The position numbers and the translations under genes are program-made. Shown one piece after another: positions 1 through 64,000 of a stretch of DNA of 64,000 nucleotides. This DNA comes from a virus. Lineage: Duplodnaviria; Caudoviricetes. Numbering within the stretch: the stretch's first letter is position 1; every line of letters begins with the position of its first letter. Location: the IMG/VR virus record IMGVR_UViG_3300037424_001167, positions 3,867-67,866 of that record. The stretch is one strand, 5' to 3'. The notes beneath the pieces were generated by a model, which saw only the letters and a list, made by a program, of their open reading frames with translations, did no database searches and was not told the origin of the DNA.

Positions 1-246
1 GGAGCCAGGGGCAAGGACGTAGACCCATTTGATGTCATCTATCTCCTCTGGCAACTCAAACCCGTCCATTTCGCCTGGCACGAAAGGACGGATGAACGAA
101 CACATGTCAATCTCTTTAATGATGTATTTGTCCAGAGCAAATTGCTCTTTTGATCGCACAAGAGACTTCTGATAGTATTTATCCTTCTTTACAGGAATAA
201 TACCCAGAGCCGTCCTCGATTTGGCTTTAAATCTTCTCTTAATCAT
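1..246 (-). CDS. Hypothetical protein, truncated by the window start
   Basis: Manually translated open frame MIKRRFKAKSRTALGIIPVKK... with GGAAAGAGG RBS; runs off position 1. Confidence 0.6.
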   Translation of the reverse strand, partial: MIKRRFKAKSRTALGIIPVKKDKYYQKSLVRSKEQFALDKYIIKEIDMCSFIRPFVPGEMDGFELPEEIDDIKWVYVLAPGS

Positions 247-412
247 TCCTCTTTCCTCCCATCGCGTTCACAATTGCAGCAAGCGTTTCTACTTCTGCAA
301 TTGTGACCACTATATCCAGAAATACCGCTATTTTCTGGATATTCTCAGCATTCGGCTCTTTGCCACACGCCTCTAAGAGCTGAATGATCGCAATTAACTG
401 TTTGTATCTCAC
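239..412 (-). CDS. Small hypothetical protein (57 aa, GTG start)
   Basis: Manual translation MRYKQLIAIIQLLEACGKEPNAENIQKIAVFLD...; tightly coupled to both neighbours. Confidence 0.5.
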   Translation of the reverse strand: MRYKQLIAIIQLLEACGKEPNAENIQKIAVFLDIVVTIAEVETLAAIVNAMGGKRND

Positions 413-415
413 TTC

Positions 416-1129
416 CTATCCTTTCTTGCTAAAGCAGCATTTACACATAATACACTTTTCCGCATTACGGTCACGCTGTGAGCTGCATACCCGTGCAGGA
501 ATGACTTTCTCAGCCTCGTTAAGCGCCGTTCGAAACTGATAAATCCTGTCCAAGTAGGGTTGCACCATTTCCCGATTGAACTCGACACACCAACATTTCA
601 TCTCTTGCGTGTTCTTGTTCTCTACCAGTATAAGCCCAAATCGCAACTCTAGCAAGTGCATATACAGATTGCACTGTTTCCATGCCGCATCAGGAGGATC
701 ACTGTCCTCCTCTAGTTTGTCAAATGTCTCTTGCTTGTAGCCTTTGATCTCGACTACCATACGCTCACCAGCGTGCTCTACAATGGCATCGGGCGTGAAA
801 TGCAAAAGTCTTGTTTCGTCATAGTGAGACTTTTCTACCTCTACTACGCTTCCAAATTTTTGCATTAAATCCTGGTATTTCTCGTGAAGTACCCAGCCGT
901 TGAGAAAGATTTGGTTAGCCGTGGTCGACCAGGGCTTGATAGGAGGTCTTTCAGCTTGCTCTGGGTACTGTGCTGCAAGTATCAATGCTCGCAGGCAGTA
1001 GGCACTCTCTGGGGCCAATATAGCTGATGCGTGGGGCATGCCCGTGCGAAGGGGCTTGCTTGCCTCCCACTTATCGAACATCTCCTCGATGTCAAGCTTG
1101 AATAATTGAGCTACTGTTCGTGTGTTCAT
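416..1129 (-). CDS. Cas4-like PD-(D/E)XK exonuclease
   Basis: PD...VEIK and QCNLY nuclease motifs; one N-terminal Cys (AYCLR) plus C-terminal Cys cluster (C..CIMCKCC); start set at MNTRT after AAGGAG. Confidence 0.8.
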   Translation of the reverse strand: MNTRTVAQLFKLDIEEMFDKWEASKPLRTGMPHASAILAPESAYCLRALILAAQYPEQAERPPIKPWSTTANQIFLNGWVLHEKYQDLMQKFGSVVEVEKSHYDETRLLHFTPDAIVEHAGERMVVEIKGYKQETFDKLEEDSDPPDAAWKQCNLYMHLLELRFGLILVENKNTQEMKCWCVEFNREMVQPYLDRIYQFRTALNEAEKVIPARVCSSQRDRNAEKCIMCKCCFSKKG

Positions 1130-1143
1130 CCTTCTCCTTATGC

Positions 1144-1172
1144 GAAAAAGAGGCACCCGAAGATGCCTCTTA
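1144..1172 (-). terminator. Hairpin / probable intrinsic terminator between SSB and nuclease genes
   Basis: AAGAGGCA-cccgaaga-TGCCTCTT inverted repeat with an A run (U tract on the minus strand). Confidence 0.5.
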
Positions 1173-1187
1173 ACTAATTAGAACGCT

Positions 1188-1967
1188 TTAAAAATCTGCA
1201 ATGGAGTCAATGTCATCATGTGCATTTTTTACGCCTTGTACGATTGCAGTGTCAGATGTCCCCCTTGCACGGTAACCTTCAGAGACCACTTGAGGAGGAT
1301 AATTGTTAATACAGGATTGTTTTACCCACTCCTCAGTAACATCAAAATCAGGTTTTACGGTAAATGGACTTGGATTGCGCTTGGAAGGCTCATAGGAGGT
1401 ATCTGTGCCGCTCCCATGACGTTCAATCAAGAAATCACGATCTGCAATACTGTTACCAGCCTTGTACATGGCTTTAAATGTATCCGCAATTTTTGCAAAA
1501 CTTGACTCTTTGAACATGAGCTGCAATACGCGTACACCAGATACAAGCTTCTTTTCGCCTGTTTCCTTATTAGTGTATGTTAGATCTTCGAAAACGGGAT
1601 TATCGTTCTCATCAAGGACAGCCATGCCATCCTCAATTTTCTTGGTTTTGATGTTATACAACCACACTGGAAGCATGAACATCTGCTTAGCGGACATGTC
1701 CTTTTTTGCTTTTCTGTCCGACGCACGCAATGCATCTTCACATAATTGGCATTTTTTACCAATCACGCGGGCACAAGTAGACTCCACATAAAACTTGCCT
1801 TGGGGATTGTAGATCTTGTGGAACCAAACCTCGCAAGCACCGTCGAGGTTGAGGAGGGGCCGAATTGATGCCCTCTGGGTATCTCCCAGCCTGAAAAAGA
1901 ATGGAACTGTAGATCTTGCGCCTTCTACGCTCTGTTGGTCCATTAAATCAATTACGTTAAATGCCAT
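1188..1967 (-). CDS. Phage single-stranded DNA-binding protein (gp32-like)
   Basis: His/Cys cluster (H...C.....CQLC), aromatic-rich core, acidic C-terminal tail DDIDSIADF; sits next to an exonuclease. Confidence 0.7.
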   Translation of the reverse strand: MAFNVIDLMDQQSVEGARSTVPFFFRLGDTQRASIRPLLNLDGACEVWFHKIYNPQGKFYVESTCARVIGKKCQLCEDALRASDRKAKKDMSAKQMFMLPVWLYNIKTKKIEDGMAVLDENDNPVFEDLTYTNKETGEKKLVSGVRVLQLMFKESSFAKIADTFKAMYKAGNSIADRDFLIERHGSGTDTSYEPSKRNPSPFTVKPDFDVTEEWVKQSCINNYPPQVVSEGYRARGTSDTAIVQGVKNAHDDIDSIADF

Positions 1968-2073
1968 TGTGTAAAACCTTCTTTCATTCATGCCTACTCT
2001 TTGGTAGGACTTCTAAAATCATTGGGTGCGTACCGTCTCAGGAAATTTGCGTTACGCACTCTCAACTACAGAA

Positions 2074-2102
2074 AGAATACCACGCTTGTAGCAACTTGTC
2101 AA
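2074..2102 (-). promoter_or_regulatory. Sigma70-type promoter with GTTGCTA box
   Basis: Minus strand TTGACA-agttgctacaagcgtgg(17)-TATTCT. Confidence 0.75.
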
Positions 2103-2158
2103 CACTTAAATCAATGAGTTTTCAAGTTGCCATAAAACTGGTCATTTTTCATAGATTG

Positions 2159-2187
2159 TTGCAATGTTGCCATATATGTGCTATACT
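2159..2187 (+). promoter_or_regulatory. Sigma70-type promoter with GTTGCCA box, divergent from the SSB promoter
   Basis: TTGCAA-tgttgccatatatgtgc(17)-TATACT. Confidence 0.7.
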
Positions 2188-2231
2188 TGCTGTATCAAAC
2201 AAGCTCATTTGAGCAAAGAAGGAGAGAAACA

Positions 2232-2435
2232 ATGGCATCACAGATCAAGGAAATCAATGGAGAGCGCTATTTTAATATGGAAGCGTGCGCCGAATACTAC
2301 AAAATCAGTCCACAAGGATGGAGAAATCGGTGTCGGATACATCACATCCAGAAGTGGAAATTCGGGTCTAGCGGGCGATCTGTTTTCGTGAGGGAGTTGG
2401 ACTTATTGGCAATTGACAATCCAGTGGAAAAGTAA
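2232..2435 (+). CDS. Small HTH DNA-binding protein (excisionase/MerR-like)
   Basis: RYFNMEACAEYYKISPQGWR winged-HTH-like pattern; AAGGAG RBS; paralog at 4566-4874. Confidence 0.6.
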   Translation: MASQIKEINGERYFNMEACAEYYKISPQGWRNRCRIHHIQKWKFGSSGRSVFVRELDLLAIDNPVEK

Positions 2436-2452
2436 AGAAAGGAGAAAGATAG

Positions 2453-4096
2453 ATGCTAGAATTGAGGCCGTATCAGGAAGAATGTGTTAATCGTGTTATT
2501 AATGCGTATAAAGCGTGTGAAAGTAAGTACGAAATAGCTGTAATGCCGACAGGCAGCGGCAAAACTGTATGCTTCAGCCACATAATACATCAACTGCAAA
2601 AAGAGCACAATATTAATGTGCTGATAATAGCGCATAGAGATGAATTATTGCAACAAGCATCGGACAAGTACCGGCTGATCAATCCCAGTGCCATCATAGG
2701 CAAGGTGGGAGCTGGTAGCTGTGAATATGGGGGTGAGGTTACGGTTGCCAGTATCCAAACAATATGCAGAGACAAGCATATTGAAAAGATGCAAAACATC
2801 GGGTATGGCCTCATTATAGTAGATGAGGCACATCACACTCAATCGCCATCGTACAAAAAGGTATTAGAGTCTCTACCAGACGCATTTGTTCTGGGGGTAA
2901 CGGCTACACCAGAGCGGCTAGACAAGAAGGATATACTGAGAGGCCGTAAACCTCTCTATGAGATTGATATCCAGACTATGGTAAAAAATGGCTACCTCTG
3001 CAACTTCAGGGCAATAGCTATCCAGACACACATCAATATCGACAACGTGCGCAAATCGATGGGTGACTTCAACGAAGTCGAGCTGGATAGGGCTGTGAAC
3101 GTACCAGAACGCAATCAGTTGATCGTATCTAAATATAAGGAATATGCCAGTGAGAAGCAAGCTGCATGCTTCTGCGTGTCCGTAGAGCATGCAGAGATGA
3201 TGTCCAGTGCATTCAATGAGTCAGGTATAGAGTCTGCTGTGATCAAAGGGTCAACTCCTCTAGAGGAGCGAGCCAGGATCTATGCAGCTTTTAAATCCGG
3301 TGATGTCAAAGTCCTCTGCTCTGTTATGGTGCTTACTGAAGGATGGGACTCTCCAGAGTGCGAATGTATCATTATGGCGCGGCCTACACAATCTAGAGGA
3401 TTATATATACAAATGTGTGGTCGAGGACTTCGTTTATCTCCTGGTAAGCAGGAGTGCTTAATGCTTGATATAACCGATAATTGCACAAAGCATAAGATGT
3501 ATCCTCAAAATCTTAAACGTGCAATTGGCATAGAAAATATGCGCAATGGGGAAGATATGCTGTCCCTCCTTGAGAGGGAAGAGAAGGAAGAAAAAGAAAT
3601 ACAGGTTCGTATTCTTAAAGAAAAGAGATTGAAGGATAAACCTGTAGACCTATTTGATAGATTTAATTGGAGTATAAATGAGCATGGAGTGCATGTTATG
3701 GAGGTAGGCCGAGCAAAGCATAAAATAGCGCTAATGCCTTCAAAAAGCAATCCAGAGCTTTATTACGTGGTAGCAAAACTTGCGCATGAAAACGGTGCAA
3801 GGCAGATGTGGGCAGACGAGCCTCTCCCTCTTCCCCTTGCAAGGGGAGAAGCGGAACGGGAAGCGTCCAAAATACTGGATGATCCGAATGAGAGCACCCA
3901 TCTCGTGGATCTTAACGCCGAATGGAGAAAGAGACCAGCATCAGAGGCGCAGCTGCAATTGATGTATTGGCAAGATATTCCTGTCCCAAGAGGTATAACG
4001 GCAGGGCAAGCGTCTAAGTTGATTGACGCTCATAAAGCTTCAGTCAAACTTGCCAAGCAGGCCCGCAAAGAAGCCAAGCAAGCAGTTGGAGCTTAA
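2453..4096 (+). CDS. SF2 DEAH-box helicase (RadD/IRC3-like)
   Basis: LRPYQ, PTGSGKT, DEAHH, TAT, LTEGWD, QMCGRGLR motifs. Confidence 0.9.
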   Translation: MLELRPYQEECVNRVINAYKACESKYEIAVMPTGSGKTVCFSHIIHQLQKEHNINVLIIAHRDELLQQASDKYRLINPSAIIGKVGAGSCEYGGEVTVASIQTICRDKHIEKMQNIGYGLIIVDEAHHTQSPSYKKVLESLPDAFVLGVTATPERLDKKDILRGRKPLYEIDIQTMVKNGYLCNFRAIAIQTHINIDNVRKSMGDFNEVELDRAVNVPERNQLIVSKYKEYASEKQAACFCVSVEHAEMMSSAFNESGIESAVIKGSTPLEERARIYAAFKSGDVKVLCSVMVLTEGWDSPECECIIMARPTQSRGLYIQMCGRGLRLSPGKQECLMLDITDNCTKHKMYPQNLKRAIGIENMRNGEDMLSLLEREEKEEKEIQVRILKEKRLKDKPVDLFDRFNWSINEHGVHVMEVGRAKHKIALMPSKSNPELYYVVAKLAHENGARQMWADEPLPLPLARGEAEREASKILDDPNESTHLVDLNAEWRKRPASEAQLQLMYWQDIPVPRGITAGQASKLIDAHKASVKLAKQARKEAKQAVGA

Positions 4097-4216
4097 TCCT
4101 GTCCAGTCGCGTATAGATAGTGTCCACATCATTGACACATGCCGTGGACACTATCTATACTTGGAATGGTTCCGCTTTTATTCTCCCCCCCCCTTTATTT
4201 TTGAAAGAGATCAAAG

Positions 4217-4588
4217 ATGACTCAAATAAAAGATACCGATACGTCCTCCATTTCAGCTCCGCATGTCCATTGCCGTGAATTCGAATATTCTTATGCATTC
4301 AAGCTGCATTCAGATCATTCGCTTACAATGGGCACCACAAGCGCCGATGGCATTCCATCGTTTTCAATTTCCATTGATGATCAATATCTCTTACACCCAT
4401 TACAAGAGATTAATTTCAACAAGGAACAATTCGCTGTATTTAGATACGCAATAAACAATATGCCTATTTCAGAGATAAACAAAGTGTACCCACTGGAAAG
4501 AGATTTTAATCTTTCCAGTGGGCAAATTGGTCATCTACGGCATATTGTTAATCATCCTGAAACGCTTAGGAGATTTCACATCCGTTAA
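4217..4588 (+). CDS. Hypothetical protein
   Basis: 123-aa ORF; no recognised motif. Confidence 0.5.
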   Translation: MTQIKDTDTSSISAPHVHCREFEYSYAFKLHSDHSLTMGTTSADGIPSFSISIDDQYLLHPLQEINFNKEQFAVFRYAINNMPISEINKVYPLERDFNLSSGQIGHLRHIVNHPETLRRFHIR

Positions 4589-4874
4589 GTTCAGGGGAGG
4601 CATTGTCCTCCTCAATTTTTTTGAGCTGATCCAAGCTTGTGATCTTAGTAGGTGCCATTCGCAATTGGTGCAGATCTTCCTCTAAAATGTATACAGCTTT
4701 AGGATCTGCATTAAACGTCCATAGGACGAGTTTTCCTCGCCTAACAAGAGAGTCTCTTAGTTTTCTCCATCCCATCGGGCTGTATCCTAAATCGGATGCC
4801 GCCTTGGTCATATTGAGGTACCGGATACCGTCAACAATCCGTACCCCTTTTTCTGGTTTTTCTGGCTTGTTCAT
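4566..4874 (-). CDS. Small HTH DNA-binding protein, paralog of 2232-2435
   Basis: DGIRYLNMTKAASDLGYSPMGWR; start set at MNKPEK after GGGAGG. Confidence 0.6.
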   Translation of the reverse strand: MNKPEKPEKGVRIVDGIRYLNMTKAASDLGYSPMGWRKLRDSLVRRGKLVLWTFNADPKAVYILEEDLHQLRMAPTKITSLDQLKKIEEDNASPELNGCEIS

Positions 4875-4935
4875 GATTGTCCTCCCCGTACTTTCGTTTG
4901 TGTTTTTACACGACAACATGTCGCAACACACAGTA

Positions 4936-4988
4936 ATTCTAACAAAAATATGGCAAGATTGCAACAAACTTTCGTCACAATCTTGCCA
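4936..4988 (-). promoter_or_regulatory. Promoter overlapped by an 11-bp inverted repeat
   Basis: Minus strand TTGCAA-17-TAGAAT; TGGCAAGATTG (4951-4961) and CAATCTTGCCA (4978-4988). Confidence 0.6.
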
Positions 4989-5004
4989 CGCAAATGTTAT
5001 TTGC

Positions 5005-5277
5005 TTACCAAATGTTAACGCTAGGTCGGGGCTTGGATGTCCAGTCACTGGGTGAGAGGCACCCCAGGCACATCCAACCTCCTGATAGAGACGCCCATAT
5101 CCAACGCCTTGTCTTGTCGTTTTTGCAAATGTAGCACTTGTGAGACGGTTTGGGGGATCTAGACGATGGTACTAGTCCCTTTGATTTGTACTCTTCCAGA
5201 ACGAATTGCCTCATTTCACCAGGAAGCTCGTGAAACGTGATAACACCGCCTTGCAAGGGGGATTGTGTTTTAATCAT
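5005..5277 (-). CDS. Small Cys-rich (2x CxxC) hypothetical protein
   Basis: CYIC and CLGC motifs; operon context. Confidence 0.5.
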   Translation of the reverse strand: MIKTQSPLQGGVITFHELPGEMRQFVLEEYKSKGLVPSSRSPKPSHKCYICKNDKTRRWIWASLSGGWMCLGCLSPSDWTSKPRPSVNIW

Positions 5278-5281
5278 CTTG

Positions 5282-5500
5282 TTATTCCTCCTCGTCTAGG
5301 TATTCCATTATGTCATGCATGTATACGTTATACCAATCGCCATCACTCCTTAGTTCATCAACTTCATATTCTGCTTGTGTTTCATCCAGTGTTATTGCGA
5401 ACTTGGCAGCTTCGTGCCAATTTCTAAACTCATGTACAACGTATCCAAGTGGTAAGTGAATGCTCCCAGGGTACATAATGCGATACTTTGTGTCTGGCAT
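5282..5500 (-). CDS. Hypothetical protein
   Basis: 72-aa ORF with GAAAGG RBS, coupled to neighbours. Confidence 0.6.
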   Translation of the reverse strand: MPDTKYRIMYPGSIHLPLGYVVHEFRNWHEAAKFAITLDETQAEYEVDELRSDGDWYNVYMHDIMEYLDEEE

Positions 5501-5504
5501 TGCT

Positions 5505-6308
5505 TTATCCTTTCATCTCTCTTGACATAATCATGCGTGGCATCCCATCGGGTAAATTACCGTTAAAGTACACGGGCATAATGATAGGAGTGTACCAAAG
5601 TTCCCAGAAGTTACTGCAATCTCCTGCATATACATTCGAATAATGTTTCACGACGTAACGTCCTCCTGAGCTGACCACATGTCCAATGTCCAAGACTTTT
5701 GATTTATCGTACGGATGTTCTGGATAGATCAGGCAATCTTTTAATTGTCCGCTTCTATCGCCATTCAGCCATCTTGCCAAGAACTGCCCGTAACTGATAT
5801 CAATTTTGGCTCGTTCATCTGGAGTCATGTTGCCAAGATTAATGTAGATCAATTTCATCAAAACAAAGGCAGAAACTGAAAAGTACCCAGGCCTTATCTC
5901 TTTCATATTAATCTGCCTGAGACGTTCAGCCTCTTCTGTCCAAACATGGAGCCTTGGTTTTTCCTGTTGAGCCTCCTTCACTAATCTAAAGTAGTCACGC
6001 AGCATTAACTTATATGCTGTCCATGCCTTAGCTGTGTCGATTGACTTAACATGCAGCATAACTCCAAACTCTGTCCAGAGGTAGAGTGATCGAATTTTAC
6101 TTAAATTTGCACCGGTCATATTGACCGACACAAAATCTTTAAGTTCTTTCCCTTCCAGGACAAAGTAGTCTTCTCCAATCTCATAATGTTCTTTGTTGCG
6201 GTTAAAGTTACGTGTAATGAGATCAGTCTCAGTTTCGAGAAATTCAGCAGATTGTGCTGTGGTCAAGACGCGCTTCCCGCGATACTCAACAATTCTTAAC
6301 TCTTTCAT
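5505..6308 (-). CDS. ORF6N-domain antirepressor-like DNA-binding protein
   Basis: N-terminal EYRGKRVLTTAQ.AEFLET...NFNRNK.HY..GEDYF.L.G.ELK.F pattern. Confidence 0.85.
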   Translation of the reverse strand: MKELRIVEYRGKRVLTTAQSAEFLETETDLITRNFNRNKEHYEIGEDYFVLEGKELKDFVSVNMTGANLSKIRSLYLWTEFGVMLHVKSIDTAKAWTAYKLMLRDYFRLVKEAQQEKPRLHVWTEEAERLRQINMKEIRPGYFSVSAFVLMKLIYINLGNMTPDERAKIDISYGQFLARWLNGDRSGQLKDCLIYPEHPYDKSKVLDIGHVVSSGGRYVVKHYSNVYAGDCSNFWELWYTPIIMPVYFNGNLPDGMPRMIMSREMKG

Positions 6309-6374
6309 ACGTGTACCTCTGTTGTGAATATCCGGTGAGTGGTGTACACTGGCACCGGATTGCGACGAACATTT

Positions 6375-6566
6375 TTAGTTTTCTGAGGGGGCTGTTACAA
6401 GCAGCTCCTTTTTTATTGCCAACTTGAGAGCAGCACTTACAAAACGGCTTCTATCTCCGTCCGGTAAGCTTTTGATGTAATCATAAACATCCCGGTCAAT
6501 AGAGTAGCTTACTCGCACTTTATCCTGTGAAGGTCTGCCTAGTTTTGGACTTTCCACTAAAATCAC
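6375..6566 (-). CDS. Ribbon-helix-helix (Arc/CopG-like) regulator
   Basis: GRP...KVRVSYSIDRDVYDYIKSL...RSRFVSAAL. Confidence 0.75.
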   Translation of the reverse strand: MILVESPKLGRPSQDKVRVSYSIDRDVYDYIKSLPDGDRSRFVSAALKLAIKKELLVTAPSEN

Positions 6567-6590
6567 CTCCTTCCTTTTTGTGTTATTAAT

Positions 6591-6619
6591 AGGATAGCAT
6601 ACTCATAGCAACTTGTCAA
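6591..6619 (-). promoter_or_regulatory. Promoter with GTTGCTA box
   Basis: Minus strand TTGACA-agttgctatgagtatgc(17)-TATCCT. Confidence 0.75.
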
Positions 6620-6722
6620 CAGAGAGCTATAAGTTGCCATAAAGAAAGAGGACTGCCCATACAATGGACAATCCCCTGATGATCTGTTATAGTTCTACTG
6701 GACAGCGACCTTAGTTTTCAAA

Positions 6723-6756
6723 AAAAGAGCTGATTCAGACGGCTCTTTTTTTTTTG
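6723..6756. terminator. Bidirectional intrinsic terminator
   Basis: A run-GAGC...GGCTC-T run downstream of the primase gene. Confidence 0.6.
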
Positions 6757-6758
6757 CC

Positions 6759-7907
6759 TCAGTCACCAGCATTAAAAGCCATGATGCCCGCTTCCACCCA
6801 CTCTCTTACTGTGTACCCCTCAGTCACCCAGGGAAAGAACTTCTTGTTGAGAATATCGTTGGGATCTTTGGCAATATTGGGGCTCCACCTCATACTATTT
6901 TTCATCTTAAGCCAGTAATCAGCTCCTTCATCCCCCGCGCCGCGATGATCATTTGCATCGCGTTTGTCATCAGGAATATGTATCAAGCGAAGAGGCGTGT
7001 CTTCATCAAATGCTTGAAGCATGAATGAGGCAAATGATAGATCAGACCACCATCTGCTCAGACGGGCCTGCGTGGTCGATCCTGTGGCCACGCAATTGAT
7101 TAGATCCCCCGCCTCTTGTTCTACAGAGAGAGCGCAAAAAACACTCTCTACCAGCATAACCGGCTTATCCATATCGATCGAAGACACATTGTAAAGCCCG
7201 TCTTTTGATCCCAGAACCTGGGTTTTCTTAGGTGTATCCCCAGGTCGCTCAAGTGAGAGCCTCCACAGCACGTCCCCTTCAAACCATGGAATGAGAATGC
7301 CATTGGGCACCCGTACGCACCCCTTGGCAATCTGATCGGCTGACAGCATGTCAGGGGTGAGTCCCCACGTCTCGAATGATGACTGGTAGAAGCGCCCGTC
7401 GGATTGCAGGGGAATGTACCCCAGTCGGTGTTTTTTAATTGCCTCATCCCTAAGCCCCCTGCCTCGCAAGTAATCCAGCATTGGGAGCCCTACAGGGCTC
7501 CACAGAGCTGCCTCTGCATGCTTGACCATGATACTGCCTGTCTCTTGCCACCTTGTAGGGGGTGGGCTCTCTTTGCCGTTCCTTTCCGCACGGGACGGGC
7601 TTGACGGGATAAAGTCAGCATTTTGTTCAAGCCCCAAGACTTCACGGGCTTCCGCATGTGTCATGTGCATATAATCCTTCAAGAAATCGATACCGTCCCC
7701 TGTCCGCCCACACCCAGAGGAGCGGATGGCGCATGAGAATTGGCCTGTCTCTGGCCTCGTGACAAAGCGATCGGTTCCTCCGCACCATGGACAGTTCGAA
7801 TGGTACTCGGTCACGCCACGAACATTGCAGGGACGACCTACACAGTCGATATTGGCGTAACGCTCAATGAGGCTCTTGATATCATATAACGCGCTAACTA
7901 CTGGCAT
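6759..7907 (-). CDS. DNA primase (zinc finger plus Toprim-like domain)
   Basis: YHSNCPWCGGTDRF...CAIRSSGC zinc finger, DGIDFL, YLRGRGL, MLVES, DED and KDPND motifs. Confidence 0.85.
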   Translation of the reverse strand: MPVVSALYDIKSLIERYANIDCVGRPCNVRGVTEYHSNCPWCGGTDRFVTRPETGQFSCAIRSSGCGRTGDGIDFLKDYMHMTHAEAREVLGLEQNADFIPSSPSRAERNGKESPPPTRWQETGSIMVKHAEAALWSPVGLPMLDYLRGRGLRDEAIKKHRLGYIPLQSDGRFYQSSFETWGLTPDMLSADQIAKGCVRVPNGILIPWFEGDVLWRLSLERPGDTPKKTQVLGSKDGLYNVSSIDMDKPVMLVESVFCALSVEQEAGDLINCVATGSTTQARLSRWWSDLSFASFMLQAFDEDTPLRLIHIPDDKRDANDHRGAGDEGADYWLKMKNSMRWSPNIAKDPNDILNKKFFPWVTEGYTVREWVEAGIMAFNAGD

Positions 7908-8115
7908 TGTTCTTTACCTTCTGACGTGCAATATTCACGCCTGTTATTTCGTCTGGATCTATTCCAATCTTCTCACAGACATTAAGAAAATTGCACTTAT
8001 TTACCTTGTATCCATTCTCCATACGGCTAATGCATCGTATGGAGAGCCTTAACACAGACGACAAATGCGCCTGTGTTATATTCTTCGCTTCTCTTGCCTC
8101 TTTTAAAGTCATCAC
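7894..8115 (-). CDS. XRE/Cro-like HTH regulator
   Basis: LKEAREAKNITQAHLSSVLRLSIRCISRMENG. Confidence 0.85.
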   Translation of the reverse strand: MMTLKEAREAKNITQAHLSSVLRLSIRCISRMENGYKVNKCNFLNVCEKIGIDPDEITGVNIARQKVKNNASS

Positions 8116-8139
8116 TGGTTTGAGCCCTTTCTTTACTCT

Positions 8140-8496
8140 TTACCTTACGGTTTGTCCATTCAATGTGAATGAGCAGTGCCATTTTGCACCTGTGCACCAC
8201 TCCCCTACCCTTTTGAACGTCCACCCTCTAGACAGCAGAAGATGGATTATGTGATAAACGGTCGTTCTATCCGTGCTCTGGAAATCGGGATCATCCCCAA
8301 GTTCCAGGCCGTCTAAACCGTTTCGTTCCATGATCGTCTGAGCCTTTTCGGCATCGCTTTGCCACTCAGACAGCTCCGCAAACAGCGCGTCAAATGAAGG
8401 CGGTGCTGTGACTGTCTTAAGGGCCATGCGGCGTGTGACTTCCTGGTCAACGCCTATGATGATCTGTGCGACTTCGGGTGTCATTTGGTTTGTCAT
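8140..8496 (-). CDS. Hypothetical protein
   Basis: Start set at MTNQMT after GAAAGGAC; own promoter at 8540-8568. Confidence 0.65.
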   Translation of the reverse strand: MTNQMTPEVAQIIIGVDQEVTRRMALKTVTAPPSFDALFAELSEWQSDAEKAQTIMERNGLDGLELGDDPDFQSTDRTTVYHIIHLLLSRGWTFKRVGEWCTGAKWHCSFTLNGQTVR

Positions 8497-8539
8497 TTTG
8501 GTTTGTCCTTTCGACTGATATTTTTTATTTCCTATAAGG

Positions 8540-8568
8540 ATTATACCATGCATATAGCAACAAGTCAA
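8540..8568 (-). promoter_or_regulatory. Promoter with GTTGCTA box
   Basis: Minus strand TTGACT-tgttgctatatgcatgg(17)-TATAAT. Confidence 0.8.
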
Positions 8569-8604
8569 CACTTAAATCAACATGTTGCAAAGTTGCTATG
8601 AAAA

Positions 8605-8635
8605 ATCCCCATTGCACGCACCTTGCAATGGGGAT
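8605..8635 (-). terminator. 12-bp hairpin, probable terminator
   Basis: ATCCCCATTGCA-cgcacct-TGCAATGGGGAT next to an A run. Confidence 0.6.
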
Positions 8636-8651
8636 AGGACGATTATGCCGC

Positions 8652-9338
8652 TTAAAAGAAAAATCTTGGTGCGGTCTGGTTGCCAATTGGGTTTTGCCTA
8701 CGGATGGTATTTCTGAGTGCCATATCATCACAAAGCTTATCCATCACGGTTATAAGCAAACGCTTTACCTCTAAAGACATACAGTTAATCTTTATTTCAC
8801 CTGCCGTGAGCTTTAGGCCTGTATACATAAGGCAGTCTTTAATTGCCTGTTCCGCTGGTGACAGCTGAGTCGACTCTGTGATTTGACGTTGTAAGACTGT
8901 GAACATGGTTCTTAGATCTGCTAGCTCTTGTGGCCTTGGCTTTGTTGTCTCATTTTCCATTGTGCTCACCACAAAGTATCCCTGAGCAGCAGCTATCTCA
9001 GGTTTTCGAGGATCTCCATTCATCGCCGTGAAGTAGCAAGCCAAACGAGAGAGATGGCAATCCTGAATATATTGTATTCCTCCTTTTCCACTTTTTATTG
9101 GGTTACTGACGCCAGTAAAGTGATCATCTGGATTGTGTCCATTATTTTTGCAAGAGATCTTACCTTTGTCGATGACCTCTTCAAAATTTTGCCACTTGGC
9201 GTATCCCAGTGGGGATTGCAGGTCTCTTGCGCTCCAGTATTCTTGACTGTTTTCATCCACCTTGCGAATAGCATCAAAAGGTGATGATTGGAAAGCGATT
9301 AAATTTGTGGTAAACTGATGGTTGTTATGGTTTGACAT
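8652..9338 (-). CDS. DinD/BRO-N-like phage antirepressor protein
   Basis: FDAIR..DE...EYWSARDLQ..LGY.KWQNF..VI.K...SC...LSR.ACY..AMNGDPRKPEIA.AQ.YF. Confidence 0.85.
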   Translation of the reverse strand: MSNHNNHQFTTNLIAFQSSPFDAIRKVDENSQEYWSARDLQSPLGYAKWQNFEEVIDKGKISCKNNGHNPDDHFTGVSNPIKSGKGGIQYIQDCHLSRLACYFTAMNGDPRKPEIAAAQGYFVVSTMENETTKPRPQELADLRTMFTVLQRQITESTQLSPAEQAIKDCLMYTGLKLTAGEIKINCMSLEVKRLLITVMDKLCDDMALRNTIRRQNPIGNQTAPRFFF

Positions 9339-9539
9339 TTATAACCTTTCCTGTAAGGAGTTGCTGTAAACAACTCCTTTTTCTTCTAGAAGCAATAGCT
9401 GCTCCTCAACTAACTGAACAACTTCTTTACTAAATGATCGGCCATGTTTGTTGGCTAGATCTTGGATTAATCTCCCTCGTTCTGGAGAAAAGCGAACAGA
9501 CAACTGATAGTATTCTTGCTTGGGTCCTTTCGTCCTCAT
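9339..9539 (-). CDS. Arc-like ribbon-helix-helix regulator
   Basis: QLSVRFSPERGRLIQDLANKHGRSFSKEVVQLV. Confidence 0.8.
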   Translation of the reverse strand: MRTKGPKQEYYQLSVRFSPERGRLIQDLANKHGRSFSKEVVQLVEEQLLLLEEKGVVYSNSLQERL

Positions 9540-9562
9540 TTGAAAACTCCTTTCTGCAAGTT

Positions 9563-9591
9563 ATTATAAACCACACACAGCAACTTGTCAA
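9563..9591 (-). promoter_or_regulatory. Promoter with GTTGCTG box
   Basis: Minus strand TTGACA-agttgctgtgtgtggtt(17)-TATAAT. Confidence 0.8.
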
Positions 9592-9650
9592 TATCTATCT
9601 ATAAGTTGCTATAAAAAAGAGGACTGCCCGTGCATGCAATCCCCTTCGCG

Positions 9651-10301
9651 CTAGACGCTTTCGCCTTTCCTCTGAGGCCCTAGTTCTCCCATTCCAATAT
9701 CACCCGCCAGCACATCAACAACCCATAACCAATCAAATCGATGAGGATCTAACTGGTTTGGGTGCTCAAAGATAAAAGTCCTAATTGCGCTCAAGCTTAT
9801 CTGCCACACGTCGTGATTAAAAGCTGTGTCTCTCTTCGTAGCCCTGAGCCAACCTTTTTTAATCCACGAGATTACCTTATCATGCTTAATGCCCAATGCG
9901 TCTCCCAATTGAGACGCATTATAATACTCTGCCTTTTCCTCTCTTTCCAGTCCCAATTGAGCTATTTTTGATTTGATGGATGTCGAGTGTTTGCGTATCA
10001 ACTTTTGCAGCTTACGCATGGATAGTCTATTAAAGTTATCCCTCAACAATTTTTCTTGTTGAGGGGACCAGGATGAGCGTGGGCAGACCTTGCCAAGCTC
10101 CCGTGCCCATCGCTGTATCACGCGTCTAGGCACCCCTGGTAGGTACCTTTGAAGCATATCTGTACGGTGCTTGGAGCCGTCGTACAGTTCCATGATGTAT
10201 TTTCTTCCCCTGTCATCAAGAAAATACTTTTGATTGTTTCCTCCTCTATGCGATCGTTTCGCGCCAACCTGATCAGGAGGAATGATTGGCTGTTCTGGCA
10301 T
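9651..10301 (-). CDS. Multi-HTH DNA-binding protein
   Basis: WSPQQEKLLRDNF Myb-like segment and YYNASQLGDALGIKHDKVISWIKKGWL HTH. Confidence 0.65.
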   Translation of the reverse strand: MPEQPIIPPDQVGAKRSHRGGNNQKYFLDDRGRKYIMELYDGSKHRTDMLQRYLPGVPRRVIQRWARELGKVCPRSSWSPQQEKLLRDNFNRLSMRKLQKLIRKHSTSIKSKIAQLGLEREEKAEYYNASQLGDALGIKHDKVISWIKKGWLRATKRDTAFNHDVWQISLSAIRTFIFEHPNQLDPHRFDWLWVVDVLAGDIGMGELGPQRKGESV

Positions 10302-12520
10302 TAAATTGCGATCTCCTCTTCACAGAAGTCCCACAACGTTGTTTGCGTCCGTGCACTAAGAGCATTCTCAATGTTCTTGCACGCTGTTTTAAAGTAACTT
10401 GGCTTAAGCTCTATTCCTACAAATTTCCTATTTTGCTGCATTGATACATGTCCTTCCGACCCGATACCCATAAAAGGACTAAGGACCGTTTCGCCTGGAT
10501 TGCTCCATAGCCTGATGCATCTCTCAATAACGCCTAATTGAAGAGGACATACATGCTTTTCATCTTTTTCCTCTTTTGCAACTTTTGTGTTGAGCGTTTC
10601 CGTTTCCTTGATGTCATACCAGATGGGACGAGCCCACTGTATCCATTCTTCGTTGGTGACATCTGGAAGGATTGGGACTGCATTGGTTCCTGGCTTCCTG
10701 AATAGGAGAATATAGTCTGCAAGCCCTGGGCGGGACCAAGAACTGTCCTTATGCAGCTGAATAAACATGAGGCCTTTTGCTTTTGTTCTAACAGCTTGAA
10801 CCTGTGGGTCCTTATCAATTACCACTTCTCCATGATAAACAAAGCCTCTATCCACAAATGCTCTAACTACCTCACCTCGAAAGTCCTTCAGGCCAATAAA
10901 ACCATCATGAACGAGGCTTGCAGCTAGCTGCTGAACATGAACACATACGTTCCTACCTTGCTTTGTTACTCTAAGTAAGTGGTCAATAATGTAGTAAAAG
11001 TGCTCGTAGAATTGTCCCTCGCTTTTGCAATTGCCTAAATCACGCTCTGTAGCAGAATACGTGTATAAACTGGAAAATGGAGGTGAAAAGACCGATAAGT
11101 CGACTGATGCATCTGCAACCTCTGCAAGCCGTTCACAGGAGTCTCCTAGCATCAAGGTGTAGTTTTCATCTCGAATAGTCTTTTCTGTATATTCTGGTTT
11201 CTGCTCTACGTTTTCGATTTCATCGCGCTCAAACTGTGTCACATGCTTGATCAGTTGATCGTTCATTTTTGTTGCTTCTTTCTCTTTCTCTATGACGTTC
11301 TGAAAGATCTCTTCCTCAATTTCCGATAATACAATATACACATTTACAGGATGATCTTGTCCGAAACGATAACATCTACGCACTGCTTGGTAGTATAACT
11401 CAAATGAGTCATTTAGCCCGACAAAGATCATATTGTGACAATTCTGGAGATTAATGCCTGAACCTGCAATCTTTGCTTTTGTGATCAGGACGCGTATTTT
11501 GCCGTCCTGAAATCTCTCGATTGCCCAGATCTTCTTGTCAGGCTTGTCGGATCCGCAAATCTCCATACTATCGGTAATACCCCTTGCAAGGAGGGATGAC
11601 TCATCGTTCATCCCACACCAGATCACCCATTGTTCGTCACTTGACTTCACAATCTCAATGGCGGCTTGCACACGCTCCTCAATGGTGCCCTTACGGGCCT
11701 GTGAACGCTCTACGATGCCCTTCAAGCCTGCAAAGAATAGTTGACCTTCGGGCACGTAGTCGGAGGCCGTAACGACCTTGTGGACGTTAAGCGGAGGAAG
11801 AATGTAGCCTTCATCGGAATAGTTTCCAATATTGGATGGCAACTGCACGGACATAGACCAGCTAGCAAGCCACTTGTAAAAGGCGTCCTGAGCATGTCCT
11901 TTGAGTCTCCAGCCGTCCCCAGATCCATTCCGACTATCGTGGACAAAGAACATGCTGAGCATCTCTCCCCTGGTCATGATGCCAAGGAATTCAGCATGCT
12001 GCCCTATTTCCGTGTGATCATTTGGTGCAGGGGTAGCTGTGCAGCACAAACGATACGGCGTACTCCTAAACATCTCTATGAGCTTGGTGCGTATTGCGCC
12101 TGTAAGGCTCTTGAGGATTGAAGACTCGTCTAGAACAACAGTTCCAAAGTCATCGGGATTGAAATGAGAAATCATCTCGTAGTTGGTGATATTGATGCCA
12201 TCGATCAAATCATTCCTTGAACGCGTGTAGTGGGCCGTGATACCGATTTTTAGCGCCTCAGAGACTGTTTGGCGGGCTACGGACAGCGGAGCGATGATGA
12301 GTGATCGTTCCCCAGTAAGCCTGGCAAATTCCAATTGACAGTTTGTCTTCCCTAAACCTGTATTGGCGAATAGTGCCGCTCTTCCCTTTCTGAGCGCCCA
12401 CTGAACTAATGCCTTCTGGAATGGAAACAACCGATCATGTATCAATGTGAGTGGGACCTCAATCCCACTCGACTGCAATATTACGCTTTTTGACTGTAAG
12501 AAATCTTCGTATGCTAACAT
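10301..12520 (-). CDS. SNF2-like helicase fused to an N4/N6 DNA methyltransferase
   Basis: TGLGKT, LDESS, TATP, QAVRRCYRFGQ, followed by SPPF (motif IV) and SPFMGIGS (motif I). Confidence 0.88.
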   Translation of the reverse strand: MLAYEDFLQSKSVILQSSGIEVPLTLIHDRLFPFQKALVQWALRKGRAALFANTGLGKTNCQLEFARLTGERSLIIAPLSVARQTVSEALKIGITAHYTRSRNDLIDGINITNYEMISHFNPDDFGTVVLDESSILKSLTGAIRTKLIEMFRSTPYRLCCTATPAPNDHTEIGQHAEFLGIMTRGEMLSMFFVHDSRNGSGDGWRLKGHAQDAFYKWLASWSMSVQLPSNIGNYSDEGYILPPLNVHKVVTASDYVPEGQLFFAGLKGIVERSQARKGTIEERVQAAIEIVKSSDEQWVIWCGMNDESSLLARGITDSMEICGSDKPDKKIWAIERFQDGKIRVLITKAKIAGSGINLQNCHNMIFVGLNDSFELYYQAVRRCYRFGQDHPVNVYIVLSEIEEEIFQNVIEKEKEATKMNDQLIKHVTQFERDEIENVEQKPEYTEKTIRDENYTLMLGDSCERLAEVADASVDLSVFSPPFSSLYTYSATERDLGNCKSEGQFYEHFYYIIDHLLRVTKQGRNVCVHVQQLAASLVHDGFIGLKDFRGEVVRAFVDRGFVYHGEVVIDKDPQVQAVRTKAKGLMFIQLHKDSSWSRPGLADYILLFRKPGTNAVPILPDVTNEEWIQWARPIWYDIKETETLNTKVAKEEKDEKHVCPLQLGVIERCIRLWSNPGETVLSPFMGIGSEGHVSMQQNRKFVGIELKPSYFKTACKNIENALSARTQTTLWDFCEEEIAI

Positions 12521-12558
12521 GTGCTTTCCTCTGGTCTACTATTCAACTTTATACAGCA

Positions 12559-12587
12559 ACTATACCACACTTGTAGCAACAAGTCAA
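12559..12587 (-). promoter_or_regulatory. Promoter with GTTGCTA box
   Basis: Minus strand TTGACT-tgttgctacaagtgtgg(17)-TATAGT; about 40 bp nearly identical to 16642-16681. Confidence 0.8.
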
Positions 12588-12786
12588 CACTTAAGTCAAC
12601 ATGGCCACAAATTGCTACAAGCTTTCCCCAAGCAGGGGGGGGTAGTTGGTTGTTCTTGTGTAACATTTAGCCCCTGAATAGAACAAATATTCAGCATAAA
12701 ATAGACCTGCACACACCTGCATGTTCTAAAAAGCAACTATAAAATAGGCTTGAGACCAGGATACAAGCCAATCAAAATTAGAACTA

Positions 12787-12999
12787 GCACACTTGCATGA
12801 CTTGCATCAGTATTACAGAAAAAGAAACCAATGTGAATATTTTAATGTGTACTTTTTAATAGTAACATTACACTATATGTATGCGTATAGTACTATAGTA
12901 CTACTACTATTCTATATATAATATATAATATAGCAAATTGTTATATTGAGTATTATTCTCTACTATACTCTAAAGGTTGTATGTACAACATAATGTTAT
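12787..12999 (+). repeat. Copy A of a 213-bp inverted repeat (AT-rich, origin-like)
   Basis: Reverse complement of 35009-35221 with 4 mismatches and no indels, compared base by base. Confidence 0.95.
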
Positions 13000-13191
13000 T
13001 ACAATACTGTACAATATACATATGCCCCCTTGCATGGTGAAATGTTAACATTAGTTTCTTTTTCTGTAATACCAGGTGCAAGTTGTGTAGGTGTGCAAGT
13101 CTTGACTGTGGACCAGCCTGTGAAGCGGGTTTAGGTATGATTTTTGACGTGCATTGAAGCTGCATAGACATGCACAGGCTAAAAATGGACA

Positions 13192-13229
13192 AAAAAAACA
13201 GGGTAGGATGTGTGCTCCTACCCTGTTTT
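13192..13229 (-). terminator. Intrinsic terminator
   Basis: AAAACAGGGTAGG-atgtgtgct-CCTACCCTGTTTT. Confidence 0.7.
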
Positions 13230-13240
13230 GCAGTATTTAT

Positions 13241-13696
13241 CTATAAATACTTTGCGGCGCTTCTTTCACAAAATGCCAGTAGTTGACGTGCTACTTCTTC
13301 TGCATTGTCATTTGATACGACTTTAAAATGTATATGGCCATTGCTGGTAGACCATTCATGACAAAGAAGCATCATCAGGCAAAACGTTTCATCTTTGAGA
13401 TTTAACCTGTAATCCATGTATAAAGGATCAAGGTATAATTCAATGTGAACATTGTGCTTGTTGTAAGCGGGCCCGATAATAAGTTCTGGGTACCCATGAG
13501 CATAGCAGTAGTGGATATAGACAGGTTTGACGGTTTGCGCTGCTATTTTGCTCTTTGGTAGAACAAGATATCTACGGGATGCGGCTATCTCTACGATTTC
13601 CCTGTTTTTAGCGGACATGCGTTCCTTTTCACGCTCATACAAGTTCAGATATATTGATCTTTGTCTTTCCTTGGATTGTTTCTCTCGTGTGTCCAT
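13241..13696 (-). CDS. Hypothetical protein
   Basis: Start set at MDTREK; follows the DUF3987-like gene. Confidence 0.6.
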   Translation of the reverse strand: MDTREKQSKERQRSIYLNLYEREKERMSAKNREIVEIAASRRYLVLPKSKIAAQTVKPVYIHYCYAHGYPELIIGPAYNKHNVHIELYLDPLYMDYRLNLKDETFCLMMLLCHEWSTSNGHIHFKVVSNDNAEEVARQLLAFCERSAAKYL

Positions 13697-13707
13697 TTCT
13701 TTTGTCC

Positions 13708-15468
13708 TTAATCTTTGATGCGATACGAGCCAGCGGAGTCTGCTCTCTTTGCCGGTTCCCAAACAACTACAGTGCCCTCAAGTGGCTTGAGAGCTTTACT
13801 TATCTCCTCTGTGCTATATTTCTCATGCAAGCGTCTACGTATCTGAGCAACGGATAGCCATGCTTGTTTTTCATTGTCAGACTGTTTTGCTTGCTTGGAG
13901 GCTGTTCTCAGAAGTGTCACGATTTCACTTTCTTCTTGCGATTTGGCTGTTTTAAAGCCAGTTGCCTGTTGATAGAACTTAAGAACGCCACTCCTGAATA
14001 TCTCGACAAAGTACTGAGCGAGATACATATGATCGAGAGATATGGTTGTCTCTTTAGGATTGCCGTTTCTGTTCTCCACACTGGCAAAGAGAATTGCAAT
14101 TCTCAAATGAAGAGTGGAAAGGCGTCCGTAGTTCGTCCTCAGATCAACAGGGAACCACTCTGCATGGGATATGACCTTTAGGGCTGATCTGTATGCCTTG
14201 TACTGTTCATAGGCGGCGCGGTCGACTTTACAGAGATATTCTGGGAGAGGATTGATGAATTCTACCTCCATTATTTCATCAATTTTAGGCTCTCCTTTTT
14301 TGCTATCGTCATTCTGCCTCTCCTTTACCCTCACGTCTACCTCTGGGAACCCCAGTGACTCATGCCATTGACGCAGTATCTTGACCAGCTCAGGAGGCGC
14401 TGGTATGCGCTCAAGGTCAGCGCAGTCATCAATGTAGGTATTGTCAGGTGCGCAAGCATAATTGTTTCTACCTGATTGCCCATCCCCCCAGAAATCCGAA
14501 CCTGTCTTAGCAATGCTTTTAAGGTTTCTTGGCACTATGGAGCACAACATTGGCAAATAAGGTTTTTCTACATATTCCTCTTTCCTTGCCTGGGTATCCT
14601 TCCCAATTGGCTCACTGCAATCATCTATCTGTAAAAGGAATTGAATGTATCCTGATGTATTGGAATGCTCTTTGCTCATGTTTTTCAAAACATGCCCGTA
14701 CTCATCCCAATACATGCTTTTCTGAGCTGACCATGCTCTTTCTCTCCTGTAGCTCTCTTTTTCGTCATGTGTCTCATCTTGCCTCATTGCATCCCATTCC
14801 TCTACTGATATTTTCCTGCCAAGCATATTAGATATGAGCTTTTCAGGTGTTACCTCTTTTGTGCGAATAAGCAAATGATCTAATCCCAAGCTCTCTCTCA
14901 TCATTGTTATCGCAACGCTGGCCGTTGTACTTTTTGCGTAGTCAGTAGAACCGGCACATAGCACAATTCTAAGATTAGTGTATAGCTTCTTATTTGCCAT
15001 GTGCAGGTAGATCCTACGTGCGGCTATTGACGATAGAAGGAAAAGGAAGCTTGCAGGGTGGAAATCCTCATATCCCTCCTTTGATACTTTCTTACTGTGT
15101 TCTACGTACATTTGCGCAATTCTGTACGCCTCATGATCTTCAAGCTTGAAAGTTGCAGGTATCTTTACCTGCTCGGGTAATTCAAATTGCTTTTCGTTTA
15201 CTTGGGTACCATCATCTTCCTCCTCTTCAATGAGATCCTTGAGTGCTGGATCATTCTTGATAGCATATGCCATCTTCTCAAGGAATTCAGGAGTTATCTT
15301 TTTTGCTTTCTTAACCCAATTCTCATGATGCTCTAGTGCGCTTGTCCACTCTCCGTATTCCCCTGGTCTTGGCACTAATTCGCCTCTTCTGAGATATTCA
15401 ATTGCCTCACGTGCCAATTGTTGACAATCCTGGTCACTTATGGTATGATTTGATCTATCAGTAGTCAT
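13708..15468 (-). CDS. DUF3987/YfjI-like replication-associated P-loop protein
   Basis: FLLSSIAARR...LYTNL..VL.AGST..AKST..., TPEKLI, WDEYG, Y.RL....LRIA.L pattern. Confidence 0.7.
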   Translation of the reverse strand: MTTDRSNHTISDQDCQQLAREAIEYLRRGELVPRPGEYGEWTSALEHHENWVKKAKKITPEFLEKMAYAIKNDPALKDLIEEEEDDGTQVNEKQFELPEQVKIPATFKLEDHEAYRIAQMYVEHSKKVSKEGYEDFHPASFLFLLSSIAARRIYLHMANKKLYTNLRIVLCAGSTDYAKSTTASVAITMMRESLGLDHLLIRTKEVTPEKLISNMLGRKISVEEWDAMRQDETHDEKESYRRERAWSAQKSMYWDEYGHVLKNMSKEHSNTSGYIQFLLQIDDCSEPIGKDTQARKEEYVEKPYLPMLCSIVPRNLKSIAKTGSDFWGDGQSGRNNYACAPDNTYIDDCADLERIPAPPELVKILRQWHESLGFPEVDVRVKERQNDDSKKGEPKIDEIMEVEFINPLPEYLCKVDRAAYEQYKAYRSALKVISHAEWFPVDLRTNYGRLSTLHLRIAILFASVENRNGNPKETTISLDHMYLAQYFVEIFRSGVLKFYQQATGFKTAKSQEESEIVTLLRTASKQAKQSDNEKQAWLSVAQIRRRLHEKYSTEEISKALKPLEGTVVVWEPAKRADSAGSYRIKD

Positions 15469-15495
15469 CTGTCTTAAAATCCTTTTCTTGAAAAA

Positions 15496-15540
15496 TAAAA
15501 CCCGCTCAGATTTGTCGGTCTAGAGGCGGGTTTTATTTTT
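15496..15540. terminator. Bidirectional terminator-like hairpin
   Basis: AAAATAAAACCCGC...GCGGGTTTTATTTT. Confidence 0.65.
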
Positions 15541-15553
15541 GTATCTAAACCCA

Positions 15554-15581
15554 TATAGCAACTTGATGATACGTTGCTATA
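15554..15581. promoter_or_regulatory. Operator-like palindrome TATAGCAAC-N10-GTTGCTATA
   Basis: Perfect 9-bp inverted repeat of the same half-site found in the early promoters; upstream of the DUF3987-like gene. Confidence 0.6.
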
Positions 15582-15861
15582 GTATCTCTCTCTCCGATGA
15601 GAAATGCAATCCCATGAAAGTCACTCCCCCAGGACAAAAACTGAGGATTGCCAGTCCCTCTACCAGCTGATTTATCCTCTTAGCCGTCTCTCCCTTCTTG
15701 TCCGATTTGTAGAGAATAATATCCCCATGCTCAGCAATCTCCCATGCGATCTTACGTGCACGGTTAATATGCTCGTCTGTTATACCGCCACTGTCACGAA
15801 TTGCCTGTATCGCCAGTGGCACCATTGCCTCTAGATGCGTCTTTAGGAGAAAATCGCTCAT
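15577..15861 (-). CDS. Hypothetical protein
   Basis: Start MSDFLL coupled to the stop of the RusA-like gene. Confidence 0.65.
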   Translation of the reverse strand: MSDFLLKTHLEAMVPLAIQAIRDSGGITDEHINRARKIAWEIAEHGDIILYKSDKKGETAKRINQLVEGLAILSFCPGGVTFMGLHFSSEREIL

Positions 15862-16328
15862 TTGCCTATCCTGTCTATGCATACGCTTATTGCAATCTCA
15901 CATCTAGGATTATCTCTGTCCGCGTATTTCTCTCCACTAAAACGAACAACGCGATTATCATTTATTCCTATTTCATCAAATGCTGCATCCTCTGCTGCTT
16001 TTATTGCACCTGATGCATCTCTCCTCCACAGTGTATCAAAATAGAAGATCAAATGCCATGCAAGGGGGATTTTGACCTTACTTGCCTTAATTGCTTCAAT
16101 AACAGCATCATTCCTTTTGATATTCATCAACTGATAATGAGCCTCTTCCTTGAAATTAATTAAGGCTTCCGTGCCCATAATCGCATGTGCATGTTTTCCC
16201 TGCTTTGTCACCATACTCCTAATGTTGAACGATTTGTTCACACTTGGCGGTAATGGCATCGTGGCCACAAAGAACGGCTCCAAAGGCCACACCACCCCTT
16301 GCAAGGGGGGTGCTTTAGCTTTTGTCAT
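15858..16328 (-). CDS. rusA: RusA-family Holliday junction resolvase
   Basis: MPLPPSVN, RRDASGAIKAAEDA, GINDNRV motifs. Confidence 0.75.
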   Translation of the reverse strand: MTKAKAPPLQGVVWPLEPFFVATMPLPPSVNKSFNIRSMVTKQGKHAHAIMGTEALINFKEEAHYQLMNIKRNDAVIEAIKASKVKIPLAWHLIFYFDTLWRRDASGAIKAAEDAAFDEIGINDNRVVRFSGEKYADRDNPRCEIAISVCIDRIGK

Positions 16329-16337
16329 GATACTCCT

Positions 16338-16616
16338 TTAATTCGTGCATGTGGCGCAAATTGCCACTCCACAAAATTTCTTTGCTAAACGTCCGCATAG
16401 GATACAGCTTGCTACTTGATTTGAACGTTTCTTTGCTTCAAGATATTGATGCTCTTCCTTCTCTGCAATTTGAGCGTGCTTGCAGTATTGTGACATGCAC
16501 ACACTGCATGTCACACGTCCTCTAAATAATTCAACAATATACGTGTTGTTATCAACAAATACCTCATAGCGAACAATAACGCCATGATCAACTCTCTTGT
16601 GCTCTTGTCCTATCAC
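16338..16616 (-). CDS. Small SWIM-like zinc-finger protein
   Basis: VTCSVC...YCKH; GTG start after AAGGAG. Confidence 0.55.
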   Translation of the reverse strand: MIGQEHKRVDHGVIVRYEVFVDNNTYIVELFRGRVTCSVCMSQYCKHAQIAEKEEHQYLEAKKRSNQVASCILCGRLAKKFCGVAICATCTN

Positions 16617-16650
16617 TTGTTTTTCTCCTTTTGTATCTTGGTATACAGCA

Positions 16651-16679
16651 ACTATACCACACTTGTAGCAACTTGTCAA
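16651..16679 (-). promoter_or_regulatory. Promoter with GTTGCTA box
   Basis: Minus strand TTGACA-agttgctacaagtgtgg(17)-TATAGT. Confidence 0.8.
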
Positions 16680-16704
16680 CATTGCTATGATTTTTGAGCA
16701 TAAG

Positions 16705-16742
16705 AAAAGAGCCTCTCTAGCGGTCAGCTAGAGAGGCTCTTT
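16705..16742. terminator. Intrinsic terminator
   Basis: AAAGAGCCTCTCTAGC-ggtca-GCTAGAGAGGCTCTTT perfect 16-bp stem. Confidence 0.8.
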
Positions 16743-16769
16743 AGGGCAATTGCTACTGCATGGATCCTC

Positions 16770-17129
16770 CTATTTTATGCTGTACCCAGCATCTTTCAGC
16801 CGTTTTTCTACGGCTTTGATCACTTTTTTATCCAATGCAACAATGCAATGGCATTGGCGTACACTGTTGTTGGGGCAATGTACCTCTTGGATATCCTCAA
16901 TATTCAGAGAGGCAATTTTTTCGGCTTGCTTTCCGCCAATCAAATCGGATATTGCGCCGAGTTGACGCAAGCCGCTCCTCAGCTTCTCTTCTTTCGAAGC
17001 GGAGGGATCAGGATCGACGAAATGGATATTCCCTTCTTGTGGATAGGGATCCCTAGGACCGTCCGCAATTAATATGCGGTAATTTTGCTCGTTTCCGTTA
17101 AACGCGCAATCACAAACTTTTGCTTGCAT
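16770..17129 (-). CDS. Hypothetical protein
   Basis: Start set at MQAKVC; operon context. Confidence 0.6.
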   Translation of the reverse strand: MQAKVCDCAFNGNEQNYRILIADGPRDPYPQEGNIHFVDPDPSASKEEKLRSGLRQLGAISDLIGGKQAEKIASLNIEDIQEVHCPNNSVRQCHCIVALDKKVIKAVEKRLKDAGYSIK

Positions 17130-17613
17130 TATTTGAACCTTTCCCTGTGGGTACCCAAGTATATTCCCCAACTTTGAGGAATATTTTTGCTCCTGCAAGT
17201 ACGTTGTACACTTGTTCCAGGTCCTTACCCAGGACCCAAAACGCCGCCTCATCGTAACCGGAATTACCGCTATAGTTTGTGGGACCGTTAATAGCCTTAT
17301 TCTGAACCAAGCGAACATAGGACGGGTCCGCCATGTCCCATTCCGCTTTGAAGCATCTGGCCACTATGTCCCACTTTTCAGATTGATAGCGTGCCTCCTC
17401 ATCGGTGGCATTGGTCATGAGGAGATCGCCAAGTGCCTCAATGAGATCCTCCACATGTACTCTACGAGTAAGCAGCGGGGCCTCATATCCTGCCTCAAGA
17501 CGAACGTATATAGGTTCGATCGGGTCCACATCGGATGGAAGTGGATTAAATACTTTTCTCCTCTCCTCTCCCCCCGACCCTCTGTTCATGTTACTAATCT
17601 CTGGGTTAAACAT
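17110..17613 (-). CDS. Hypothetical protein
   Basis: Start set at MFNPEI after GGAGGA. Confidence 0.65.
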   Translation of the reverse strand: MFNPEISNMNRGSGGEERRKVFNPLPSDVDPIEPIYVRLEAGYEAPLLTRRVHVEDLIEALGDLLMTNATDEEARYQSEKWDIVARCFKAEWDMADPSYVRLVQNKAINGPTNYSGNSGYDEAAFWVLGKDLEQVYNVLAGAKIFLKVGEYTWVPTGKGSNNASKSL

Positions 17614-17649
17614 AATATCCTCCTGAAGAGGCATTGCTGCCCCACTGTG

Positions 17650-17850
17650 CTAATGTGATCCGAATTCGTTTAATTCGGCCTGCTGCACCCAACAGGATTC
17701 ACAGAATGGATTTCCATATCCACTGTAATTGTTGCAATACGCGCACTTGTCAGACGCGTAGAACGTGATACCTTTTCCGCAGATAGACTGCGTTACTTCT
17801 TGCACTTCAGTGAGAGGCTCTTTTTTTGTGTCTTTGTTAGTATCTTTCAT
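17650..17850 (-). CDS. Small Cys-rich hypothetical protein
   Basis: CAYC...FCESCW; GAAAGGAC RBS. Confidence 0.55.
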   Translation of the reverse strand: MKDTNKDTKKEPLTEVQEVTQSICGKGITFYASDKCAYCNNYSGYGNPFCESCWVQQAELNEFGSH

Positions 17851-17879
17851 CAAACGTCCTTTCTGGATACCCATGCCCT

Positions 17880-18383
17880 TTAGGCATCTTGCAGGATATC
17901 CTGCAAGATTTTGATGTATAGTGGAAGGTACACTTTGCGGAATTGATATGCCTCCTCCACAGTGGACAGTTTATCCGCGTGGATAAAAGAATCGGGCCGA
18001 CCACTACTCCGACTCACTTGACTCTTTTCTTCTGATCCATAGAAACGATAATATCCACTATGGTATCCAGGCGTGCCTGGAACATAGAACAGTGCCCTCA
18101 TAGCGTCTAGGTGCTCTTTGATGTCCCTTTCGGCCTTGAAATATCTGCTCTTGCTGTGCTCAAGGTAGTCTTGGTAGAGGTCTTCAGTCCTACCAAGACT
18201 ACGCTGTTTAGCAGCGAGATGCCCCTCCGCTTCTGCTTTCAACTGATGAACAGTGCATTTGTTGCTCAGCTGAACTAAATTCATCATGACACCGTACCTC
18301 ACCTGCTCCTCGAATGTCTCACCTTTTACGAGGATACTTGATTTACGGAACTCATCGATAATTGCTTTAATTGATTGTGGCAT
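17880..18383 (-). CDS. Hypothetical protein
   Basis: Start set at MPQSIK after GAGGAAAC. Confidence 0.65.
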   Translation of the reverse strand: MPQSIKAIIDEFRKSSILVKGETFEEQVRYGVMMNLVQLSNKCTVHQLKAEAEGHLAAKQRSLGRTEDLYQDYLEHSKSRYFKAERDIKEHLDAMRALFYVPGTPGYHSGYYRFYGSEEKSQVSRSSGRPDSFIHADKLSTVEEAYQFRKVYLPLYIKILQDILQDA

Positions 18384-18467
18384 TTGTTGTTTCCTCTTTC
18401 TTGCTATTCGACCGATTTGGCCGCTCCTGATCACCACCGAAGCGGTGAGCAGGGCCGACAAACGGGA

Positions 18468-18734
18468 CTAATCGATGACGAACCTCTCATCATGCTCGCG
18501 AAGATCCATAAACATACCATCTAATCTTAGAGAGACAGATGGGACTTCTCTCACAGAGAATGAGCATTCAAACCTATTACCTGATGGATGATCAGAGAAA
18601 TCATATCTCAATTGAGATCGGACTTCATTTTGGATCTCTTCTATAGACGAACCTGACATAACGGAAACGACATTCCAAAAAACATCATATTCCGACATGT
18701 CGGTGACTTCTGCATGAACAATGTATTGTGGCAT
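18468..18734 (-). CDS. Hypothetical protein
   Basis: 88-aa ORF with GAAAGG RBS. Confidence 0.65.
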   Translation of the reverse strand: MPQYIVHAEVTDMSEYDVFWNVVSVMSGSSIEEIQNEVRSQLRYDFSDHPSGNRFECSFSVREVPSVSLRLDGMFMDLREHDERFVID

Positions 18735-18823
18735 TTTGTGCCTTTTCTTTCTTCAATTAATCGAGCCCACTCGACTCGCACTTGCCAAGCCCGAAAACTT
18801 AGCAAGAACCAACCGAAAGGGAA

Positions 18824-19144
18824 CTATATTTTATAACGGAAATTGCTCTTAGCATCCATTTCCCTAGTTTTCATCCCATCGGGATCTAATTCCCAATGAG
18901 ACCACTTTTCGTCCTGCCATACGGGGAATTCCTGGCCGTCAATGACCACAATCCCCGACTTCCTCTCCCAACTTTCACCGTACGCTTTGACGTACCTCAC
19001 CCCTCTAACCACATCCAAACCATCAAAAACCTCTTCTCCTACTTTCACCCTGGCATTTCTGCAAGAGGCTTTTAGAGAGGAGACGAAACGATTACGCTTC
19101 TCCTCCTCGTCGCCTTTAAACATACCTGCTTGTATCCAACCCAT
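18824..19144 (-). CDS. Hypothetical protein
   Basis: ORF with GAAAGG RBS. Confidence 0.6.
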   Translation of the reverse strand: MGWIQAGMFKGDEEEKRNRFVSSLKASCRNARVKVGEEVFDGLDVVRGVRYVKAYGESWERKSGIVVIDGQEFPVWQDEKWSHWELDPDGMKTREMDAKSNFRYKI

Positions 19145-19228
19145 TGTTGTTGCCTTTCTTGCTATCAAGCCTACAATTGGCTCGCGCCTGCCGATTACAG
19201 AGCAACCGGCAGAAACTAACCAACTGAA

Positions 19229-19768
19229 CTAATACCTTGCGAATTGCCTAACCCCGATAATCTTGCCGTCGATGCGATAGGCCGTTGGGCCTGTATCTGG
19301 TCCGATGATGTCGGTGCGGCCTTTTGTCGCTTGACTCACAGGCATGGATACGATGTAGATGGACTCTCCATCAGGCTCAGGAAGTCCAACGACTTCCCCG
19401 AAGCTTGTTTTTACGACGGGGATGCCATCAATTTCCCCTGTGATTTCCGATGTTGTGGATACTCGTGCAACTCCTGCACTAGGATACTCACGAATAATCT
19501 GATTATCAGAGTCAACAATGGTAATAGTGTGTGGTGTCATGTTAACAATTTTTGTCATTGTTTTGACCTTTCTCTTTTGCCTATTTTGCTGGTACTGTGT
19601 GTACCATGCGTCAAAATCGATTTGCTCAACTGCGTACATTCTGCCCCATGGGGACTTGTGAGCTTTCAATCCCCATGATTTGCCTCTCATGTAGTCTCGT
19701 ATGGCGTTATTGAGTACGTTATGAGGTATGTTGTACTCAATCGCATACGAGGCTACTGGGTGCTCCAT
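19229..19768 (-). CDS. Hypothetical protein with a probable internal restart at 19558
   Basis: C-terminal 109 aa (NMTPHTITI...ARV...GLPEP...YIVS...GP) looks like a stand-alone phage family and has its own RBS GAAAGGTCAAAACA-ATG. Confidence 0.6.
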   Translation of the reverse strand: MEHPVASYAIEYNIPHNVLNNAIRDYMRGKSWGLKAHKSPWGRMYAVEQIDFDAWYTQYQQNRQKRKVKTMTKIVNMTPHTITIVDSDNQIIREYPSAGVARVSTTSEITGEIDGIPVVKTSFGEVVGLPEPDGESIYIVSMPVSQATKGRTDIIGPDTGPTAYRIDGKIIGVRQFARY

Positions 19769-20187
19769 TAAAATCCCTCTGTTCTTGCCTTCTCAGAGGC
19801 CCTTGCCTTTGCGGCCAAGACGTTGCTCACAAGGCGTACACGGCCTTTGAGGTCCGTTTGTCTGAGCCCCACGTTGACAGTGGTCTCAAGGACCTCCTGT
19901 GAGGAGTCGACCTCAAAGATCTGGTGGAATTCGGATTTATCAACTCCTCTAGCGCCTGTGCGTCCTCTCCCTATGATCTCAAAGCGCGTGCCATCGGGAA
20001 GGTCGAAGATTGTCTCGACCCAAGTTTTACTTTTGTCATTGCTATCATACCATCGGGTACTTACAATGAATTGCTTCACTTCAAACATCCTCTTCCCGTC
20101 ATGTTCACCTCCAACAAATTTGGATACAACGCTTGCACTTGAGGTTGTGTGGCTCTCTGATCCAGTTTCAATCAAAATTTTTGTCAT
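19768..20187 (-). CDS. Hypothetical protein
   Basis: 139-aa ORF with GAAAGGACAAAAACA-ATG. Confidence 0.7.
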   Translation of the reverse strand: MTKILIETGSESHTTSSASVVSKFVGGEHDGKRMFEVKQFIVSTRWYDSNDKSKTWVETIFDLPDGTRFEIIGRGRTGARGVDKSEFHQIFEVDSSQEVLETTVNVGLRQTDLKGRVRLVSNVLAAKARASEKARTEGF

Positions 20188-20237
20188 TGTTTTTGTCCTT
20201 TCTGTGTTTGTAAGTCACTCAATCAACTTACAAACGA

Positions 20238-20267
20238 AGTATAGCTCCACTCAAGTGGACTTGTCAA
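20238..20267 (-). promoter_or_regulatory. Promoter with a palindromic spacer
   Basis: Minus strand TTGACA-18-TATACT; spacer contains TCCACT-N2-AGTGGA. Confidence 0.6.
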
Positions 20268-20383
20268 TGATAAAACGGGTAATTGACGCAACTTTTCGGA
20301 GCCTGTCAGACCCGTAATGCACGTCTGCTGTGGACAAAAAAAGAAGAGAGGTAGCCAATAACTACCTCTCTTCACTGCAAATG

Positions 20384-20860
20384 CTACTTAAAGTACTCAT
20401 CTGCATGAATAAAATCAACACCAGCCGCTTTTGCGGCTTGCTCATCCTCTGGCCTGTCCCCAACCATCAGAGTGTCCTCTGGCAGGATATCCGTGTTATT
20501 CATGGCCTCCCACAACATCCCAGGGCCTGGTTTACGCCTGTCGCTGTCTTCTCTGTATTGATCAAGAGAGGCTTTGGGATGGCTATAGCAGATATAGAGC
20601 CTGTCAGGATATATTCTAGCCTCTACGCACATCCTGGTCAGCTCATCCTGGATATCCTGAGCTTTCATATATCCAAAAGCCACACCGCCTTGATTTGTGG
20701 CGACGGCAAGTTTGACGCCGCTTTCCTTGAGCATCCTGACCTTCTCAAGACGCCCTGGCAACCATTGCCAATCATCGGCGCTCTTGCGGAATGTTGCACC
20801 TGATTTCGTGGTCGTAAGTGTACCATCTACATCAGAGATGACCAGTTTGTACGTCTTCAT
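20384..20860 (-). CDS. HAD-IIIA phosphatase (polynucleotide 3'-phosphatase/GmhB-like)
   Basis: DVDGTL, ATNQGG, RKPGPGML, VGDRPED motifs. Confidence 0.9.
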   Translation of the reverse strand: MKTYKLVISDVDGTLTTTKSGATFRKSADDWQWLPGRLEKVRMLKESGVKLAVATNQGGVAFGYMKAQDIQDELTRMCVEARIYPDRLYICYSHPKASLDQYREDSDRRKPGPGMLWEAMNNTDILPEDTLMVGDRPEDEQAAKAAGVDFIHADEYFK

Positions 20861-20874
20861 GCGTGTTGTCCTTT

Positions 20875-21090
20875 CTAATGATGCTCATCATGGATACACT
20901 CACCGTCCTTGAACACACGATAGCTTCCTACACGCTCATCCACCGGAATACGTTCCAATTCATTTATGAACTGAAAACGAGACATGGAATTTGCTTTTGC
21001 CTCGTAATCGGGTTTAAATCCTTTTGCAGCTAAATCGCTCAAAACGGATGAAACGTTCTCCTTGTCGACAATGATTGAATGCTTGTACAT
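20875..21090 (-). CDS. Hypothetical protein
   Basis: 71-aa ORF with GAAAGGAC RBS. Confidence 0.6.
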   Translation of the reverse strand: MYKHSIIVDKENVSSVLSDLAAKGFKPDYEAKANSMSRFQFINELERIPVDERVGSYRVFKDGECIHDEHH

Positions 21091-21126
21091 TGTGTTGTCC
21101 TTTCTTTTTTTTTCTTGCGAGGGGTG

Positions 21127-21315
21127 CTAGCTATTCTGTCGCTCGTTTTCTTTTTTTACCTTGTGTGCGAGTATAAGGCGCATTTTGCCTCCTTGGTATT
21201 CATGCACCTTATAACTGCACGTTAGATCATCCATGAGATTAGATACATCTTCCCATTCCTGGAGTTTCTTCACATAGGTGTGGCCAGTGTCGTCTCTGTA
21301 AACTAATTCGTACAT
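21127..21315 (-). CDS. Hypothetical protein
   Basis: Start MYELVY after GAAAGGAC. Confidence 0.6.
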   Translation of the reverse strand: MYELVYRDDTGHTYVKKLQEWEDVSNLMDDLTCSYKVHEYQGGKMRLILAHKVKKENERQNS

Positions 21316-21350
21316 AACGTGTCCTTTCTTTCCCCTTGCGAGGGGTGGTG

Positions 21351-21638
21351 CTAGCGGGATTGGCCCTTGATCATGGGCATTCCTAAAACGGTATCTCCGA
21401 CTAGAAATTCCCATCCTTTGATAATGCCCATTGTCTTCAGTCCATCAAAGAAATTTTTGTCAATCTGCCCCCACTTTCGATTGTCACATTCAAATGCAAT
21501 CGAAGCTTTGTTCCCATAAAATTCTATATTAGGGTTAAGCTTGCCGTATTTCCACTCGATCAATTTGAAAAGTATATTCATGTCTCTTACTGGAAGAACA
21601 TGGTAAAGTGATATTTGAACTATGTGTGTTGGGATCAT
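21351..21638 (-). CDS. Hypothetical protein
   Basis: 95-aa ORF with GAAAGGGC RBS. Confidence 0.6.
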   Translation of the reverse strand: MIPTHIVQISLYHVLPVRDMNILFKLIEWKYGKLNPNIEFYGNKASIAFECDNRKWGQIDKNFFDGLKTMGIIKGWEFLVGDTVLGMPMIKGQSR

Positions 21639-21656
21639 TGCTTTTGCCCTTTCTTT

Positions 21657-21923
21657 CTACACAGGAAAGGCGTCATCTGCCTCTTCTGCATTTGATAAAT
21701 CCACCTCAAAATCAATAGCGGGAGATGTCTCAGGGATTGGCGTTTGAGCGGCATGAACGGCGCTTTTATTCCTGAGAAGACGGAAATCTCTAAGCCAGAT
21801 AGCTATCATGGTCGGAACTTGTTTCTTTCCAATCTCTTCAGCTTCCTGGATAAGCTCTTTATGGAGTGGTGAACCCCGAAGTATGCCCACTGTATAGTAG
21901 ACATACTTTTTTGTATCACGCAT
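21657..21923 (-). CDS. Putative ParR-like centromere-binding adaptor
   Basis: Small ORF coupled to the ParM-like stop via AAGGAG; N-terminal beta-strand/helix pattern and acidic tail; call rests mainly on position. Confidence 0.55.
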   Translation of the reverse strand: MRDTKKYVYYTVGILRGSPLHKELIQEAEEIGKKQVPTMIAIWLRDFRLLRNKSAVHAAQTPIPETSPAIDFEVDLSNAEEADDAFPV

Positions 21924-21933
21924 AGCAGGCTCC

Positions 21934-22980
21934 TTAAGCGACATCACGTAATCGGCGTGACTGTTGCTCAGCAAATTTCCAGTACCCGTATGCATTCGCC
22001 TGCTCAGGAAATTCTGGACAAGTAGAATGAGGAATATCACGCTTGATCAAATCAAAGAAGTAATAGGCACCCCCACCAACAACAGTAACATATCTAAATC
22101 CAGTAGCAACCACTGTATCACTTTCGCTAGATCTCCATTTAGATCGAACAAAAGATATTATTGCATCCTTTGCTTGTTCCATCGCTTCATTTAGCATGCC
22201 TTGCATATCCACAGACTTACCTCTTGCGGTAGCAAAGGGAATGGGCATGCGGTTTGCACATGCATACATCATCTCCCTCAAAAAGTGAGGAGGAAGAGGA
22301 TATCCATGCAAATCTTCAAAACTGCTCTTGACCGCATCAGTGACCGTATAAACTCCAATATCGCAACCATGGCAGTACTTAAGATCAGGCGTTATCCCAT
22401 TAGACCCATACAGATCAATGGTCCTCCCACCTATATCAATAACGCCTTGAAGTTCTTTTGTTCCTGAGCCATAGGCAATAGCCGCGCCAGCCCCCTCCAT
22501 GATCACGCGCTCAACTCTTATGTGGACAGTGCGCTTTCTCTTGTTGACAGAGAAACTATGATCACCTTGCAGCGCTTCTGTAATTTCAGCTCTATTTTCT
22601 GTTCTTCCAGTATATGCTTGTACAGGTATTCCGGTTACAACATTGAGAGCAAATTCATCATCATCAATCATGGTGGATGATAGCGTTAACAGTGCTCTTA
22701 GAGCGTTTTTGCTACTGTACCTTCCTGGATCCCCATATCCGTTTTTGATGTCTTTGCCCTGCTCTAATGCTAAATCCCCAATAAAGAAGTCAGCATGCTG
22801 ACCTTCGTGTCTGAATATAAAATGATTGCTTTTCATTCCAATTCCAATATTTGCGAGTTTAGTTCCAGACTCCTGTGATATGGCAGTCGGTATGCTTTTT
22901 GCAATCTTTCGCCCATTCACAACGGCGACTCCACATATTTCAGAGTTGCCAAAATCATACCCAAATGAGTATGTGTTCAT
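21934..22980 (-). CDS. parM: ParM/StbA-family actin-like partition ATPase
   Basis: Actin-fold motifs GYDFGNS, TGIP, EGAGA, IDIGGRTID, VVGGGA. Confidence 0.9.
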   Translation of the reverse strand: MNTYSFGYDFGNSEICGVAVVNGRKIAKSIPTAISQESGTKLANIGIGMKSNHFIFRHEGQHADFFIGDLALEQGKDIKNGYGDPGRYSSKNALRALLTLSSTMIDDDEFALNVVTGIPVQAYTGRTENRAEITEALQGDHSFSVNKRKRTVHIRVERVIMEGAGAAIAYGSGTKELQGVIDIGGRTIDLYGSNGITPDLKYCHGCDIGVYTVTDAVKSSFEDLHGYPLPPHFLREMMYACANRMPIPFATARGKSVDMQGMLNEAMEQAKDAIISFVRSKWRSSESDTVVATGFRYVTVVGGGAYYFFDLIKRDIPHSTCPEFPEQANAYGYWKFAEQQSRRLRDVA

Positions 22981-23000
22981 GTTCTTGTCCTTTCTCTTTA

Positions 23001-23160
23001 GGTACTGCTGAAGTGATGATCAAATACATCACTTTCCTTGTCTGTAAGAATTATAGCCCATCAGTACGGTATTTGTCAAGTACTTGATCTGCCAGAATAC
23101 CGCACTGATGGGCTATCGTGATAGGAATGGTACTGCTGAAGTGATGATCAAATACATCAC
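23001..23160. promoter_or_regulatory. parC-like region: two 32-bp direct repeats flanking a 21-bp inverted repeat and a promoter
   Basis: GGTACTGCTGAAGTGATGATCAAATACATCAC at 23001-23032 and 23129-23160 (identical); inverted repeat 23053-23073 / 23096-23116 (1 mismatch); minus strand TTGACA-18-TATAAT. Confidence 0.75.
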
Positions 23161-23777
23161 CTTCTCACCCTCTTCCTTGTAGCTTTCTTGCGTTTCAATC
23201 TCGCTGCTTGCTCCCGTTTGTGGATATCTAATTTACGCTCTCTGTACTCAAGTGCAGCTCGCTTGCGGTATCCGGCCTGAACACGCTTGACCGTCTTGTG
23301 AGCGCTCTTGACGGCCTTGACCGTGCCCTTGGCCGTACGGGCAATAGCCTTGCCGGTGGACTTAAGAGCTTTCACTGCAAAGCGCCCAAAACGATCACGG
23401 GGATGCTGGCTTTCCTTGTAGACAACCCCTTGCAAGGGGGATGCTTTGAGTTTCTTCCTGGCAGTTGCCTCCTTGCGTTCCTCCTTTGGAACTGTCCGGC
23501 TCTTGCGGACAGTTCGATTTGCTATCCACTCGTCACGGGCACGTTCAGAGGATGTTCGATTGTCTGGAAGCTTGCGGCCTGGCTTCATTGGCAAATCGGG
23601 CATGCGCCCCATTTGGCGTATACCTTCTTGCCTTTCGTGCTCTTCTACGCGCATTCGACGATATTTTACATCGATGCGTTCCTGTTCCTCTTCACGAGCA
23701 ATTTCACGGAGAGTTTCCCTGGTTCGAAGGGAATCCCTTCTGATTTCTTCATTGGATCGTGGATCGTAGTATGCCAT
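23157..23777 (-). CDS. Highly basic Arg/Lys-rich protein
   Basis: HPRDRFGRF motif and a K/R/A-rich C-terminal half. Confidence 0.65.
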   Translation of the reverse strand: MAYYDPRSNEEIRRDSLRTRETLREIAREEEQERIDVKYRRMRVEEHERQEGIRQMGRMPDLPMKPGRKLPDNRTSSERARDEWIANRTVRKSRTVPKEERKEATARKKLKASPLQGVVYKESQHPRDRFGRFAVKALKSTGKAIARTAKGTVKAVKSAHKTVKRVQAGYRKRAALEYRERKLDIHKREQAARLKRKKATRKRVRR

Positions 23778-23827
23778 TATTTGCTTCCTCCTTTCAATTC
23801 GCGTTCAGCAATGATTTGCCGTGCATG

Positions 23828-25465
23828 CTAAAACTTCCTCAAATCTTTCTGTTTCACCAACCAACTGGCATGTTTATGGTGCCGATTGTTACAACCTTCA
23901 ATCACGCGTAATGAGTCTTTTATATTACCAAGAGCCTTGTACAACGCTTCAAACTGAATGATCTGCAAGTCGGTCATCATCAGATCATTGGGGGACAACT
24001 CGGGACCCGTCCCCAGCAAGTCTGGGAGCCCGTTTAGAGGCTTTTCTGAGAGTCCCGTGTCGAAGTCAACATTGATGATTTCGCCGTCCCATATCGGTGT
24101 TTTGGGGGACCCATAAGTAGATGCTTCATCGCGCTCCATTCCTAGGGTCCCACTGAGTCCCAATAAAGTCCCGTTCCGATCCTCAATGCCAACCATCTCA
24201 ATCACTCTCGAAACCGCCTGGGCATCCGCATAGGGAAGAGCCAGTTTGTAGGCTTGCCCGCCCGCATTTCTTGGTACCACCACTACTTCGCCAGCTACGA
24301 GTTGTGAAGTTATATCGGCGGCATCCCCTTCAAGTATTTGCTGTGCTCTTTCCCTCTTCAGGTGGAATGCCAACAAAGTACAACTATCTCTGAACTCACT
24401 GCCACCTGTACGCTCTACCTTTGCAATCTGCCCAAATGCTATAACTCGACATAATCTCTTCCTCCCACGTGTTGCATAGTCCTCTGCAAGTTCCTTGATT
24501 TGTTTAGCTGCATCATTCCATTTTGAGTCTTTATTCTCTACTTGCCTCATCAAGTAGCTGAACTCATCAATTAACCAAAGCACAGGTCTGCCGCTAGGAC
24601 TTTCAATTGCCTCTCTTGCAATTGACACAACATGCAAAGTCTTCTCAGGTGTGTTAGCTACGGGACCCATCAGAAATTTTGATAAAGCGCCTAAACGTTT
24701 TGTAAGAGACTCTTGTTCCTCCGCATCAGGGTCTACAACAAGGATTTTTCCGCCGTGTAAGACTGTGTAGCAGGCGATCAGCACCCCAAGGCTACTTTTA
24801 CCAAAGCCCTGGTCTCCGATCGCAAGCAGAGAGTCAAAAAGGTTTCCTGACCTTGCAAAGAGGCTCCCCCGTAGGGGCTCACCATCAACGTAGCCAACTA
24901 TGCTTGTATCCTCATCAATAATCGTTGTACCAGCATTGAGTTGGTCTAAGAGTGTTGGGATTGGAGGATCTTCTTGATCTTGATCTTCCTCTTCGTCATC
25001 ACCAAAGTAGTTGTTTTCCGTGTTCCCAGCGGGTGCTATCGACTTTGGATTGATCACACGGACAATCTCTCCCTCTACCTCAGAGTTAAAACCTTTCTCC
25101 GATCCTGCTCGTAACAAGTACGGCTGCTCGTCTATGATGTCTATCTCAGCATGCGCTCGTCGCACGTATATCATGTGCTTATCGTATGCAACCTTCATTT
25201 TCCAGATAACAGACACACATGCAAGAGATATGCAAGAGGTATTTGTGATCAATACCGCCATGGGGTGAGTATTCCAAGCATCATGCATCCACCACTGAGC
25301 GAACTGCCATCCTCCAAAAAGAACCGCAACAAACCAGACTGATACGAACACAAGCACTGGCACCACAAGATACGTAGCACCATGAGGAATACCCACCCCG
25401 CGTGGCACGCTCTCTCTGTATTCTTGTCTCTCTCTGTATTCGCTTTTCCCTTCGTTTCTGCTCAT
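23828..25465 (-). CDS. Membrane-anchored FtsK/TraB/HerA-like P-loop ATPase
   Basis: Two N-terminal TM segments, Walker A GDQGFGKS, Walker B WLIDE, RGRK arginine finger, following GQ motif. Confidence 0.8.
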   Translation of the reverse strand: MSRNEGKSEYRERQEYRESVPRGVGIPHGATYLVVPVLVFVSVWFVAVLFGGWQFAQWWMHDAWNTHPMAVLITNTSCISLACVSVIWKMKVAYDKHMIYVRRAHAEIDIIDEQPYLLRAGSEKGFNSEVEGEIVRVINPKSIAPAGNTENNYFGDDEEEDQDQEDPPIPTLLDQLNAGTTIIDEDTSIVGYVDGEPLRGSLFARSGNLFDSLLAIGDQGFGKSSLGVLIACYTVLHGGKILVVDPDAEEQESLTKRLGALSKFLMGPVANTPEKTLHVVSIAREAIESPSGRPVLWLIDEFSYLMRQVENKDSKWNDAAKQIKELAEDYATRGRKRLCRVIAFGQIAKVERTGGSEFRDSCTLLAFHLKRERAQQILEGDAADITSQLVAGEVVVVPRNAGGQAYKLALPYADAQAVSRVIEMVGIEDRNGTLLGLSGTLGMERDEASTYGSPKTPIWDGEIINVDFDTGLSEKPLNGLPDLLGTGPELSPNDLMMTDLQIIQFEALYKALGNIKDSLRVIEGCNNRHHKHASWLVKQKDLRKF

Positions 25466-25698
25466 ATCCTGTGATCCTCCTCTCTTTTTTTTTGAGTATT
25501 TATCAATAGCAACCTAATAATCATCAAAAATCCCTTTGACATGGTAAAGAATCCAATGATGATATCCGCAATTGCGATTACAATGTTCACTATTGCAATT
25601 ATTATGCCCATAATCGCTTGAAATATTGCGAATACAGCGTTGTTCCACATTAAGCCGCCAGATGCGATCGCGCTGGTAATCGCTTCTTGCTCGCTCAT
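25462..25698 (-). CDS. Small hydrophobic membrane protein
   Basis: About 45-residue Ile/Ala-rich hydrophobic stretch; coupled to the ATPase gene. Confidence 0.65.
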   Translation of the reverse strand: MSEQEAITSAIASGGLMWNNAVFAIFQAIMGIIIAIVNIVIAIADIIIGFFTMSKGFLMIIRLLLINTQKKREEDHRI

Positions 25699-26327
25699 GA
25701 TGTTATTGCCTTTCTAAAACCTAAAACCATGCACGCCGTCTCGACCGCATTGTACAAAAAGTGTAAATCAGGCCTTGAGAGTGGTGATCCAATTAATCCT
25801 CCAATCGCCATAATGCCAGGAGAGCCATCGATCCCTGTTCTCAGATAAAAATCCATGATGACAATGTGCTCAGAACAATGGAGGAGTGCCAACGGCAACA
25901 TGAGGATCATCCATGGATCCCTGATCTTGTAGATGAGGTAAATAGTCCAGAACGGTATCCACAAAGAATCAAAAAAGAAGTGCAGTTCCTCAACATCTAA
26001 TGCTGCTCCAAACAGACCATGCGAATTAGTCCAGATCCAGCCAAGGATGTGTATTTGCACCATCTGAGCAACGTGCTCAGTCATATGGACTGATTGAAGT
26101 GCAACAAAAGCAAAATATAGTGCTAAAACATAATCTATTTCTATTAGATTTAGAACATATTTGATGCAAAATGGCATCCACGCAATAATTAGAGCTAATG
26201 CCAGATACCACATGATAAATTGGCACATCAAAATAAATACGATAATTGCAGCACCACCTGCTAGCATGCCTTGTTTAAAAGTGAGATTGTCCATTTGGCC
26301 TCCTGAGATATGGAATGGGCGGGACAA
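25695..26327 (-). CDS. Multi-pass membrane protein with HxxEH motifs
   Basis: 5-6 hydrophobic segments; QSVHMTEH, EELHFF, LHCSEH, RPDLHFLYN. Confidence 0.7.
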   Translation of the reverse strand: MSRPFHISGGQMDNLTFKQGMLAGGAAIIVFILMCQFIMWYLALALIIAWMPFCIKYVLNLIEIDYVLALYFAFVALQSVHMTEHVAQMVQIHILGWIWTNSHGLFGAALDVEELHFFFDSLWIPFWTIYLIYKIRDPWMILMLPLALLHCSEHIVIMDFYLRTGIDGSPGIMAIGGLIGSPLSRPDLHFLYNAVETACMVLGFRKAITS

Positions 26328-26351
26328 GCATTCCCGCCCGAAAACTTCCTG

Positions 26352-26531
26352 CTATACGCATGTTCTTATGCTTGACATATCAAATTTATCCCCTGGAACA
26401 AGATGTTGCGCACTCCGCTGTAGTAGAATGCGTGCGCCTTCGATTGTTGAGCATTCTACTACAGCATCTCCCACTACTTCACCTTTCTCGTTCATGATCA
26501 TAACTTTGAATTTCTTGTTGACTGTGCTCAT
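26352..26531 (-). CDS. Hypothetical protein
   Basis: Start MSTVNK after AGGAG. Confidence 0.55.
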   Translation of the reverse strand: MSTVNKKFKVMIMNEKGEVVGDAVVECSTIEGARILLQRSAQHLVPGDKFDMSSIRTCV

Positions 26532-26541
26532 TCTCATGCTC

Positions 26542-26793
26542 CTAACGCTGAATAAGATCAAGAGAAGCTTGCAATAGAGCAAGAATTGGATGATGCCCAT
26601 CCTCATTGCTCTCGCTCGACGATTTCAATAAAACGCTCTCTAGATCTCTCTCTCGGAGATGCTTTGTGGCACAAAAAGTATCCACTGCCGTTTCCTGGTC
26701 ATCGGCAAGCCACTCGTACCGCTTCCCTTTGACTGTGAAGATAAATCTTTGCGAATATGACCCCCTCTGGGGTGAAGGAATGTATTTTGCCAT
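26542..26793 (-). CDS. Hypothetical protein
   Basis: Start MAKYIP after GGAGG. Confidence 0.6.
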   Translation of the reverse strand: MAKYIPSPQRGSYSQRFIFTVKGKRYEWLADDQETAVDTFCATKHLRERDLESVLLKSSSESNEDGHHPILALLQASLDLIQR

Positions 26794-26893
26794 CTTGACC
26801 TCCTGGTCTATACTAAAAACAGCTAGCCGCCAATGAGCGAGCAGCATGCGGTGATGAGAGGCGCTTTTCTAGGGCATTCCCTCTCATCTCTTT

Positions 26894-27100
26894 TTACCAT
26901 TTAACGGTTGCACATTCGTGGCCGATGAAATGATCTATCGAGATATCCTCACGGCATTTACGGCAAAACATGCTAACAGCCGTAGGTTCCTGTGATTTTA
27001 CATAGTAAACAGTGGCCTCGTATCCAAGCCCACTGGGCACCGTTACATTCTTGCGCACAAGTGGTTCTTGCGCTTTAGGTTTAGGTTTAAAAAACCCCAT
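26894..27100 (-). CDS. Small zinc-finger protein
   Basis: FCRKC....IDHFIGHEC. Confidence 0.6.
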   Translation of the reverse strand: MGFFKPKPKAQEPLVRKNVTVPSGLGYEATVYYVKSQEPTAVSMFCRKCREDISIDHFIGHECATVKW

Positions 27101-27201
27101 GATGGGTTCCTCTCATCTCTTCTTCTTTTTTCAACTTCTTTTACGCGTTAAATACCACATTACAGGAACGAACATTATCAAAGCGTACCACGCCAAACCG
27201 C

Positions 27202-27330
27202 TCATGCACTCTTCCCCTTGCAAGGGGTGAGGAAGTGATCTACATGCACCATTTGCCCGCAATTGAGACAACGCACCGTGATAATCTTGCGCCCGATCGC
27301 GATAATCTTCTTATCTTGCTTCTTTTGCAT
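27202..27330 (-). CDS. Small zinc-finger protein
   Basis: RCLNC....VDHFLTPC; start set at MQKKQD. Confidence 0.5.
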   Translation of the reverse strand: MQKKQDKKIIAIGRKIITVRCLNCGQMVHVDHFLTPCKGKSA

Positions 27331-27574
27331 ATTTGTCCCTGTACCTCTTTTCATCTCTAAAGCGTTCAATATACGATGGCACGCGGTCAAATTGGCGTTG
27401 GGAAGACTGGATGAGCAGCTCCTCAGCGTGCTCATCGCATATCCCGTGTGAATTATCCTCGTCAGAGCCAGGGCACCATGCACATGGCTCTTGCTTCGTC
27501 TCGATCATCAAACGTCCTTTAGCAACTATGAACGGCAAAATCATGAAATGCGAACCAACGCCTACATTTATCAC
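27311..27574 (-). CDS. Small Cys/His-containing hypothetical protein
   Basis: CAWC...SHGICDEH. Confidence 0.55.
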   Translation of the reverse strand: MINVGVGSHFMILPFIVAKGRLMIETKQEPCAWCPGSDEDNSHGICDEHAEELLIQSSQRQFDRVPSYIERFRDEKRYRDKYAKEAR

Positions 27575-27713
27575 ACTTTAGTTGGCTTTCCGCGTCAACT
27601 TCGAGACCTCGATTTTTAAGCTGACTGGCAACGTACGATGGTACGTTTTGCACATGATCTGGAACGTCAACGGCAACTTGACCGGTAATCTTTTCACGTA
27701 GTTTGTCAAACAT
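27519..27713 (-). CDS. Small zinc-finger protein
   Basis: KCDKC....FHDFAVHSC. Confidence 0.6.
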   Translation of the reverse strand: MFDKLREKITGQVAVDVPDHVQNVPSYVASQLKNRGLEVDAESQLKCDKCRRWFAFHDFAVHSC

Positions 27714-27746
27714 GATTGCTTCTCGTATCCTTTCAATAAAGATCTT

Positions 27747-27968
27747 CTAGTGATCTAGAGATCTTATCTGTTTAAGTGATCTGTCGCTTGGGTCGATCAA
27801 AACCTCGACCCTCTCATTGATCTTGTAATACCTTTCAAGCTCTTCTTGCTGAGATTGAGAGACTTTTGAATGGTATTGACCACCAGTCTGCCTATTCCTG
27901 ACAACAAGGATGTCATCAGATGTGACATCCTTCTCAATCTGCCCGATATTTCTTTCCCAAAGTGCCAT
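27747..27968 (-). CDS. Hypothetical protein
   Basis: 73-aa ORF with GAGG RBS. Confidence 0.6.
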   Translation of the reverse strand: MALWERNIGQIEKDVTSDDILVVRNRQTGGQYHSKVSQSQQEELERYYKINERVEVLIDPSDRSLKQIRSLDH

Positions 27969-28031
27969 GTTTTTCCTCTTTCTGGGTATTGATGTGGGCC
28001 GTAAAGGGACGGCCCGCCCACTTAAAACGCG

Positions 28032-28217
28032 CTATGCGGACTGCTGACGGGTTTTCCTAATGTCGGTTACAGCACGGGAGATGCCCTCAATTTCCGCGCT
28101 TGTTCCTTTGATTTCTCCGCTTTCGAGATGTTTTACTATGCTTTCCAGCTTAGAGAGTACAATTCTGCCCTCCTTGTACTCTTTCAAAGCGTGGGCGCGG
28201 TATTCGTTAGTGTTCAT
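28032..28217 (-). CDS. Hypothetical protein
   Basis: Start set at MNTNEY after GAAAGAGG. Confidence 0.55.
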   Translation of the reverse strand: MNTNEYRAHALKEYKEGRIVLSKLESIVKHLESGEIKGTSAEIEGISRAVTDIRKTRQQSA

Positions 28218-28306
28218 AGTGGACCTCTTTCTGCTCATAAGAGCAACTATTCGAGCAATGTGCCCGATGCTGCCAGCAACCGTAGCCGCTGGCAGAAACC
28301 GACAAA

Positions 28307-28534
28307 CTACCGTTTTACGATTCGAATAGGGGCGGGATTATCGGCGTCGTATTCGGCGTTTCGACGCTCGATAAGGCTGTTCCGGTCCTCTACAGGAGCT
28401 ACATACGTGCCGTCCTGAGCAAACTGTTTCTGCTCAGGAGTTGACTTTTTGCAGAGATGAGGAAACACCTCTGCAAAAGATCTAATCTCGTTATCCATTG
28501 ATTGTCTCACTTTCATGTTGTAGAGTCTCATCAT
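28307..28534 (-). CDS. Hypothetical protein
   Basis: 75-aa ORF in the small-gene array. Confidence 0.5.
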   Translation of the reverse strand: MMRLYNMKVRQSMDNEIRSFAEVFPHLCKKSTPEQKQFAQDGTYVAPVEDRNSLIERRNAEYDADNPAPIRIVKR

Positions 28535-28552
28535 ACTAACTTGCTAATCGAT

Positions 28553-28765
28553 CTAATCGATTAGCAAGCCATGGCCTTTGACAAGAGATCCATCTTGCCA
28601 TAATTTGCCAACTCTGTAGTGCGGCTCTTCCATTCCTACGCACTGATTGGTATCCTCGTCAAATACGAGAACACCTCCAACTCTAACATCATGCTCTCCT
28701 CGCAGGAGATGACCAAACTTCTTAAAAGTTCCGATAGTAACTTCTTTCTCTTTTTCGTAAGACAT
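28553..28765 (-). CDS. Hypothetical protein
   Basis: Start set at MSYEKE after GAAAGAAGG. Confidence 0.55.
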   Translation of the reverse strand: MSYEKEKEVTIGTFKKFGHLLRGEHDVRVGGVLVFDEDTNQCVGMEEPHYRVGKLWQDGSLVKGHGLLID

Positions 28766-28874
28766 AGTGTAAATCCTTCTTTCTGAACTTGCTTCACCCA
28801 ACAATGGGTGAATAGGTGGCTGACATTGTGAGTGCCACAACGGGCGTTACCCGTGCCACCAAGCTAGTTACGCG

Positions 28875-29033
28875 CTACGAAGGCGTCCATGTGGCAATTA
28901 ATACCCACTTGCCGCCTCGCTTTTGGTAGATCCTGTGCTCTATCCCCTCACCTCGCAGTTCGTCTGCGTACTGCACAGCATCATCTTCCAGTTCAAAGAC
29001 GACTTCGTCTTTGCCATAACAAATCTTAAACAT
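28875..29033 (-). CDS. Small hypothetical protein (52 aa, not in the ORF track)
   Basis: Manual translation MFKICYGKDEVVFELEDDAVQYADELRGEG...; GAAGGACAAAAGCA-ATG. Confidence 0.6.
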   Translation of the reverse strand: MFKICYGKDEVVFELEDDAVQYADELRGEGIEHRIYQKRGGKWVLIATWTPS

Positions 29034-29050
29034 TGCTTTTGTCCTTCCGG

Positions 29051-29698
29051 CTATCTCAATACGCTAAATGCGCGATTTTGAGTAAGAGGAGCGTTCATCA
29101 TGTCTTTCTTTGAACGCTCTTTTATCTCGTTAATCTCACCAAGAATGTCTGATTTATGTTCTGCCCTCTGAGTGATCTCTTCAAGCAAATCACGGCGTTT
29201 GCGCTTGGTACCTGTTGAGACGATACGGTAGACAGGTTTGACCTCTTCCACCTTGCAAGGAGGATTTATGAGCTTCTTAACCGCTTCTACCGCTTTTGCG
29301 TCTGTCCCCATTAACTCACCATCGTGCACCCAGACAGTGTGGGTGTGGTTGTAGATCCACATCTCATTGTCTACCTGGGTGATCGCGGGCTCTGCAACGA
29401 TCACAGGAGCGCTCTTTACCACTACTGGGCAACCAGCAGGATGAGTAGCGCTGTATGGGTGAGCTGCACTGTAGGCACTGACCTGTTTGATGTGCCTACA
29501 GTTGTTCACAGTGGCAGGACAAGTGCAATCCCACCGACACCGCTCATAATTCCAACGTACCAGGTGCGACGTATCTGGGTGGCTTAGGCTTGCCACCAGG
29601 AAGAAAATCTCACCTTGTTGAATATGAGTACCATCAATGTCTAAGGGCCGATTAGCAGTCAAACGAATGAGTGGATATCCGGTTAATGTGGTTGTCAT
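29051..29698 (-). CDS. SWIM zinc-finger-containing protein
   Basis: WDCTCP....NCRHI motif; AAGGAG RBS. Confidence 0.7.
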   Translation of the reverse strand: MTTTLTGYPLIRLTANRPLDIDGTHIQQGEIFFLVASLSHPDTSHLVRWNYERCRWDCTCPATVNNCRHIKQVSAYSAAHPYSATHPAGCPVVVKSAPVIVAEPAITQVDNEMWIYNHTHTVWVHDGELMGTDAKAVEAVKKLINPPCKVEEVKPVYRIVSTGTKRKRRDLLEEITQRAEHKSDILGEINEIKERSKKDMMNAPLTQNRAFSVLR

Positions 29699-29709
29699 GG
29701 TGTTTCTCC

Positions 29710-29877
29710 TTAATTGTTTATGTTGAGTGGAATATACTCAACAACTTCATAATCGTTCTCAATGATGATATGCGTGCTAGTCCTGGAGATGGTAAATAAC
29801 TCTCCAGATGCTAGTAGTTCCAGTTGCTTGGGTTGTGCCTGTAAGAACGCTTCAATTTCTTCAAGCAGCTCATCCAT
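29710..29877 (-). CDS. Small acidic hypothetical protein (55 aa, not in the ORF track)
   Basis: Manual translation MDELLEEIEAFLQAQPKQLELL...; AAGGAG RBS. Confidence 0.6.
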   Translation of the reverse strand: MDELLEEIEAFLQAQPKQLELLASGELFTISRTSTHIIIENDYEVVEYIPLNINN

Positions 29878-30139
29878 GATTGACTCCTTGTGGTAAGCTA
29901 GAATTGGACTACATAAAGGTTCACTTTGCCCATCTCACTGGTAAGTTTTCTGGCTAGATCAGTGAGATGGGTTCTTTTTGTCTTCTTCATCTCTCGCTCC
30001 CTAGTGCTGTGTCCATGGAGTACAAGTCAATCCATGTTGTACTTAGAAGGGATGCCTCAGTAGGCCTTTCTGATCGATGCGCTTTATTCGATTGTGAATG
30101 TTCAGGCTCTTTCGTTTCGCCGTCCGTGTTCTATGTATG

Positions 30140-30292
30140 TAGTATGCCACACAAAGTCTTGGCTGTCAAGACTTTTTGAGACCAATTTTGATCAGTTTCT
30201 AAAACCCATAAAGCATGAAATATACAGTCACCAAACACCAAAGGCATTCACAAATAAAGTATTGACAAGCAAGACTATTAGTGTTACTATAT
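30140..30292. promoter_or_regulatory. Divergent promoter pair at the main strand switch
   Basis: Minus strand TTGACA-17-CATACT (about 30141-30169) and plus strand TTGACA-17-TACTAT (about 30262-30290); both have CAAGACT 2 nt after the -35. Confidence 0.65.
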
Positions 30293-30329
30293 AGGAGGAA
30301 GTCAAACGTCTACAGAAAGGAGAAAGGAG

Positions 30330-30590
30330 ATGTCTAGAGGAATATGGATAACCAGCAAGGAAGCTGCTGAGATCCTATCAAAGAACAGTGGAAGAGCCAT
30401 TAAAGATCAATACGTTCGTGATTATGCCCGTAAAGGGCAAATCCGATGGAGGCCAATTGATGGTCGGTCAAATGAATATCTCAAGAGTGACGTTGAGAAA
30501 CTGAACATCAAGAAGAACAAACCACAGGCGAATCGCAAAACAGATCTATCGCCGGAAACCATTCAGTTGCCACTAGAAGATGCTGCATAG
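30330..30590 (+). CDS. HTH_17/excisionase-like DNA-binding protein
   Basis: WITSKEAAEILS...YVRDYARKGQI...YLKSDVEKL. Confidence 0.75.
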   Translation: MSRGIWITSKEAAEILSKNSGRAIKDQYVRDYARKGQIRWRPIDGRSNEYLKSDVEKLNIKKNKPQANRKTDLSPETIQLPLEDAA

Positions 30591-30722
30591 GCAGCTTGCA
30601 GTGCTATCGCCTGTGAAGTGAACACACTGCAAGCCACAACCATGCCAACATTGTAACAGATTTGCCTCTGGGTGAGTCTGTCTTTTTTTTAACCAACGCA
30701 TATAGCAACTTTAAGCTAAATG

Positions 30723-30751
30723 TTGGCAAGTTGCTGTAAGTGTGCTACAAT
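30723..30751 (+). promoter_or_regulatory. Promoter with GTTGCTG box
   Basis: TTGGCA-agttgctgtaagtgtgc(17)-TACAAT; TAGCAAC half-site at 30703. Confidence 0.7.
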
Positions 30752-30769
30752 AAGAACCTAGGAGGTTCG

Positions 30770-30940
30770 ATGAACAATTCAAAAGAAACCTACCGTGTAT
30801 CCATCACTTTTCCCATGGAGATGGTGAAATTGATCCGGTCTAAAGCGCAAAACGATGACCGAACGTTCACATGGGAAGTAGTCAATTTATTGAAAGCGCA
30901 ATTAGCGCAAGAACAGAAAGAGGTACAAACACATGAGTAA
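30770..30940 (+). CDS. Arc-like ribbon-helix-helix regulator
   Basis: RVSITFPMEMVKLIRSKAQNDDRTFTWEVVNLLK. Confidence 0.75.
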   Translation: MNNSKETYRVSITFPMEMVKLIRSKAQNDDRTFTWEVVNLLKAQLAQEQKEVQTHE

Positions 30941-31754
30941 AGTTATCCAAATTTCCAATGATGATTACAACAATCACCAATGGAGAGAAGACGAAGAAGA
31001 GACAGCAAGCTTCGTAAAGATTAACGGTGACAGCTTTGAAAATATCGTCATGCGTAATGGACTACCCATAGAGGTAACCGTTACAAAAAGTGTCAAGAAA
31101 GGAAGAGGAAAAAGCCAAGTTACAGTTGCAGAAGAAACAACAGTCAAAGCGAGGTACATTCGGGGTCTTTTTAATGATTTCTGCGAAGAGAGGGGATGGA
31201 TCGATGATCTTTTTCAGTGCGTCCTTGACGGGCTTGTAGAGCCTATGTCTTCTGATTTTGTTGACTGGATATACAAACATGCAACACTTAAAGCGGGATT
31301 AATCCAGGGATCAGGAGAAGAGAATGAGCAGTGGCTAGTGGCTATTGCGGATCTGGTCATAAGAGACGCCATTATGGTAAAGAAACATGATGAGTATAAA
31401 GCAGGCCGCAAAAGGGCATTCACAAATAAGACTATACGTGGGTGCATGATTCACAGACAATCACTCAGAGACTCAAAAAGCGCACAAGCCAAAGGAATGA
31501 ATGGAGCTTTAAAACAAAAAGGATTAGGCGCTGGTGATCTTAAACAGATGCATGAGGATGTTGAGAATGGGAAGAAAACAAAAGGTGGTATCACGATAGA
31601 AATAGCTGAAAAGCTACAAGACTCCGTTAATGATGTTAGATCCACTGTTTCTGAAATTGCAGCATCAGTCCGTCAAGACTTTGATGCAATAGGAAGCAAA
31701 ATGATCGAAGAAATGAAAAACCAAGAATTGCTTGAAGGAGATGACAATGAATAA
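30933..31754 (+). CDS. Hypothetical protein
   Basis: 273-aa ORF coupled to the Arc-like gene. Confidence 0.75.
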   Translation: MSKVIQISNDDYNNHQWREDEEETASFVKINGDSFENIVMRNGLPIEVTVTKSVKKGRGKSQVTVAEETTVKARYIRGLFNDFCEERGWIDDLFQCVLDGLVEPMSSDFVDWIYKHATLKAGLIQGSGEENEQWLVAIADLVIRDAIMVKKHDEYKAGRKRAFTNKTIRGCMIHRQSLRDSKSAQAKGMNGALKQKGLGAGDLKQMHEDVENGKKTKGGITIEIAEKLQDSVNDVRSTVSEIAASVRQDFDAIGSKMIEEMKNQELLEGDDNE

Positions 31755-32856
31755 TGAATTAGTGCAGACAGGGCATTTTGACTTAGAGCCAGTGACTAAT
31801 GAGTCAGATGAAATCATCATTGACGCCACTTGGGCAAGTCTCTCCGATGAAGAGTTTGATCAAGCTGCTACAGAATATCACGGGGTTCTTGATCAACAAG
31901 AGAATGTCCTCAAGATGATGACAAATGAGGTTATACGCAAGAAAGGAGAATTATACATGGCTTACAAAGCAAAACAAGGTCATGGAAAGTTTATTGGTTG
32001 GTTAGACAAAATTGGCATTTCACCACGTACTGCTCAGGAACACATGCAAACCGTCAGGGAACTGGGAGACGAACTTTCAAATACGCGCCATGGCGCGTAT
32101 TTGGGTTTTAATGTATGGAGAAAATTAGCGCGTTCTACAGAAGGAAAGCAAATTGTAGCAAAAATAGAGGCTGGAGAAATTGAACCTACTCCCAAGGCCG
32201 TCAATGCTGAGATAGAAGCGGCTAAACAGCGTGAAATGGAAGCTAAACGAGCTGCTGTAGATGCTGTTAAAGCAAAAAGACAAATAGAAGAGGAGTATTC
32301 AGCAGCATCTCAGCAGCTTTCTCTTTCACTGGAGAATGCAAAAGTCAAGCAGTCTCAACTTGAAAAAGAGATAGCAGCTCTCAAATTAGAAAAAGAGAAC
32401 ATGGCCCGCCCACAAGAGAAAATCGTCTATGACGATAAACCAGAGACGATAGAGAAGCTTGCTAAGCTTCAAGAAAAAGAATTGAAACTTAAAAGCGATC
32501 TACTAAAGAAGGAAAAAGACTTAGAAGATGTAAGAGGATATAATGCCAGGTTTGCAGAGGAAAACCGCAAGCTTACAGAACAGATGCGTGCTAGCTATGC
32601 TGATAGGCAAGCCGTTATAGGCCAAGTGCGTATTCGTGAGGAATGGAGGAAGAATATAACTAGTCTGCACGTTGCCGTATCAAAGTTCGTTGCTGAGATA
32701 CCTTCTCTCATTGATCAGGAGTCTCTAGAGGGGGATGATTGGGCACGGCACGCCCAATGTGTCGAGATATTGCAGCATGCCCTAGAAAGGCTACAGCAGA
32801 TGCGTAATAGCCAGCCAGATCCATTCGTAGATGCCACTGTTGTATCAAGCTGGTAA
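31747..32856 (+). CDS. DUF3102-like domain plus long coiled-coil protein
   Basis: HGKFIGWLDKIGISPRTAQEHM pattern; E/K-rich coiled coil. Confidence 0.65.
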   Translation: MNNELVQTGHFDLEPVTNESDEIIIDATWASLSDEEFDQAATEYHGVLDQQENVLKMMTNEVIRKKGELYMAYKAKQGHGKFIGWLDKIGISPRTAQEHMQTVRELGDELSNTRHGAYLGFNVWRKLARSTEGKQIVAKIEAGEIEPTPKAVNAEIEAAKQREMEAKRAAVDAVKAKRQIEEEYSAASQQLSLSLENAKVKQSQLEKEIAALKLEKENMARPQEKIVYDDKPETIEKLAKLQEKELKLKSDLLKKEKDLEDVRGYNARFAEENRKLTEQMRASYADRQAVIGQVRIREEWRKNITSLHVAVSKFVAEIPSLIDQESLEGDDWARHAQCVEILQHALERLQQMRNSQPDPFVDATVVSSW

Positions 32857-33194
32857 TGCCTATTGATAAATCCCGCTATCACCCAAACTTTCCCAAACGC
32901 GCTAGCTATTGCGTCAAACGAGCAAAATATACCTGCCGAGAATGCGGAATAAAGAAAGGTGACAGGTATATCACTCAAAAAGGGGATACCATGAAAGCAG
33001 TTATTCAAGCCGCTCACATCAATCATGACCCGATGAACGCAAGAGCTAAACTGCGTGCCCTTTGCGCCGTATGCCATCTGAAATATGATGGCCCAATGCA
33101 CGGCAAAAAGGCAGCGAACACCAAGAAACAGAAGAAAATCCAAATCCAAATAGATGCTGGCCAACAATATCTACGCGGATTTAAGCCTAAATAG
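32856..33194 (+). CDS. HNH-type endonuclease-like protein
   Basis: CRECG...QAAHINH...N...LRALCAVCHLKYD. Confidence 0.75.
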   Translation: MPIDKSRYHPNFPKRASYCVKRAKYTCRECGIKKGDRYITQKGDTMKAVIQAAHINHDPMNARAKLRALCAVCHLKYDGPMHGKKAANTKKQKKIQIQIDAGQQYLRGFKPK

Positions 33195-33205
33195 TACCAC
33201 AAACA

Positions 33206-33243
33206 TAAGGGGACCTGTACCCAGATGGGCGGGTCCTTTTTTT
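33206..33243 (+). terminator. Intrinsic terminator
   Basis: GGACC...GGTCC stem followed by a T run. Confidence 0.55.
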
Positions 33244-33296
33244 GTTGCCATAATTCCCCGATTCCTGTACACTGGCACCCAGGAAAGGAGACTAAA

Positions 33297-33473
33297 ATGG
33301 ATAGCGGATTGATTGGATTATTTGCCGTCGGGCTATTTGTAGTATTTGTAGTATCTCTGTTTAGCCCGTCAACAACTTTTAGATGCAAGAAGTGCGATTT
33401 CACAACTGGTGACAAGCTCAGGGCCGCTGGTCACGTGGCATTAGAGAATACTCACAAATGCGAGGAGTGTTAA
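33297..33473 (+). CDS. Small membrane protein with a C2H2-like finger
   Basis: One TM segment, then CKKC...H....H.C; AAGGAG RBS. Confidence 0.65.
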   Translation: MDSGLIGLFAVGLFVVFVVSLFSPSTTFRCKKCDFTTGDKLRAAGHVALENTHKCEEC

Positions 33474-33609
33474 GCACTTTTTGTTGTATACTGCCTATGC
33501 GCCTCCAGGCTGTCGTGGCGTGCTGCCTGGAGAACCGAAAACGAACCTGGATGTCCTGCAATCCCAGCTTGTGAGAACAAGAACAGTGCAGGTCGGCCAG
33601 GACACGCCT

Positions 33610-34170
33610 CTACACTAACTCCTGAATTGTCACCTCCCACACATAACCAACTGCAATATCGAGATAGACATTCCCGCCTGAATGCTCCTCTGTTTCACCA
33701 CTTGTATTACTGCTATTGCACATCGTATTGATCGCAAGATCCTTATACGTGCCATTAGCGTTATGAACTGTTATGATCACATTGTATGATCCATTGTAGC
33801 TAGAAGCAGGATCACAACTCCATTTGATTTTCCAGTTATCCCCAACGGTAAATATCTCAGTCTTCTTGACCCCGTTCCCTGTAAGCGTATGCGTTGTTCC
33901 CCATGCAAGGGGGCTGGGAGTGGGCATTGCAGCGCTTGTAGGTGTCAACACTACTTTGGTAACCACGGGAAGCGTGGGGACAATCGTAGTGCTATTTGGA
34001 GGCACTGGAGAGCGACTTGCCACATTGATTGCCACTGCTACAGCAAAGCAACCAGTAATTACTGTACAAATCCAACTTGACCAGCCTGAATACCTCCACA
34101 TCAAATATAATCCCACTGGGAAGAAGAGAATGAGCATCAGGATGATGCCAGTGTTACGTTTGTACCACAT
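33610..34170 (-). CDS. Membrane-anchored exported protein
   Basis: Two N-terminal hydrophobic segments, Pro/Thr linker, beta-rich C-terminal domain; start set at MWYKRN after GAAAGGAC. Confidence 0.75.
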   Translation of the reverse strand: MWYKRNTGIILMLILFFPVGLYLMWRYSGWSSWICTVITGCFAVAVAINVASRSPVPPNSTTIVPTLPVVTKVVLTPTSAAMPTPSPLAWGTTHTLTGNGVKKTEIFTVGDNWKIKWSCDPASSYNGSYNVIITVHNANGTYKDLAINTMCNSSNTSGETEEHSGGNVYLDIAVGYVWEVTIQELV

Positions 34171-34190
34171 AAATTTGTCCTTTCTGAATG

Positions 34191-34219
34191 TTGACATAAT
34201 ACCATAGACGTGGTATGCT
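34191..34219 (+). promoter_or_regulatory. Promoter for the CRISPR-like small RNA
   Basis: TTGACA-taataccatagacgtgg(17)-TATGCT with extended -10 TG. Confidence 0.75.
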
Positions 34220-34222
34220 ATC

Positions 34223-34409
34223 AGGGATAGAAGACGACGCCCGTTTGGGATTGAAACAAACATTGGTAAGGATGAGGGACAGCAGGGATTGAAGATGGTG
34301 CCCGATTGGGATTGAAACAAGCAATAGACTCATATGAAACACAATCAGCCCGATTAAGGGATTGAAACGAGCTTTACTACAAGGACTATGCATCCCGTTT
34401 GGGTACAAC
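34223..34409 (+). CRISPR. Degenerate CRISPR-like mini-array (3 clear units plus 1 eroded), no cas operon
   Basis: Units end GGGATTGAAAC at 34257, 34318 and 34368; units 1 and 2 match at 30/35; each has a CCC-loop-GGG stem. Confidence 0.7.
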
Positions 34410-34411
34410 AC

Positions 34412-34452
34412 AAAAAGCACCTCACGCGATTGAGCGAACGAGGTGTTTTTTG
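34412..34452 (+). terminator. Intrinsic terminator closing the small RNA
   Basis: AAAAAGCACCTC...GAGGTGTTTTTT. Confidence 0.7.
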
Positions 34453-34766
34453 TTGATCTTTAGTAACGCCTTTTGTTATTAAAGAAAATGGCAAAATATT
34501 TAATAACGGGAGCCCTGGGCAGTAGTGGTAAGAAGCCCAGGGCTAAAAAGGACAAACGTACAATCCGGACCGGATGTCTCCATACTACACCATGCAAGGG
34601 GGTGTGGCAAGCTCCCTCCTCACTGTTGAGAGCCTCCTCCTTGCCTCTTGCAGTCTCTTTCCACTAGATTGCCTATCCCTCTACCCGCTCCCTCAGATTA
34701 GCTCCTCAATGCGATTTCAATGTTACACAAGAATGTGGATACACTCTTCCCCATGCAAGGTGTAGG

Positions 34767-34786
34767 ATGTTGATTTAAATCAACAT
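34767..34786. promoter_or_regulatory. Perfect 20-bp palindrome ATGTTGATTTAAATCAACAT
   Basis: Seen directly; a 1-mismatch core TTGACTTAAATCAA lies at 35314-35327. Confidence 0.6.
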
Positions 34787-35008
34787 GGAAATAGGCGTAA
34801 AATAGACTTGCACAACATGCATGTTCTAGGAAGCATGTCTAAAATGCCACTGAGACCGCTTCACAGGCTGATCAAAATTAGAACATTCACACCTGCACAA
34901 CTTGCATCAGTATTTTACAAAAATAAAAATACCGACGTTAACATTTTAATGTGTATCTTTTACCATGCAAGGGGGTTATGTTCTATTACAGTATGTTATA
35001 ACAACAAT

Positions 35009-35221
35009 ATAACATTATGTTGTACATACAACCTTTAGAGTATAGTAGAGAATAATACTCAATATAACAAATTGCTATATTATATATTATATATAGAATA
35101 GTAGTAGTACTATAGTACTATACGCATATATATAGTGTAATGTTACTATTAAAAAGTACATATTAAAATATTCACATTGATTTCTTTTTCTGTAATACTG
35201 ATGCAAGTCATGCAAGTGTGC
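35009..35221 (-). repeat. Copy B of the 213-bp inverted repeat
   Basis: Reverse complement of 12787-12999 (209/213 identical). Confidence 0.95.
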
Positions 35222-35313
35222 AAGACAGTACCTGAACCCGCTCTACAGGCCAATTCATACCTTGCACAAAGTCCGTGCAGGTCTCGTGCATGTCTATTTG
35301 GCCTATTTTCTTA

Positions 35314-35343
35314 TTGACTTAAATCAATAAAGAATGCTAGGAT
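35314..35343 (+). promoter_or_regulatory. Promoter upstream of the tRNA 5' half
   Basis: TTGACT-18-TAGGAT with extended -10 TG, 13 nt before GTTCCCG. Confidence 0.6.
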
Positions 35344-35356
35344 AGCTGTAAACGAA

Positions 35357-35395
35357 GTTCCCGTAGCTCAGTGGATAGAGCACCGGTCGGAACCG
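35357..35395 (+). tRNA. 5' half of tRNA-Arg(CCG), with 3 nt missing from the anticodon loop
   Basis: GTTCCCG-TA-GCTC-AGTGGATA-GAGC-A-CCGGT-CGGA-ACCG. Confidence 0.85.
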
Positions 35396-35477
35396 CACCC
35401 TAGCATTTCCCTGCTACGCAACCAGTTGAGAGAGCGAGGCAACCAATTATTGTGATTATTGTGAAGCATTTTGAGCT

Positions 35478-35521
35478 TGGCGTTCCCGACAGGAATTGAA
35501 CCTGCGCACCCGGTTCCGGAG
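35478..35521 (-). tRNA. 3' half of tRNA-Arg(CCG) including CCA; probable attP core
   Basis: Minus strand CTCCGGA-ACCGG-GTGC-GCAGG-TTCAATT-CCTGT-CGGGAAC-G-CCA, about 80 bp upstream of the integrase. Confidence 0.88.
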
Positions 35522-35599
35522 TTTTATTGCCTTATAAACCCGCTTCACACCTCACTCTAACCCCCTTGCATGGTGAGATGCAACCAATTGAGAGGCAAA

Positions 35600-36637
35600 A
35601 TGCAAAAGAAGATTAAGAAGAGAGAGATACAGATAAGCGTATTAGAAGCTGCTAGCGATTATCTTTCATCTCCACACGTAAAAGGTCTTTCATCCCGTAC
35701 CCAGGAAGAGTACTCCCAGGAACTTGACTTTTTTACGCGTTGGTGTGCCTCTCATGAGATAGTCCAGTTATCACCAGGAAAGCCAAGAGAGTCCGTTACC
35801 TCCTTTCTTGGCATAATGCTTCATCAGATTGATCAGCACACCGTAAGGCTCTTCCTAGACGATCTAAAGGCAACCCATCCCCCTTGCAAGGGGAAAGAGC
35901 TGAGCACTTACACGATTGCCGGTTATGCGCGTGTTATTAAGTCTTTCCTGTATTGGTGCCTGAAAGATGATCAGTATGCACAATATGTAAGTGAAACGAT
36001 TATTAACAGGATAGAGAAGCCAAAGATAATTGAAACAATTATAGAGGTATTTACAACAGAGCAAATAAAAGCATTATTTAAAGCATGCGATAAGGAAGAG
36101 TCTGAACATCTTCAATTGAGAGATAGAGCTATATTGGCTGTATTGCTTGATTGTGGCCTTAGAGCAACGGAATTATGCACTCTCACTATTGGGAATGTGT
36201 CATTAGATGCAAAGGACGCATATGTGAGAGTATTGGGTAAGGGCAATAAGTGGGGAGAGGTAGGATTGGGCGATCAATCACTTAAATATGTGCGAAAGTA
36301 TATCAGAATGTTCAGAGAGCCAACAGTAGAGCACGCAAAAGAAAACAGAAATCAGGCCTTTGTGTTTGTAAACAGGCATGGAGAGCAATTAACAAAATCA
36401 GGTTTATGGAGAATATTTGACCGTTTAGGTCATTGGGCACATATAGAGGGAGTACGATGTTCACCTCATACGATGAGACACACGTTTGCTCAGATGTTTA
36501 TAAGAAATGGAGGAGATATTTATACACTCTCGAAGCTGATGCGTCACAGTTCTTTAAGCGTTACGGAACAATATCTTAAAAGTTTGCAACAGAGTGAGTC
36601 AAGGAAAGGGGCAAAGTCCGTTCTGGACAATCTGTGA
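35600..36637 (+). CDS. Tyrosine recombinase/integrase (XerD-like)
   Basis: DCGLRATE, GKGNK, SPHTMRHTFA, LMRHSS, TEQY catalytic set. Confidence 0.95.
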   Translation: MQKKIKKREIQISVLEAASDYLSSPHVKGLSSRTQEEYSQELDFFTRWCASHEIVQLSPGKPRESVTSFLGIMLHQIDQHTVRLFLDDLKATHPPCKGKELSTYTIAGYARVIKSFLYWCLKDDQYAQYVSETIINRIEKPKIIETIIEVFTTEQIKALFKACDKEESEHLQLRDRAILAVLLDCGLRATELCTLTIGNVSLDAKDAYVRVLGKGNKWGEVGLGDQSLKYVRKYIRMFREPTVEHAKENRNQAFVFVNRHGEQLTKSGLWRIFDRLGHWAHIEGVRCSPHTMRHTFAQMFIRNGGDIYTLSKLMRHSSLSVTEQYLKSLQQSESRKGAKSVLDNL

Positions 36638-36671
36638 TATGATTATCCCTAAAGAAGAAAGGACAATTACC

Positions 36672-36893
36672 ATGGACAAAGCAGAAAAGCTGAACTTGCA
36701 ATGTATTTCAGTCACGATAAAGTTTGAGCCTTTTCTCACGTGCTCAACTCAGGATTGCACACGTGAAGCAACTGTAGGTAGTGCTTCGTATGATAAGTCA
36801 AAAGAAGCATGGATGCTTATTCCTATTTGCAAGCATTGCACTATGAGAATGGCGAAGAGCTATGGAGTAGATTTAGATTTAGATAAAGATTAG
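36672..36893 (+). CDS. Small Cys-containing hypothetical protein
   Basis: CSTQDC and CKHC; GAAAGGAC RBS. Confidence 0.6.
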   Translation: MDKAEKLNLQCISVTIKFEPFLTCSTQDCTREATVGSASYDKSKEAWMLIPICKHCTMRMAKSYGVDLDLDKD

Positions 36894-36902
36894 ATAGTTA
36901 TT

Positions 36903-36935
36903 TGAGAGAGCCATTGATGGCTCTCTCTTTTTATG
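36903..36935 (+). terminator. Intrinsic terminator
   Basis: GAGAGAGCCAT-tg-ATGGCTCTCTC-TTTTT. Confidence 0.8.
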
Positions 36936-36957
36936 TGCTCAGTTAACACTTTTGCTA

Positions 36958-36985
36958 TTGACAGCTAACACTTTTATGGTATAGT
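36958..36985 (+). promoter_or_regulatory. Promoter for the packaging/structural operon
   Basis: TTGACA-16-TATAGT with TG extension; GTTGCTA overlaps the -10. Confidence 0.6.
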
Positions 36986-37023
36986 TGCTATATATGGCAC
37001 AAAGTAGCTATGAGAAGGATGAT

Positions 37024-37533
37024 ATGCAGCAAATCAATGACCCGTCATTGACTGGAACACGCGAAATAGTACGAGGCAGGAAATTAACAAGAAGAGAGAG
37101 AATAGAGGCACAAGAGAAATTTTTGGCATCGTTCTCTTTTAATGCTAATATTACGATGTCATGCAAAATTGCTGAAATTTCAAGAGAGACATTTTATGGC
37201 TGGCAATCAGAGGATCAGAAATTTGCCGAATTGTTTCGTGTTGCAGAGCAGTCCGCAAATGACGTTATACGTGCAGAGATACACAGGAGAGGCGTGGAAG
37301 GCTATGAAAAACCTATTGTGTCTATGGGCAGGGTTGTAAAAGGGCCTGATGGTGAGCCACTTATAGAAAGAGTGTATTCTGACAAGTTGCTTGAATTACT
37401 TGCAAAGGCTCGTATGCCAGAGTATAGGGACAAAGGGCAGTTAGAGGTAACAGGAGGAATTAAGATTACAACTGAATGGGGCAACGCTGCATTGGAGATA
37501 GAGGAGGGATATGTCGAAAGCTTTAAAACGTGA
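37024..37533 (+). CDS. Terminase small subunit
   Basis: HTH (ISRETFYGW), GVEGYEKP...YSDKLLELLAKA; directly before the large subunit. Confidence 0.8.
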   Translation: MQQINDPSLTGTREIVRGRKLTRRERIEAQEKFLASFSFNANITMSCKIAEISRETFYGWQSEDQKFAELFRVAEQSANDVIRAEIHRRGVEGYEKPIVSMGRVVKGPDGEPLIERVYSDKLLELLAKARMPEYRDKGQLEVTGGIKITTEWGNAALEIEEGYVESFKT

Positions 37534-38770
37534 CATAGTCGTTCAGTTGTATTCTCCTCATCCTGGTCAGGTACCCGTACATAGGAGCAAGGCGCGTTTT
37601 CGAGTGGTCCCATGCGGGCGCCGTTTTGGGAAGACGTATCTTGGATGCAATGAGCTTATCAAATTTTGCTGTGAGCACAATAGCATATTAGGCGCATGGG
37701 TTTCCCCTACCTATAGACAAAGTAAAATTGCCTATCGACTTATTAAAAATGCGATTGCTCAGCTTATTAGTCACTCATCGGATACAGAACTTACATTAGA
37801 ACTCCCCAACGGTTCTCGTATGATGTTTTGCTCATCTGATAATTATGATGCATTAAGAGGAAATGGTATACATTTCCTTGTTATAGACGAATGTGCTGAT
37901 GTGGATGAGAAGGCATGGACAGAGGTATTGCGTCCGACGCTTTCAGACACACGGGGCAAGGCGCTTTTTCTCGGAACACCCAAGGGGCGCAATTTCTTCT
38001 ATATGCTGTACCACAGAGGGCTAGACGCTATGTATCCCGATTGGGAGAGTTTCAGGGCTCCTTCCTCCTCTAATCCCTATATTCCCCCAGAGGAAATTGA
38101 GTCAGCAAGAAGAGAATTGCCAGAGGATGCATTTGCTCAGGAATATCTTGCAGAATTCCTTGAAGAGTCAGCAGGCGTATTCAGGCGAATTGACAGTATA
38201 GTTGAAGGTACGCTAGATCCTGATTATGCGCCTGTATACGGGCATGAGTATGCATTGGGTTGGGATCCTGCCAAGTATAATGATTATAGTGTTTTAATTC
38301 TTATGGACATAACTACACGTAAAGTTGTATGGTTTGATCGATTTAACCAGATTGACTATACATATCAAGTTGATAGAGTAGTACATATTGCAAAGAAATT
38401 TAATGCATTTATACTTATGGACTCCACTGGCGTAGGAGATGTGATACTTGAGAGATTGAAGGAAAAATACAATAATTGCGATGGGTATTTGCTTACTAAT
38501 CCATCAAAAAAGATATTGATTGAGACATTGCAGTTAGGCATCCAAGATAAAGCTTTTACTATGCCAAATATACCAGTAGTTATCAATGAATTGAGGCAAT
38601 TTGAGTATCATTTGAGCCCAAGTCGCAATATCATCTATAGCGCTCCTGATGGGATGCACGATGATTGCGTGATTAGCCTTGCGCTTGTCTGGTTTGCAAT
38701 TCAAATGCGTGAAATACAACCATTAGATGCTGATACGTCTAGTGCTTTATCTCAGTATGTAGGATATTGA
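37511..38770 (+). CDS. Terminase large subunit
   Basis: GRRFGKT, IDEC, GTPKG, WDPAKYND, HDDCVISLAL. Confidence 0.95.
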   Translation: MSKALKRDIVVQLYSPHPGQVPVHRSKARFRVVPCGRRFGKTYLGCNELIKFCCEHNSILGAWVSPTYRQSKIAYRLIKNAIAQLISHSSDTELTLELPNGSRMMFCSSDNYDALRGNGIHFLVIDECADVDEKAWTEVLRPTLSDTRGKALFLGTPKGRNFFYMLYHRGLDAMYPDWESFRAPSSSNPYIPPEEIESARRELPEDAFAQEYLAEFLEESAGVFRRIDSIVEGTLDPDYAPVYGHEYALGWDPAKYNDYSVLILMDITTRKVVWFDRFNQIDYTYQVDRVVHIAKKFNAFILMDSTGVGDVILERLKEKYNNCDGYLLTNPSKKILIETLQLGIQDKAFTMPNIPVVINELRQFEYHLSPSRNIIYSAPDGMHDDCVISLALVWFAIQMREIQPLDADTSSALSQYVGY

Positions 38771-38771
38771 T

Positions 38772-40421
38772 ATGGGAGTAGGAAGCTTTATGTCACAGGT
38801 GTGGTATGCGGGACAAGCTGCATGGACAGCAGCAAGACGCGTCTTTGATGAGCCAGGATCAACTCAATCGCAATCATTCTACCAGCGCATGAGTGAGTAT
38901 GACCTGCTATGGTCATACTACAACAGCTCTGCATTCGATAAAGCCGCTCGCTTCCTCAATTCCTCGCATAGCGGCGCTTATGGGCAACTCTCATGGTCTG
39001 CGTATAAATCCAACTATAATCTTTATCGCAATATCAGACTCATCTACAATCCTACTACCCGTCTTGTCAATTTCTATGCTGGCCAGATCTACCCAGGTGT
39101 CCTCAGTGAGGATGGGGACAATCTGCCTGACGGGGTGAGCCTGGCTATTCCCTTCTCAAAAGACACGCCTCCTGCTCTCAAGTCTGCCATTGCTCAGATA
39201 TGGCAATGGAGTAACTGGCAACAAAAGAAAAGTGTCGAGGTGCGCTATGGCGCTGCCCTGGGCTCTGTCCTGGTAGAAGTCCAAGACGAGCCAGATAGAG
39301 GCAAGGTATGTCTGGAAATCGTATGGCCAGGGCATGTATGCGCATTAGATCTTGACAGTGCAGGAAATGTGAAGGAGTATGCACTAGAGTATTATACCTA
39401 TAGTGAAGAGTATGGACAGCACAAATACAAGAAAGAAGTTAATCAAGATTATTTCAAGTACTTCAAGGATGATGAGCCATTTGATTATGGATATGGCTCA
39501 GTGGTAGAAAATCCGTATGGCTTTGTTCCTGCTGTATGGATAAAGCATTCAGATATGGGAGGTGATCACGGTGCTCCTGTCATCTCAGGCAGTATGGGTA
39601 AGATAGATGAATTGAATAATCTGGCCTCTCATGTGCACGATCAGATACATAAGGTGATAGGCGCTCCTTTGCTCATTGCAAGTTCATCTAAGATCAACAA
39701 TCTCTTTACCACCCAGAAGCGCAGTGCCACCTCTGAATTTACAGAGCCCACAGCAGATCAAGAGAGCGTGCTCATGCTCAGTGGCCCCGCCGACTCGACC
39801 GTACACCCACTTGCAGGGGATCTTTCTCTTGCAGATGCGGCTGTGCACATGGATAGACTTATAGGGGAAATAGAGCATGATCATCCTGAGCTGACATTCT
39901 ATCAGGAGTTGCGTACGATGAGTCAGGTTACTGGACCAGGCGCAAATAGGATGATGGGAGATGTAGAGACAAAGATGATTGAAGCTCAGTCCTCCTATGA
40001 TCAGGAGAATATCAAGCTATTTCAGATGGCAGTTGCAATTGCTGGTATGCGTGCATCATCGGGTGTGTGGGGACAACTCTCCAATCAGCAGAAGAAATTT
40101 ATTCCATTTAATCTTGAAAGCTACCAGCGAGGGGATCTCGAGATATCCATTATGCCTCGTCCGCTCCTCACCTCAACGAAGCTAGAGCGTGCTCAAGAGA
40201 ACCTTGCGCTATGGCAAGGCGTACAAGCTGCGAACACGGCTGGGGTGCCTCTTGAGCTTGTCTTGAGAGAAGAGGGTTGGACCGATGAAGAGCTTGCGGA
40301 ATTGAAGCAATTGCAAGATAAAGAGGCGCAAGCAGCACTTGACACAATGGACAAACAACAGCAAATTATGGCAAAGAACCAGCCTGCACAAGATAAGCAG
40401 ATGAAGAAAGGGCAATTTTGA
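38772..40421 (+). CDS. Portal protein
   Basis: 549 aa directly after terminase; size and position. Confidence 0.8.
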   Translation: MGVGSFMSQVWYAGQAAWTAARRVFDEPGSTQSQSFYQRMSEYDLLWSYYNSSAFDKAARFLNSSHSGAYGQLSWSAYKSNYNLYRNIRLIYNPTTRLVNFYAGQIYPGVLSEDGDNLPDGVSLAIPFSKDTPPALKSAIAQIWQWSNWQQKKSVEVRYGAALGSVLVEVQDEPDRGKVCLEIVWPGHVCALDLDSAGNVKEYALEYYTYSEEYGQHKYKKEVNQDYFKYFKDDEPFDYGYGSVVENPYGFVPAVWIKHSDMGGDHGAPVISGSMGKIDELNNLASHVHDQIHKVIGAPLLIASSSKINNLFTTQKRSATSEFTEPTADQESVLMLSGPADSTVHPLAGDLSLADAAVHMDRLIGEIEHDHPELTFYQELRTMSQVTGPGANRMMGDVETKMIEAQSSYDQENIKLFQMAVAIAGMRASSGVWGQLSNQQKKFIPFNLESYQRGDLEISIMPRPLLTSTKLERAQENLALWQGVQAANTAGVPLELVLREEGWTDEELAELKQLQDKEAQAALDTMDKQQQIMAKNQPAQDKQMKKGQF

Positions 40422-40702
40422 CAAAAGAAGAATTTATAGAGCAATTAGCAGATAAAGAGCATGCCTCGTGGTCATGCTGGATGCAATATTTGTTTTCCAG
40501 TTGCGAGCCTAATCCTGATGGCAGCTTGACTATACCTTGTGGTTTAGTGGATCGCTGGCAACGGCAAATTGATACATCGTATTCAGATCTTTCTGAACGC
40601 GAAAAGCGAGCTGATAGAGATGAAGTAGCGCATATTCTGCCCATTATTGAGGCATATAAAACACAATCCTTGACAAAAGAAGAAAGGCAACCTATACTAT
40701 GA
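40418..40702 (+). CDS. Hypothetical protein
   Basis: 94-aa ORF coupled between portal and scaffold. Confidence 0.65.
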   Translation: MTKEEFIEQLADKEHASWSCWMQYLFSSCEPNPDGSLTIPCGLVDRWQRQIDTSYSDLSEREKRADRDEVAHILPIIEAYKTQSLTKEERQPIL

Positions 40703-41280
40703 CCATACCTCCAGTCGATCCATCTCATGGAGATCCGATCGGCACACCACCGGCTCAAGGGGCCCCTATCACGTCACAAGGTGATATTCCCTCAATTGAG
40801 AATTTGCAACGGCAAATCTCTGAACTGCAAAGCAAAAATCATGAATTTCTTACAGATAATAAGAAATATCGAGATGAGCGCCGCAAGCAAGAAGAAATCA
40901 ATAAAGCTGCTGAAGAAGCTAGACTCAAAGAGCAAGGCGAATTTAAGCAGCTTGCAGAGAAACACCAGGCACGGGTTAGCGAGCTAGAACCTATGCAAGA
41001 ACGATACATCGCTCTATCAGCTCTCTTAGCAGAACAGATCAAAGCACAATCCAAAGACTGGCCCAAAGAGGTCAAAGACTTGCTTCCAAGCGACGACATA
41101 CCTGTAGAAGTTCGATACGCACAAGTTCAGAAGTTGCAGTCTCTCGTGAATACCATGCAGCAAAAAGCAAATTTACCAGGGAATGGGCCTAATCCCAAGC
41201 CATCTAACGGGTCTGCAAAAGAAGCAGCGCAATCAGCATTTGACAAATTACGTGCCACTGGGCAATATAGTAGATTTTAA
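40699..41280 (+). CDS. Capsid scaffolding protein
   Basis: Coiled coil with EQGEFKQLAE and a Gly/Pro-rich C-terminus. Confidence 0.75.
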   Translation: MTIPPVDPSHGDPIGTPPAQGAPITSQGDIPSIENLQRQISELQSKNHEFLTDNKKYRDERRKQEEINKAAEEARLKEQGEFKQLAEKHQARVSELEPMQERYIALSALLAEQIKAQSKDWPKEVKDLLPSDDIPVEVRYAQVQKLQSLVNTMQQKANLPGNGPNPKPSNGSAKEAAQSAFDKLRATGQYSRF

Positions 41281-41330
41281 ACCCTGGCACATCATCTTAA
41301 ACCGCTCTTCACAAGCGGGGAAGGATTAAA

Positions 41331-42083
41331 ATGGCAGCAATCGCAAAGAGCGGTACGCCTTCGATTACTACAGCCGCTCCTCCTACTAATTGCAGTCTTT
41401 CTGGACTGTTTACGGGAGAGGCAATAGCAGCAGGGGATGCTTGCTACATTAAGGCATCAGACGGCAAGATCTACAAGAGTACGGGCGCACTAACAGGCAC
41501 GGTACCTCCTTTAGAGCCTGCTTTAGCGGTTGCGTTGTCTGGTGGTACGGTAGATGATGGTATCTACGGGGTCAAGATCACCTATGTTACAGCCGCTGGT
41601 GAGTCTCTTCCATCTGAGTCATCGTTTATCAGAAGTGCTTCCACAACACCCAATCAGGGCACTCTCACTATCACATCTCCTGCTGCTGCTACAGGTGCTA
41701 CCAAATACAAGGTCTACATGACCCCGAAAAATGGTGGTCCTTGGAAACTTCAGAATACCACTGGAACTAACATCGCAACTGATTTCACGATTACAGCTCC
41801 TCCAGTAACTAATACAGCAGAGCCACCAACTGCCGATACATCAGGCAGTTACGCCGCATCTGTGGTAGACGGTTTTGCGCCAGAGGCTGCTGCAAGTGGC
41901 GATGCAATGAGTTTGTATTGGAATGTTCGTTTTGCTTATGGCGCTTCTCTTTCGATTGGTAGCTTTGCGTACTTGGATGAGACCACAGCGGGCGCCCTTA
42001 ACGACTCCCCTACGGCTCTAGGCACTGTTCCTATTGGTCGCGTGATTGACGCAACGCGCATTGATTTGTTTAGAAGTTATTAA
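41331..42083 (+). CDS. Capsid decoration/cement protein with an inserted Ig/FN3-like domain
   Basis: GEAIAAGDACYI cement-like N-terminus; YGVKITYVTAAGESLPS insert; located before the capsid gene. Confidence 0.65.
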   Translation: MAAIAKSGTPSITTAAPPTNCSLSGLFTGEAIAAGDACYIKASDGKIYKSTGALTGTVPPLEPALAVALSGGTVDDGIYGVKITYVTAAGESLPSESSFIRSASTTPNQGTLTITSPAAATGATKYKVYMTPKNGGPWKLQNTTGTNIATDFTITAPPVTNTAEPPTADTSGSYAASVVDGFAPEAAASGDAMSLYWNVRFAYGASLSIGSFAYLDETTAGALNDSPTALGTVPIGRVIDATRIDLFRSY

Positions 42084-42110
42084 GGCTCTTAGCAGAAGAA
42101 AGGAGCCGAG

Positions 42111-43187
42111 ATGGCTTTCGGAACTTTACAAGTACTCGACACAATCGGGACAAGGAAAGCAGCGGCGTCTGACTACCTCAATACCTACGATGAAGCTGAA
42201 TTGTACCTGCAAGTCCAAATGTTCCTTGACGCGCATAACAAGCTCGTCGATATGATCACCAGTGATCTCGTGGTCAAGACAACGGATCGTCTCACCACAT
42301 GGGGTGGGAATGCTACCGTCGACATGATTGACGGTGATCAGTTCTCCCGTCCTGACGTGCAGAAGATGCAAGTTAGTCCTACTACCCTTGGCTTTCCTCT
42401 CTACTTGAAGCAGGTTGCATGGGGTGTAACGCGGCTCTTTATGATGAATAAGACCGTCAAAGACCTTGACGAGATCCTTGTTGCAATTCGAGATGCGGAC
42501 ATCCGAGACATTGGCAAGGCTATCCGTGCAGCGCTCTTCAATCCCACTAACGCTCTCACCTATGTGGATAAGCGCACAGACGGCGCTACGCTTCCCCTTA
42601 GACGGCTTCTCAATGCAGACAGTGCAGTCATACCCCCTGACCCTTACGGCAACGTGTTTACGCCCTCAACGCATACCCACTACCTGGGTACCGGCTCGTT
42701 TGTCGCTGGGGACTTGACCACTGGCATCGATACCGTGCTTGAGCATTACCTCAGTGGTGAAATGCGCATTTATGCAGCAAAGAACCTTGAGACAACTATT
42801 AGAGGATTTACAGGTTTTTACCCATACTATGATGCGAGATTGAGGCTTGCAGCTGATACTACTGTTGCAGCATCTAAATCGCTCGATATGGAGAACAACC
42901 TTGATCGCTCGATAGGGATATTCGGGTCTGCTGAGATCTTCATACGCCCGTGGGTCCCTTCTGGCTATATATTCTTCTACAACGTGTCTGCTCCCAAACC
43001 TCTCAGGATGCGCATTAGGAATGATGCTAGCGCTTCTCTTCATATTGCAGCTGAGCTAGAGACATTCCCATTGCGTGCACAATTCATTGAGCGTGAATAC
43101 GGCATTTCAACATTAGAACGCTCAAACGGGGCATGTATGCTCACTACTAATGCGACATATAGCGCACCAAGTGCATGGAGTATGTAA
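42111..43187 (+). CDS. Major capsid protein
   Basis: 358 aa after scaffold and decoration genes; position and size. Confidence 0.75.
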   Translation: MAFGTLQVLDTIGTRKAAASDYLNTYDEAELYLQVQMFLDAHNKLVDMITSDLVVKTTDRLTTWGGNATVDMIDGDQFSRPDVQKMQVSPTTLGFPLYLKQVAWGVTRLFMMNKTVKDLDEILVAIRDADIRDIGKAIRAALFNPTNALTYVDKRTDGATLPLRRLLNADSAVIPPDPYGNVFTPSTHTHYLGTGSFVAGDLTTGIDTVLEHYLSGEMRIYAAKNLETTIRGFTGFYPYYDARLRLAADTTVAASKSLDMENNLDRSIGIFGSAEIFIRPWVPSGYIFFYNVSAPKPLRMRIRNDASASLHIAAELETFPLRAQFIEREYGISTLERSNGACMLTTNATYSAPSAWSM

Positions 43188-43188
43188 C

Positions 43189-43365
43189 ATGCCAGACAAG
43201 AAGGACACATTTATTATAGATGCAATGCCAATGCCGTTTGTCTCTCCCATCCTTCCATCCTCCTTGCAAGGGGAAGAGAAGAAGCTTGACGAGTCCATTC
43301 CTGGCGGGCGTTACATGGTGAATGGCGTGCTAGTTGATTGCAATGGTAAAGAGATCAAGGAATAG
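43189..43365 (+). CDS. Small head-associated hypothetical protein
   Basis: Fills the gap between capsid and adaptor genes exactly. Confidence 0.55.
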   Translation: MPDKKDTFIIDAMPMPFVSPILPSSLQGEEKKLDESIPGGRYMVNGVLVDCNGKEIKE

Positions 43366-43803
43366 ATGAATAGAGCATCTGCCACTTCGTATTTAACTGA
43401 GAAATATAGGGAGTTAGCTGCTGAAGCCAAGTTTACAGTTCAGCAGCTAACAGATGCCTATAACGGTGCATTAGATATGTCATTGCGCCAATTAGGGTAT
43501 GAAGAGAGTGCACTTGCAACGGCAGATGTTATTCAGTCTAATGTCCTCAAATACATTGCGTGCCTGAATTATTATGCGCTAGATCGCTTTGTTACACTGT
43601 TTGTTCTGAGATTTGATGTAAAAGCTGGCAGCGGGGCTATAGATGCTCAAAGATCACAGATATCAAATCACACAGTTGCACTCAGAAATCTTGCAGCGAA
43701 AGAATTGACGCAATACGGGATAGTGGTGGGAGGAGCCCAGTCATTTCAAATAGGCCGACTTACACTTGATTTTCTTGAGCCTAGCACCGCGTGGGAGTTC
43801 TGA
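43366..43803 (+). CDS. Head-tail adaptor
   Basis: Helical 145-aa protein in the neck gene position. Confidence 0.6.
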   Translation: MNRASATSYLTEKYRELAAEAKFTVQQLTDAYNGALDMSLRQLGYEESALATADVIQSNVLKYIACLNYYALDRFVTLFVLRFDVKAGSGAIDAQRSQISNHTVALRNLAAKELTQYGIVVGGAQSFQIGRLTLDFLEPSTAWEF

Positions 43804-44171
43804 TGGCAATACTTGATGATGTGGACATGCAGGATTTTGCGGATTTAGGATCTGATCTGCTCTTAAAAGATACATGCAATATTCTTCGCAACGATCCAAT
43901 CATTGATGCTCTTGGAGGGAGCATAGACAACTGGGTGACAATTGCATCTGTACTATGCGCCCTGATTGATCTTGGCCAGAAAGTCCCTCAGCAACTTGTT
44001 AATGCGCAGCAAGATACCGGCATAGGATACAAACAGCTCTATACGCCCAAAGGGACTGATATCCGTGTTGATGATCAGATTGTCACGGGGGAGATCTCCT
44101 ATAACGTCTTAGCTCCTTATGGAGAGACATCCTATCAAGTATTCACGAGCGCAGTTATCCTGGCAAGGTAA
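43803..44171 (+). CDS. Head closure/stopper protein
   Basis: YTPKGTDIRVDDQI...SYNV pattern; position. Confidence 0.7.
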   Translation: MAILDDVDMQDFADLGSDLLLKDTCNILRNDPIIDALGGSIDNWVTIASVLCALIDLGQKVPQQLVNAQQDTGIGYKQLYTPKGTDIRVDDQIVTGEISYNVLAPYGETSYQVFTSAVILAR

Positions 44172-44175
44172 AAAC

Positions 44176-44514
44176 ATGGCAGATATCACTGTAAAGGTCA
44201 AGGGGCCAGACATTGCATCGGCAATACAGAAGAGCATCGATAAGATCATTGCTCATTCAGAAGTCGCTCTGGATAGCGTAGCAGAGGCAACAAAGACCGA
44301 TGCTAGAGCAGAGTGTCCAGTGGATACAGGCTTACTCAGAAGCGACATTGAGGTATATAAAGTTCCTTTGCTGAGACAGATAGGCAACAATGTATTTTAC
44401 GGCGTGTACGTGCACAATGGCACATACAAGATGAAGGCGCGTCCGTATTTGTTCAATTCCTTTGAGAAGAACAGGCAAGGATTTATTAGGGATATTCGTT
44501 CAATGAAGGTGTAA
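44176..44514 (+). CDS. HK97 gp10-like tail component
   Basis: PVDTGLLRS, YGVYVHNGTYKMKARPYL. Confidence 0.85.
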   Translation: MADITVKVKGPDIASAIQKSIDKIIAHSEVALDSVAEATKTDARAECPVDTGLLRSDIEVYKVPLLRQIGNNVFYGVYVHNGTYKMKARPYLFNSFEKNRQGFIRDIRSMKV

Positions 44515-44516
44515 AT

Positions 44517-44951
44517 ATGGCAACATCTGAACTTGAGGTATGGACTGCAATATATTCTGTATTGAAGAATAATGCAGGATTGATTGCACTATTGCCTTAT
44601 TCAGATGGGAAAACAGCGGTATTTGATGACAACAATGTGCCTTTAGGGCTTAATCCTCCTTATTTGGTACTTGGAACATCAATGTCAACACCTGATAATA
44701 CATTTACAAAGAAAGGATTGCACGTAGTAGCAACCATTGATGGCTGGAGTGAGCGCAAGGGCAAAGAACAGGTGCTGAAGATGCGTGATGCTGTTTTTAA
44801 TGCACTTGATTACGCAAGTCTATCACTTGGCAGTAACTTTAGATGCATTTCATGCTTGTATGACTCTGGACAGCTAATACCGGATAATTCTACAAGCATC
44901 AATAAATGGCACATGACCGATAGATACAGAATAGGAACGGAGGCAATCTAA
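44517..44951 (+). CDS. Tail terminator (DUF3168-like)
   Basis: AIY..LKNNAGL.AL...VFD..VP...PYLVLG; position. Confidence 0.75.
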   Translation: MATSELEVWTAIYSVLKNNAGLIALLPYSDGKTAVFDDNNVPLGLNPPYLVLGTSMSTPDNTFTKKGLHVVATIDGWSERKGKEQVLKMRDAVFNALDYASLSLGSNFRCISCLYDSGQLIPDNSTSINKWHMTDRYRIGTEAI

Positions 44952-45343
44952 TGGCTGTACTTCATGGTAAAGCCGGAAATGTTAAGAATGGGGCTAACGC
45001 AATCGCAGAGATAGATAATTGGACTTTGGATGTATCCCGCGATACGCACGAAACAACAAAGTTTGCAGCTGGCTCGCTGCCTTGGAAAACATTTGTTGCG
45101 GGTCTGACAGGTGCCTCTGCAAAGTTCTCAGGCAGATTGGACATGACCGATACTAACGGGCAGTTAGCACTCTGGAATAGTTTAGTCACTGATACCGCGC
45201 TTACTATGTCACTTTACCTTGATGCAACAAAGTATTTTGCAATATCTGCAATTGTGGAGAAGTTCAGTGGTAAGGTGCCAATTGGTGATGTAGAAACAGT
45301 TGACTGGGAAGTGAAGATTACGGGCGCGGTCACTTACACCTAG
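44951..45343 (+). CDS. Major tail (tube) protein
   Basis: WTLDVSRDT.ETT...WKTFVAGL...FSG pattern. Confidence 0.75.
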   Translation: MAVLHGKAGNVKNGANAIAEIDNWTLDVSRDTHETTKFAAGSLPWKTFVAGLTGASAKFSGRLDMTDTNGQLALWNSLVTDTALTMSLYLDATKYFAISAIVEKFSGKVPIGDVETVDWEVKITGAVTYT

Positions 45344-45352
45344 GAGGCAAGT

Positions 45353-46009
45353 ATGGCAGGTCCAGTACATGGCTCACATTCCCAACTCCTGTTGACATCT
45401 ACTCCGAATGTCACATTTAGCAATGAGGCATTGACTAATTCAGGCGATAATGTCACATTCAATATGACAGGAGCGCCGACTAAGAGATATTGGGATATAA
45501 CATCTACATTAGTGTTTCAGCAGTCATCAAATGGCTCTTCATGGAATACAGTTACACCTACATCTGTACAACATGTAGGTGGCATTGTGGTGTTTCCCAG
45601 TGCAGCTGGTGGCACCAATCAGGCGCGTATTACATCAGGTGGCTATCTGCCTTATGCGGCGGCGGGTGAGATTAAAGATGTTGGATTTGATCTGTCACGA
45701 GACATAGCGGAGTCGACAACCCTCACCACGTCAAGCACGCCGACACGATGGAGGACCTATAAAGGCGGATTGCTAGGGGGTTCCTTCAAGATTGGTAAAT
45801 TCTTGGCGGATGGGACGTATGTTAATCTGGCAACTGTAAGCACTGCTGATACTCTTGTTGCCTCTATTGTGCTAGATGTAGCTACAACATTGCGTTTAGA
45901 GTGTTTCGGGTATCTGCAAAAGGATGGTGCAAAGGCAGCTATCGGTGATCTTGAAATGGAAGATCTAGACTTTATCATAGACGGTGCAGTTTATCTAACA
46001 AATGCGTAG
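45353..46009 (+). CDS. Second tail-tube-like protein with an insertion
   Basis: FDLSRD.AESTT...WRTYKGGL resembles the preceding gene. Confidence 0.6.
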   Translation: MAGPVHGSHSQLLLTSTPNVTFSNEALTNSGDNVTFNMTGAPTKRYWDITSTLVFQQSSNGSSWNTVTPTSVQHVGGIVVFPSAAGGTNQARITSGGYLPYAAAGEIKDVGFDLSRDIAESTTLTTSSTPTRWRTYKGGLLGGSFKIGKFLADGTYVNLATVSTADTLVASIVLDVATTLRLECFGYLQKDGAKAAIGDLEMEDLDFIIDGAVYLTNA

Positions 46010-46023
46010 AAAGAAGCTTATTT

Positions 46024-46527
46024 ATGGATATTCGACAAATTGCCTTTGAAACACCTTTAATGCAGGAGTCGCATTATATTGAGCGTTGGAAAACATGGAT
46101 CACTGTTCGTGAGCTTTCTGGTGAGGAAAGAGCGGAACTGCTTCAAAAGTCGACTGATATGATCAAAAAAGGCAATACTACAGAAGCAAGAGTAAACCTC
46201 AAAAAGTTATACCCTATGCTCGCAATACTGACCACGCGCTATCCAGATCCTGCATGTCCCCCACATGACAATCATCCACATTCCAATGAATTCCCAGGAC
46301 TCAAGAATTCCCTGGGGGAATACATTACCCATCCAGCTGAGAAGGCCGGTGAATTGGTTTTTAGCCCTACTGACATAGGCCCACTCAATAAAACGTCAGG
46401 CGCAATTCTAGAGCAAATCTCGCAGATTGCAGCTCCGATGTCAGGTCTCAGACCAGAGGATGTAGAAGAAAAAAAAGAAGGTTTGAACGGAACGATTGTG
46501 GAGAGCGACTCTTATACATTCGCATAG
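46024..46527 (+). CDS. Tail assembly chaperone (gpG-like)
   Basis: Directly before the tape measure gene; ITVRELSGEER; slippery A8 run near the end. Confidence 0.75.
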   Translation: MDIRQIAFETPLMQESHYIERWKTWITVRELSGEERAELLQKSTDMIKKGNTTEARVNLKKLYPMLAILTTRYPDPACPPHDNHPHSNEFPGLKNSLGEYITHPAEKAGELVFSPTDIGPLNKTSGAILEQISQIAAPMSGLRPEDVEEKKEGLNGTIVESDSYTFA

Positions 46528-46676
46528 CCCGTGAGCATCATATGCCCGTATGGATGATGCTAAAGCTTTTTCCTAGTACTGAGATTGCTGATTTAGCGAT
46601 CGTATACCGGATAGAAGATGAGAGAGCGAAAAGTCAAGATAAAGATGTTATAGAATTGGACTTAAGTGAGGATTAA
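46469..46676 (+). CDS. -1 frameshift extension of the tail assembly chaperone (gpGT-like)
   Basis: A AAA AAA at 46470-46476; the -1 frame (RRFERNDCGERLLYIRIAREH...) stays open to TAA at 46676, abutting the tape measure ATG. Confidence 0.75.
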
Positions 46677-49600
46677 ATGCTTTTAGCTCAGATGGTTGTT
46701 GAGTATGTTGCTGATATAACAAAGCTTGTATCAGGCGTGCAATCTGCCACGAAAAGCATGAATACTATGCAGAGCGCCGCTAGTGCATCTGCATCCTCAC
46801 TTACATCTAGTTTCAAAGGCGCTACGGCTTCTGTTCAGGCCTTGGCCAAGAAAGCAGAAGACGCGGGCCTTAATGTGGCAAAGCTTGCAAGCTTACAACT
46901 GAAGGCAGGTGAGAGTGCCTCTCGCTTATCCGTAGCACAGGCATCAGCGGCTCTTGCACTCAAAAAAGCCGATGATATGGCATTAGCTGGCACGGCAAGC
47001 GCACAGCAGATAGCTGTAGCACAGGCAAGAGCGGCTTTAGCTGCTGATCATGTCAAAGTAGCGGAGGATGCTGCTGCCAACGCCATGGCTAAAGTCGACG
47101 CGGAAAGCAAGAAGTTGTCCGACGCGCTGCAAGATGCAACATCTAAGTCCTCCCTCCTTGCAAGGGGGGCAGATGCGCTTAAGGGATCTCTTGAGTCTAT
47201 GGGTGAGCAAGCTAAAGCGATTACGGCAGTAGGTCTTACAATAGCAGCTGGTGGGGCTCTGGCACTTGGCGGCGCTCTGGCATCGACCGTTGGACCGGCT
47301 AAAGATTTTCAAGCAACCATGCTCAAGGTAAATGCTCTTGCCGGTCTATCAAAGAAAGAGGTAGACGCTGCAAGTGATGCTATTCTTCGCATGGCAGGCA
47401 GAGTGGGCAAGGGGCCTCAAGATTTAGCTGAAGGGCTCTACTACGTTGCATCCGCTGGCTATGATGCAAAAACTGCTATGGAGATCCTAGAAGTATCGGC
47501 AAAGGCCGCCTCAGTCGGCATGACCAGCACTCAGAATGTTGCAAATGCGTTGACAGCGGCGCTGGCAATCTTTCCTGGCATGGAAGTAGCAGAAGCTATT
47601 GACATGATGACTAAAACCGTTAGTACAGGCAAAACCGAATGGGAAGATTACGCCGTTGTTGTTGGCAAGATGGCAAAAAATGCATCAAACGCGGGTATTG
47701 AATTTGCAGAGGTAAATGCAGCATTTGCCGTCATGACAAACACCATGCCGTCCTCTGAGCAAGCTGCCGATGCTCTTAATGCACTTCTCCAGACATCATC
47801 TCGCTTTTCGTTGCTTACAGATAGGGCAGAAAAGCTAAATCTGACATTTGATATTAGCAAGTATAAGACGCTGGATTTAGCTGGTAGAGTCGCATATTTA
47901 AGCGAAGTGACTGATGGCAATACAGAGTCCATGACCACGATGCTAGGTCAAGAAAATGCAGTCATTGCAGCGACTACAATAGCAGCAGAAGGCGCTGCTG
48001 ATTATACCAAAGCTCTTGATGGCATAACTAATTCGTCAGGTGCAGCAAATACCGCATTTTCTACAGTGGCAGCAGGGGCACAAGCCTCATGGGACAAAGC
48101 GAAGGGATCACTTGAGGCACTTCAGATTAAGATAGGCAATGCGCTTATTCCTGCTGTTACAGCTTTTACTGACAAAGTAGCGCCATTAATTGGCAAAATG
48201 ATCGAATGGGCCGAAGAAAATCATATTGTTGAAAATGCTACAAATGCAATATCAGGCGCGTTAACAAGTGCCAGCAAAGAAATGTCTAAATTTGTAGATA
48301 TTGGAACAAAGGTTATAAACTTCTTTAAAGAGAATGAAGGCGCAATGGCCGCCTTTCAGATCACAGGTGCCATGCTAGCCGCTACATTTACAGCTATTGC
48401 GGTTGCGGCAGGCGCTGCGGCCATTGCAGAGGCAGCTGCTGCATGGCCTATTCTGCTTGTGGTGGCAGCTGTAGCAGGATTAACGGCGGCGTTTATTTAC
48501 TTCTACAATAACGTAAAACCATTCCGTGACTTTATGGATGCTCTTGGTGCTGTTTTCATGAAAGTGTGGGCAGTGGTTGTTGAGCAGTTTACACCCGCAT
48601 GGAACGAATTAAGCATTGCATTCAAAAAAATACAGCCTGCGCTTGAAATGGTTGGTAGAATATTAGGTGGTGTGCTGCTTGTTGCAATTGGTCTTGTATT
48701 TGCCGCTGTAGTTGCACTTGCACTGGGTCTGGCAGCTTCTGTAGGAGGTATTGTCCGCGTATTCACGGGTATGGTCGAGATTGTATCAGGCGTATTTGAT
48801 GTTTTAGGCGGCGTATTCCTATTCGTCATGGATTTGATCACAGGTCGGTTTGATAAGCTTGGAGGGGATTTAGCACGTATTGGTGGGGGTTTCATACAAA
48901 TATTTAAAGGATTGTGGGATGTGATCGCGGGTATATTCCAAACTGCCGTGGGAGTGGTATGGGGCATCATTGCAGGGTTTTGCCAAGGCATTATTGGTTA
49001 TTTCCAAGGTCTGTGGGATACGCTGGTAGGACACTCAATCATTCCTGACATGATCAATGCTATCGTCAACTGGTTTGCGCAGTTGCCCGCCCGTGTTGGT
49101 GCATGGGTCATTAATATGTATAATACGGTCATTGATTGGTTTGGCAAGATGCCAGGCAGGATAATGGAATTCTGGGAAACAATAAAAAGCAATATAGGTA
49201 CCGCGTGGAGCTGGATACAAACTACTATATCAAGTAAAGCTGGTGAGATATTCAATAATATTATGAGTCCATTCAATAGAGCACGTGATGCAATTGGCGG
49301 TGTTGTCAAGGGATTTGTGAATAATGCAGTAAGCGTTCTTAATAGCGGTATAGGCGGCGTAGAAAGCTTTGTTAATTTATTCGGAACTGCAATTAACTGG
49401 ATTGCCGACAAGCTTGGTGCTGGCAATCCAATTCCTCATTTTGGTATCGGGCGCATACCAGGCTATGCAGCTGGCACTGACTTTCACCCAGGCGGTCCTG
49501 CAATCGTAGGAGAGCGCGGCCCTGAGCTGCTCATGCTGCCTAAAGGATCAAGTGTACTTCCCAACAATCGGACCATGCAACTCCTTGCAGGGGGAAGCAT

Positions 49601-50420
49601 ACCAGGCTATGCAGAGGGCATTGGGGATATTTTCTCTTGGATTGGAGGGGGCGCAAAATCTATTCTCGACAATGTCATGAGTGCCATGAATGTCAATCTC
49701 TCCCTCCCTGGTAGCTTGAGCGGCATGGCGTCGGGAATGGTTGGAAAGGTCAAAGATTGGGCGCTAGGCTTTATTGATAAGATGTTGCCTAAGTTCGGAG
49801 GCGTAGGGCCTGACGGCAAGCCTGTCAATATCCCTGGCGATGTGGCCTCATGGATTGCTTCTGCCATGGCTCTTACGGGTACTCCCGCAAGTTGGGGACA
49901 GCCTCTAGGCGTGATCGCCATGCACGAGTCAGGAGGTAATCCAAATGCTCAGAATAACTGGGACAGCAATGCAGCAGCGGGCATACCTTCAAAAGGCCTG
50001 TTCCAGACAATCGAGCCAACATTTAGAGCACATATGCTACCAGGGCATACCAACATATTCAATCCAATTGACAATGCAGCAGCTGCAATAGGGTATATCA
50101 AAGGACGATATGGCGATGTGTTTCATGTGCCAGGGATAATGGCAATGGCACAAGGAAAGCCGTATATCGGATATGCAGGCGGTGGCATTATAAACGAGCC
50201 CATAGCAGGAGTAGGACTCAAAACAGGTACAAGGTATGGATTAGGTGAGAATGGACCAGAGGCTGTTATGCCTCTAAGCAAGCGCTCAAATACCACCCTG
50301 CAAGGGGGAAGTAACAGAGAAGACATTCACGTACACGTTTATTGGGATGGCAGGGATATAACGGATAAAGTGCAAACACGGGTATTGAAGGAGAGTAGAA
50401 GGGGGCCAATACGGGCATGA
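46677..50420 (+). CDS. Tape measure protein with a C-terminal lytic transglycosylase domain
   Basis: TP901-like core, aromatic 11-residue repeats, HESGGNPNAQNNWD...GLFQ...AAAIGYIKGRYG. Confidence 0.92.
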   Translation: MLLAQMVVEYVADITKLVSGVQSATKSMNTMQSAASASASSLTSSFKGATASVQALAKKAEDAGLNVAKLASLQLKAGESASRLSVAQASAALALKKADDMALAGTASAQQIAVAQARAALAADHVKVAEDAAANAMAKVDAESKKLSDALQDATSKSSLLARGADALKGSLESMGEQAKAITAVGLTIAAGGALALGGALASTVGPAKDFQATMLKVNALAGLSKKEVDAASDAILRMAGRVGKGPQDLAEGLYYVASAGYDAKTAMEILEVSAKAASVGMTSTQNVANALTAALAIFPGMEVAEAIDMMTKTVSTGKTEWEDYAVVVGKMAKNASNAGIEFAEVNAAFAVMTNTMPSSEQAADALNALLQTSSRFSLLTDRAEKLNLTFDISKYKTLDLAGRVAYLSEVTDGNTESMTTMLGQENAVIAATTIAAEGAADYTKALDGITNSSGAANTAFSTVAAGAQASWDKAKGSLEALQIKIGNALIPAVTAFTDKVAPLIGKMIEWAEENHIVENATNAISGALTSASKEMSKFVDIGTKVINFFKENEGAMAAFQITGAMLAATFTAIAVAAGAAAIAEAAAAWPILLVVAAVAGLTAAFIYFYNNVKPFRDFMDALGAVFMKVWAVVVEQFTPAWNELSIAFKKIQPALEMVGRILGGVLLVAIGLVFAAVVALALGLAASVGGIVRVFTGMVEIVSGVFDVLGGVFLFVMDLITGRFDKLGGDLARIGGGFIQIFKGLWDVIAGIFQTAVGVVWGIIAGFCQGIIGYFQGLWDTLVGHSIIPDMINAIVNWFAQLPARVGAWVINMYNTVIDWFGKMPGRIMEFWETIKSNIGTAWSWIQTTISSKAGEIFNNIMSPFNRARDAIGGVVKGFVNNAVSVLNSGIGGVESFVNLFGTAINWIADKLGAGNPIPHFGIGRIPGYAAGTDFHPGGPAIVGERGPELLMLPKGSSVLPNNRTMQLLAGGSIPGYAEGIGDIFSWIGGGAKSILDNVMSAMNVNLSLPGSLSGMASGMVGKVKDWALGFIDKMLPKFGGVGPDGKPVNIPGDVASWIASAMALTGTPASWGQPLGVIAMHESGGNPNAQNNWDSNAAAGIPSKGLFQTIEPTFRAHMLPGHTNIFNPIDNAAAAIGYIKGRYGDVFHVPGIMAMAQGKPYIGYAGGGIINEPIAGVGLKTGTRYGLGENGPEAVMPLSKRSNTTLQGGSNREDIHVHVYWDGRDITDKVQTRVLKESRRGPIRA

Positions 50421-53400
50421 CAGCATCTAATATTACTCTTACTATTGCAGGATCAACATATCCAATTAAAGAGAAATCTTGGAGCTTACCTGATAAGATT
50501 GAAGAGCGCTCTAAATGTTCATTCATTGTACAGGATGATAATGCTGCATATTCATTTAAAAAAGGCCAATTGGTCACAATAACGGATACTCTGCAAGGAT
50601 TGCTCTTCTCAGGGTCTGTTCATACGATAAAACGAACAAAACAGACAGGCACAGGCATGACAACACCTGTACTGCATGTTATTGAATGTGATGATAAATA
50701 TGGAATACTTGATGCAAAAACATCAAATAAGCAGTACACGAGTCAATATGCAGGCGCAATAGTTGTTGATCAAATAAAAGACTTAGGACCACTAGGTATT
50801 CTTGCCAATTATGCAATTGATGTAGATGATACACAAGCCGACTTTGCAGCTGGTACATTGTCAGGGACAGTAGCAGCTAACACTGTAGAGGATGGCAATC
50901 TTGAATTAGCGCTTGCAGGTGCCAAGACGGTCATCACGGAGAATACAACATCTATATTCAGTTCAGGTACACTAAACGGCGTTACATCCTCCTCCAATAC
51001 GCTAGCGCCTACCTCTACACCTGCTATCAAGGTTGTTGGTACGCAGTCGCTTGTTGCAGATGATAACGCCTATACATACATCAAAATATTCTCATCAGGC
51101 TCAATATCGATTATTGCCGGTAGATATCTTTCCTATGATATATGGATTGACGCTGCTTCACCTGAAATACGCGCAGGAGTAGACATTATATTTACAGACG
51201 GTGCTACGCTTCGCGATCTAGCACAGACGTATTTATATTATGACAATCATAATCTGAGGCCTCACCCAAGTCAGAACTTGTCAGGCTTTGCAGACGGCAA
51301 ATGGTACCATCGCAAGTTTTTGCTAGACAATTTCAATGGGAAGACCATTTCTCATGTAGATATTGCAATTGAAGGTGACAAAGGCGGTAAATACACGGTA
51401 TATGTAAAAAACATACTTGAAGTGAATTCAAGTGATGGCGTTATTAATACATTCTTTAATGGAACATTAAATGTAAATCCTCCTAAGCAGATGCAAAATA
51501 GCGGATACAGTCGCATATCGTGTACAGTCGTTAATACGTACGATTGTACAACTGCAAACCGTGTAAGTCCCTCCTATAATATAGATCAAGCAAAGTTAGC
51601 AAAGGACTCGTTCATCTCGTGGAAATCTACTGTACCTGACAATACAAATGTCAAGATAGAATATAGCTTAAATAGTGGCAATTCATATATTGAATGCACA
51701 AATAATACTTCACTGCCTAGTCTGCTTGCAGGTCTCTCCCTTGCCTCCAAGACGATCACATTTAGACAATCCTTCTTGCAGCTGGATGGATCTTCTCCAG
51801 AGGATAAACCGTACTTATCGAGCATGGTATGCACGTTAAATCCCTCCTATACAGCTACAAAGTCTGATGTTACTCTTTCTGCCACAACAAGTGGCGAATG
51901 GGGCGCAGGATCATTCAGCAACACAACTGCGCCTTCTACCATAGTGAAGCTCCTTGGCGGCATTCGGGACTGGGGGACTGCTGATATCTCAAATATGACG
52001 ATCTATGGAGGGGGCGCATCAGGCCCAAGTTCAACGACCGTCAATCAGCACTGCAACTATAAAAATTTCTGGATTGGATTGGGAGTAGGGCTTGAAGGAC
52101 GATCCAGGCTTGATTGGTTGGGACAATGGCAAAATGCCATTATTGAATGTGATATCTATTCAGACGTTTCATATGGTAAAGTCGGTGTTGTCTATCGTAC
52201 AACCGGCTGGTCTAACTATGACTCAAACTATGCGTATGCAGTTGAAGTAACAACAGGCAATGTTTCACTGCAAAGAGCCTCAAATAGTAGCCAATCATCA
52301 ACAGGCACACGTACTGAAGTTGCATCCGTTGTTGTCACTATTAATGCGAATTCATGGCATCAATTAAAAGTCATTTTTAATGGTTCTAATCACCAAGTGT
52401 GGGTAGACGACATAAAATATATAGATGTAACTGATAGTACATATTCTGCAACTGGGTATGTAGGACTGAGAACATCCAATTCAAGCGGTTCAGTCGGTTA
52501 TCAAGGCCAATTCAATAATTTTGGCCTGACTGTTACAGGGTTGTCCGGTACGTGGACATCCGCCTCTACATCGCTCTCCGCTGCCTCTACCTACCTCAAT
52601 AGCGTGGTGACATGGCAAGATGTTTCAATTGGTGATCAGGCCACGGTCATCCTGGTAGAGAGCACGATCAATGGTGGTAGCAGTTGGCAGACAGTCACGA
52701 ATGGTAGTGCAATTGCCAATTTGACGGCTGGTCAGTCACTATCAGGCGTCTCTGTTCAGTTCCGAATCACACTGACCACTGCAAGCGCGGCCTCCGCTCC
52801 ACAGGTTCAGTACTTCGTATGTCGCGTGCTGGGTGGCTTTAGTAGCTCGGGGACGCGCATCAGCAAGGCTCTCCCTCTGTCTGGTGTAGGCACGTGTGGG
52901 AGTACGATCGTATTCTGGAATGCCATCACGCCGACGAACACAACGGTTGTCGTGGCCACAAGCTTGGATGGCAGTAGTTATACCAATGTGTCGAACGGCG
53001 GCTCTATTTCAGGCCTCAATCAGCAACCAGCACCCACGATCGACAGTTTCAATCTCCTAACAAGCTCAAATTATGTTAATACGTTCCGCTCTGGTGGCTC
53101 TTTAGCCTCTTGGGTGTGGGACACGCTCAACAGTCGACTCACAGTAACGGGAGGCTCCCACGGCCTTCTCATTTACAACGGGATTGCCTCCTCAACAAAT
53201 GTGAGCGTGTACGCCGATCTAGATAGATCCGATAGTGGGGGACTCGTCTTGCATTATGCGAATAGTGGAAGCAGTCTCTACTATTGCGTGATTGGCGACA
53301 ATTTAGCGTCTTCTAATCCGAATACAGTATATATCTATAAGTATGACTTTGGTGGACCATATACATACGGAAACACAAGCATAAGCTTTACTCGTGGCAC

Positions 53401-54976
53401 ATATCACCGTTTCGTCTTCCAGTATGCAAATGATAGATTAATTGTCTCTATGGATGGTGTAGAATTGATAAACGTATTGGATAGCTCTACACCTATTACA
53501 TCAGGACAATCTGGAATATATAATAATACAGGCATATCGCAATTCTACAATCTCAGAATACAGCCATCTGGCGATAGCATGACCAACAAGAAGGTGTATA
53601 CGCGTATAACACTAACAAGTACAGATCCAACTGCAACGCCTCAAGTATCGGATTTCACCACTCTAGTTACTAATCCAAATATTGGTGCAGGTAGTCTTAT
53701 TCCAACTGCCGATTACCGCAATACATACAGAAGCGACAATATTGGTGATGTTGCTAAGCAATCTAATTATTATTGGAATATCAAGCCTGACGGTTCTTTT
53801 ATCTTTACAGATCGAAAAACAGTACCTGCACCATGGCTATTGACAGGTAATGACGCGCTTGTGTCTGGTTTAGAGGTAGAGGACTCTGCTGATCTCTATA
53901 GGAATAGGCAGATAATAACAGGCGTCTTAGATACCATTGCACTTAATGAAACAAAGCTTGGTGATGGCACTGCAACCTCTTGGACATTAAAATACAATGT
54001 CGTGTCTATGGACGCTATGACACTTAATGGTCAATCTGTCGCATTTGGCGTTAAAGGCATTGATACAGGGAAAGACTTCTATTATGAAGTTGGTAGTAAC
54101 TCAATTGCATCTGATACAGAGGGAACGCTTTTAATCGCAACTGATGAACTATATGTGTCTTATGTAGGGCAATTTGAAACAACTGCCACACGGGACAATA
54201 CAGGGCAATTCCCAGGGGCCATCTCGCAAAGAGACTACATCGTACAGTCAGGCTTGACAGTGCCCTCTCTTGCCCTTCTCAGTCAAGCCTCTGCTTCCCA
54301 GAATGCCAGTGGAAGCACGGACGATATGGACGTGAGTCTGTGCAGACGTATTGCGCTTGATATTAATGTTACAGCTCATTCAGGTACATCCCCTACTGTG
54401 CAGTTCTTTCTTGAGAGGAAAGGCGCAGATGGGCTTTATACGGTCCTGTATCAGTCATCGGTGATCTCAGCATCTACCGGTCAAGTAAACCGATCCATTG
54501 GTCCTGGTTGTGCAACAAAAGAGTCTTTAGGTCTCACTGTGCGCTTACGATGGGTCATCGGTGGGAGCGGATCACCTACTAAGACATTCTCTGCTTCGAT
54601 CATTGGGCATATTGATGCTGGTCTCGCTGGCATTGGGGTAGTTGAGGCTGTAGAGGATGTCAGTGGACAAAACATCAATGTTGCAGGTGCCAATGCATTA
54701 GCAGATAGTCGATTGCAGCAATATGGCGTGATTGGGCGCATTCTGCGCTTTGAGACGCAACGTACAGGCCTTGCAGCAGGGCAATATCTCAACTGCTTCT
54801 TGCCTGAGATTGGTTTAAATGACGCCGCACTACTCATAACAGGCGTAACGCGCACACAAAGCCTTGTTGTGGATAGTGGATCGCCTTCTCTTCTTTACAA
54901 TCATAGCATAGAAGCAACTGAAGCATCAGTGCTGCCAAGTTGGCAAAAGGCAATGTCAGATGCAGGAGTATCGTAA
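50417..54976 (+). CDS. Large tail tip/host-specificity protein
   Basis: 1519 aa after the tape measure; Ser/Thr-rich beta domains with lectin-like segments. Confidence 0.8.
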   Translation: MTASNITLTIAGSTYPIKEKSWSLPDKIEERSKCSFIVQDDNAAYSFKKGQLVTITDTLQGLLFSGSVHTIKRTKQTGTGMTTPVLHVIECDDKYGILDAKTSNKQYTSQYAGAIVVDQIKDLGPLGILANYAIDVDDTQADFAAGTLSGTVAANTVEDGNLELALAGAKTVITENTTSIFSSGTLNGVTSSSNTLAPTSTPAIKVVGTQSLVADDNAYTYIKIFSSGSISIIAGRYLSYDIWIDAASPEIRAGVDIIFTDGATLRDLAQTYLYYDNHNLRPHPSQNLSGFADGKWYHRKFLLDNFNGKTISHVDIAIEGDKGGKYTVYVKNILEVNSSDGVINTFFNGTLNVNPPKQMQNSGYSRISCTVVNTYDCTTANRVSPSYNIDQAKLAKDSFISWKSTVPDNTNVKIEYSLNSGNSYIECTNNTSLPSLLAGLSLASKTITFRQSFLQLDGSSPEDKPYLSSMVCTLNPSYTATKSDVTLSATTSGEWGAGSFSNTTAPSTIVKLLGGIRDWGTADISNMTIYGGGASGPSSTTVNQHCNYKNFWIGLGVGLEGRSRLDWLGQWQNAIIECDIYSDVSYGKVGVVYRTTGWSNYDSNYAYAVEVTTGNVSLQRASNSSQSSTGTRTEVASVVVTINANSWHQLKVIFNGSNHQVWVDDIKYIDVTDSTYSATGYVGLRTSNSSGSVGYQGQFNNFGLTVTGLSGTWTSASTSLSAASTYLNSVVTWQDVSIGDQATVILVESTINGGSSWQTVTNGSAIANLTAGQSLSGVSVQFRITLTTASAASAPQVQYFVCRVLGGFSSSGTRISKALPLSGVGTCGSTIVFWNAITPTNTTVVVATSLDGSSYTNVSNGGSISGLNQQPAPTIDSFNLLTSSNYVNTFRSGGSLASWVWDTLNSRLTVTGGSHGLLIYNGIASSTNVSVYADLDRSDSGGLVLHYANSGSSLYYCVIGDNLASSNPNTVYIYKYDFGGPYTYGNTSISFTRGTYHRFVFQYANDRLIVSMDGVELINVLDSSTPITSGQSGIYNNTGISQFYNLRIQPSGDSMTNKKVYTRITLTSTDPTATPQVSDFTTLVTNPNIGAGSLIPTADYRNTYRSDNIGDVAKQSNYYWNIKPDGSFIFTDRKTVPAPWLLTGNDALVSGLEVEDSADLYRNRQIITGVLDTIALNETKLGDGTATSWTLKYNVVSMDAMTLNGQSVAFGVKGIDTGKDFYYEVGSNSIASDTEGTLLIATDELYVSYVGQFETTATRDNTGQFPGAISQRDYIVQSGLTVPSLALLSQASASQNASGSTDDMDVSLCRRIALDINVTAHSGTSPTVQFFLERKGADGLYTVLYQSSVISASTGQVNRSIGPGCATKESLGLTVRLRWVIGGSGSPTKTFSASIIGHIDAGLAGIGVVEAVEDVSGQNINVAGANALADSRLQQYGVIGRILRFETQRTGLAAGQYLNCFLPEIGLNDAALLITGVTRTQSLVVDSGSPSLLYNHSIEATEASVLPSWQKAMSDAGVS

Positions 54977-55348
54977 ATGAGTGCAACAACGTTATTAAAT
55001 CTAGAGTCTTTGATGCGGACTGCAAACGGCAATTCAGGCGATATTTCTGTATCGAATGTCACAGAGATTGCAGTAGATGTGAACTGTACAGGCAAGCAAG
55101 GCACATCACCGACATTGCAGATAATAATATACAGAAAGGACGTACTAGGCAACTACTTTAGTTTATATGACTCAGGCGCGGTATCGGTATCAGGTGCAAC
55201 GGGCGGCGCTCCTGTGCAGATTGCACGCTCAATTGGGCCTGGATGTACGACAACTGAAGAGCTTGGCGCAACGATACGGCTCAACTGGGTAATCGGCGGT
55301 TCATCTACGCCTGGAGCGCAATTTTCAGCGTCGATTCAGGGCAAATGA
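54977..55348 (+). CDS. Small tail-associated protein, paralog of an internal domain of the preceding gene
   Basis: Shared GTSPT, RSIGPGC.T.E.LG.T.RL.WVIGGS and FSASI.G. Confidence 0.75.
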   Translation: MSATTLLNLESLMRTANGNSGDISVSNVTEIAVDVNCTGKQGTSPTLQIIIYRKDVLGNYFSLYDSGAVSVSGATGGAPVQIARSIGPGCTTTEELGATIRLNWVIGGSSTPGAQFSASIQGK

Positions 55349-55500
55349 TTGATTTCAGCATCAACTTGTCGACTGATTTCAATCCATTCTGCATCCGTTG
55401 GTTCCCTGCCATGCGCGTCACGGAACAGAGCAATACGTTTAGCCCCGAGTCGCATGACACGAACAGACCGAATAGGAGTGTAAAGGAGATTAAATAGTAC

Positions 55501-58500
55501 ATGACAGCTCTTACCGGACATGCAGTTACAACGAATTCAGCAGTTATCACAACGTGTGAACAGCTAATTACTGCATCAGGCGGCGCAAAAGGTACGGCTG
55601 TCACGAATAAAATCGGTACTTTGACCGGATGGGGGCAAATTCGGTCGCAGGGCAATACTGGGAACTGGCCTGCGTTAGGGTCTATCGGTAGTCCTGATGG
55701 GTTTGGATGGTTTTTAGATGGTACCACATTAGACGGCAATAAACTCGACTCAGGTAATTATGCGTTCACTTTTACATTCAGAACAAATATAGTCAATATT
55801 GACTGCAATTTCACATTTCGCGCGTATAAATATAATGGGAGCAGCTATACTTCTATTGGGTCTGTTACGTCATCTGACCAAGGTATTGGCAGTAGCGTTG
55901 ATACAACGGTAAGCGTTACGATATCTGGCGCGTCTGCTGTATCGTTTACTTCGTCAGATCATCTCTATATTGATTGTTGGTGTAATGTTACCAACAACTT
56001 CTTTGGCGGCTCAACTACTACAATCAGTTATTTTCCTTCAAATAGCACATCAGCAGGATGGGCAGATGCACGATGTGTCACGCCTGGATATTCGCCATCT
56101 AGCTCTACACGAACAATTACATCTACAACGGCTTTACTTAAATCTAATACACGAACAATTACATCTACAACGGCTTTACTGGAAACAAGGACACGAACTA
56201 TTGCAACATCGATAGCTGTACTTGCTACAGTCTCAAAAGCAATATCAAGCACATCAACTTTACTTCAGACATTAACACGTACTATCAGCTCTAACACGGC
56301 TTTATTGTTTACTAATACACGCACAGCTACATCTACATTGGCTTTACTTAAATCGTCTACGCGTGCCATTTCATCTGACGCTGCACTGCTTGCTACGAGT
56401 GCACGCGATATCAGTTCAGACGTGTCATTATCAGGAAATACTAAAACAATATCATGTGATGCTGCTTTACTTTTAGTATCCAATAGAGACATTGCATCCG
56501 ATGCAACGCTTTTACAAACATTCACACGGGCCATAAATGCTGCTTCATCACTTATTCAGACATCAACACGCTCCATTGGCAGCGATATAGCGCTATTGGC
56601 GATAAGCACGCGATCAATTAGTACCTCAATCGCATTGAAGCAAGAAAGTGCCCGTACAGCTTCACTGGACGCGGCTCTACTCCAAACTAATACGAGAGCT
56701 ATCACGAGCACAGGCGCTCTGCTTCAAACTACTGCAAGAATTATTAGCAGCAATACGTCTCTTTTGTCTATTAATGCACGCACTATAAGCTCAGATGCAT
56801 CTTTACTTCAAACTAATACGAGAGCCACAATATCAAATACCGCTCTACTCCAAACATCTATACGCACCATTTTATCTAATAGTGCATTTATTTCCACGCA
56901 GATCAGAGCTATTGGCACATCAGTGGCTTTAGAGGCATCAAGAACAGTATTATGTGATACGGCATTACTGGCAATAAGTACGCGTACAATCTTATCAGAC
57001 TCTGCATTCCTGCAAGCCCGTACGCGTACAATAAGTTCCGATACAGCACTATTGGCAATAAGTACGCGTACAATCTCAACAAATGCAACACTCCTGGCAA
57101 CTCTTAGCAGATCTATCTCCGCAGACTCATCTCTGCTTCAATCTAGTACACGCGAAATAATCACTGATGCATCTTTACTGCAAACAAGCGCTAGAGTGGT
57201 CACTGCTAATACTGCTCTTCTGGCCACTCTTACTAGGACAATCCCGTCAGATGCTGCCTTCATCGCAACTCTTAGTAGAAACATCCCATCCAATGTTTCA
57301 TTACAAGCAATAAGAACAATTCTATCTGATACAGCATTATTGGCAACATTAAGTAGAGCAATAGCCTGTAATGTTGCATTGATTGGGGCAGTACGGGTAA
57401 TCTCCTGTGATGCATCATTGCTGCAAATGAGTACGCGGGATATCCCTTCTAGTGCCACCTTGCAAGGGGTATTTACTCGTGATACCAGCTCAAGTGCAGC
57501 TTTACTTCAAGTAGCGGCGCGTGTCATTAGCTCTGATGCGGCTTTACTGGCCACTCTTAGCAGATCTGCCTTATCTACTACTGCGCTGTTAGGCGCTGGT
57601 GTTCGATCCATAAGCGCATCTGCCTCCTTGCTGGCAGTATCTGCCCGTAATGTTGTGTCTGATGTTGCTCTGCTTCAAACGTCTATACGCACTGCTGTAT
57701 CAGATGTGGCTCTTTTAGCTACACTGAGTAGGATTATCTCATCTGATGTTGCATTGATTGGGGCATCACGTGTAATTACTACAAGCGTTGCTCTACTGGC
57801 TACCAGCACCAAGACCATCTCATCCGATACGGCTTTACAAGCTACGGGGTCACGATCCACGAGCACATCAGTGGCTTTGCTGGCTATATCCACGCGGGTT
57901 ATTGGCTCCGATACAGCCTTATTGGCCACTTCGATTAGAGTTATCTCCGTAGACGCGTCCTTGATGCTGATTGTGGCCAAGATTGTCCCGTCTGATGCTT
58001 CGATCCTCGCAATCCAGAGCAGGTCTATTTCTTCAGAGGCTGCGCTTTTAGCAACGCCAAATAGATCAATCCTGTCAGATGTGTCGTTACAAGCATTAAG
58101 GACTGTCCCGTCTGATGCTGCATTGCTTGCAACATTAAGTAGAGCAATAGCATGTAATGTTGCATTGACAGGCTCTGCACGTGCTATATCCTGTGATGCG
58201 GCGTTACTGCAAGTAGACACGCGGATTATCCCATCTAATACCCCCTTGCAAGGGGTATCTGTCCGTAATGTTTCATCTGATACTGCTCTGCTTCAAGCAT
58301 CTATACGTGCTGTCATCTCAGATACGGCGCTTTTAGCTACACTGAGCAGGATCATCTCATCTGATGTTGCATTAACTGGTACGTCGCGCGTGATTGCTTG
58401 TAGTGTAGCTATCCTGGCTGTTAACGTCAGGACTGTCCCGTCTGATGTGTCCCTACTGCAAACAAGCACTAGATCCATACTATCAGATGTTGCGTTACTT

Positions 58501-59085
58501 GCAATTAGTTCTCGTACCATTGTATCAGACAGCGCTCTACTTGCAATATCCACACGAGCAATTAGTTCTAGTGCTTCATTTGCATTAGATGCTGGCACAC
58601 GTACTATAAGCTGTGATCTGGCGTTATTGGCTATCAATGTGCGTACTGCCAACGCAAGTGTGCCACTTCTTGCAACGGGAGAACGCACAGTAGCTACTGA
58701 TACTGCATTGCAGGCTAGTAACGCTAGGACAGTCAATAGCAGTGCTGCACTGCTCGCTACGAGCACTCTGACCATTCTGGCTAGCACGGCTTTGCAGCAA
58801 TCCAGTAGCAAAGCAATACCATCTACAGCGGCTCTGCTTGCCACTGGTGCACGCATTGCAGCTGCAAGTGTGGCATTATCTGCTCAAAGGGATGTAACTT
58901 GTAGTGCAGCATTTATTGTCACAACATTAAAAACCATCATATGCACGGCATGTCTCTCATCAGAGATATTGTCAGATCCAAACGCTACGATGTATACGCG
59001 TAGCGGCAATTGTTCAATGTACGTACGAAGTGGTGACACCATATGCTATACACGTAATGGTGATATATCACTTTATACAAGATAA
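55501..59085 (+). CDS. Putative tail fibre/surface protein built of about 65-68 tandem 14-aa repeats
   Basis: Period xRxIxSDxALLxxx from about 56107 to 58950; 42-nt near-exact first pair at 56107 and 56149. Confidence 0.8.
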   Translation: MTALTGHAVTTNSAVITTCEQLITASGGAKGTAVTNKIGTLTGWGQIRSQGNTGNWPALGSIGSPDGFGWFLDGTTLDGNKLDSGNYAFTFTFRTNIVNIDCNFTFRAYKYNGSSYTSIGSVTSSDQGIGSSVDTTVSVTISGASAVSFTSSDHLYIDCWCNVTNNFFGGSTTTISYFPSNSTSAGWADARCVTPGYSPSSSTRTITSTTALLKSNTRTITSTTALLETRTRTIATSIAVLATVSKAISSTSTLLQTLTRTISSNTALLFTNTRTATSTLALLKSSTRAISSDAALLATSARDISSDVSLSGNTKTISCDAALLLVSNRDIASDATLLQTFTRAINAASSLIQTSTRSIGSDIALLAISTRSISTSIALKQESARTASLDAALLQTNTRAITSTGALLQTTARIISSNTSLLSINARTISSDASLLQTNTRATISNTALLQTSIRTILSNSAFISTQIRAIGTSVALEASRTVLCDTALLAISTRTILSDSAFLQARTRTISSDTALLAISTRTISTNATLLATLSRSISADSSLLQSSTREIITDASLLQTSARVVTANTALLATLTRTIPSDAAFIATLSRNIPSNVSLQAIRTILSDTALLATLSRAIACNVALIGAVRVISCDASLLQMSTRDIPSSATLQGVFTRDTSSSAALLQVAARVISSDAALLATLSRSALSTTALLGAGVRSISASASLLAVSARNVVSDVALLQTSIRTAVSDVALLATLSRIISSDVALIGASRVITTSVALLATSTKTISSDTALQATGSRSTSTSVALLAISTRVIGSDTALLATSIRVISVDASLMLIVAKIVPSDASILAIQSRSISSEAALLATPNRSILSDVSLQALRTVPSDAALLATLSRAIACNVALTGSARAISCDAALLQVDTRIIPSNTPLQGVSVRNVSSDTALLQASIRAVISDTALLATLSRIISSDVALTGTSRVIACSVAILAVNVRTVPSDVSLLQTSTRSILSDVALLAISSRTIVSDSALLAISTRAISSSASFALDAGTRTISCDLALLAINVRTANASVPLLATGERTVATDTALQASNARTVNSSAALLATSTLTILASTALQQSSSKAIPSTAALLATGARIAAASVALSAQRDVTCSAAFIVTTLKTIICTACLSSEILSDPNATMYTRSGNCSMYVRSGDTICYTRNGDISLYTR

Positions 59086-59100
59086 GAAAGGCAAAACATC

Positions 59101-59622
59101 ATGGCAGCAGCAGTATGTCAGGCACAAGGTGGAACAGGCGCATCAGTTACATGGGCCAATGCAGAGGGTGGGTGCAAATTCAATCTTGCTGACTCTCTTA
59201 CTAGTACTACCCCTATTGCAATCCCAACGGCTACGGGAACTGTATTCAGTTGGATCAAAAACCTTGTACTAGCGGTAACAACTACAGGAACGACTGCAAT
59301 CACAAATAGGCGTATTAGCATGGCAACCAGTCCTGCAACTGGTCTCAAATTGCACTTTAAGCAAGTTGCAGTTGCATCTTATGCACAAGCCGCAACTGGC
59401 AACCGACCGGCCTCAAGTGGTTCTAACGGTGCGGTGCCATCAACTTACACTGAAATGACCACAACACCTGCACTATATGACAATACAAGTGTTGCAACAT
59501 CTAGTACAGGTCCGAACGGTGATATGGCTGTTTGCGCACTAGGAGTTGATTTCTCCTATGCTGGTGGTCCAGGGTCAGCACAAGCAGTACCTAATATTGT
59601 GATCACATATGATGAAGCTTAA
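59101..59622 (+). CDS. Hypothetical structural protein
   Basis: Thr/Ala/Ser-rich 173-aa ORF with GAAAGG RBS. Confidence 0.7.
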   Translation: MAAAVCQAQGGTGASVTWANAEGGCKFNLADSLTSTTPIAIPTATGTVFSWIKNLVLAVTTTGTTAITNRRISMATSPATGLKLHFKQVAVASYAQAATGNRPASSGSNGAVPSTYTEMTTTPALYDNTSVATSSTGPNGDMAVCALGVDFSYAGGPGSAQAVPNIVITYDEA

Positions 59623-59654
59623 AGCGTCACAGATACAAGGAGTATAATTCATAT

Positions 59655-60014
59655 ATGGCAATAGATATTAGCAGAATTGCAAAAGATGCATATACGTGGT
59701 GCGCAAAGTACCACGATGGTACCCAGATCCCAGAGTACGATGAGTCGTGTCCTAACGGTCGTGGCTTTGCGGAGGTGAGTGCCTCTCAAGTCGCGACTCT
59801 TGAGTTGTCCAGTGCCCACAAAGTAGCTGTTCCCCATGGCGCGACGCCTGTATTTTTCAGGCGTCGGCGCATGGAGCTTAATCCAAATGATGACAATGTG
59901 GTGAGCAGCACTACGACGCACTGTATAGGGTGGAAGAAGGGAGAGAACGCCTGTTACCTCTTCGTGTCTGAGGACGGCTCTACGCTTCTTACAAACGATG
60001 CACAAGCAGTCTAG
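59655..60014 (+). CDS. Hypothetical protein
   Basis: 119-aa ORF with AAGGAG RBS. Confidence 0.7.
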   Translation: MAIDISRIAKDAYTWCAKYHDGTQIPEYDESCPNGRGFAEVSASQVATLELSSAHKVAVPHGATPVFFRRRRMELNPNDDNVVSSTTTHCIGWKKGENACYLFVSEDGSTLLTNDAQAV

Positions 60015-60023
60015 GAGGATCTT

Positions 60024-60383
60024 ATGTCGCTAGTAGTGCCCATTGATGATTACAGTCCGATCTATCAAAATGACACAAGCAATCCATTTATTATCCAAGT
60101 TTTGCACAAAAACGGGTATGAAAGCATATTGGGCGCTACTATTACCATGAAGATGCAAAATGTTGATAGTCCCGCAACAATCAATACGTGTAGTGGAATT
60201 TGGACAATAGATGCAGGAGATAATGGCAAGGCTTCATATGAGTATCAAGCTGCTGACGTTGATGATCCTGGGAATTGGTACATGTGGGTCAAGGTAGTCA
60301 TAGGAGGGAAGACAGTGCATCCTGATGATGGGGTGGGATTGCCTAAGATTTTAGTAATAAAGCCGTTACCAACGGGAGTATAA
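60024..60383 (+). CDS. BppU-N-like baseplate-associated protein
   Basis: D...F.IQV...GATITMKM...DAGDNGKASYEYQAADVDDPGNWY pattern. Confidence 0.6.
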   Translation: MSLVVPIDDYSPIYQNDTSNPFIIQVLHKNGYESILGATITMKMQNVDSPATINTCSGIWTIDAGDNGKASYEYQAADVDDPGNWYMWVKVVIGGKTVHPDDGVGLPKILVIKPLPTGV

Positions 60384-60404
60384 CCACCTTGCAAGGGGGA
60401 TGTC

Positions 60405-61511
60405 ATGATACCACAGTTTTGCGACTTATCGCAATTTCAGCCACAATATATCGACTGGCAAGCGTACAAGGCATGGAGTGCAAGCCGCGATGGTATAAGT
60501 CGTGTAGCGCTCCGATCAAGTTACGGTACTGGCTATAAAGATCAGCATTTTGATGCATATAGAACAGGGGCTTTAGATGCTGGCATTGATGTAATTCTGT
60601 ATTATCACTACAGCTATCCTAATCTGAATAAAGCACAACAAGAGGCAAACTGGCAGCATAGTGTTGTAGGGGCAATACGCGCTCAGGATTTGCTGATATT
60701 GGATATTGAGGAGAATGTGCCGCAAGCTACGGGCGCATGGGCGTACGCCTGGCTTGCTCAGCAGGAATCCAACTATGGGGGCAAGCTACCAGGTATCTAT
60801 GCCAGTTCTTCCTACATTCAGCAGAGATTGCAGGACGCCAGACTGGCCCGCTATCCGCTCTGGCTGGCAAACTGGACATTCACGCCTGATGCAAGGCCTT
60901 CGTGTCCTGCCCCTTGGACATCATATCAATTTCTCCAATATACCGATAAAGCAAACGGCATCCCAGGTATTGCCGGTACTGTTGATGCCAATATTTTTCT
61001 AGATAAAACACAACCGAAACCAGAGGAGAAACCAATCATGATCGATCTAAACAATCCAACCGTTGCTAGTCATTTTAAAGCAGAAGGCGCTGCATGGAAA
61101 TGCAAAGACAAAGGCCACGATTATACAATACACGGTGAAATACTTGCAACTTACCAGAAATACGGCAAAAGCGATCTTTGCGGATTAAGTTTCTTAGGAC
61201 TTCCATTGTCTAATGAAATACCAATTGTAGGACATGTAGGAGTTGCATACCAACGGTTTGAACGGGGTGTGCTCTGCTTTGACCCAGTGCCTCACGCTGT
61301 TGACACGCCTCCCGGACTAGAGAAGGCCCGTGTTTATCCTCTCCACATTGACTCTGGAGTTGGTCAAGATCCCAGGGTGACCTCCTTGCAAGGTGAGAAT
61401 GCAGCGCTCAAGGCTTTGCTCGCTTCCTCAAAGCTGGGACAGATTAATATCATTGGCAAGCGCGTCCAAGCTGATGCACAGTTGATTATTGACGCCACTC
61501 AGGTTCAATAG
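60405..61511 (+). CDS. Endolysin, GH25 muramidase with an LGFP-like C-terminal domain
   Basis: DLSQFQ, YYHY, ILDIEE, LWLA.W, FLQYTD, VDANIF; LGLPLSNE...QRFERGVL. Confidence 0.92.
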   Translation: MIPQFCDLSQFQPQYIDWQAYKAWSASRDGISRVALRSSYGTGYKDQHFDAYRTGALDAGIDVILYYHYSYPNLNKAQQEANWQHSVVGAIRAQDLLILDIEENVPQATGAWAYAWLAQQESNYGGKLPGIYASSSYIQQRLQDARLARYPLWLANWTFTPDARPSCPAPWTSYQFLQYTDKANGIPGIAGTVDANIFLDKTQPKPEEKPIMIDLNNPTVASHFKAEGAAWKCKDKGHDYTIHGEILATYQKYGKSDLCGLSFLGLPLSNEIPIVGHVGVAYQRFERGVLCFDPVPHAVDTPPGLEKARVYPLHIDSGVGQDPRVTSLQGENAALKALLASSKLGQINIIGKRVQADAQLIIDATQVQ

Positions 61512-61519
61512 GAGGCCTG

Positions 61520-61837
61520 ATGACAACAGCTCAGTGGATTAGTATGATCTTTTTTGCAACGTGGCCTCTTACGTGGCATTTGATGGCTCCTGTCGCTCAG
61601 TATATCATTCAAAGGTTCCCTACAGGCCAATTTGCAGCATTAAAAGATTTTGCTGAAATAGCAGTGAAACAAGTAGAGCAGCAACATAAGAATTTATCAG
61701 GAGAAGCTAAGAAGCAAATTGCGATGAGCCTGGTAATTCGGCTATTCAAAGCTTTCAAAAGACCTCTTCCTCCTGAAGACATTGTGAGTGCTGCAATTGA
61801 AGCTATTGTGATGATACTCCCAAAGTCAGGCAAATAA
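61520..61837 (+). CDS. Holin (LL-H-like)
   Basis: One TM segment, then AVKQVEQ...SGEAKKQ.A...AAIEA.V. Confidence 0.8.
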   Translation: MTTAQWISMIFFATWPLTWHLMAPVAQYIIQRFPTGQFAALKDFAEIAVKQVEQQHKNLSGEAKKQIAMSLVIRLFKAFKRPLPPEDIVSAAIEAIVMILPKSGK

Positions 61838-61839
61838 CT

Positions 61840-62190
61840 ATGGATGTTCCAGGTTTATCAGGCTGGCCGAGCATTGCGGTTACCATCATTGCAGTCATCA
61901 TAAGTGCTTATTATACGATAAAGAGGACAAAAAGCAATTTTGATGATGCAACGGAGAAAGCTCAAAAGAATGCGATTGAAGCAATGCAGTTAGAGTCGCA
62001 ATCGCTCAGGAGAAGAATAGGCGATGTTGAGAAGGAGAATACAAAGCTAGAGCATACAATAGAAACAATATGCTTAGCATTAAAGACGCGCGGAATACTT
62101 ATATCCATTCAAGGTGAGATGATAAGCGTCGAGAATACAAGAGATGGCAAGACAACAATAACCCGTATGCATGAGAAGGAGTCAATATGA
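61840..62190 (+). CDS. Membrane protein with coiled coil (lysis accessory)
   Basis: N-terminal TM segment plus coiled coil, next to the holin. Confidence 0.65.
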   Translation: MDVPGLSGWPSIAVTIIAVIISAYYTIKRTKSNFDDATEKAQKNAIEAMQLESQSLRRRIGDVEKENTKLEHTIETICLALKTRGILISIQGEMISVENTRDGKTTITRMHEKESI

Positions 62191-62537
62191 GTCTACAACA
62201 GGAACAACAGGATGTTATCGATGCAGAAGCGGCTCTTATTGCGCTTGGAGCGTTGTCAGCAGATAACTTTAATCAAGCTCATCAACTACTCAAGAAGCGG
62301 AAAAATGCTCAGGACAACATTAATACGATCCAATCAAACCAATTTCATCCTGATGCCTTTAATCTCATTAATCAAATTCAAAACAAAGCAGCTCAAACAG
62401 ATAAGGTCGTGGTGATATCGCAGTTCTTACGTACATTTGCAGAGTATATCGCAACACAGACGCAAGCACTGCAAGGGACACATCCAACAATTAAGGACAT
62501 AGTAGACAATATAATTCCCATGGGAGGAGAGAACTGA
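62187..62537 (+). CDS. Hypothetical protein
   Basis: Coupled ORF with AAGGAG RBS. Confidence 0.65.
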   Translation: MSLQQEQQDVIDAEAALIALGALSADNFNQAHQLLKKRKNAQDNINTIQSNQFHPDAFNLINQIQNKAAQTDKVVVISQFLRTFAEYIATQTQALQGTHPTIKDIVDNIIPMGGEN

Positions 62538-62580
62538 TTTTGCTTTAATAGCTGTAAGATAGCATTCTTTGAGGTGACAC

Positions 62581-62838
62581 ATGAGTCAGTTCAAGAAACC
62601 CTTTAAATTGCCATATGACGATGACTTTGGATCTTTAGATGCATTTCATAATATTGACACTGCAAAAGTAAAAGCTATCTGGCCTGTTAACAAGCCAAAG
62701 GAGAAGAAAAAGATAACGATTGTTAACTTTGCAATCATAATGTTTATATCGATGATAGGTTTGATGTGTATCTACACGTTCTTTATTATTTTTATCGCGC
62801 TTTTGAAGATATTCATACTAATAGTGATTGGAGGGTAG
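62581..62838 (+). CDS. Small membrane protein
   Basis: C-terminal hydrophobic stretch; GAGGTG RBS. Confidence 0.6.
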   Translation: MSQFKKPFKLPYDDDFGSLDAFHNIDTAKVKAIWPVNKPKEKKKITIVNFAIIMFISMIGLMCIYTFFIIFIALLKIFILIVIGG

Positions 62839-62906
62839 ATATTCTGGGCTGATTATGGTATTCTTAGCTTGATTAAAGAAACATTTTCGCAAGCTAGGAG
62901 AAAACC

Positions 62907-63812
62907 ATGGCAGGCCTTATTGTAACGGGGTTCGAAACCTCAATTCTTGCAGGGCACGTTAGTCAGTCGTCGATCGACATGTACACCCGTGACTTTGCAG
63001 CTTATCTTTCCTATGCAGGATCTAAGGATAGTGCATTTAATACGGTCACACTTAACCGATGGGTGTCCCATCTGGTGAATGACTCTGATATGTCACCAAA
63101 TACAATCAATCGTATGGTAAGCGCCGTAAAGAAGATCATGATAGTTGCGTCCAAACAAGGGTATATCTCATCTGAGCTTGCAGAGTCGTTCAAGCATGTT
63201 GACGGTGTTAAGGCTAGTTCTCTCAAGGGCAGAATGCGTATTAGGAATAGAGTAAAGATAGAGCCAGAGCAGATGCGTGCCATCATAGACTCCATTGACC
63301 GCTCTACGCTGGTGGGGATGCGCAATGCTGCACTCTTTATCACTCTCGCATCATCTGGGTTACGGGTAAAAGAGTTATCCCTCTTGAAGCAAGAGCAGGT
63401 GATCAAAAGGGGAGATGGCTACTTCCTCCATATGTATGCTGAGCACGGTAAAAATCAGGAGGAGGACAGAGAGGCGTATATCTCTGTAGAGGCTGTAGAG
63501 GCTATCAGGGAGTGGCTAGAGGCCCGTCCCATTGAAAGCCCCTATATCTTCACGTCATTCCAAGGGAAGAGCATGATGGCAAATGAGAAGCCTATCTCCT
63601 CGCAAGGGGTATGGAATGCAGTTAAGGAGATAACAGAGGCGCAAGGACTCCAAGATATTAAGCCCCATGACTTTAGAAGATTTGTTGGAACGCAACTTGC
63701 TAAGAAGGATATTCGCATAGCCCAAATGGCATTAGGGCATAAGAGGATAGAGACAACTGTAAAATATGATTTACGTGAAATTGAGGTAGGGACAACGGAC
63801 AATCTGTTCTGA
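62907..63812 (+). CDS. Second tyrosine recombinase (XerC-like)
   Basis: SSGLRVKE, HGK, KPHDFRR, LGH..IETT.KY. Confidence 0.93.
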   Translation: MAGLIVTGFETSILAGHVSQSSIDMYTRDFAAYLSYAGSKDSAFNTVTLNRWVSHLVNDSDMSPNTINRMVSAVKKIMIVASKQGYISSELAESFKHVDGVKASSLKGRMRIRNRVKIEPEQMRAIIDSIDRSTLVGMRNAALFITLASSGLRVKELSLLKQEQVIKRGDGYFLHMYAEHGKNQEEDREAYISVEAVEAIREWLEARPIESPYIFTSFQGKSMMANEKPISSQGVWNAVKEITEAQGLQDIKPHDFRRFVGTQLAKKDIRIAQMALGHKRIETTVKYDLREIEVGTTDNLF

Positions 63813-63934
63813 TCTGCCCTTCCAAGATAAAACGCATATCGCTACAATGGGCAAGAGGTGGCTTGTCGGCGCTTCAATGATAGCTGATATGGGTCAAAAA
63901 TTTGGGGCTTCTCAATGCGATTGAGCGCAAATTA

Positions 63935-63961
63935 CCCCTTGCAGACGCACCCTGCAAGGGG
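63935..63961. repeat. Hairpin CCCCTTGCAG-acgcacc-CTGCAAGGGG followed by a G run
   Basis: 10-bp perfect inverted repeat made from the halves of the iterated palindrome. Confidence 0.6.
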
Positions 63962-64000
63962 GGGGGGGGGGGGATAGAGTGTATTTGACGAAAAGGGTCT

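Follow-up and report, generated by a model that had tools for sequence, protein, structure and literature searches.

Integration module and tRNA pieces

The window, meaning the whole 64,000-nucleotide stretch of DNA that was analysed, belongs to a 67.9-kb phage record in which the TerS, TerL and portal genes of a tailed double-stranded DNA phage are present. The window phage is a temperate tailed phage of Ktedonobacteria (Chloroflexota), a little-studied host group, and positions 35312-36932 form its integration module, the chromosome-attachment site included. The features of this region, in map order, are the following.

35274-35292, plus strand: weak terminator-like hairpin directly upstream of the promoter, predicted by a consensus scan
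35312-35329, no strand: 18-bp palindrome TATTGACTTAAATCAATA, overlapping the -35 element; candidate operator and left edge of the block shared with relatives
35314-35343, plus strand: sigma-70-type promoter-like site, TTGACT-18-TAGGAT with an upstream TG
35357-35395, plus strand: truncated tRNA-Arg(CCG) copy, positions 1-31 exact, then CGGAACCG, with CTC deleted
35396-35477, plus strand: spacer (attP arm) with two direct repeats resembling the core half-site
35478-35521, minus strand: tRNA-Arg(CCG) 3' part from anticodon loop to CCA, the attP core
35522-35599, plus strand: core-to-int stretch of 78 bp, with a fourth repeat, GCAACCAATT, at 35580-35589 at the int ribosome-binding site
35600-36637, plus strand: tyrosine integrase, Xer-like, two domains (PF00589, 1e-34; PHROG integrase)
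36904-36927, plus strand: strong intrinsic terminator at the end of the int unit; the block in common with relative L091 ends on the right at 36932

The two tRNA pieces are exact. On the plus strand, 35357-35387 reproduces the first 31 nt of the tRNA (acceptor strand, D arm and CCGGT), and the CGGAACCG that follows represents the remaining anticodon loop and the 3' stem strand minus CTC. On the minus strand, 35521-35478 is a 44-nt 3' part that runs from the CTCCGGA loop through CGGGAAC-G-CCA. Each piece occurs once in the window, where none would be expected by chance. ARAGORN reports no tRNA in the window as it stands, and Rfam at a permissive threshold finds only a tRNA match to the 3' piece that, at 15.6 bits, falls short of the cut-off (29), while the joined halves are called as tRNA-Arg(CCG) by ARAGORN. 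Compared with real tRNA-Arg(CCG) genes from three Ktedonobacteria genomes, the joined form differs by 1-2 letters, all past the acceptor stem; the 44-nt piece matches through the acceptor stem, with its differences confined to the last trailer letters. The earlier note had described exact halves of this tRNA and proposed a comparison with the host gene; both halves match the Ktedonobacteria genes save for these 1-2 letters. Its term "head-to-head" has to be replaced, as the pieces are convergent, with the anticodon end of the 5' piece facing the CCA end of the 3' piece. The inverted 8-bp cores that it pointed out, CGGAACCG at 35388-35395 and CGGTTCCG at 35511-35518, were reproduced, and flipping the DNA between them in silico yields, as it had stated, a defective tRNA with a 4-nt loop.

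The attP core contains the half-site GCACCCGGTT at 35506-35515 on the plus strand, and the anticodon loop at 35515-35521 is the presumed overlap region. Repeats resembling the core half-site, GCAACCAGTT at 35418-35427 and GCAACCAATT at 35439-35448, lie in the arm. All such repeats are on the plus strand, and the repeat spacing of 21/67/74 is conserved in clade 1. In relative L004, the arm repeats covary with that phage's own core. A further, B-type half-site, GAGCACCGGT, is found inside the truncated copy at 35357-35395. The prophage of Ktedonobacteria strain brp13 has four direct repeats with 18-22 nt spacing, beginning with the tRNA-derived GATAGAGCACCGGT. The B-type half-site is mutated in some relatives, to ATTGG in L003 and L097 and to TCGAT in L004.

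The nearest solved structures to the integrase are XerD and XerC; these and the NCBIfam models align from about residue 20-28, and the protein lacks a separate arm-binding domain. Its catalytic residues R188, H290, R293, H316 and Y325 do not vary among six family members. Two small open reading frames in the vicinity (34473-35038 and 36594-36893) have no Pfam or PHROG match; therefore, no excisionase was identified.

The promoter-like site ends 13 nt before the 5' piece and is placed as at a real tRNA gene, the promoters of host tRNA-Arg genes being located 10-19 nt upstream. The window match is moderate (9/12), and all four clade-1 phages keep the hexamers, L091 having TACAAT. This agrees with the earlier statement that the 5' half has a promoter and lies outside a classical attP. 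No terminator-like site was detected by the window scan between this promoter and the int start at 35600, and the 78 bp between core and int contain no promoter match of at least 9/12. In L002, a consensus promoter is inserted in the core-to-int stretch. Downstream of the int unit, a late promoter, TTGACA-16-TATAGT, follows at 36958.

Several palindromes surround the site. A second copy of TATTGACTTAAATCAATA, with two mismatches, lies at 34768-34785, and L092 has two tandem copies of the palindrome at the -35 element. The palindrome at 35562-35575 recurs throughout the genome and is not specific to the attachment site. Another, CCCCTTGCAAGG, which flanks the site, was considered as an att arm site and rejected because about 30 copies occur throughout the window.

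The arrangement is not a local misassembly, since an independent 17.4-kb Logan contig from a public run (depth 149) reproduces 35192-36100 with no differences and no inversion joints. None of the sequencing runs listed for this stretch is recorded as RNA. A single "skips 79" joint in run X3, with a 25-nt side, derives from a relative or from a host tRNA. A circular genome had been considered by way of contig Ga0209648_10000061; the int fragment at the start of this contig is only 85-93% identical to the contig end, so there is no terminal repeat. In the phage GenBank collection, no DNA match to 34000-37000 was found.

Integrated relatives and family conservation

Relatives of the integrase were found in Ktedonobacter racemifer DSM 44963 and in Ktedonobacteria strain brp13, where the tRNA 3' piece recurs 62.5 kb and 51.8 kb, respectively, from the int side. 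At the prophage end far from int lie the promoter and the 5' piece, followed after 154-184 bp by a complete, oppositely oriented tRNA-Arg(CCG). G107, a third lysogen, shares this layout at its tRNA end. Thus, in these relatives of the window phage, which provide the picture of the integrated state, the host tRNA-Arg(CCG) is made whole by the phage 3' piece, and the host's own 3' piece is displaced and remains beside int at the opposite end. This tRNA completion supports the view, already taken in the earlier note, that the tRNA 3' fragment next to the integrase gene serves as an attP core whose crossover region falls in the anticodon loop. The location of the promoter at the end far from int also means that integration separates the promoter from int.

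In the three lysogens, the 5' piece forms an inverted repeat with the host gene of 40 nt (98% identity), 55 nt (100%) and 47 nt (89%), the 55-nt repeat including 22 nt upstream of the tRNA. The 5' piece is copied from the host target tRNA gene, promoter included, in truncated and inverted form. The phage promoter-like hexamers point into the host tRNA in all three lysogens. In the K. racemifer and brp13 prophages, a hairpin-plus-T-run terminator stands right after the tRNA; the window spacer has no predicted terminator for the tRNA strand. Such inverted repeats of 40-55 nt at a tRNA gene offer a natural case for the study of gene conversion and repeat instability.

The layout of promoter and inverted 5' piece recurs in related phages, where it had been suggested to look for it: it is present in 10/10 distinct phage-form relatives with int identities of 52-90%. 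None of 13 family members has lost the 5' piece, with int divergence down to 50%. The promoter (88-95% identity), the 5' piece (83-97%) and the spacer (77-96%) show constraint when set against the 68-74% at the third codon positions of int. Homology to L091 spans 35312 to 36932, i.e., from the -35 element to the terminator after int, whereas the flanks at 34771-35311 and 36933-37389 are unrelated to that phage. The left edge of homology, when compared with L091, L092 and L002, falls at 35312-35313.

The 3' piece is 98-100% identical across clade-1 phages, and the tRNA-like letters of the 5' piece decay quickly. For instance, about 11 of 45 positions in these letters distinguish L096 from L097, whose flanks are nearly identical, and the 5' piece of L002 has five changes. 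The end point of the copy varies from about position 31 to 52, and the anticodon loop is often damaged. The loop CTC is absent from the inverted core in the window, L092 and L002 and is retained in L091; loops are changed in G107, L096, L006, L004 and L003, and the copies of K. racemifer and brp13 end at or before the anticodon loop. Perfect inverted cores of 12-13 bp with the whole anticodon loop are found in L091, L005 and L097.

The promoter region varies as well. In clade 2, the original -10 element is absent, and the mutated acceptor strand GTTATCGT forms a TGnTATCGT -10 element 18 nt after TTGCAA. In L005, L006 and L096, a simple scan gives no clear hexamer pair at the expected place. 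L004, which targets tRNA-Arg(TCT), has TCT-type letters in both pieces, a concerted change for which simple gene conversion does not account.

A putative promoter sensing integration, and its alternatives

The preferred reading, given a probability of roughly 0.55, is that the integration module carries an outward-facing, Pcirc-like promoter copied from the target tRNA gene, plus an extra integrase half-site. In the joined form, promoter and int lie on the same strand, with terminators before (35274) and after (36904) them. In the free phage, the copied promoter would transcribe across attP into int, and it would do so only when the prophage ends are joined. After integration, int would keep only 78 bp of upstream phage DNA. 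In other words, the free genome would express int and the inserted one would not, with both promoter activity and read-through into int being predictions. The copy being inverted, GAGCACCGGT is oriented like the core half-site and the arm repeats, so it may act as one more binding site for an integrase that lacks an arm-binding domain. The tRNA-like letters would then be passengers that decay fast in free phage lineages and are probably re-homogenised in lysogens through gene conversion with the adjacent host gene.

Certain observations weigh against the promoter reading. In lysogens, a promoter directed at the host tRNA gene could do harm, and excision would need another source of int transcription, none being evident in the 78 bp of the window. 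The promoter matches are moderate, and three members show no clear hexamers. As for the half-site, such a role alone would not account for the kept promoter, acceptor strand and D arm.

Among the alternatives, a passenger relic is rather unlikely. Under this reading, part of the target tRNA gene was duplicated in inverted form in an ancestor and became established in the attP arm; the copy would have no function of its own, would persist only owing to its place between the essential arm sites and int, and would be repeatedly re-homogenised by gene conversion in lysogens. The fast, independent decay of the tRNA-like letters (L096/L097, the L002 changes, the CTC loss in the window), the varying end points and the perfect or near-perfect inverted repeats of the lysogens all fit this picture. 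On the other hand, the promoter part is more conserved than third codon positions of int and marks the exact edge of the mosaic block, the clade 2 changes create a new -10 element, which is not random decay, and the palindrome overlaps the -35 element and is duplicated in L092. Since the whole family keeps the 5' piece, in a single mosaic block together with int, it is more than a relic; the "relic of inversion" offered earlier survives as a statement about origin, i.e., an inverted partial duplication of a host gene. A function within the lysogen is quite improbable. In such a scheme, the copied promoter would fire at the rebuilt host tRNA, either as a convergent insulator that blocks tRNA read-through into the prophage or as antisense or interference control of tRNA-Arg(CCG). 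The promoter-like site is aimed at the complete tRNA in all three lysogens, the window spacer lacks a terminator on the tRNA strand, and the predicted transcript would carry at least 44 nt of perfect antisense to the tRNA. Against this, the K. racemifer and brp13 prophages already possess a terminator at that place, and the framing of the promoter together with int by block boundary and terminators is left unexplained. CGG accounts for 6.5% of the phage's Arg codons and for 7.4% of those of a host-like genome, and with such similar use there is no evident gain from lowering tRNA-Arg(CCG). The antisense regulator suggested by the earlier note belongs to this improbable reading; in its favour, the promoter does point into the complete lysogen tRNA, but no positive evidence of regulation was found.

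Site-specific inversion is highly improbable as an explanation. The integrase would recombine the inverted anticodon-loop cores and flip about 115 bp to give a promoter-driven tRNA-Arg(CCG), with the window copy disabled. The perfect cores of L091, L005 and L097 speak for it, as do the palindromic loop centre TCCGGA and the in silico flip of L091 and L005, which gives an intact tRNA-Arg(CCG) behind the promoter; the integrase also matches models of tyrosine-type DNA invertases, though only weakly, in part, and with scores far under the cut-offs. Yet the window has only 8-bp repeats, one of them without the overlap CTC, as in L092 and L002, and loops are changed or absent in the members other than L091, L005 and L097. 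A segment of 110-115 bp is very short for synapsis, and the frequent damage to the pseudo-overlap resembles selection against recombination there. The flipped state occurs in 0/12 independent family contigs and in no contig of the window-phage run, the Logan contig included, contigs being unable to reveal rare minority orientations or variants. The integrase-flipped micro-switch of the earlier note is therefore not upheld for the window. It is just as improbable that L091, L005 and L097 toggle, by a flip of 110-115 bp, between an integration-ready state and one with its own tRNA while the window copy is locked. Least credible is a split or decoy tRNA, in which the halves would be expressed apart and joined or annealed, or the plus transcript would be an anticodon-less tRNA mimic. 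The halves fit one cloverleaf perfectly, and the 5' piece comes with a promoter, but the 3' piece has no promoter match, the complementarity available for joining is at most 8 nt, and hosts hold an intact tRNA-Arg(CCG) gene. Neither ARAGORN nor Rfam detects a tRNA-like RNA on the plus strand, and the leader RNA at 35350-35610 folds no better than shuffled sequences (z = -0.02), which speaks against the decoy. The proposed substitute arm, TAGCA/TGCTA, is indeed present in the window; its middle pair is broken, without compensation, in three of four close relatives, and the adjoining CGCAACCA is part of a repeated integrase-site-like motif and provides no acceptor end. In clade 2, moreover, the predicted -10 element sits inside the acceptor strand, which would therefore stay untranscribed. 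Split tRNA genes of Nanoarchaeum equitans likewise have 5' and 3' halves that are encoded apart and fit one cloverleaf; here, by contrast, there are no joining sequences, no promoter of the 3' half and an intact host gene, and the halves are parts of an attachment site.

Comparison with known systems

The attP sites of tRNA-targeting tyrosine integrases, with crossover at the anticodon loop, are known from mycobacteriophage L5, pSAM2 and P4-type elements. As in these, a tyrosine recombinase gene adjoins a tRNA 3' part, and integration rebuilds the tRNA and leaves a 3' direct repeat. Catalytic residues, a 3' part that matches Ktedonobacteria tRNA-Arg(CCG) genes through the acceptor stem and, in relatives, the lysogen flanks are all found. 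The differences are the inverted tRNA 5' part with its promoter in the arm, arm repeats that resemble the core half-site, and an Xer-like integrase that has no arm-binding domain. To our knowledge, tRNA-gene attachment sites have been described as carrying the tRNA 3' part only, and in the literature searched, whose coverage was incomplete, no description of an inverted tRNA 5' copy in attP was found. The new element is an inverted copy of the target gene promoter and 5' half fixed in the integration module of a phage family. The formation of attP arms from copies of the core half-site, served by an Xer-like integrase, bears on how simple recombinases gain directionality. These questions are open to direct testing, as K. 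racemifer DSM 44963, which harbours such a prophage, can be cultured.

The closest parallel to the preferred promoter reading is the Pcirc promoter of ICEclc. The account of Sentchilo et al. 2003 given in the review PMC5812530 describes an outward promoter at the end opposite int that lies upstream of int only in the circular form, in an element that targets a tRNA gene. The site described here, as read from sequence alone, would share both the outward promoter at the end opposite int and the tRNA target. It differs in that ICEclc is a conjugative element, whereas here a phage carries a putative promoter copied from the target tRNA gene with a truncated 5' part, and no second promoter beside int is evident in most members. 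For phage P2, Bertani reportedly put forward in 1970 a split-operon model in which integration separates int from its promoter and leaves the prophage silent for int. That model was reportedly revised after sequencing and is historical; the anatomy found here, again on sequence grounds only, would fit it. Searches of the literature on int separated from its promoter, on joint-crossing promoters and on Ktedonobacter prophages returned nothing relevant. If the promoter reading is true, the target gene itself has been built into an int switch that senses the integration state, a simple alternative to lambda-type regulatory circuits.

A further parallel is the attP of CTXphi, a filamentous phage with a single-stranded DNA genome that relies on the XerCD of its host. 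This attP consists of two inverted dif-like sites about 90 nt apart that form a hairpin when the DNA is single-stranded. Similarly, two inverted core-like sites lie about 110-115 bp apart here, beside an Xer-type system. Unlike CTXphi, the window phage is tailed, has a double-stranded DNA genome and encodes an integrase of its own; its core is complete and double-stranded, and the inverted cores are damaged or absent in many of its relatives.

The tRNA pieces and their phage setting

The integration region contains the following features:

35314-35343, plus strand: promoter-like site TTGACT-18-TAGGAT, a sequence match
35357-35387, plus strand: exact 5' part of a tRNA (5' piece)
35521-35478, minus strand: exact 3' part of a tRNA, ending in CCA (3' piece)
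35600-36637: tyrosine integrase gene (int)
36904-36927: terminator after int

Both tRNA parts described in the earlier note are present, each occurring once in the window against a chance expectation of practically none. The promoter-like site at the 5' piece and the 8-bp inverted core were also found, while the arrangement, described there as head-to-head, is convergent instead. ARAGORN found no tRNA gene in the 64-kb window as it stands. When the pieces are joined in silico, ARAGORN calls the proposed tRNA-Arg(CCG), which differs from genuine tRNA-Arg(CCG) genes in three Ktedonobacteria genomes by 1-2 letters, all 3' of the acceptor stem. Local misassembly is ruled out because an independently built 17.4-kb contig from a public run spans 35192-36100 with 0 differences and without an inversion joint.

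The source is a 67.9-kb IMG/VR virus record, most of which is covered by the window. Left of the site is a replication and partition region that encodes primases, helicases, a partition protein and an HNH endonuclease; the tyrosine integrase, TerS, TerL and portal genes lie to the right, so both tRNA pieces are inside phage DNA. In cos-type phages, HNH endonuclease and terminase genes commonly occur together as a packaging set. Here, the HNH gene (32856-33194) lies ~3.8 kb upstream of TerS/TerL (36985-38770), and the inserted int-attP module separates the two. AGA and AGG account for 44% of Arg codons in window ORFs of at least 200 aa, versus about 7% in a host-like Ktedonobacteria genome (20 kb), and G+C content is 45% in the phage versus 50% in that genome.

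Integrated state and conservation of the layout

The hosts of int relatives are Ktedonobacteria. In Ktedonobacter racemifer DSM 44963 and Ktedonobacteria strain brp13, the int side of the prophage has the host terminator followed by a leftover 3' piece of the tRNA and then int. At distances of 62.5 kb and 51.8 kb, respectively, the tRNA 3' part recurs, and this far end consists of the promoter-like site with the 5' piece, 154-184 bp, a complete opposite-strand tRNA-Arg(CCG) and host DNA. A pattern search of 169 genomes of the class revealed a third lysogen with the same layout (G107), with 0 control matches. These layouts identify the 3' piece as the attP core and show that, on integration, int is parted from the promoter-like site and the 5' piece. 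Moreover, the phage copy in the three lysogens forms an inverted repeat with the host gene extending into the host promoter region (40 nt at 98%; 55 nt at 100%, reaching 22 nt upstream of the tRNA; 47 nt at 89%). The phage 5' piece is therefore a copy, in inverted orientation, of part of the target tRNA gene, promoter included. The distance from promoter to tRNA is 13 nt in the phage copy and 10-19 nt in host tRNA-Arg genes.

Further tRNA 3' pieces occur in these bacteria. At the int side in brp13 (L082, G002:C1 about 6938768), the 3' end of another integrase-like gene stands immediately before the leftover 3' piece, and two more orphan 3' pieces (L084, L085) lie 123 kb and 333 kb away, a pattern suggesting that elements at this tRNA-Arg(CCG) site are arrayed in tandem or have been rearranged. 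In another Ktedonobacteria genome (L086, G102:C108), unrelated sequence rather than a 5' half precedes the tRNA-Arg(CCG) 3' piece, and this site is probably occupied by another element.

Relatives gathered by integrase scans of viral, metagenome and genome collections share one order in all ten distinct phage-form sequences (int 52-90% identical to that of the window): promoter-like site, 5' piece (plus), 3' piece (minus), about 75-90 bp, int. The start of the 5' piece lies 106-206 bp from the 3' piece. In the phage form L004, both pieces are of tRNA-Arg(TCT) type (acceptor GCGCCCA / TGGGCGC), and in another, L006, TCGGT in the 5' piece pairs with ACCGA in the 3' piece; thus, both pieces track one target gene. 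In the close relative L092 (2377-2437), int-side tRNA homology is longer, reaching about tRNA position 19 (GTAGAGCACCGGT preceding the loop), and forms a 14+8-bp inverted repeat with the phage's own 5' piece, which hints at exchange between the two pieces. On the 67.3-kb contig Ga0209648_10000061 (L106/L097), an initial partial int is 85-93% identical to a complete int module near its end; this may represent two related phages in tandem or a chimeric assembly.

A mosaic block with a candidate integrase promoter

Homology among the window and its close relatives L091, L092 and L002 has its left edge exactly at the -35 (35312), immediately downstream of a weak terminator-like hairpin, and the window-L091 homology ends at 36932, just beyond the terminator. 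The flanks (34771-35311 and 36933-37389) are unrelated, and similarity resumes farther out, at about 82-88% identity. These edges indicate that promoter, attP and int move as a single mosaic block bounded by promoter and terminator.

Identity of block segments within the window, L091, L092 and L002
Promoter: 88-95%
5' piece: 83-97%
Spacer: 77-96%
3' piece: 98-100%
Third codon positions of int: 68-74%

Sequence comparison marks the tRNA-like letters as the least stable part of the block. The L002 5' piece carries five changes, and CTC of the anticodon loop is missing in the window, L092 and L002 and kept in L091. In a second clade (L096 versus L097), about 11/45 positions of the 5' piece differ and the flanks are almost identical. 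The original -10 is absent there; the altered acceptor strand GTTATCGT supplies TGnTATCGT, 18 nt past TTGCAA, so that the promoter seems to have co-opted part of the tRNA-like sequence. Other damage to the anticodon loop of the 5' copy includes AGAGGAA (G107), CTTTGGA and CTTCGGA, and in K. racemifer and brp13 the phage copy ends at or before this loop. Such frequent damage to the pseudo-core looks like selection against recombination there.

The best-supported reading takes 35312-35395 as the int unit's promoter with its leader. While the genome is free or circular, this promoter would transcribe across attP into int; after integration, it would face outward at the far prophage end. Integrated int is left with 78 bp of phage DNA, and no promoter match of at least 9/12 was found in these 78 bp between attP core and int. 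The same promoter logic has been demonstrated experimentally for Pcirc of ICEclc (PMC5812530); the window's promoter-like site and 5' piece would follow it. Overlapping the -35 is an 18-bp palindrome that L092 carries twice and that the window repeats ahead of another promoter-like site, at 34768, a pattern suggestive of a regulated promoter. The tRNA-like letters are most likely passengers, which would decay in free lineages, with gene conversion in lysogens restoring the match.

This promoter-leader reading was weighed against several others. The earlier note had considered a relic of inversion, and an inverted tRNA copy devoid of any function of its own would fit the fast decay of the letters; universal retention, promoter conservation and the block boundary do not fit, making a pure relic unlikely. 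Convergent insulation or antisense control of tRNA-Arg(CCG) in the lysogen is more doubtful still, as two prophages already carry an ordinary terminator for the tRNA and CGG usage is alike in phage and host-like genome. The integrase-flipped switch proposed earlier would regenerate an intact tRNA in L091 and the phage form L005, but the window cannot yield one, conservation of this capacity is lacking and none of the contigs showed the flipped state, so this reading is very improbable. A split or decoy tRNA, also raised in that note, is scarcely credible, since neither ARAGORN and Rfam nor folding energy and covariation lend it support. The more exotic readings lack support. An attP core adjoining a tyrosine integrase is ordinary. 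Literature searches found no report of a conserved inverted target-tRNA promoter and 5' half within an integration module, and we know of none.

Arm repeats and palindromes

The integrase is Xer-like, and its alignment to XerC/XerD models starts from about residue 20-28; a separate arm-binding domain is therefore absent. The motif GCAMCCRRTT (16 matches in the entire 64-kb window) has four plus-strand copies within 170 bp, at 35418, 35439, 35506 and 35580, the third being the core half-site within the 3' piece and the fourth lying at the int ribosome-binding site. Their spacing is conserved among close relatives, the L004 repeats follow that phage's own, different core, and exact core half-sites occur in the spacers of the phage form L003 and of G107. 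Four direct repeats, 18-22 nt apart, occur in brp13, beginning with the tRNA-derived GATAGAGCACCGGT. From these repeats we infer that copies of the core half-site serve the integrase as accessory binding sites. The 5' piece may supply an additional, outermost half-site. Since the anticodon-stem half-sites of a tRNA are mutually inverted, the half-site of the 5' part takes the direction of the other sites only if that part is inverted relative to the 3' part, and this is the orientation seen.

About 30 genic and intergenic sites across the window (for example 3833, 16295, 23426, 27214, 35562, 35880 and 58242) carry a 14-bp palindrome, CCCCTTGCAAGGGG (core CCTTGCAAGG), with 55 strand matches observed versus 1.3 expected. 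Relatives have it next to int as well, as do the prophages of K. racemifer and brp13. The palindrome is iterated genome-wide and may be a methylase/restriction or protein-binding site. The 18-bp palindrome copies TGTTGATTTAAATCAACA and TATTGACTTAAATCAATA, at 34768-34785 and 35312-35329, each overlap a promoter-like site. They lie at both edges of a 540-bp segment (34771-35311, with a 76-aa ORF), where phages that otherwise resemble each other have unrelated sequence. This segment may be an exchangeable regulator cassette with operators or be framed by module boundary sequences.
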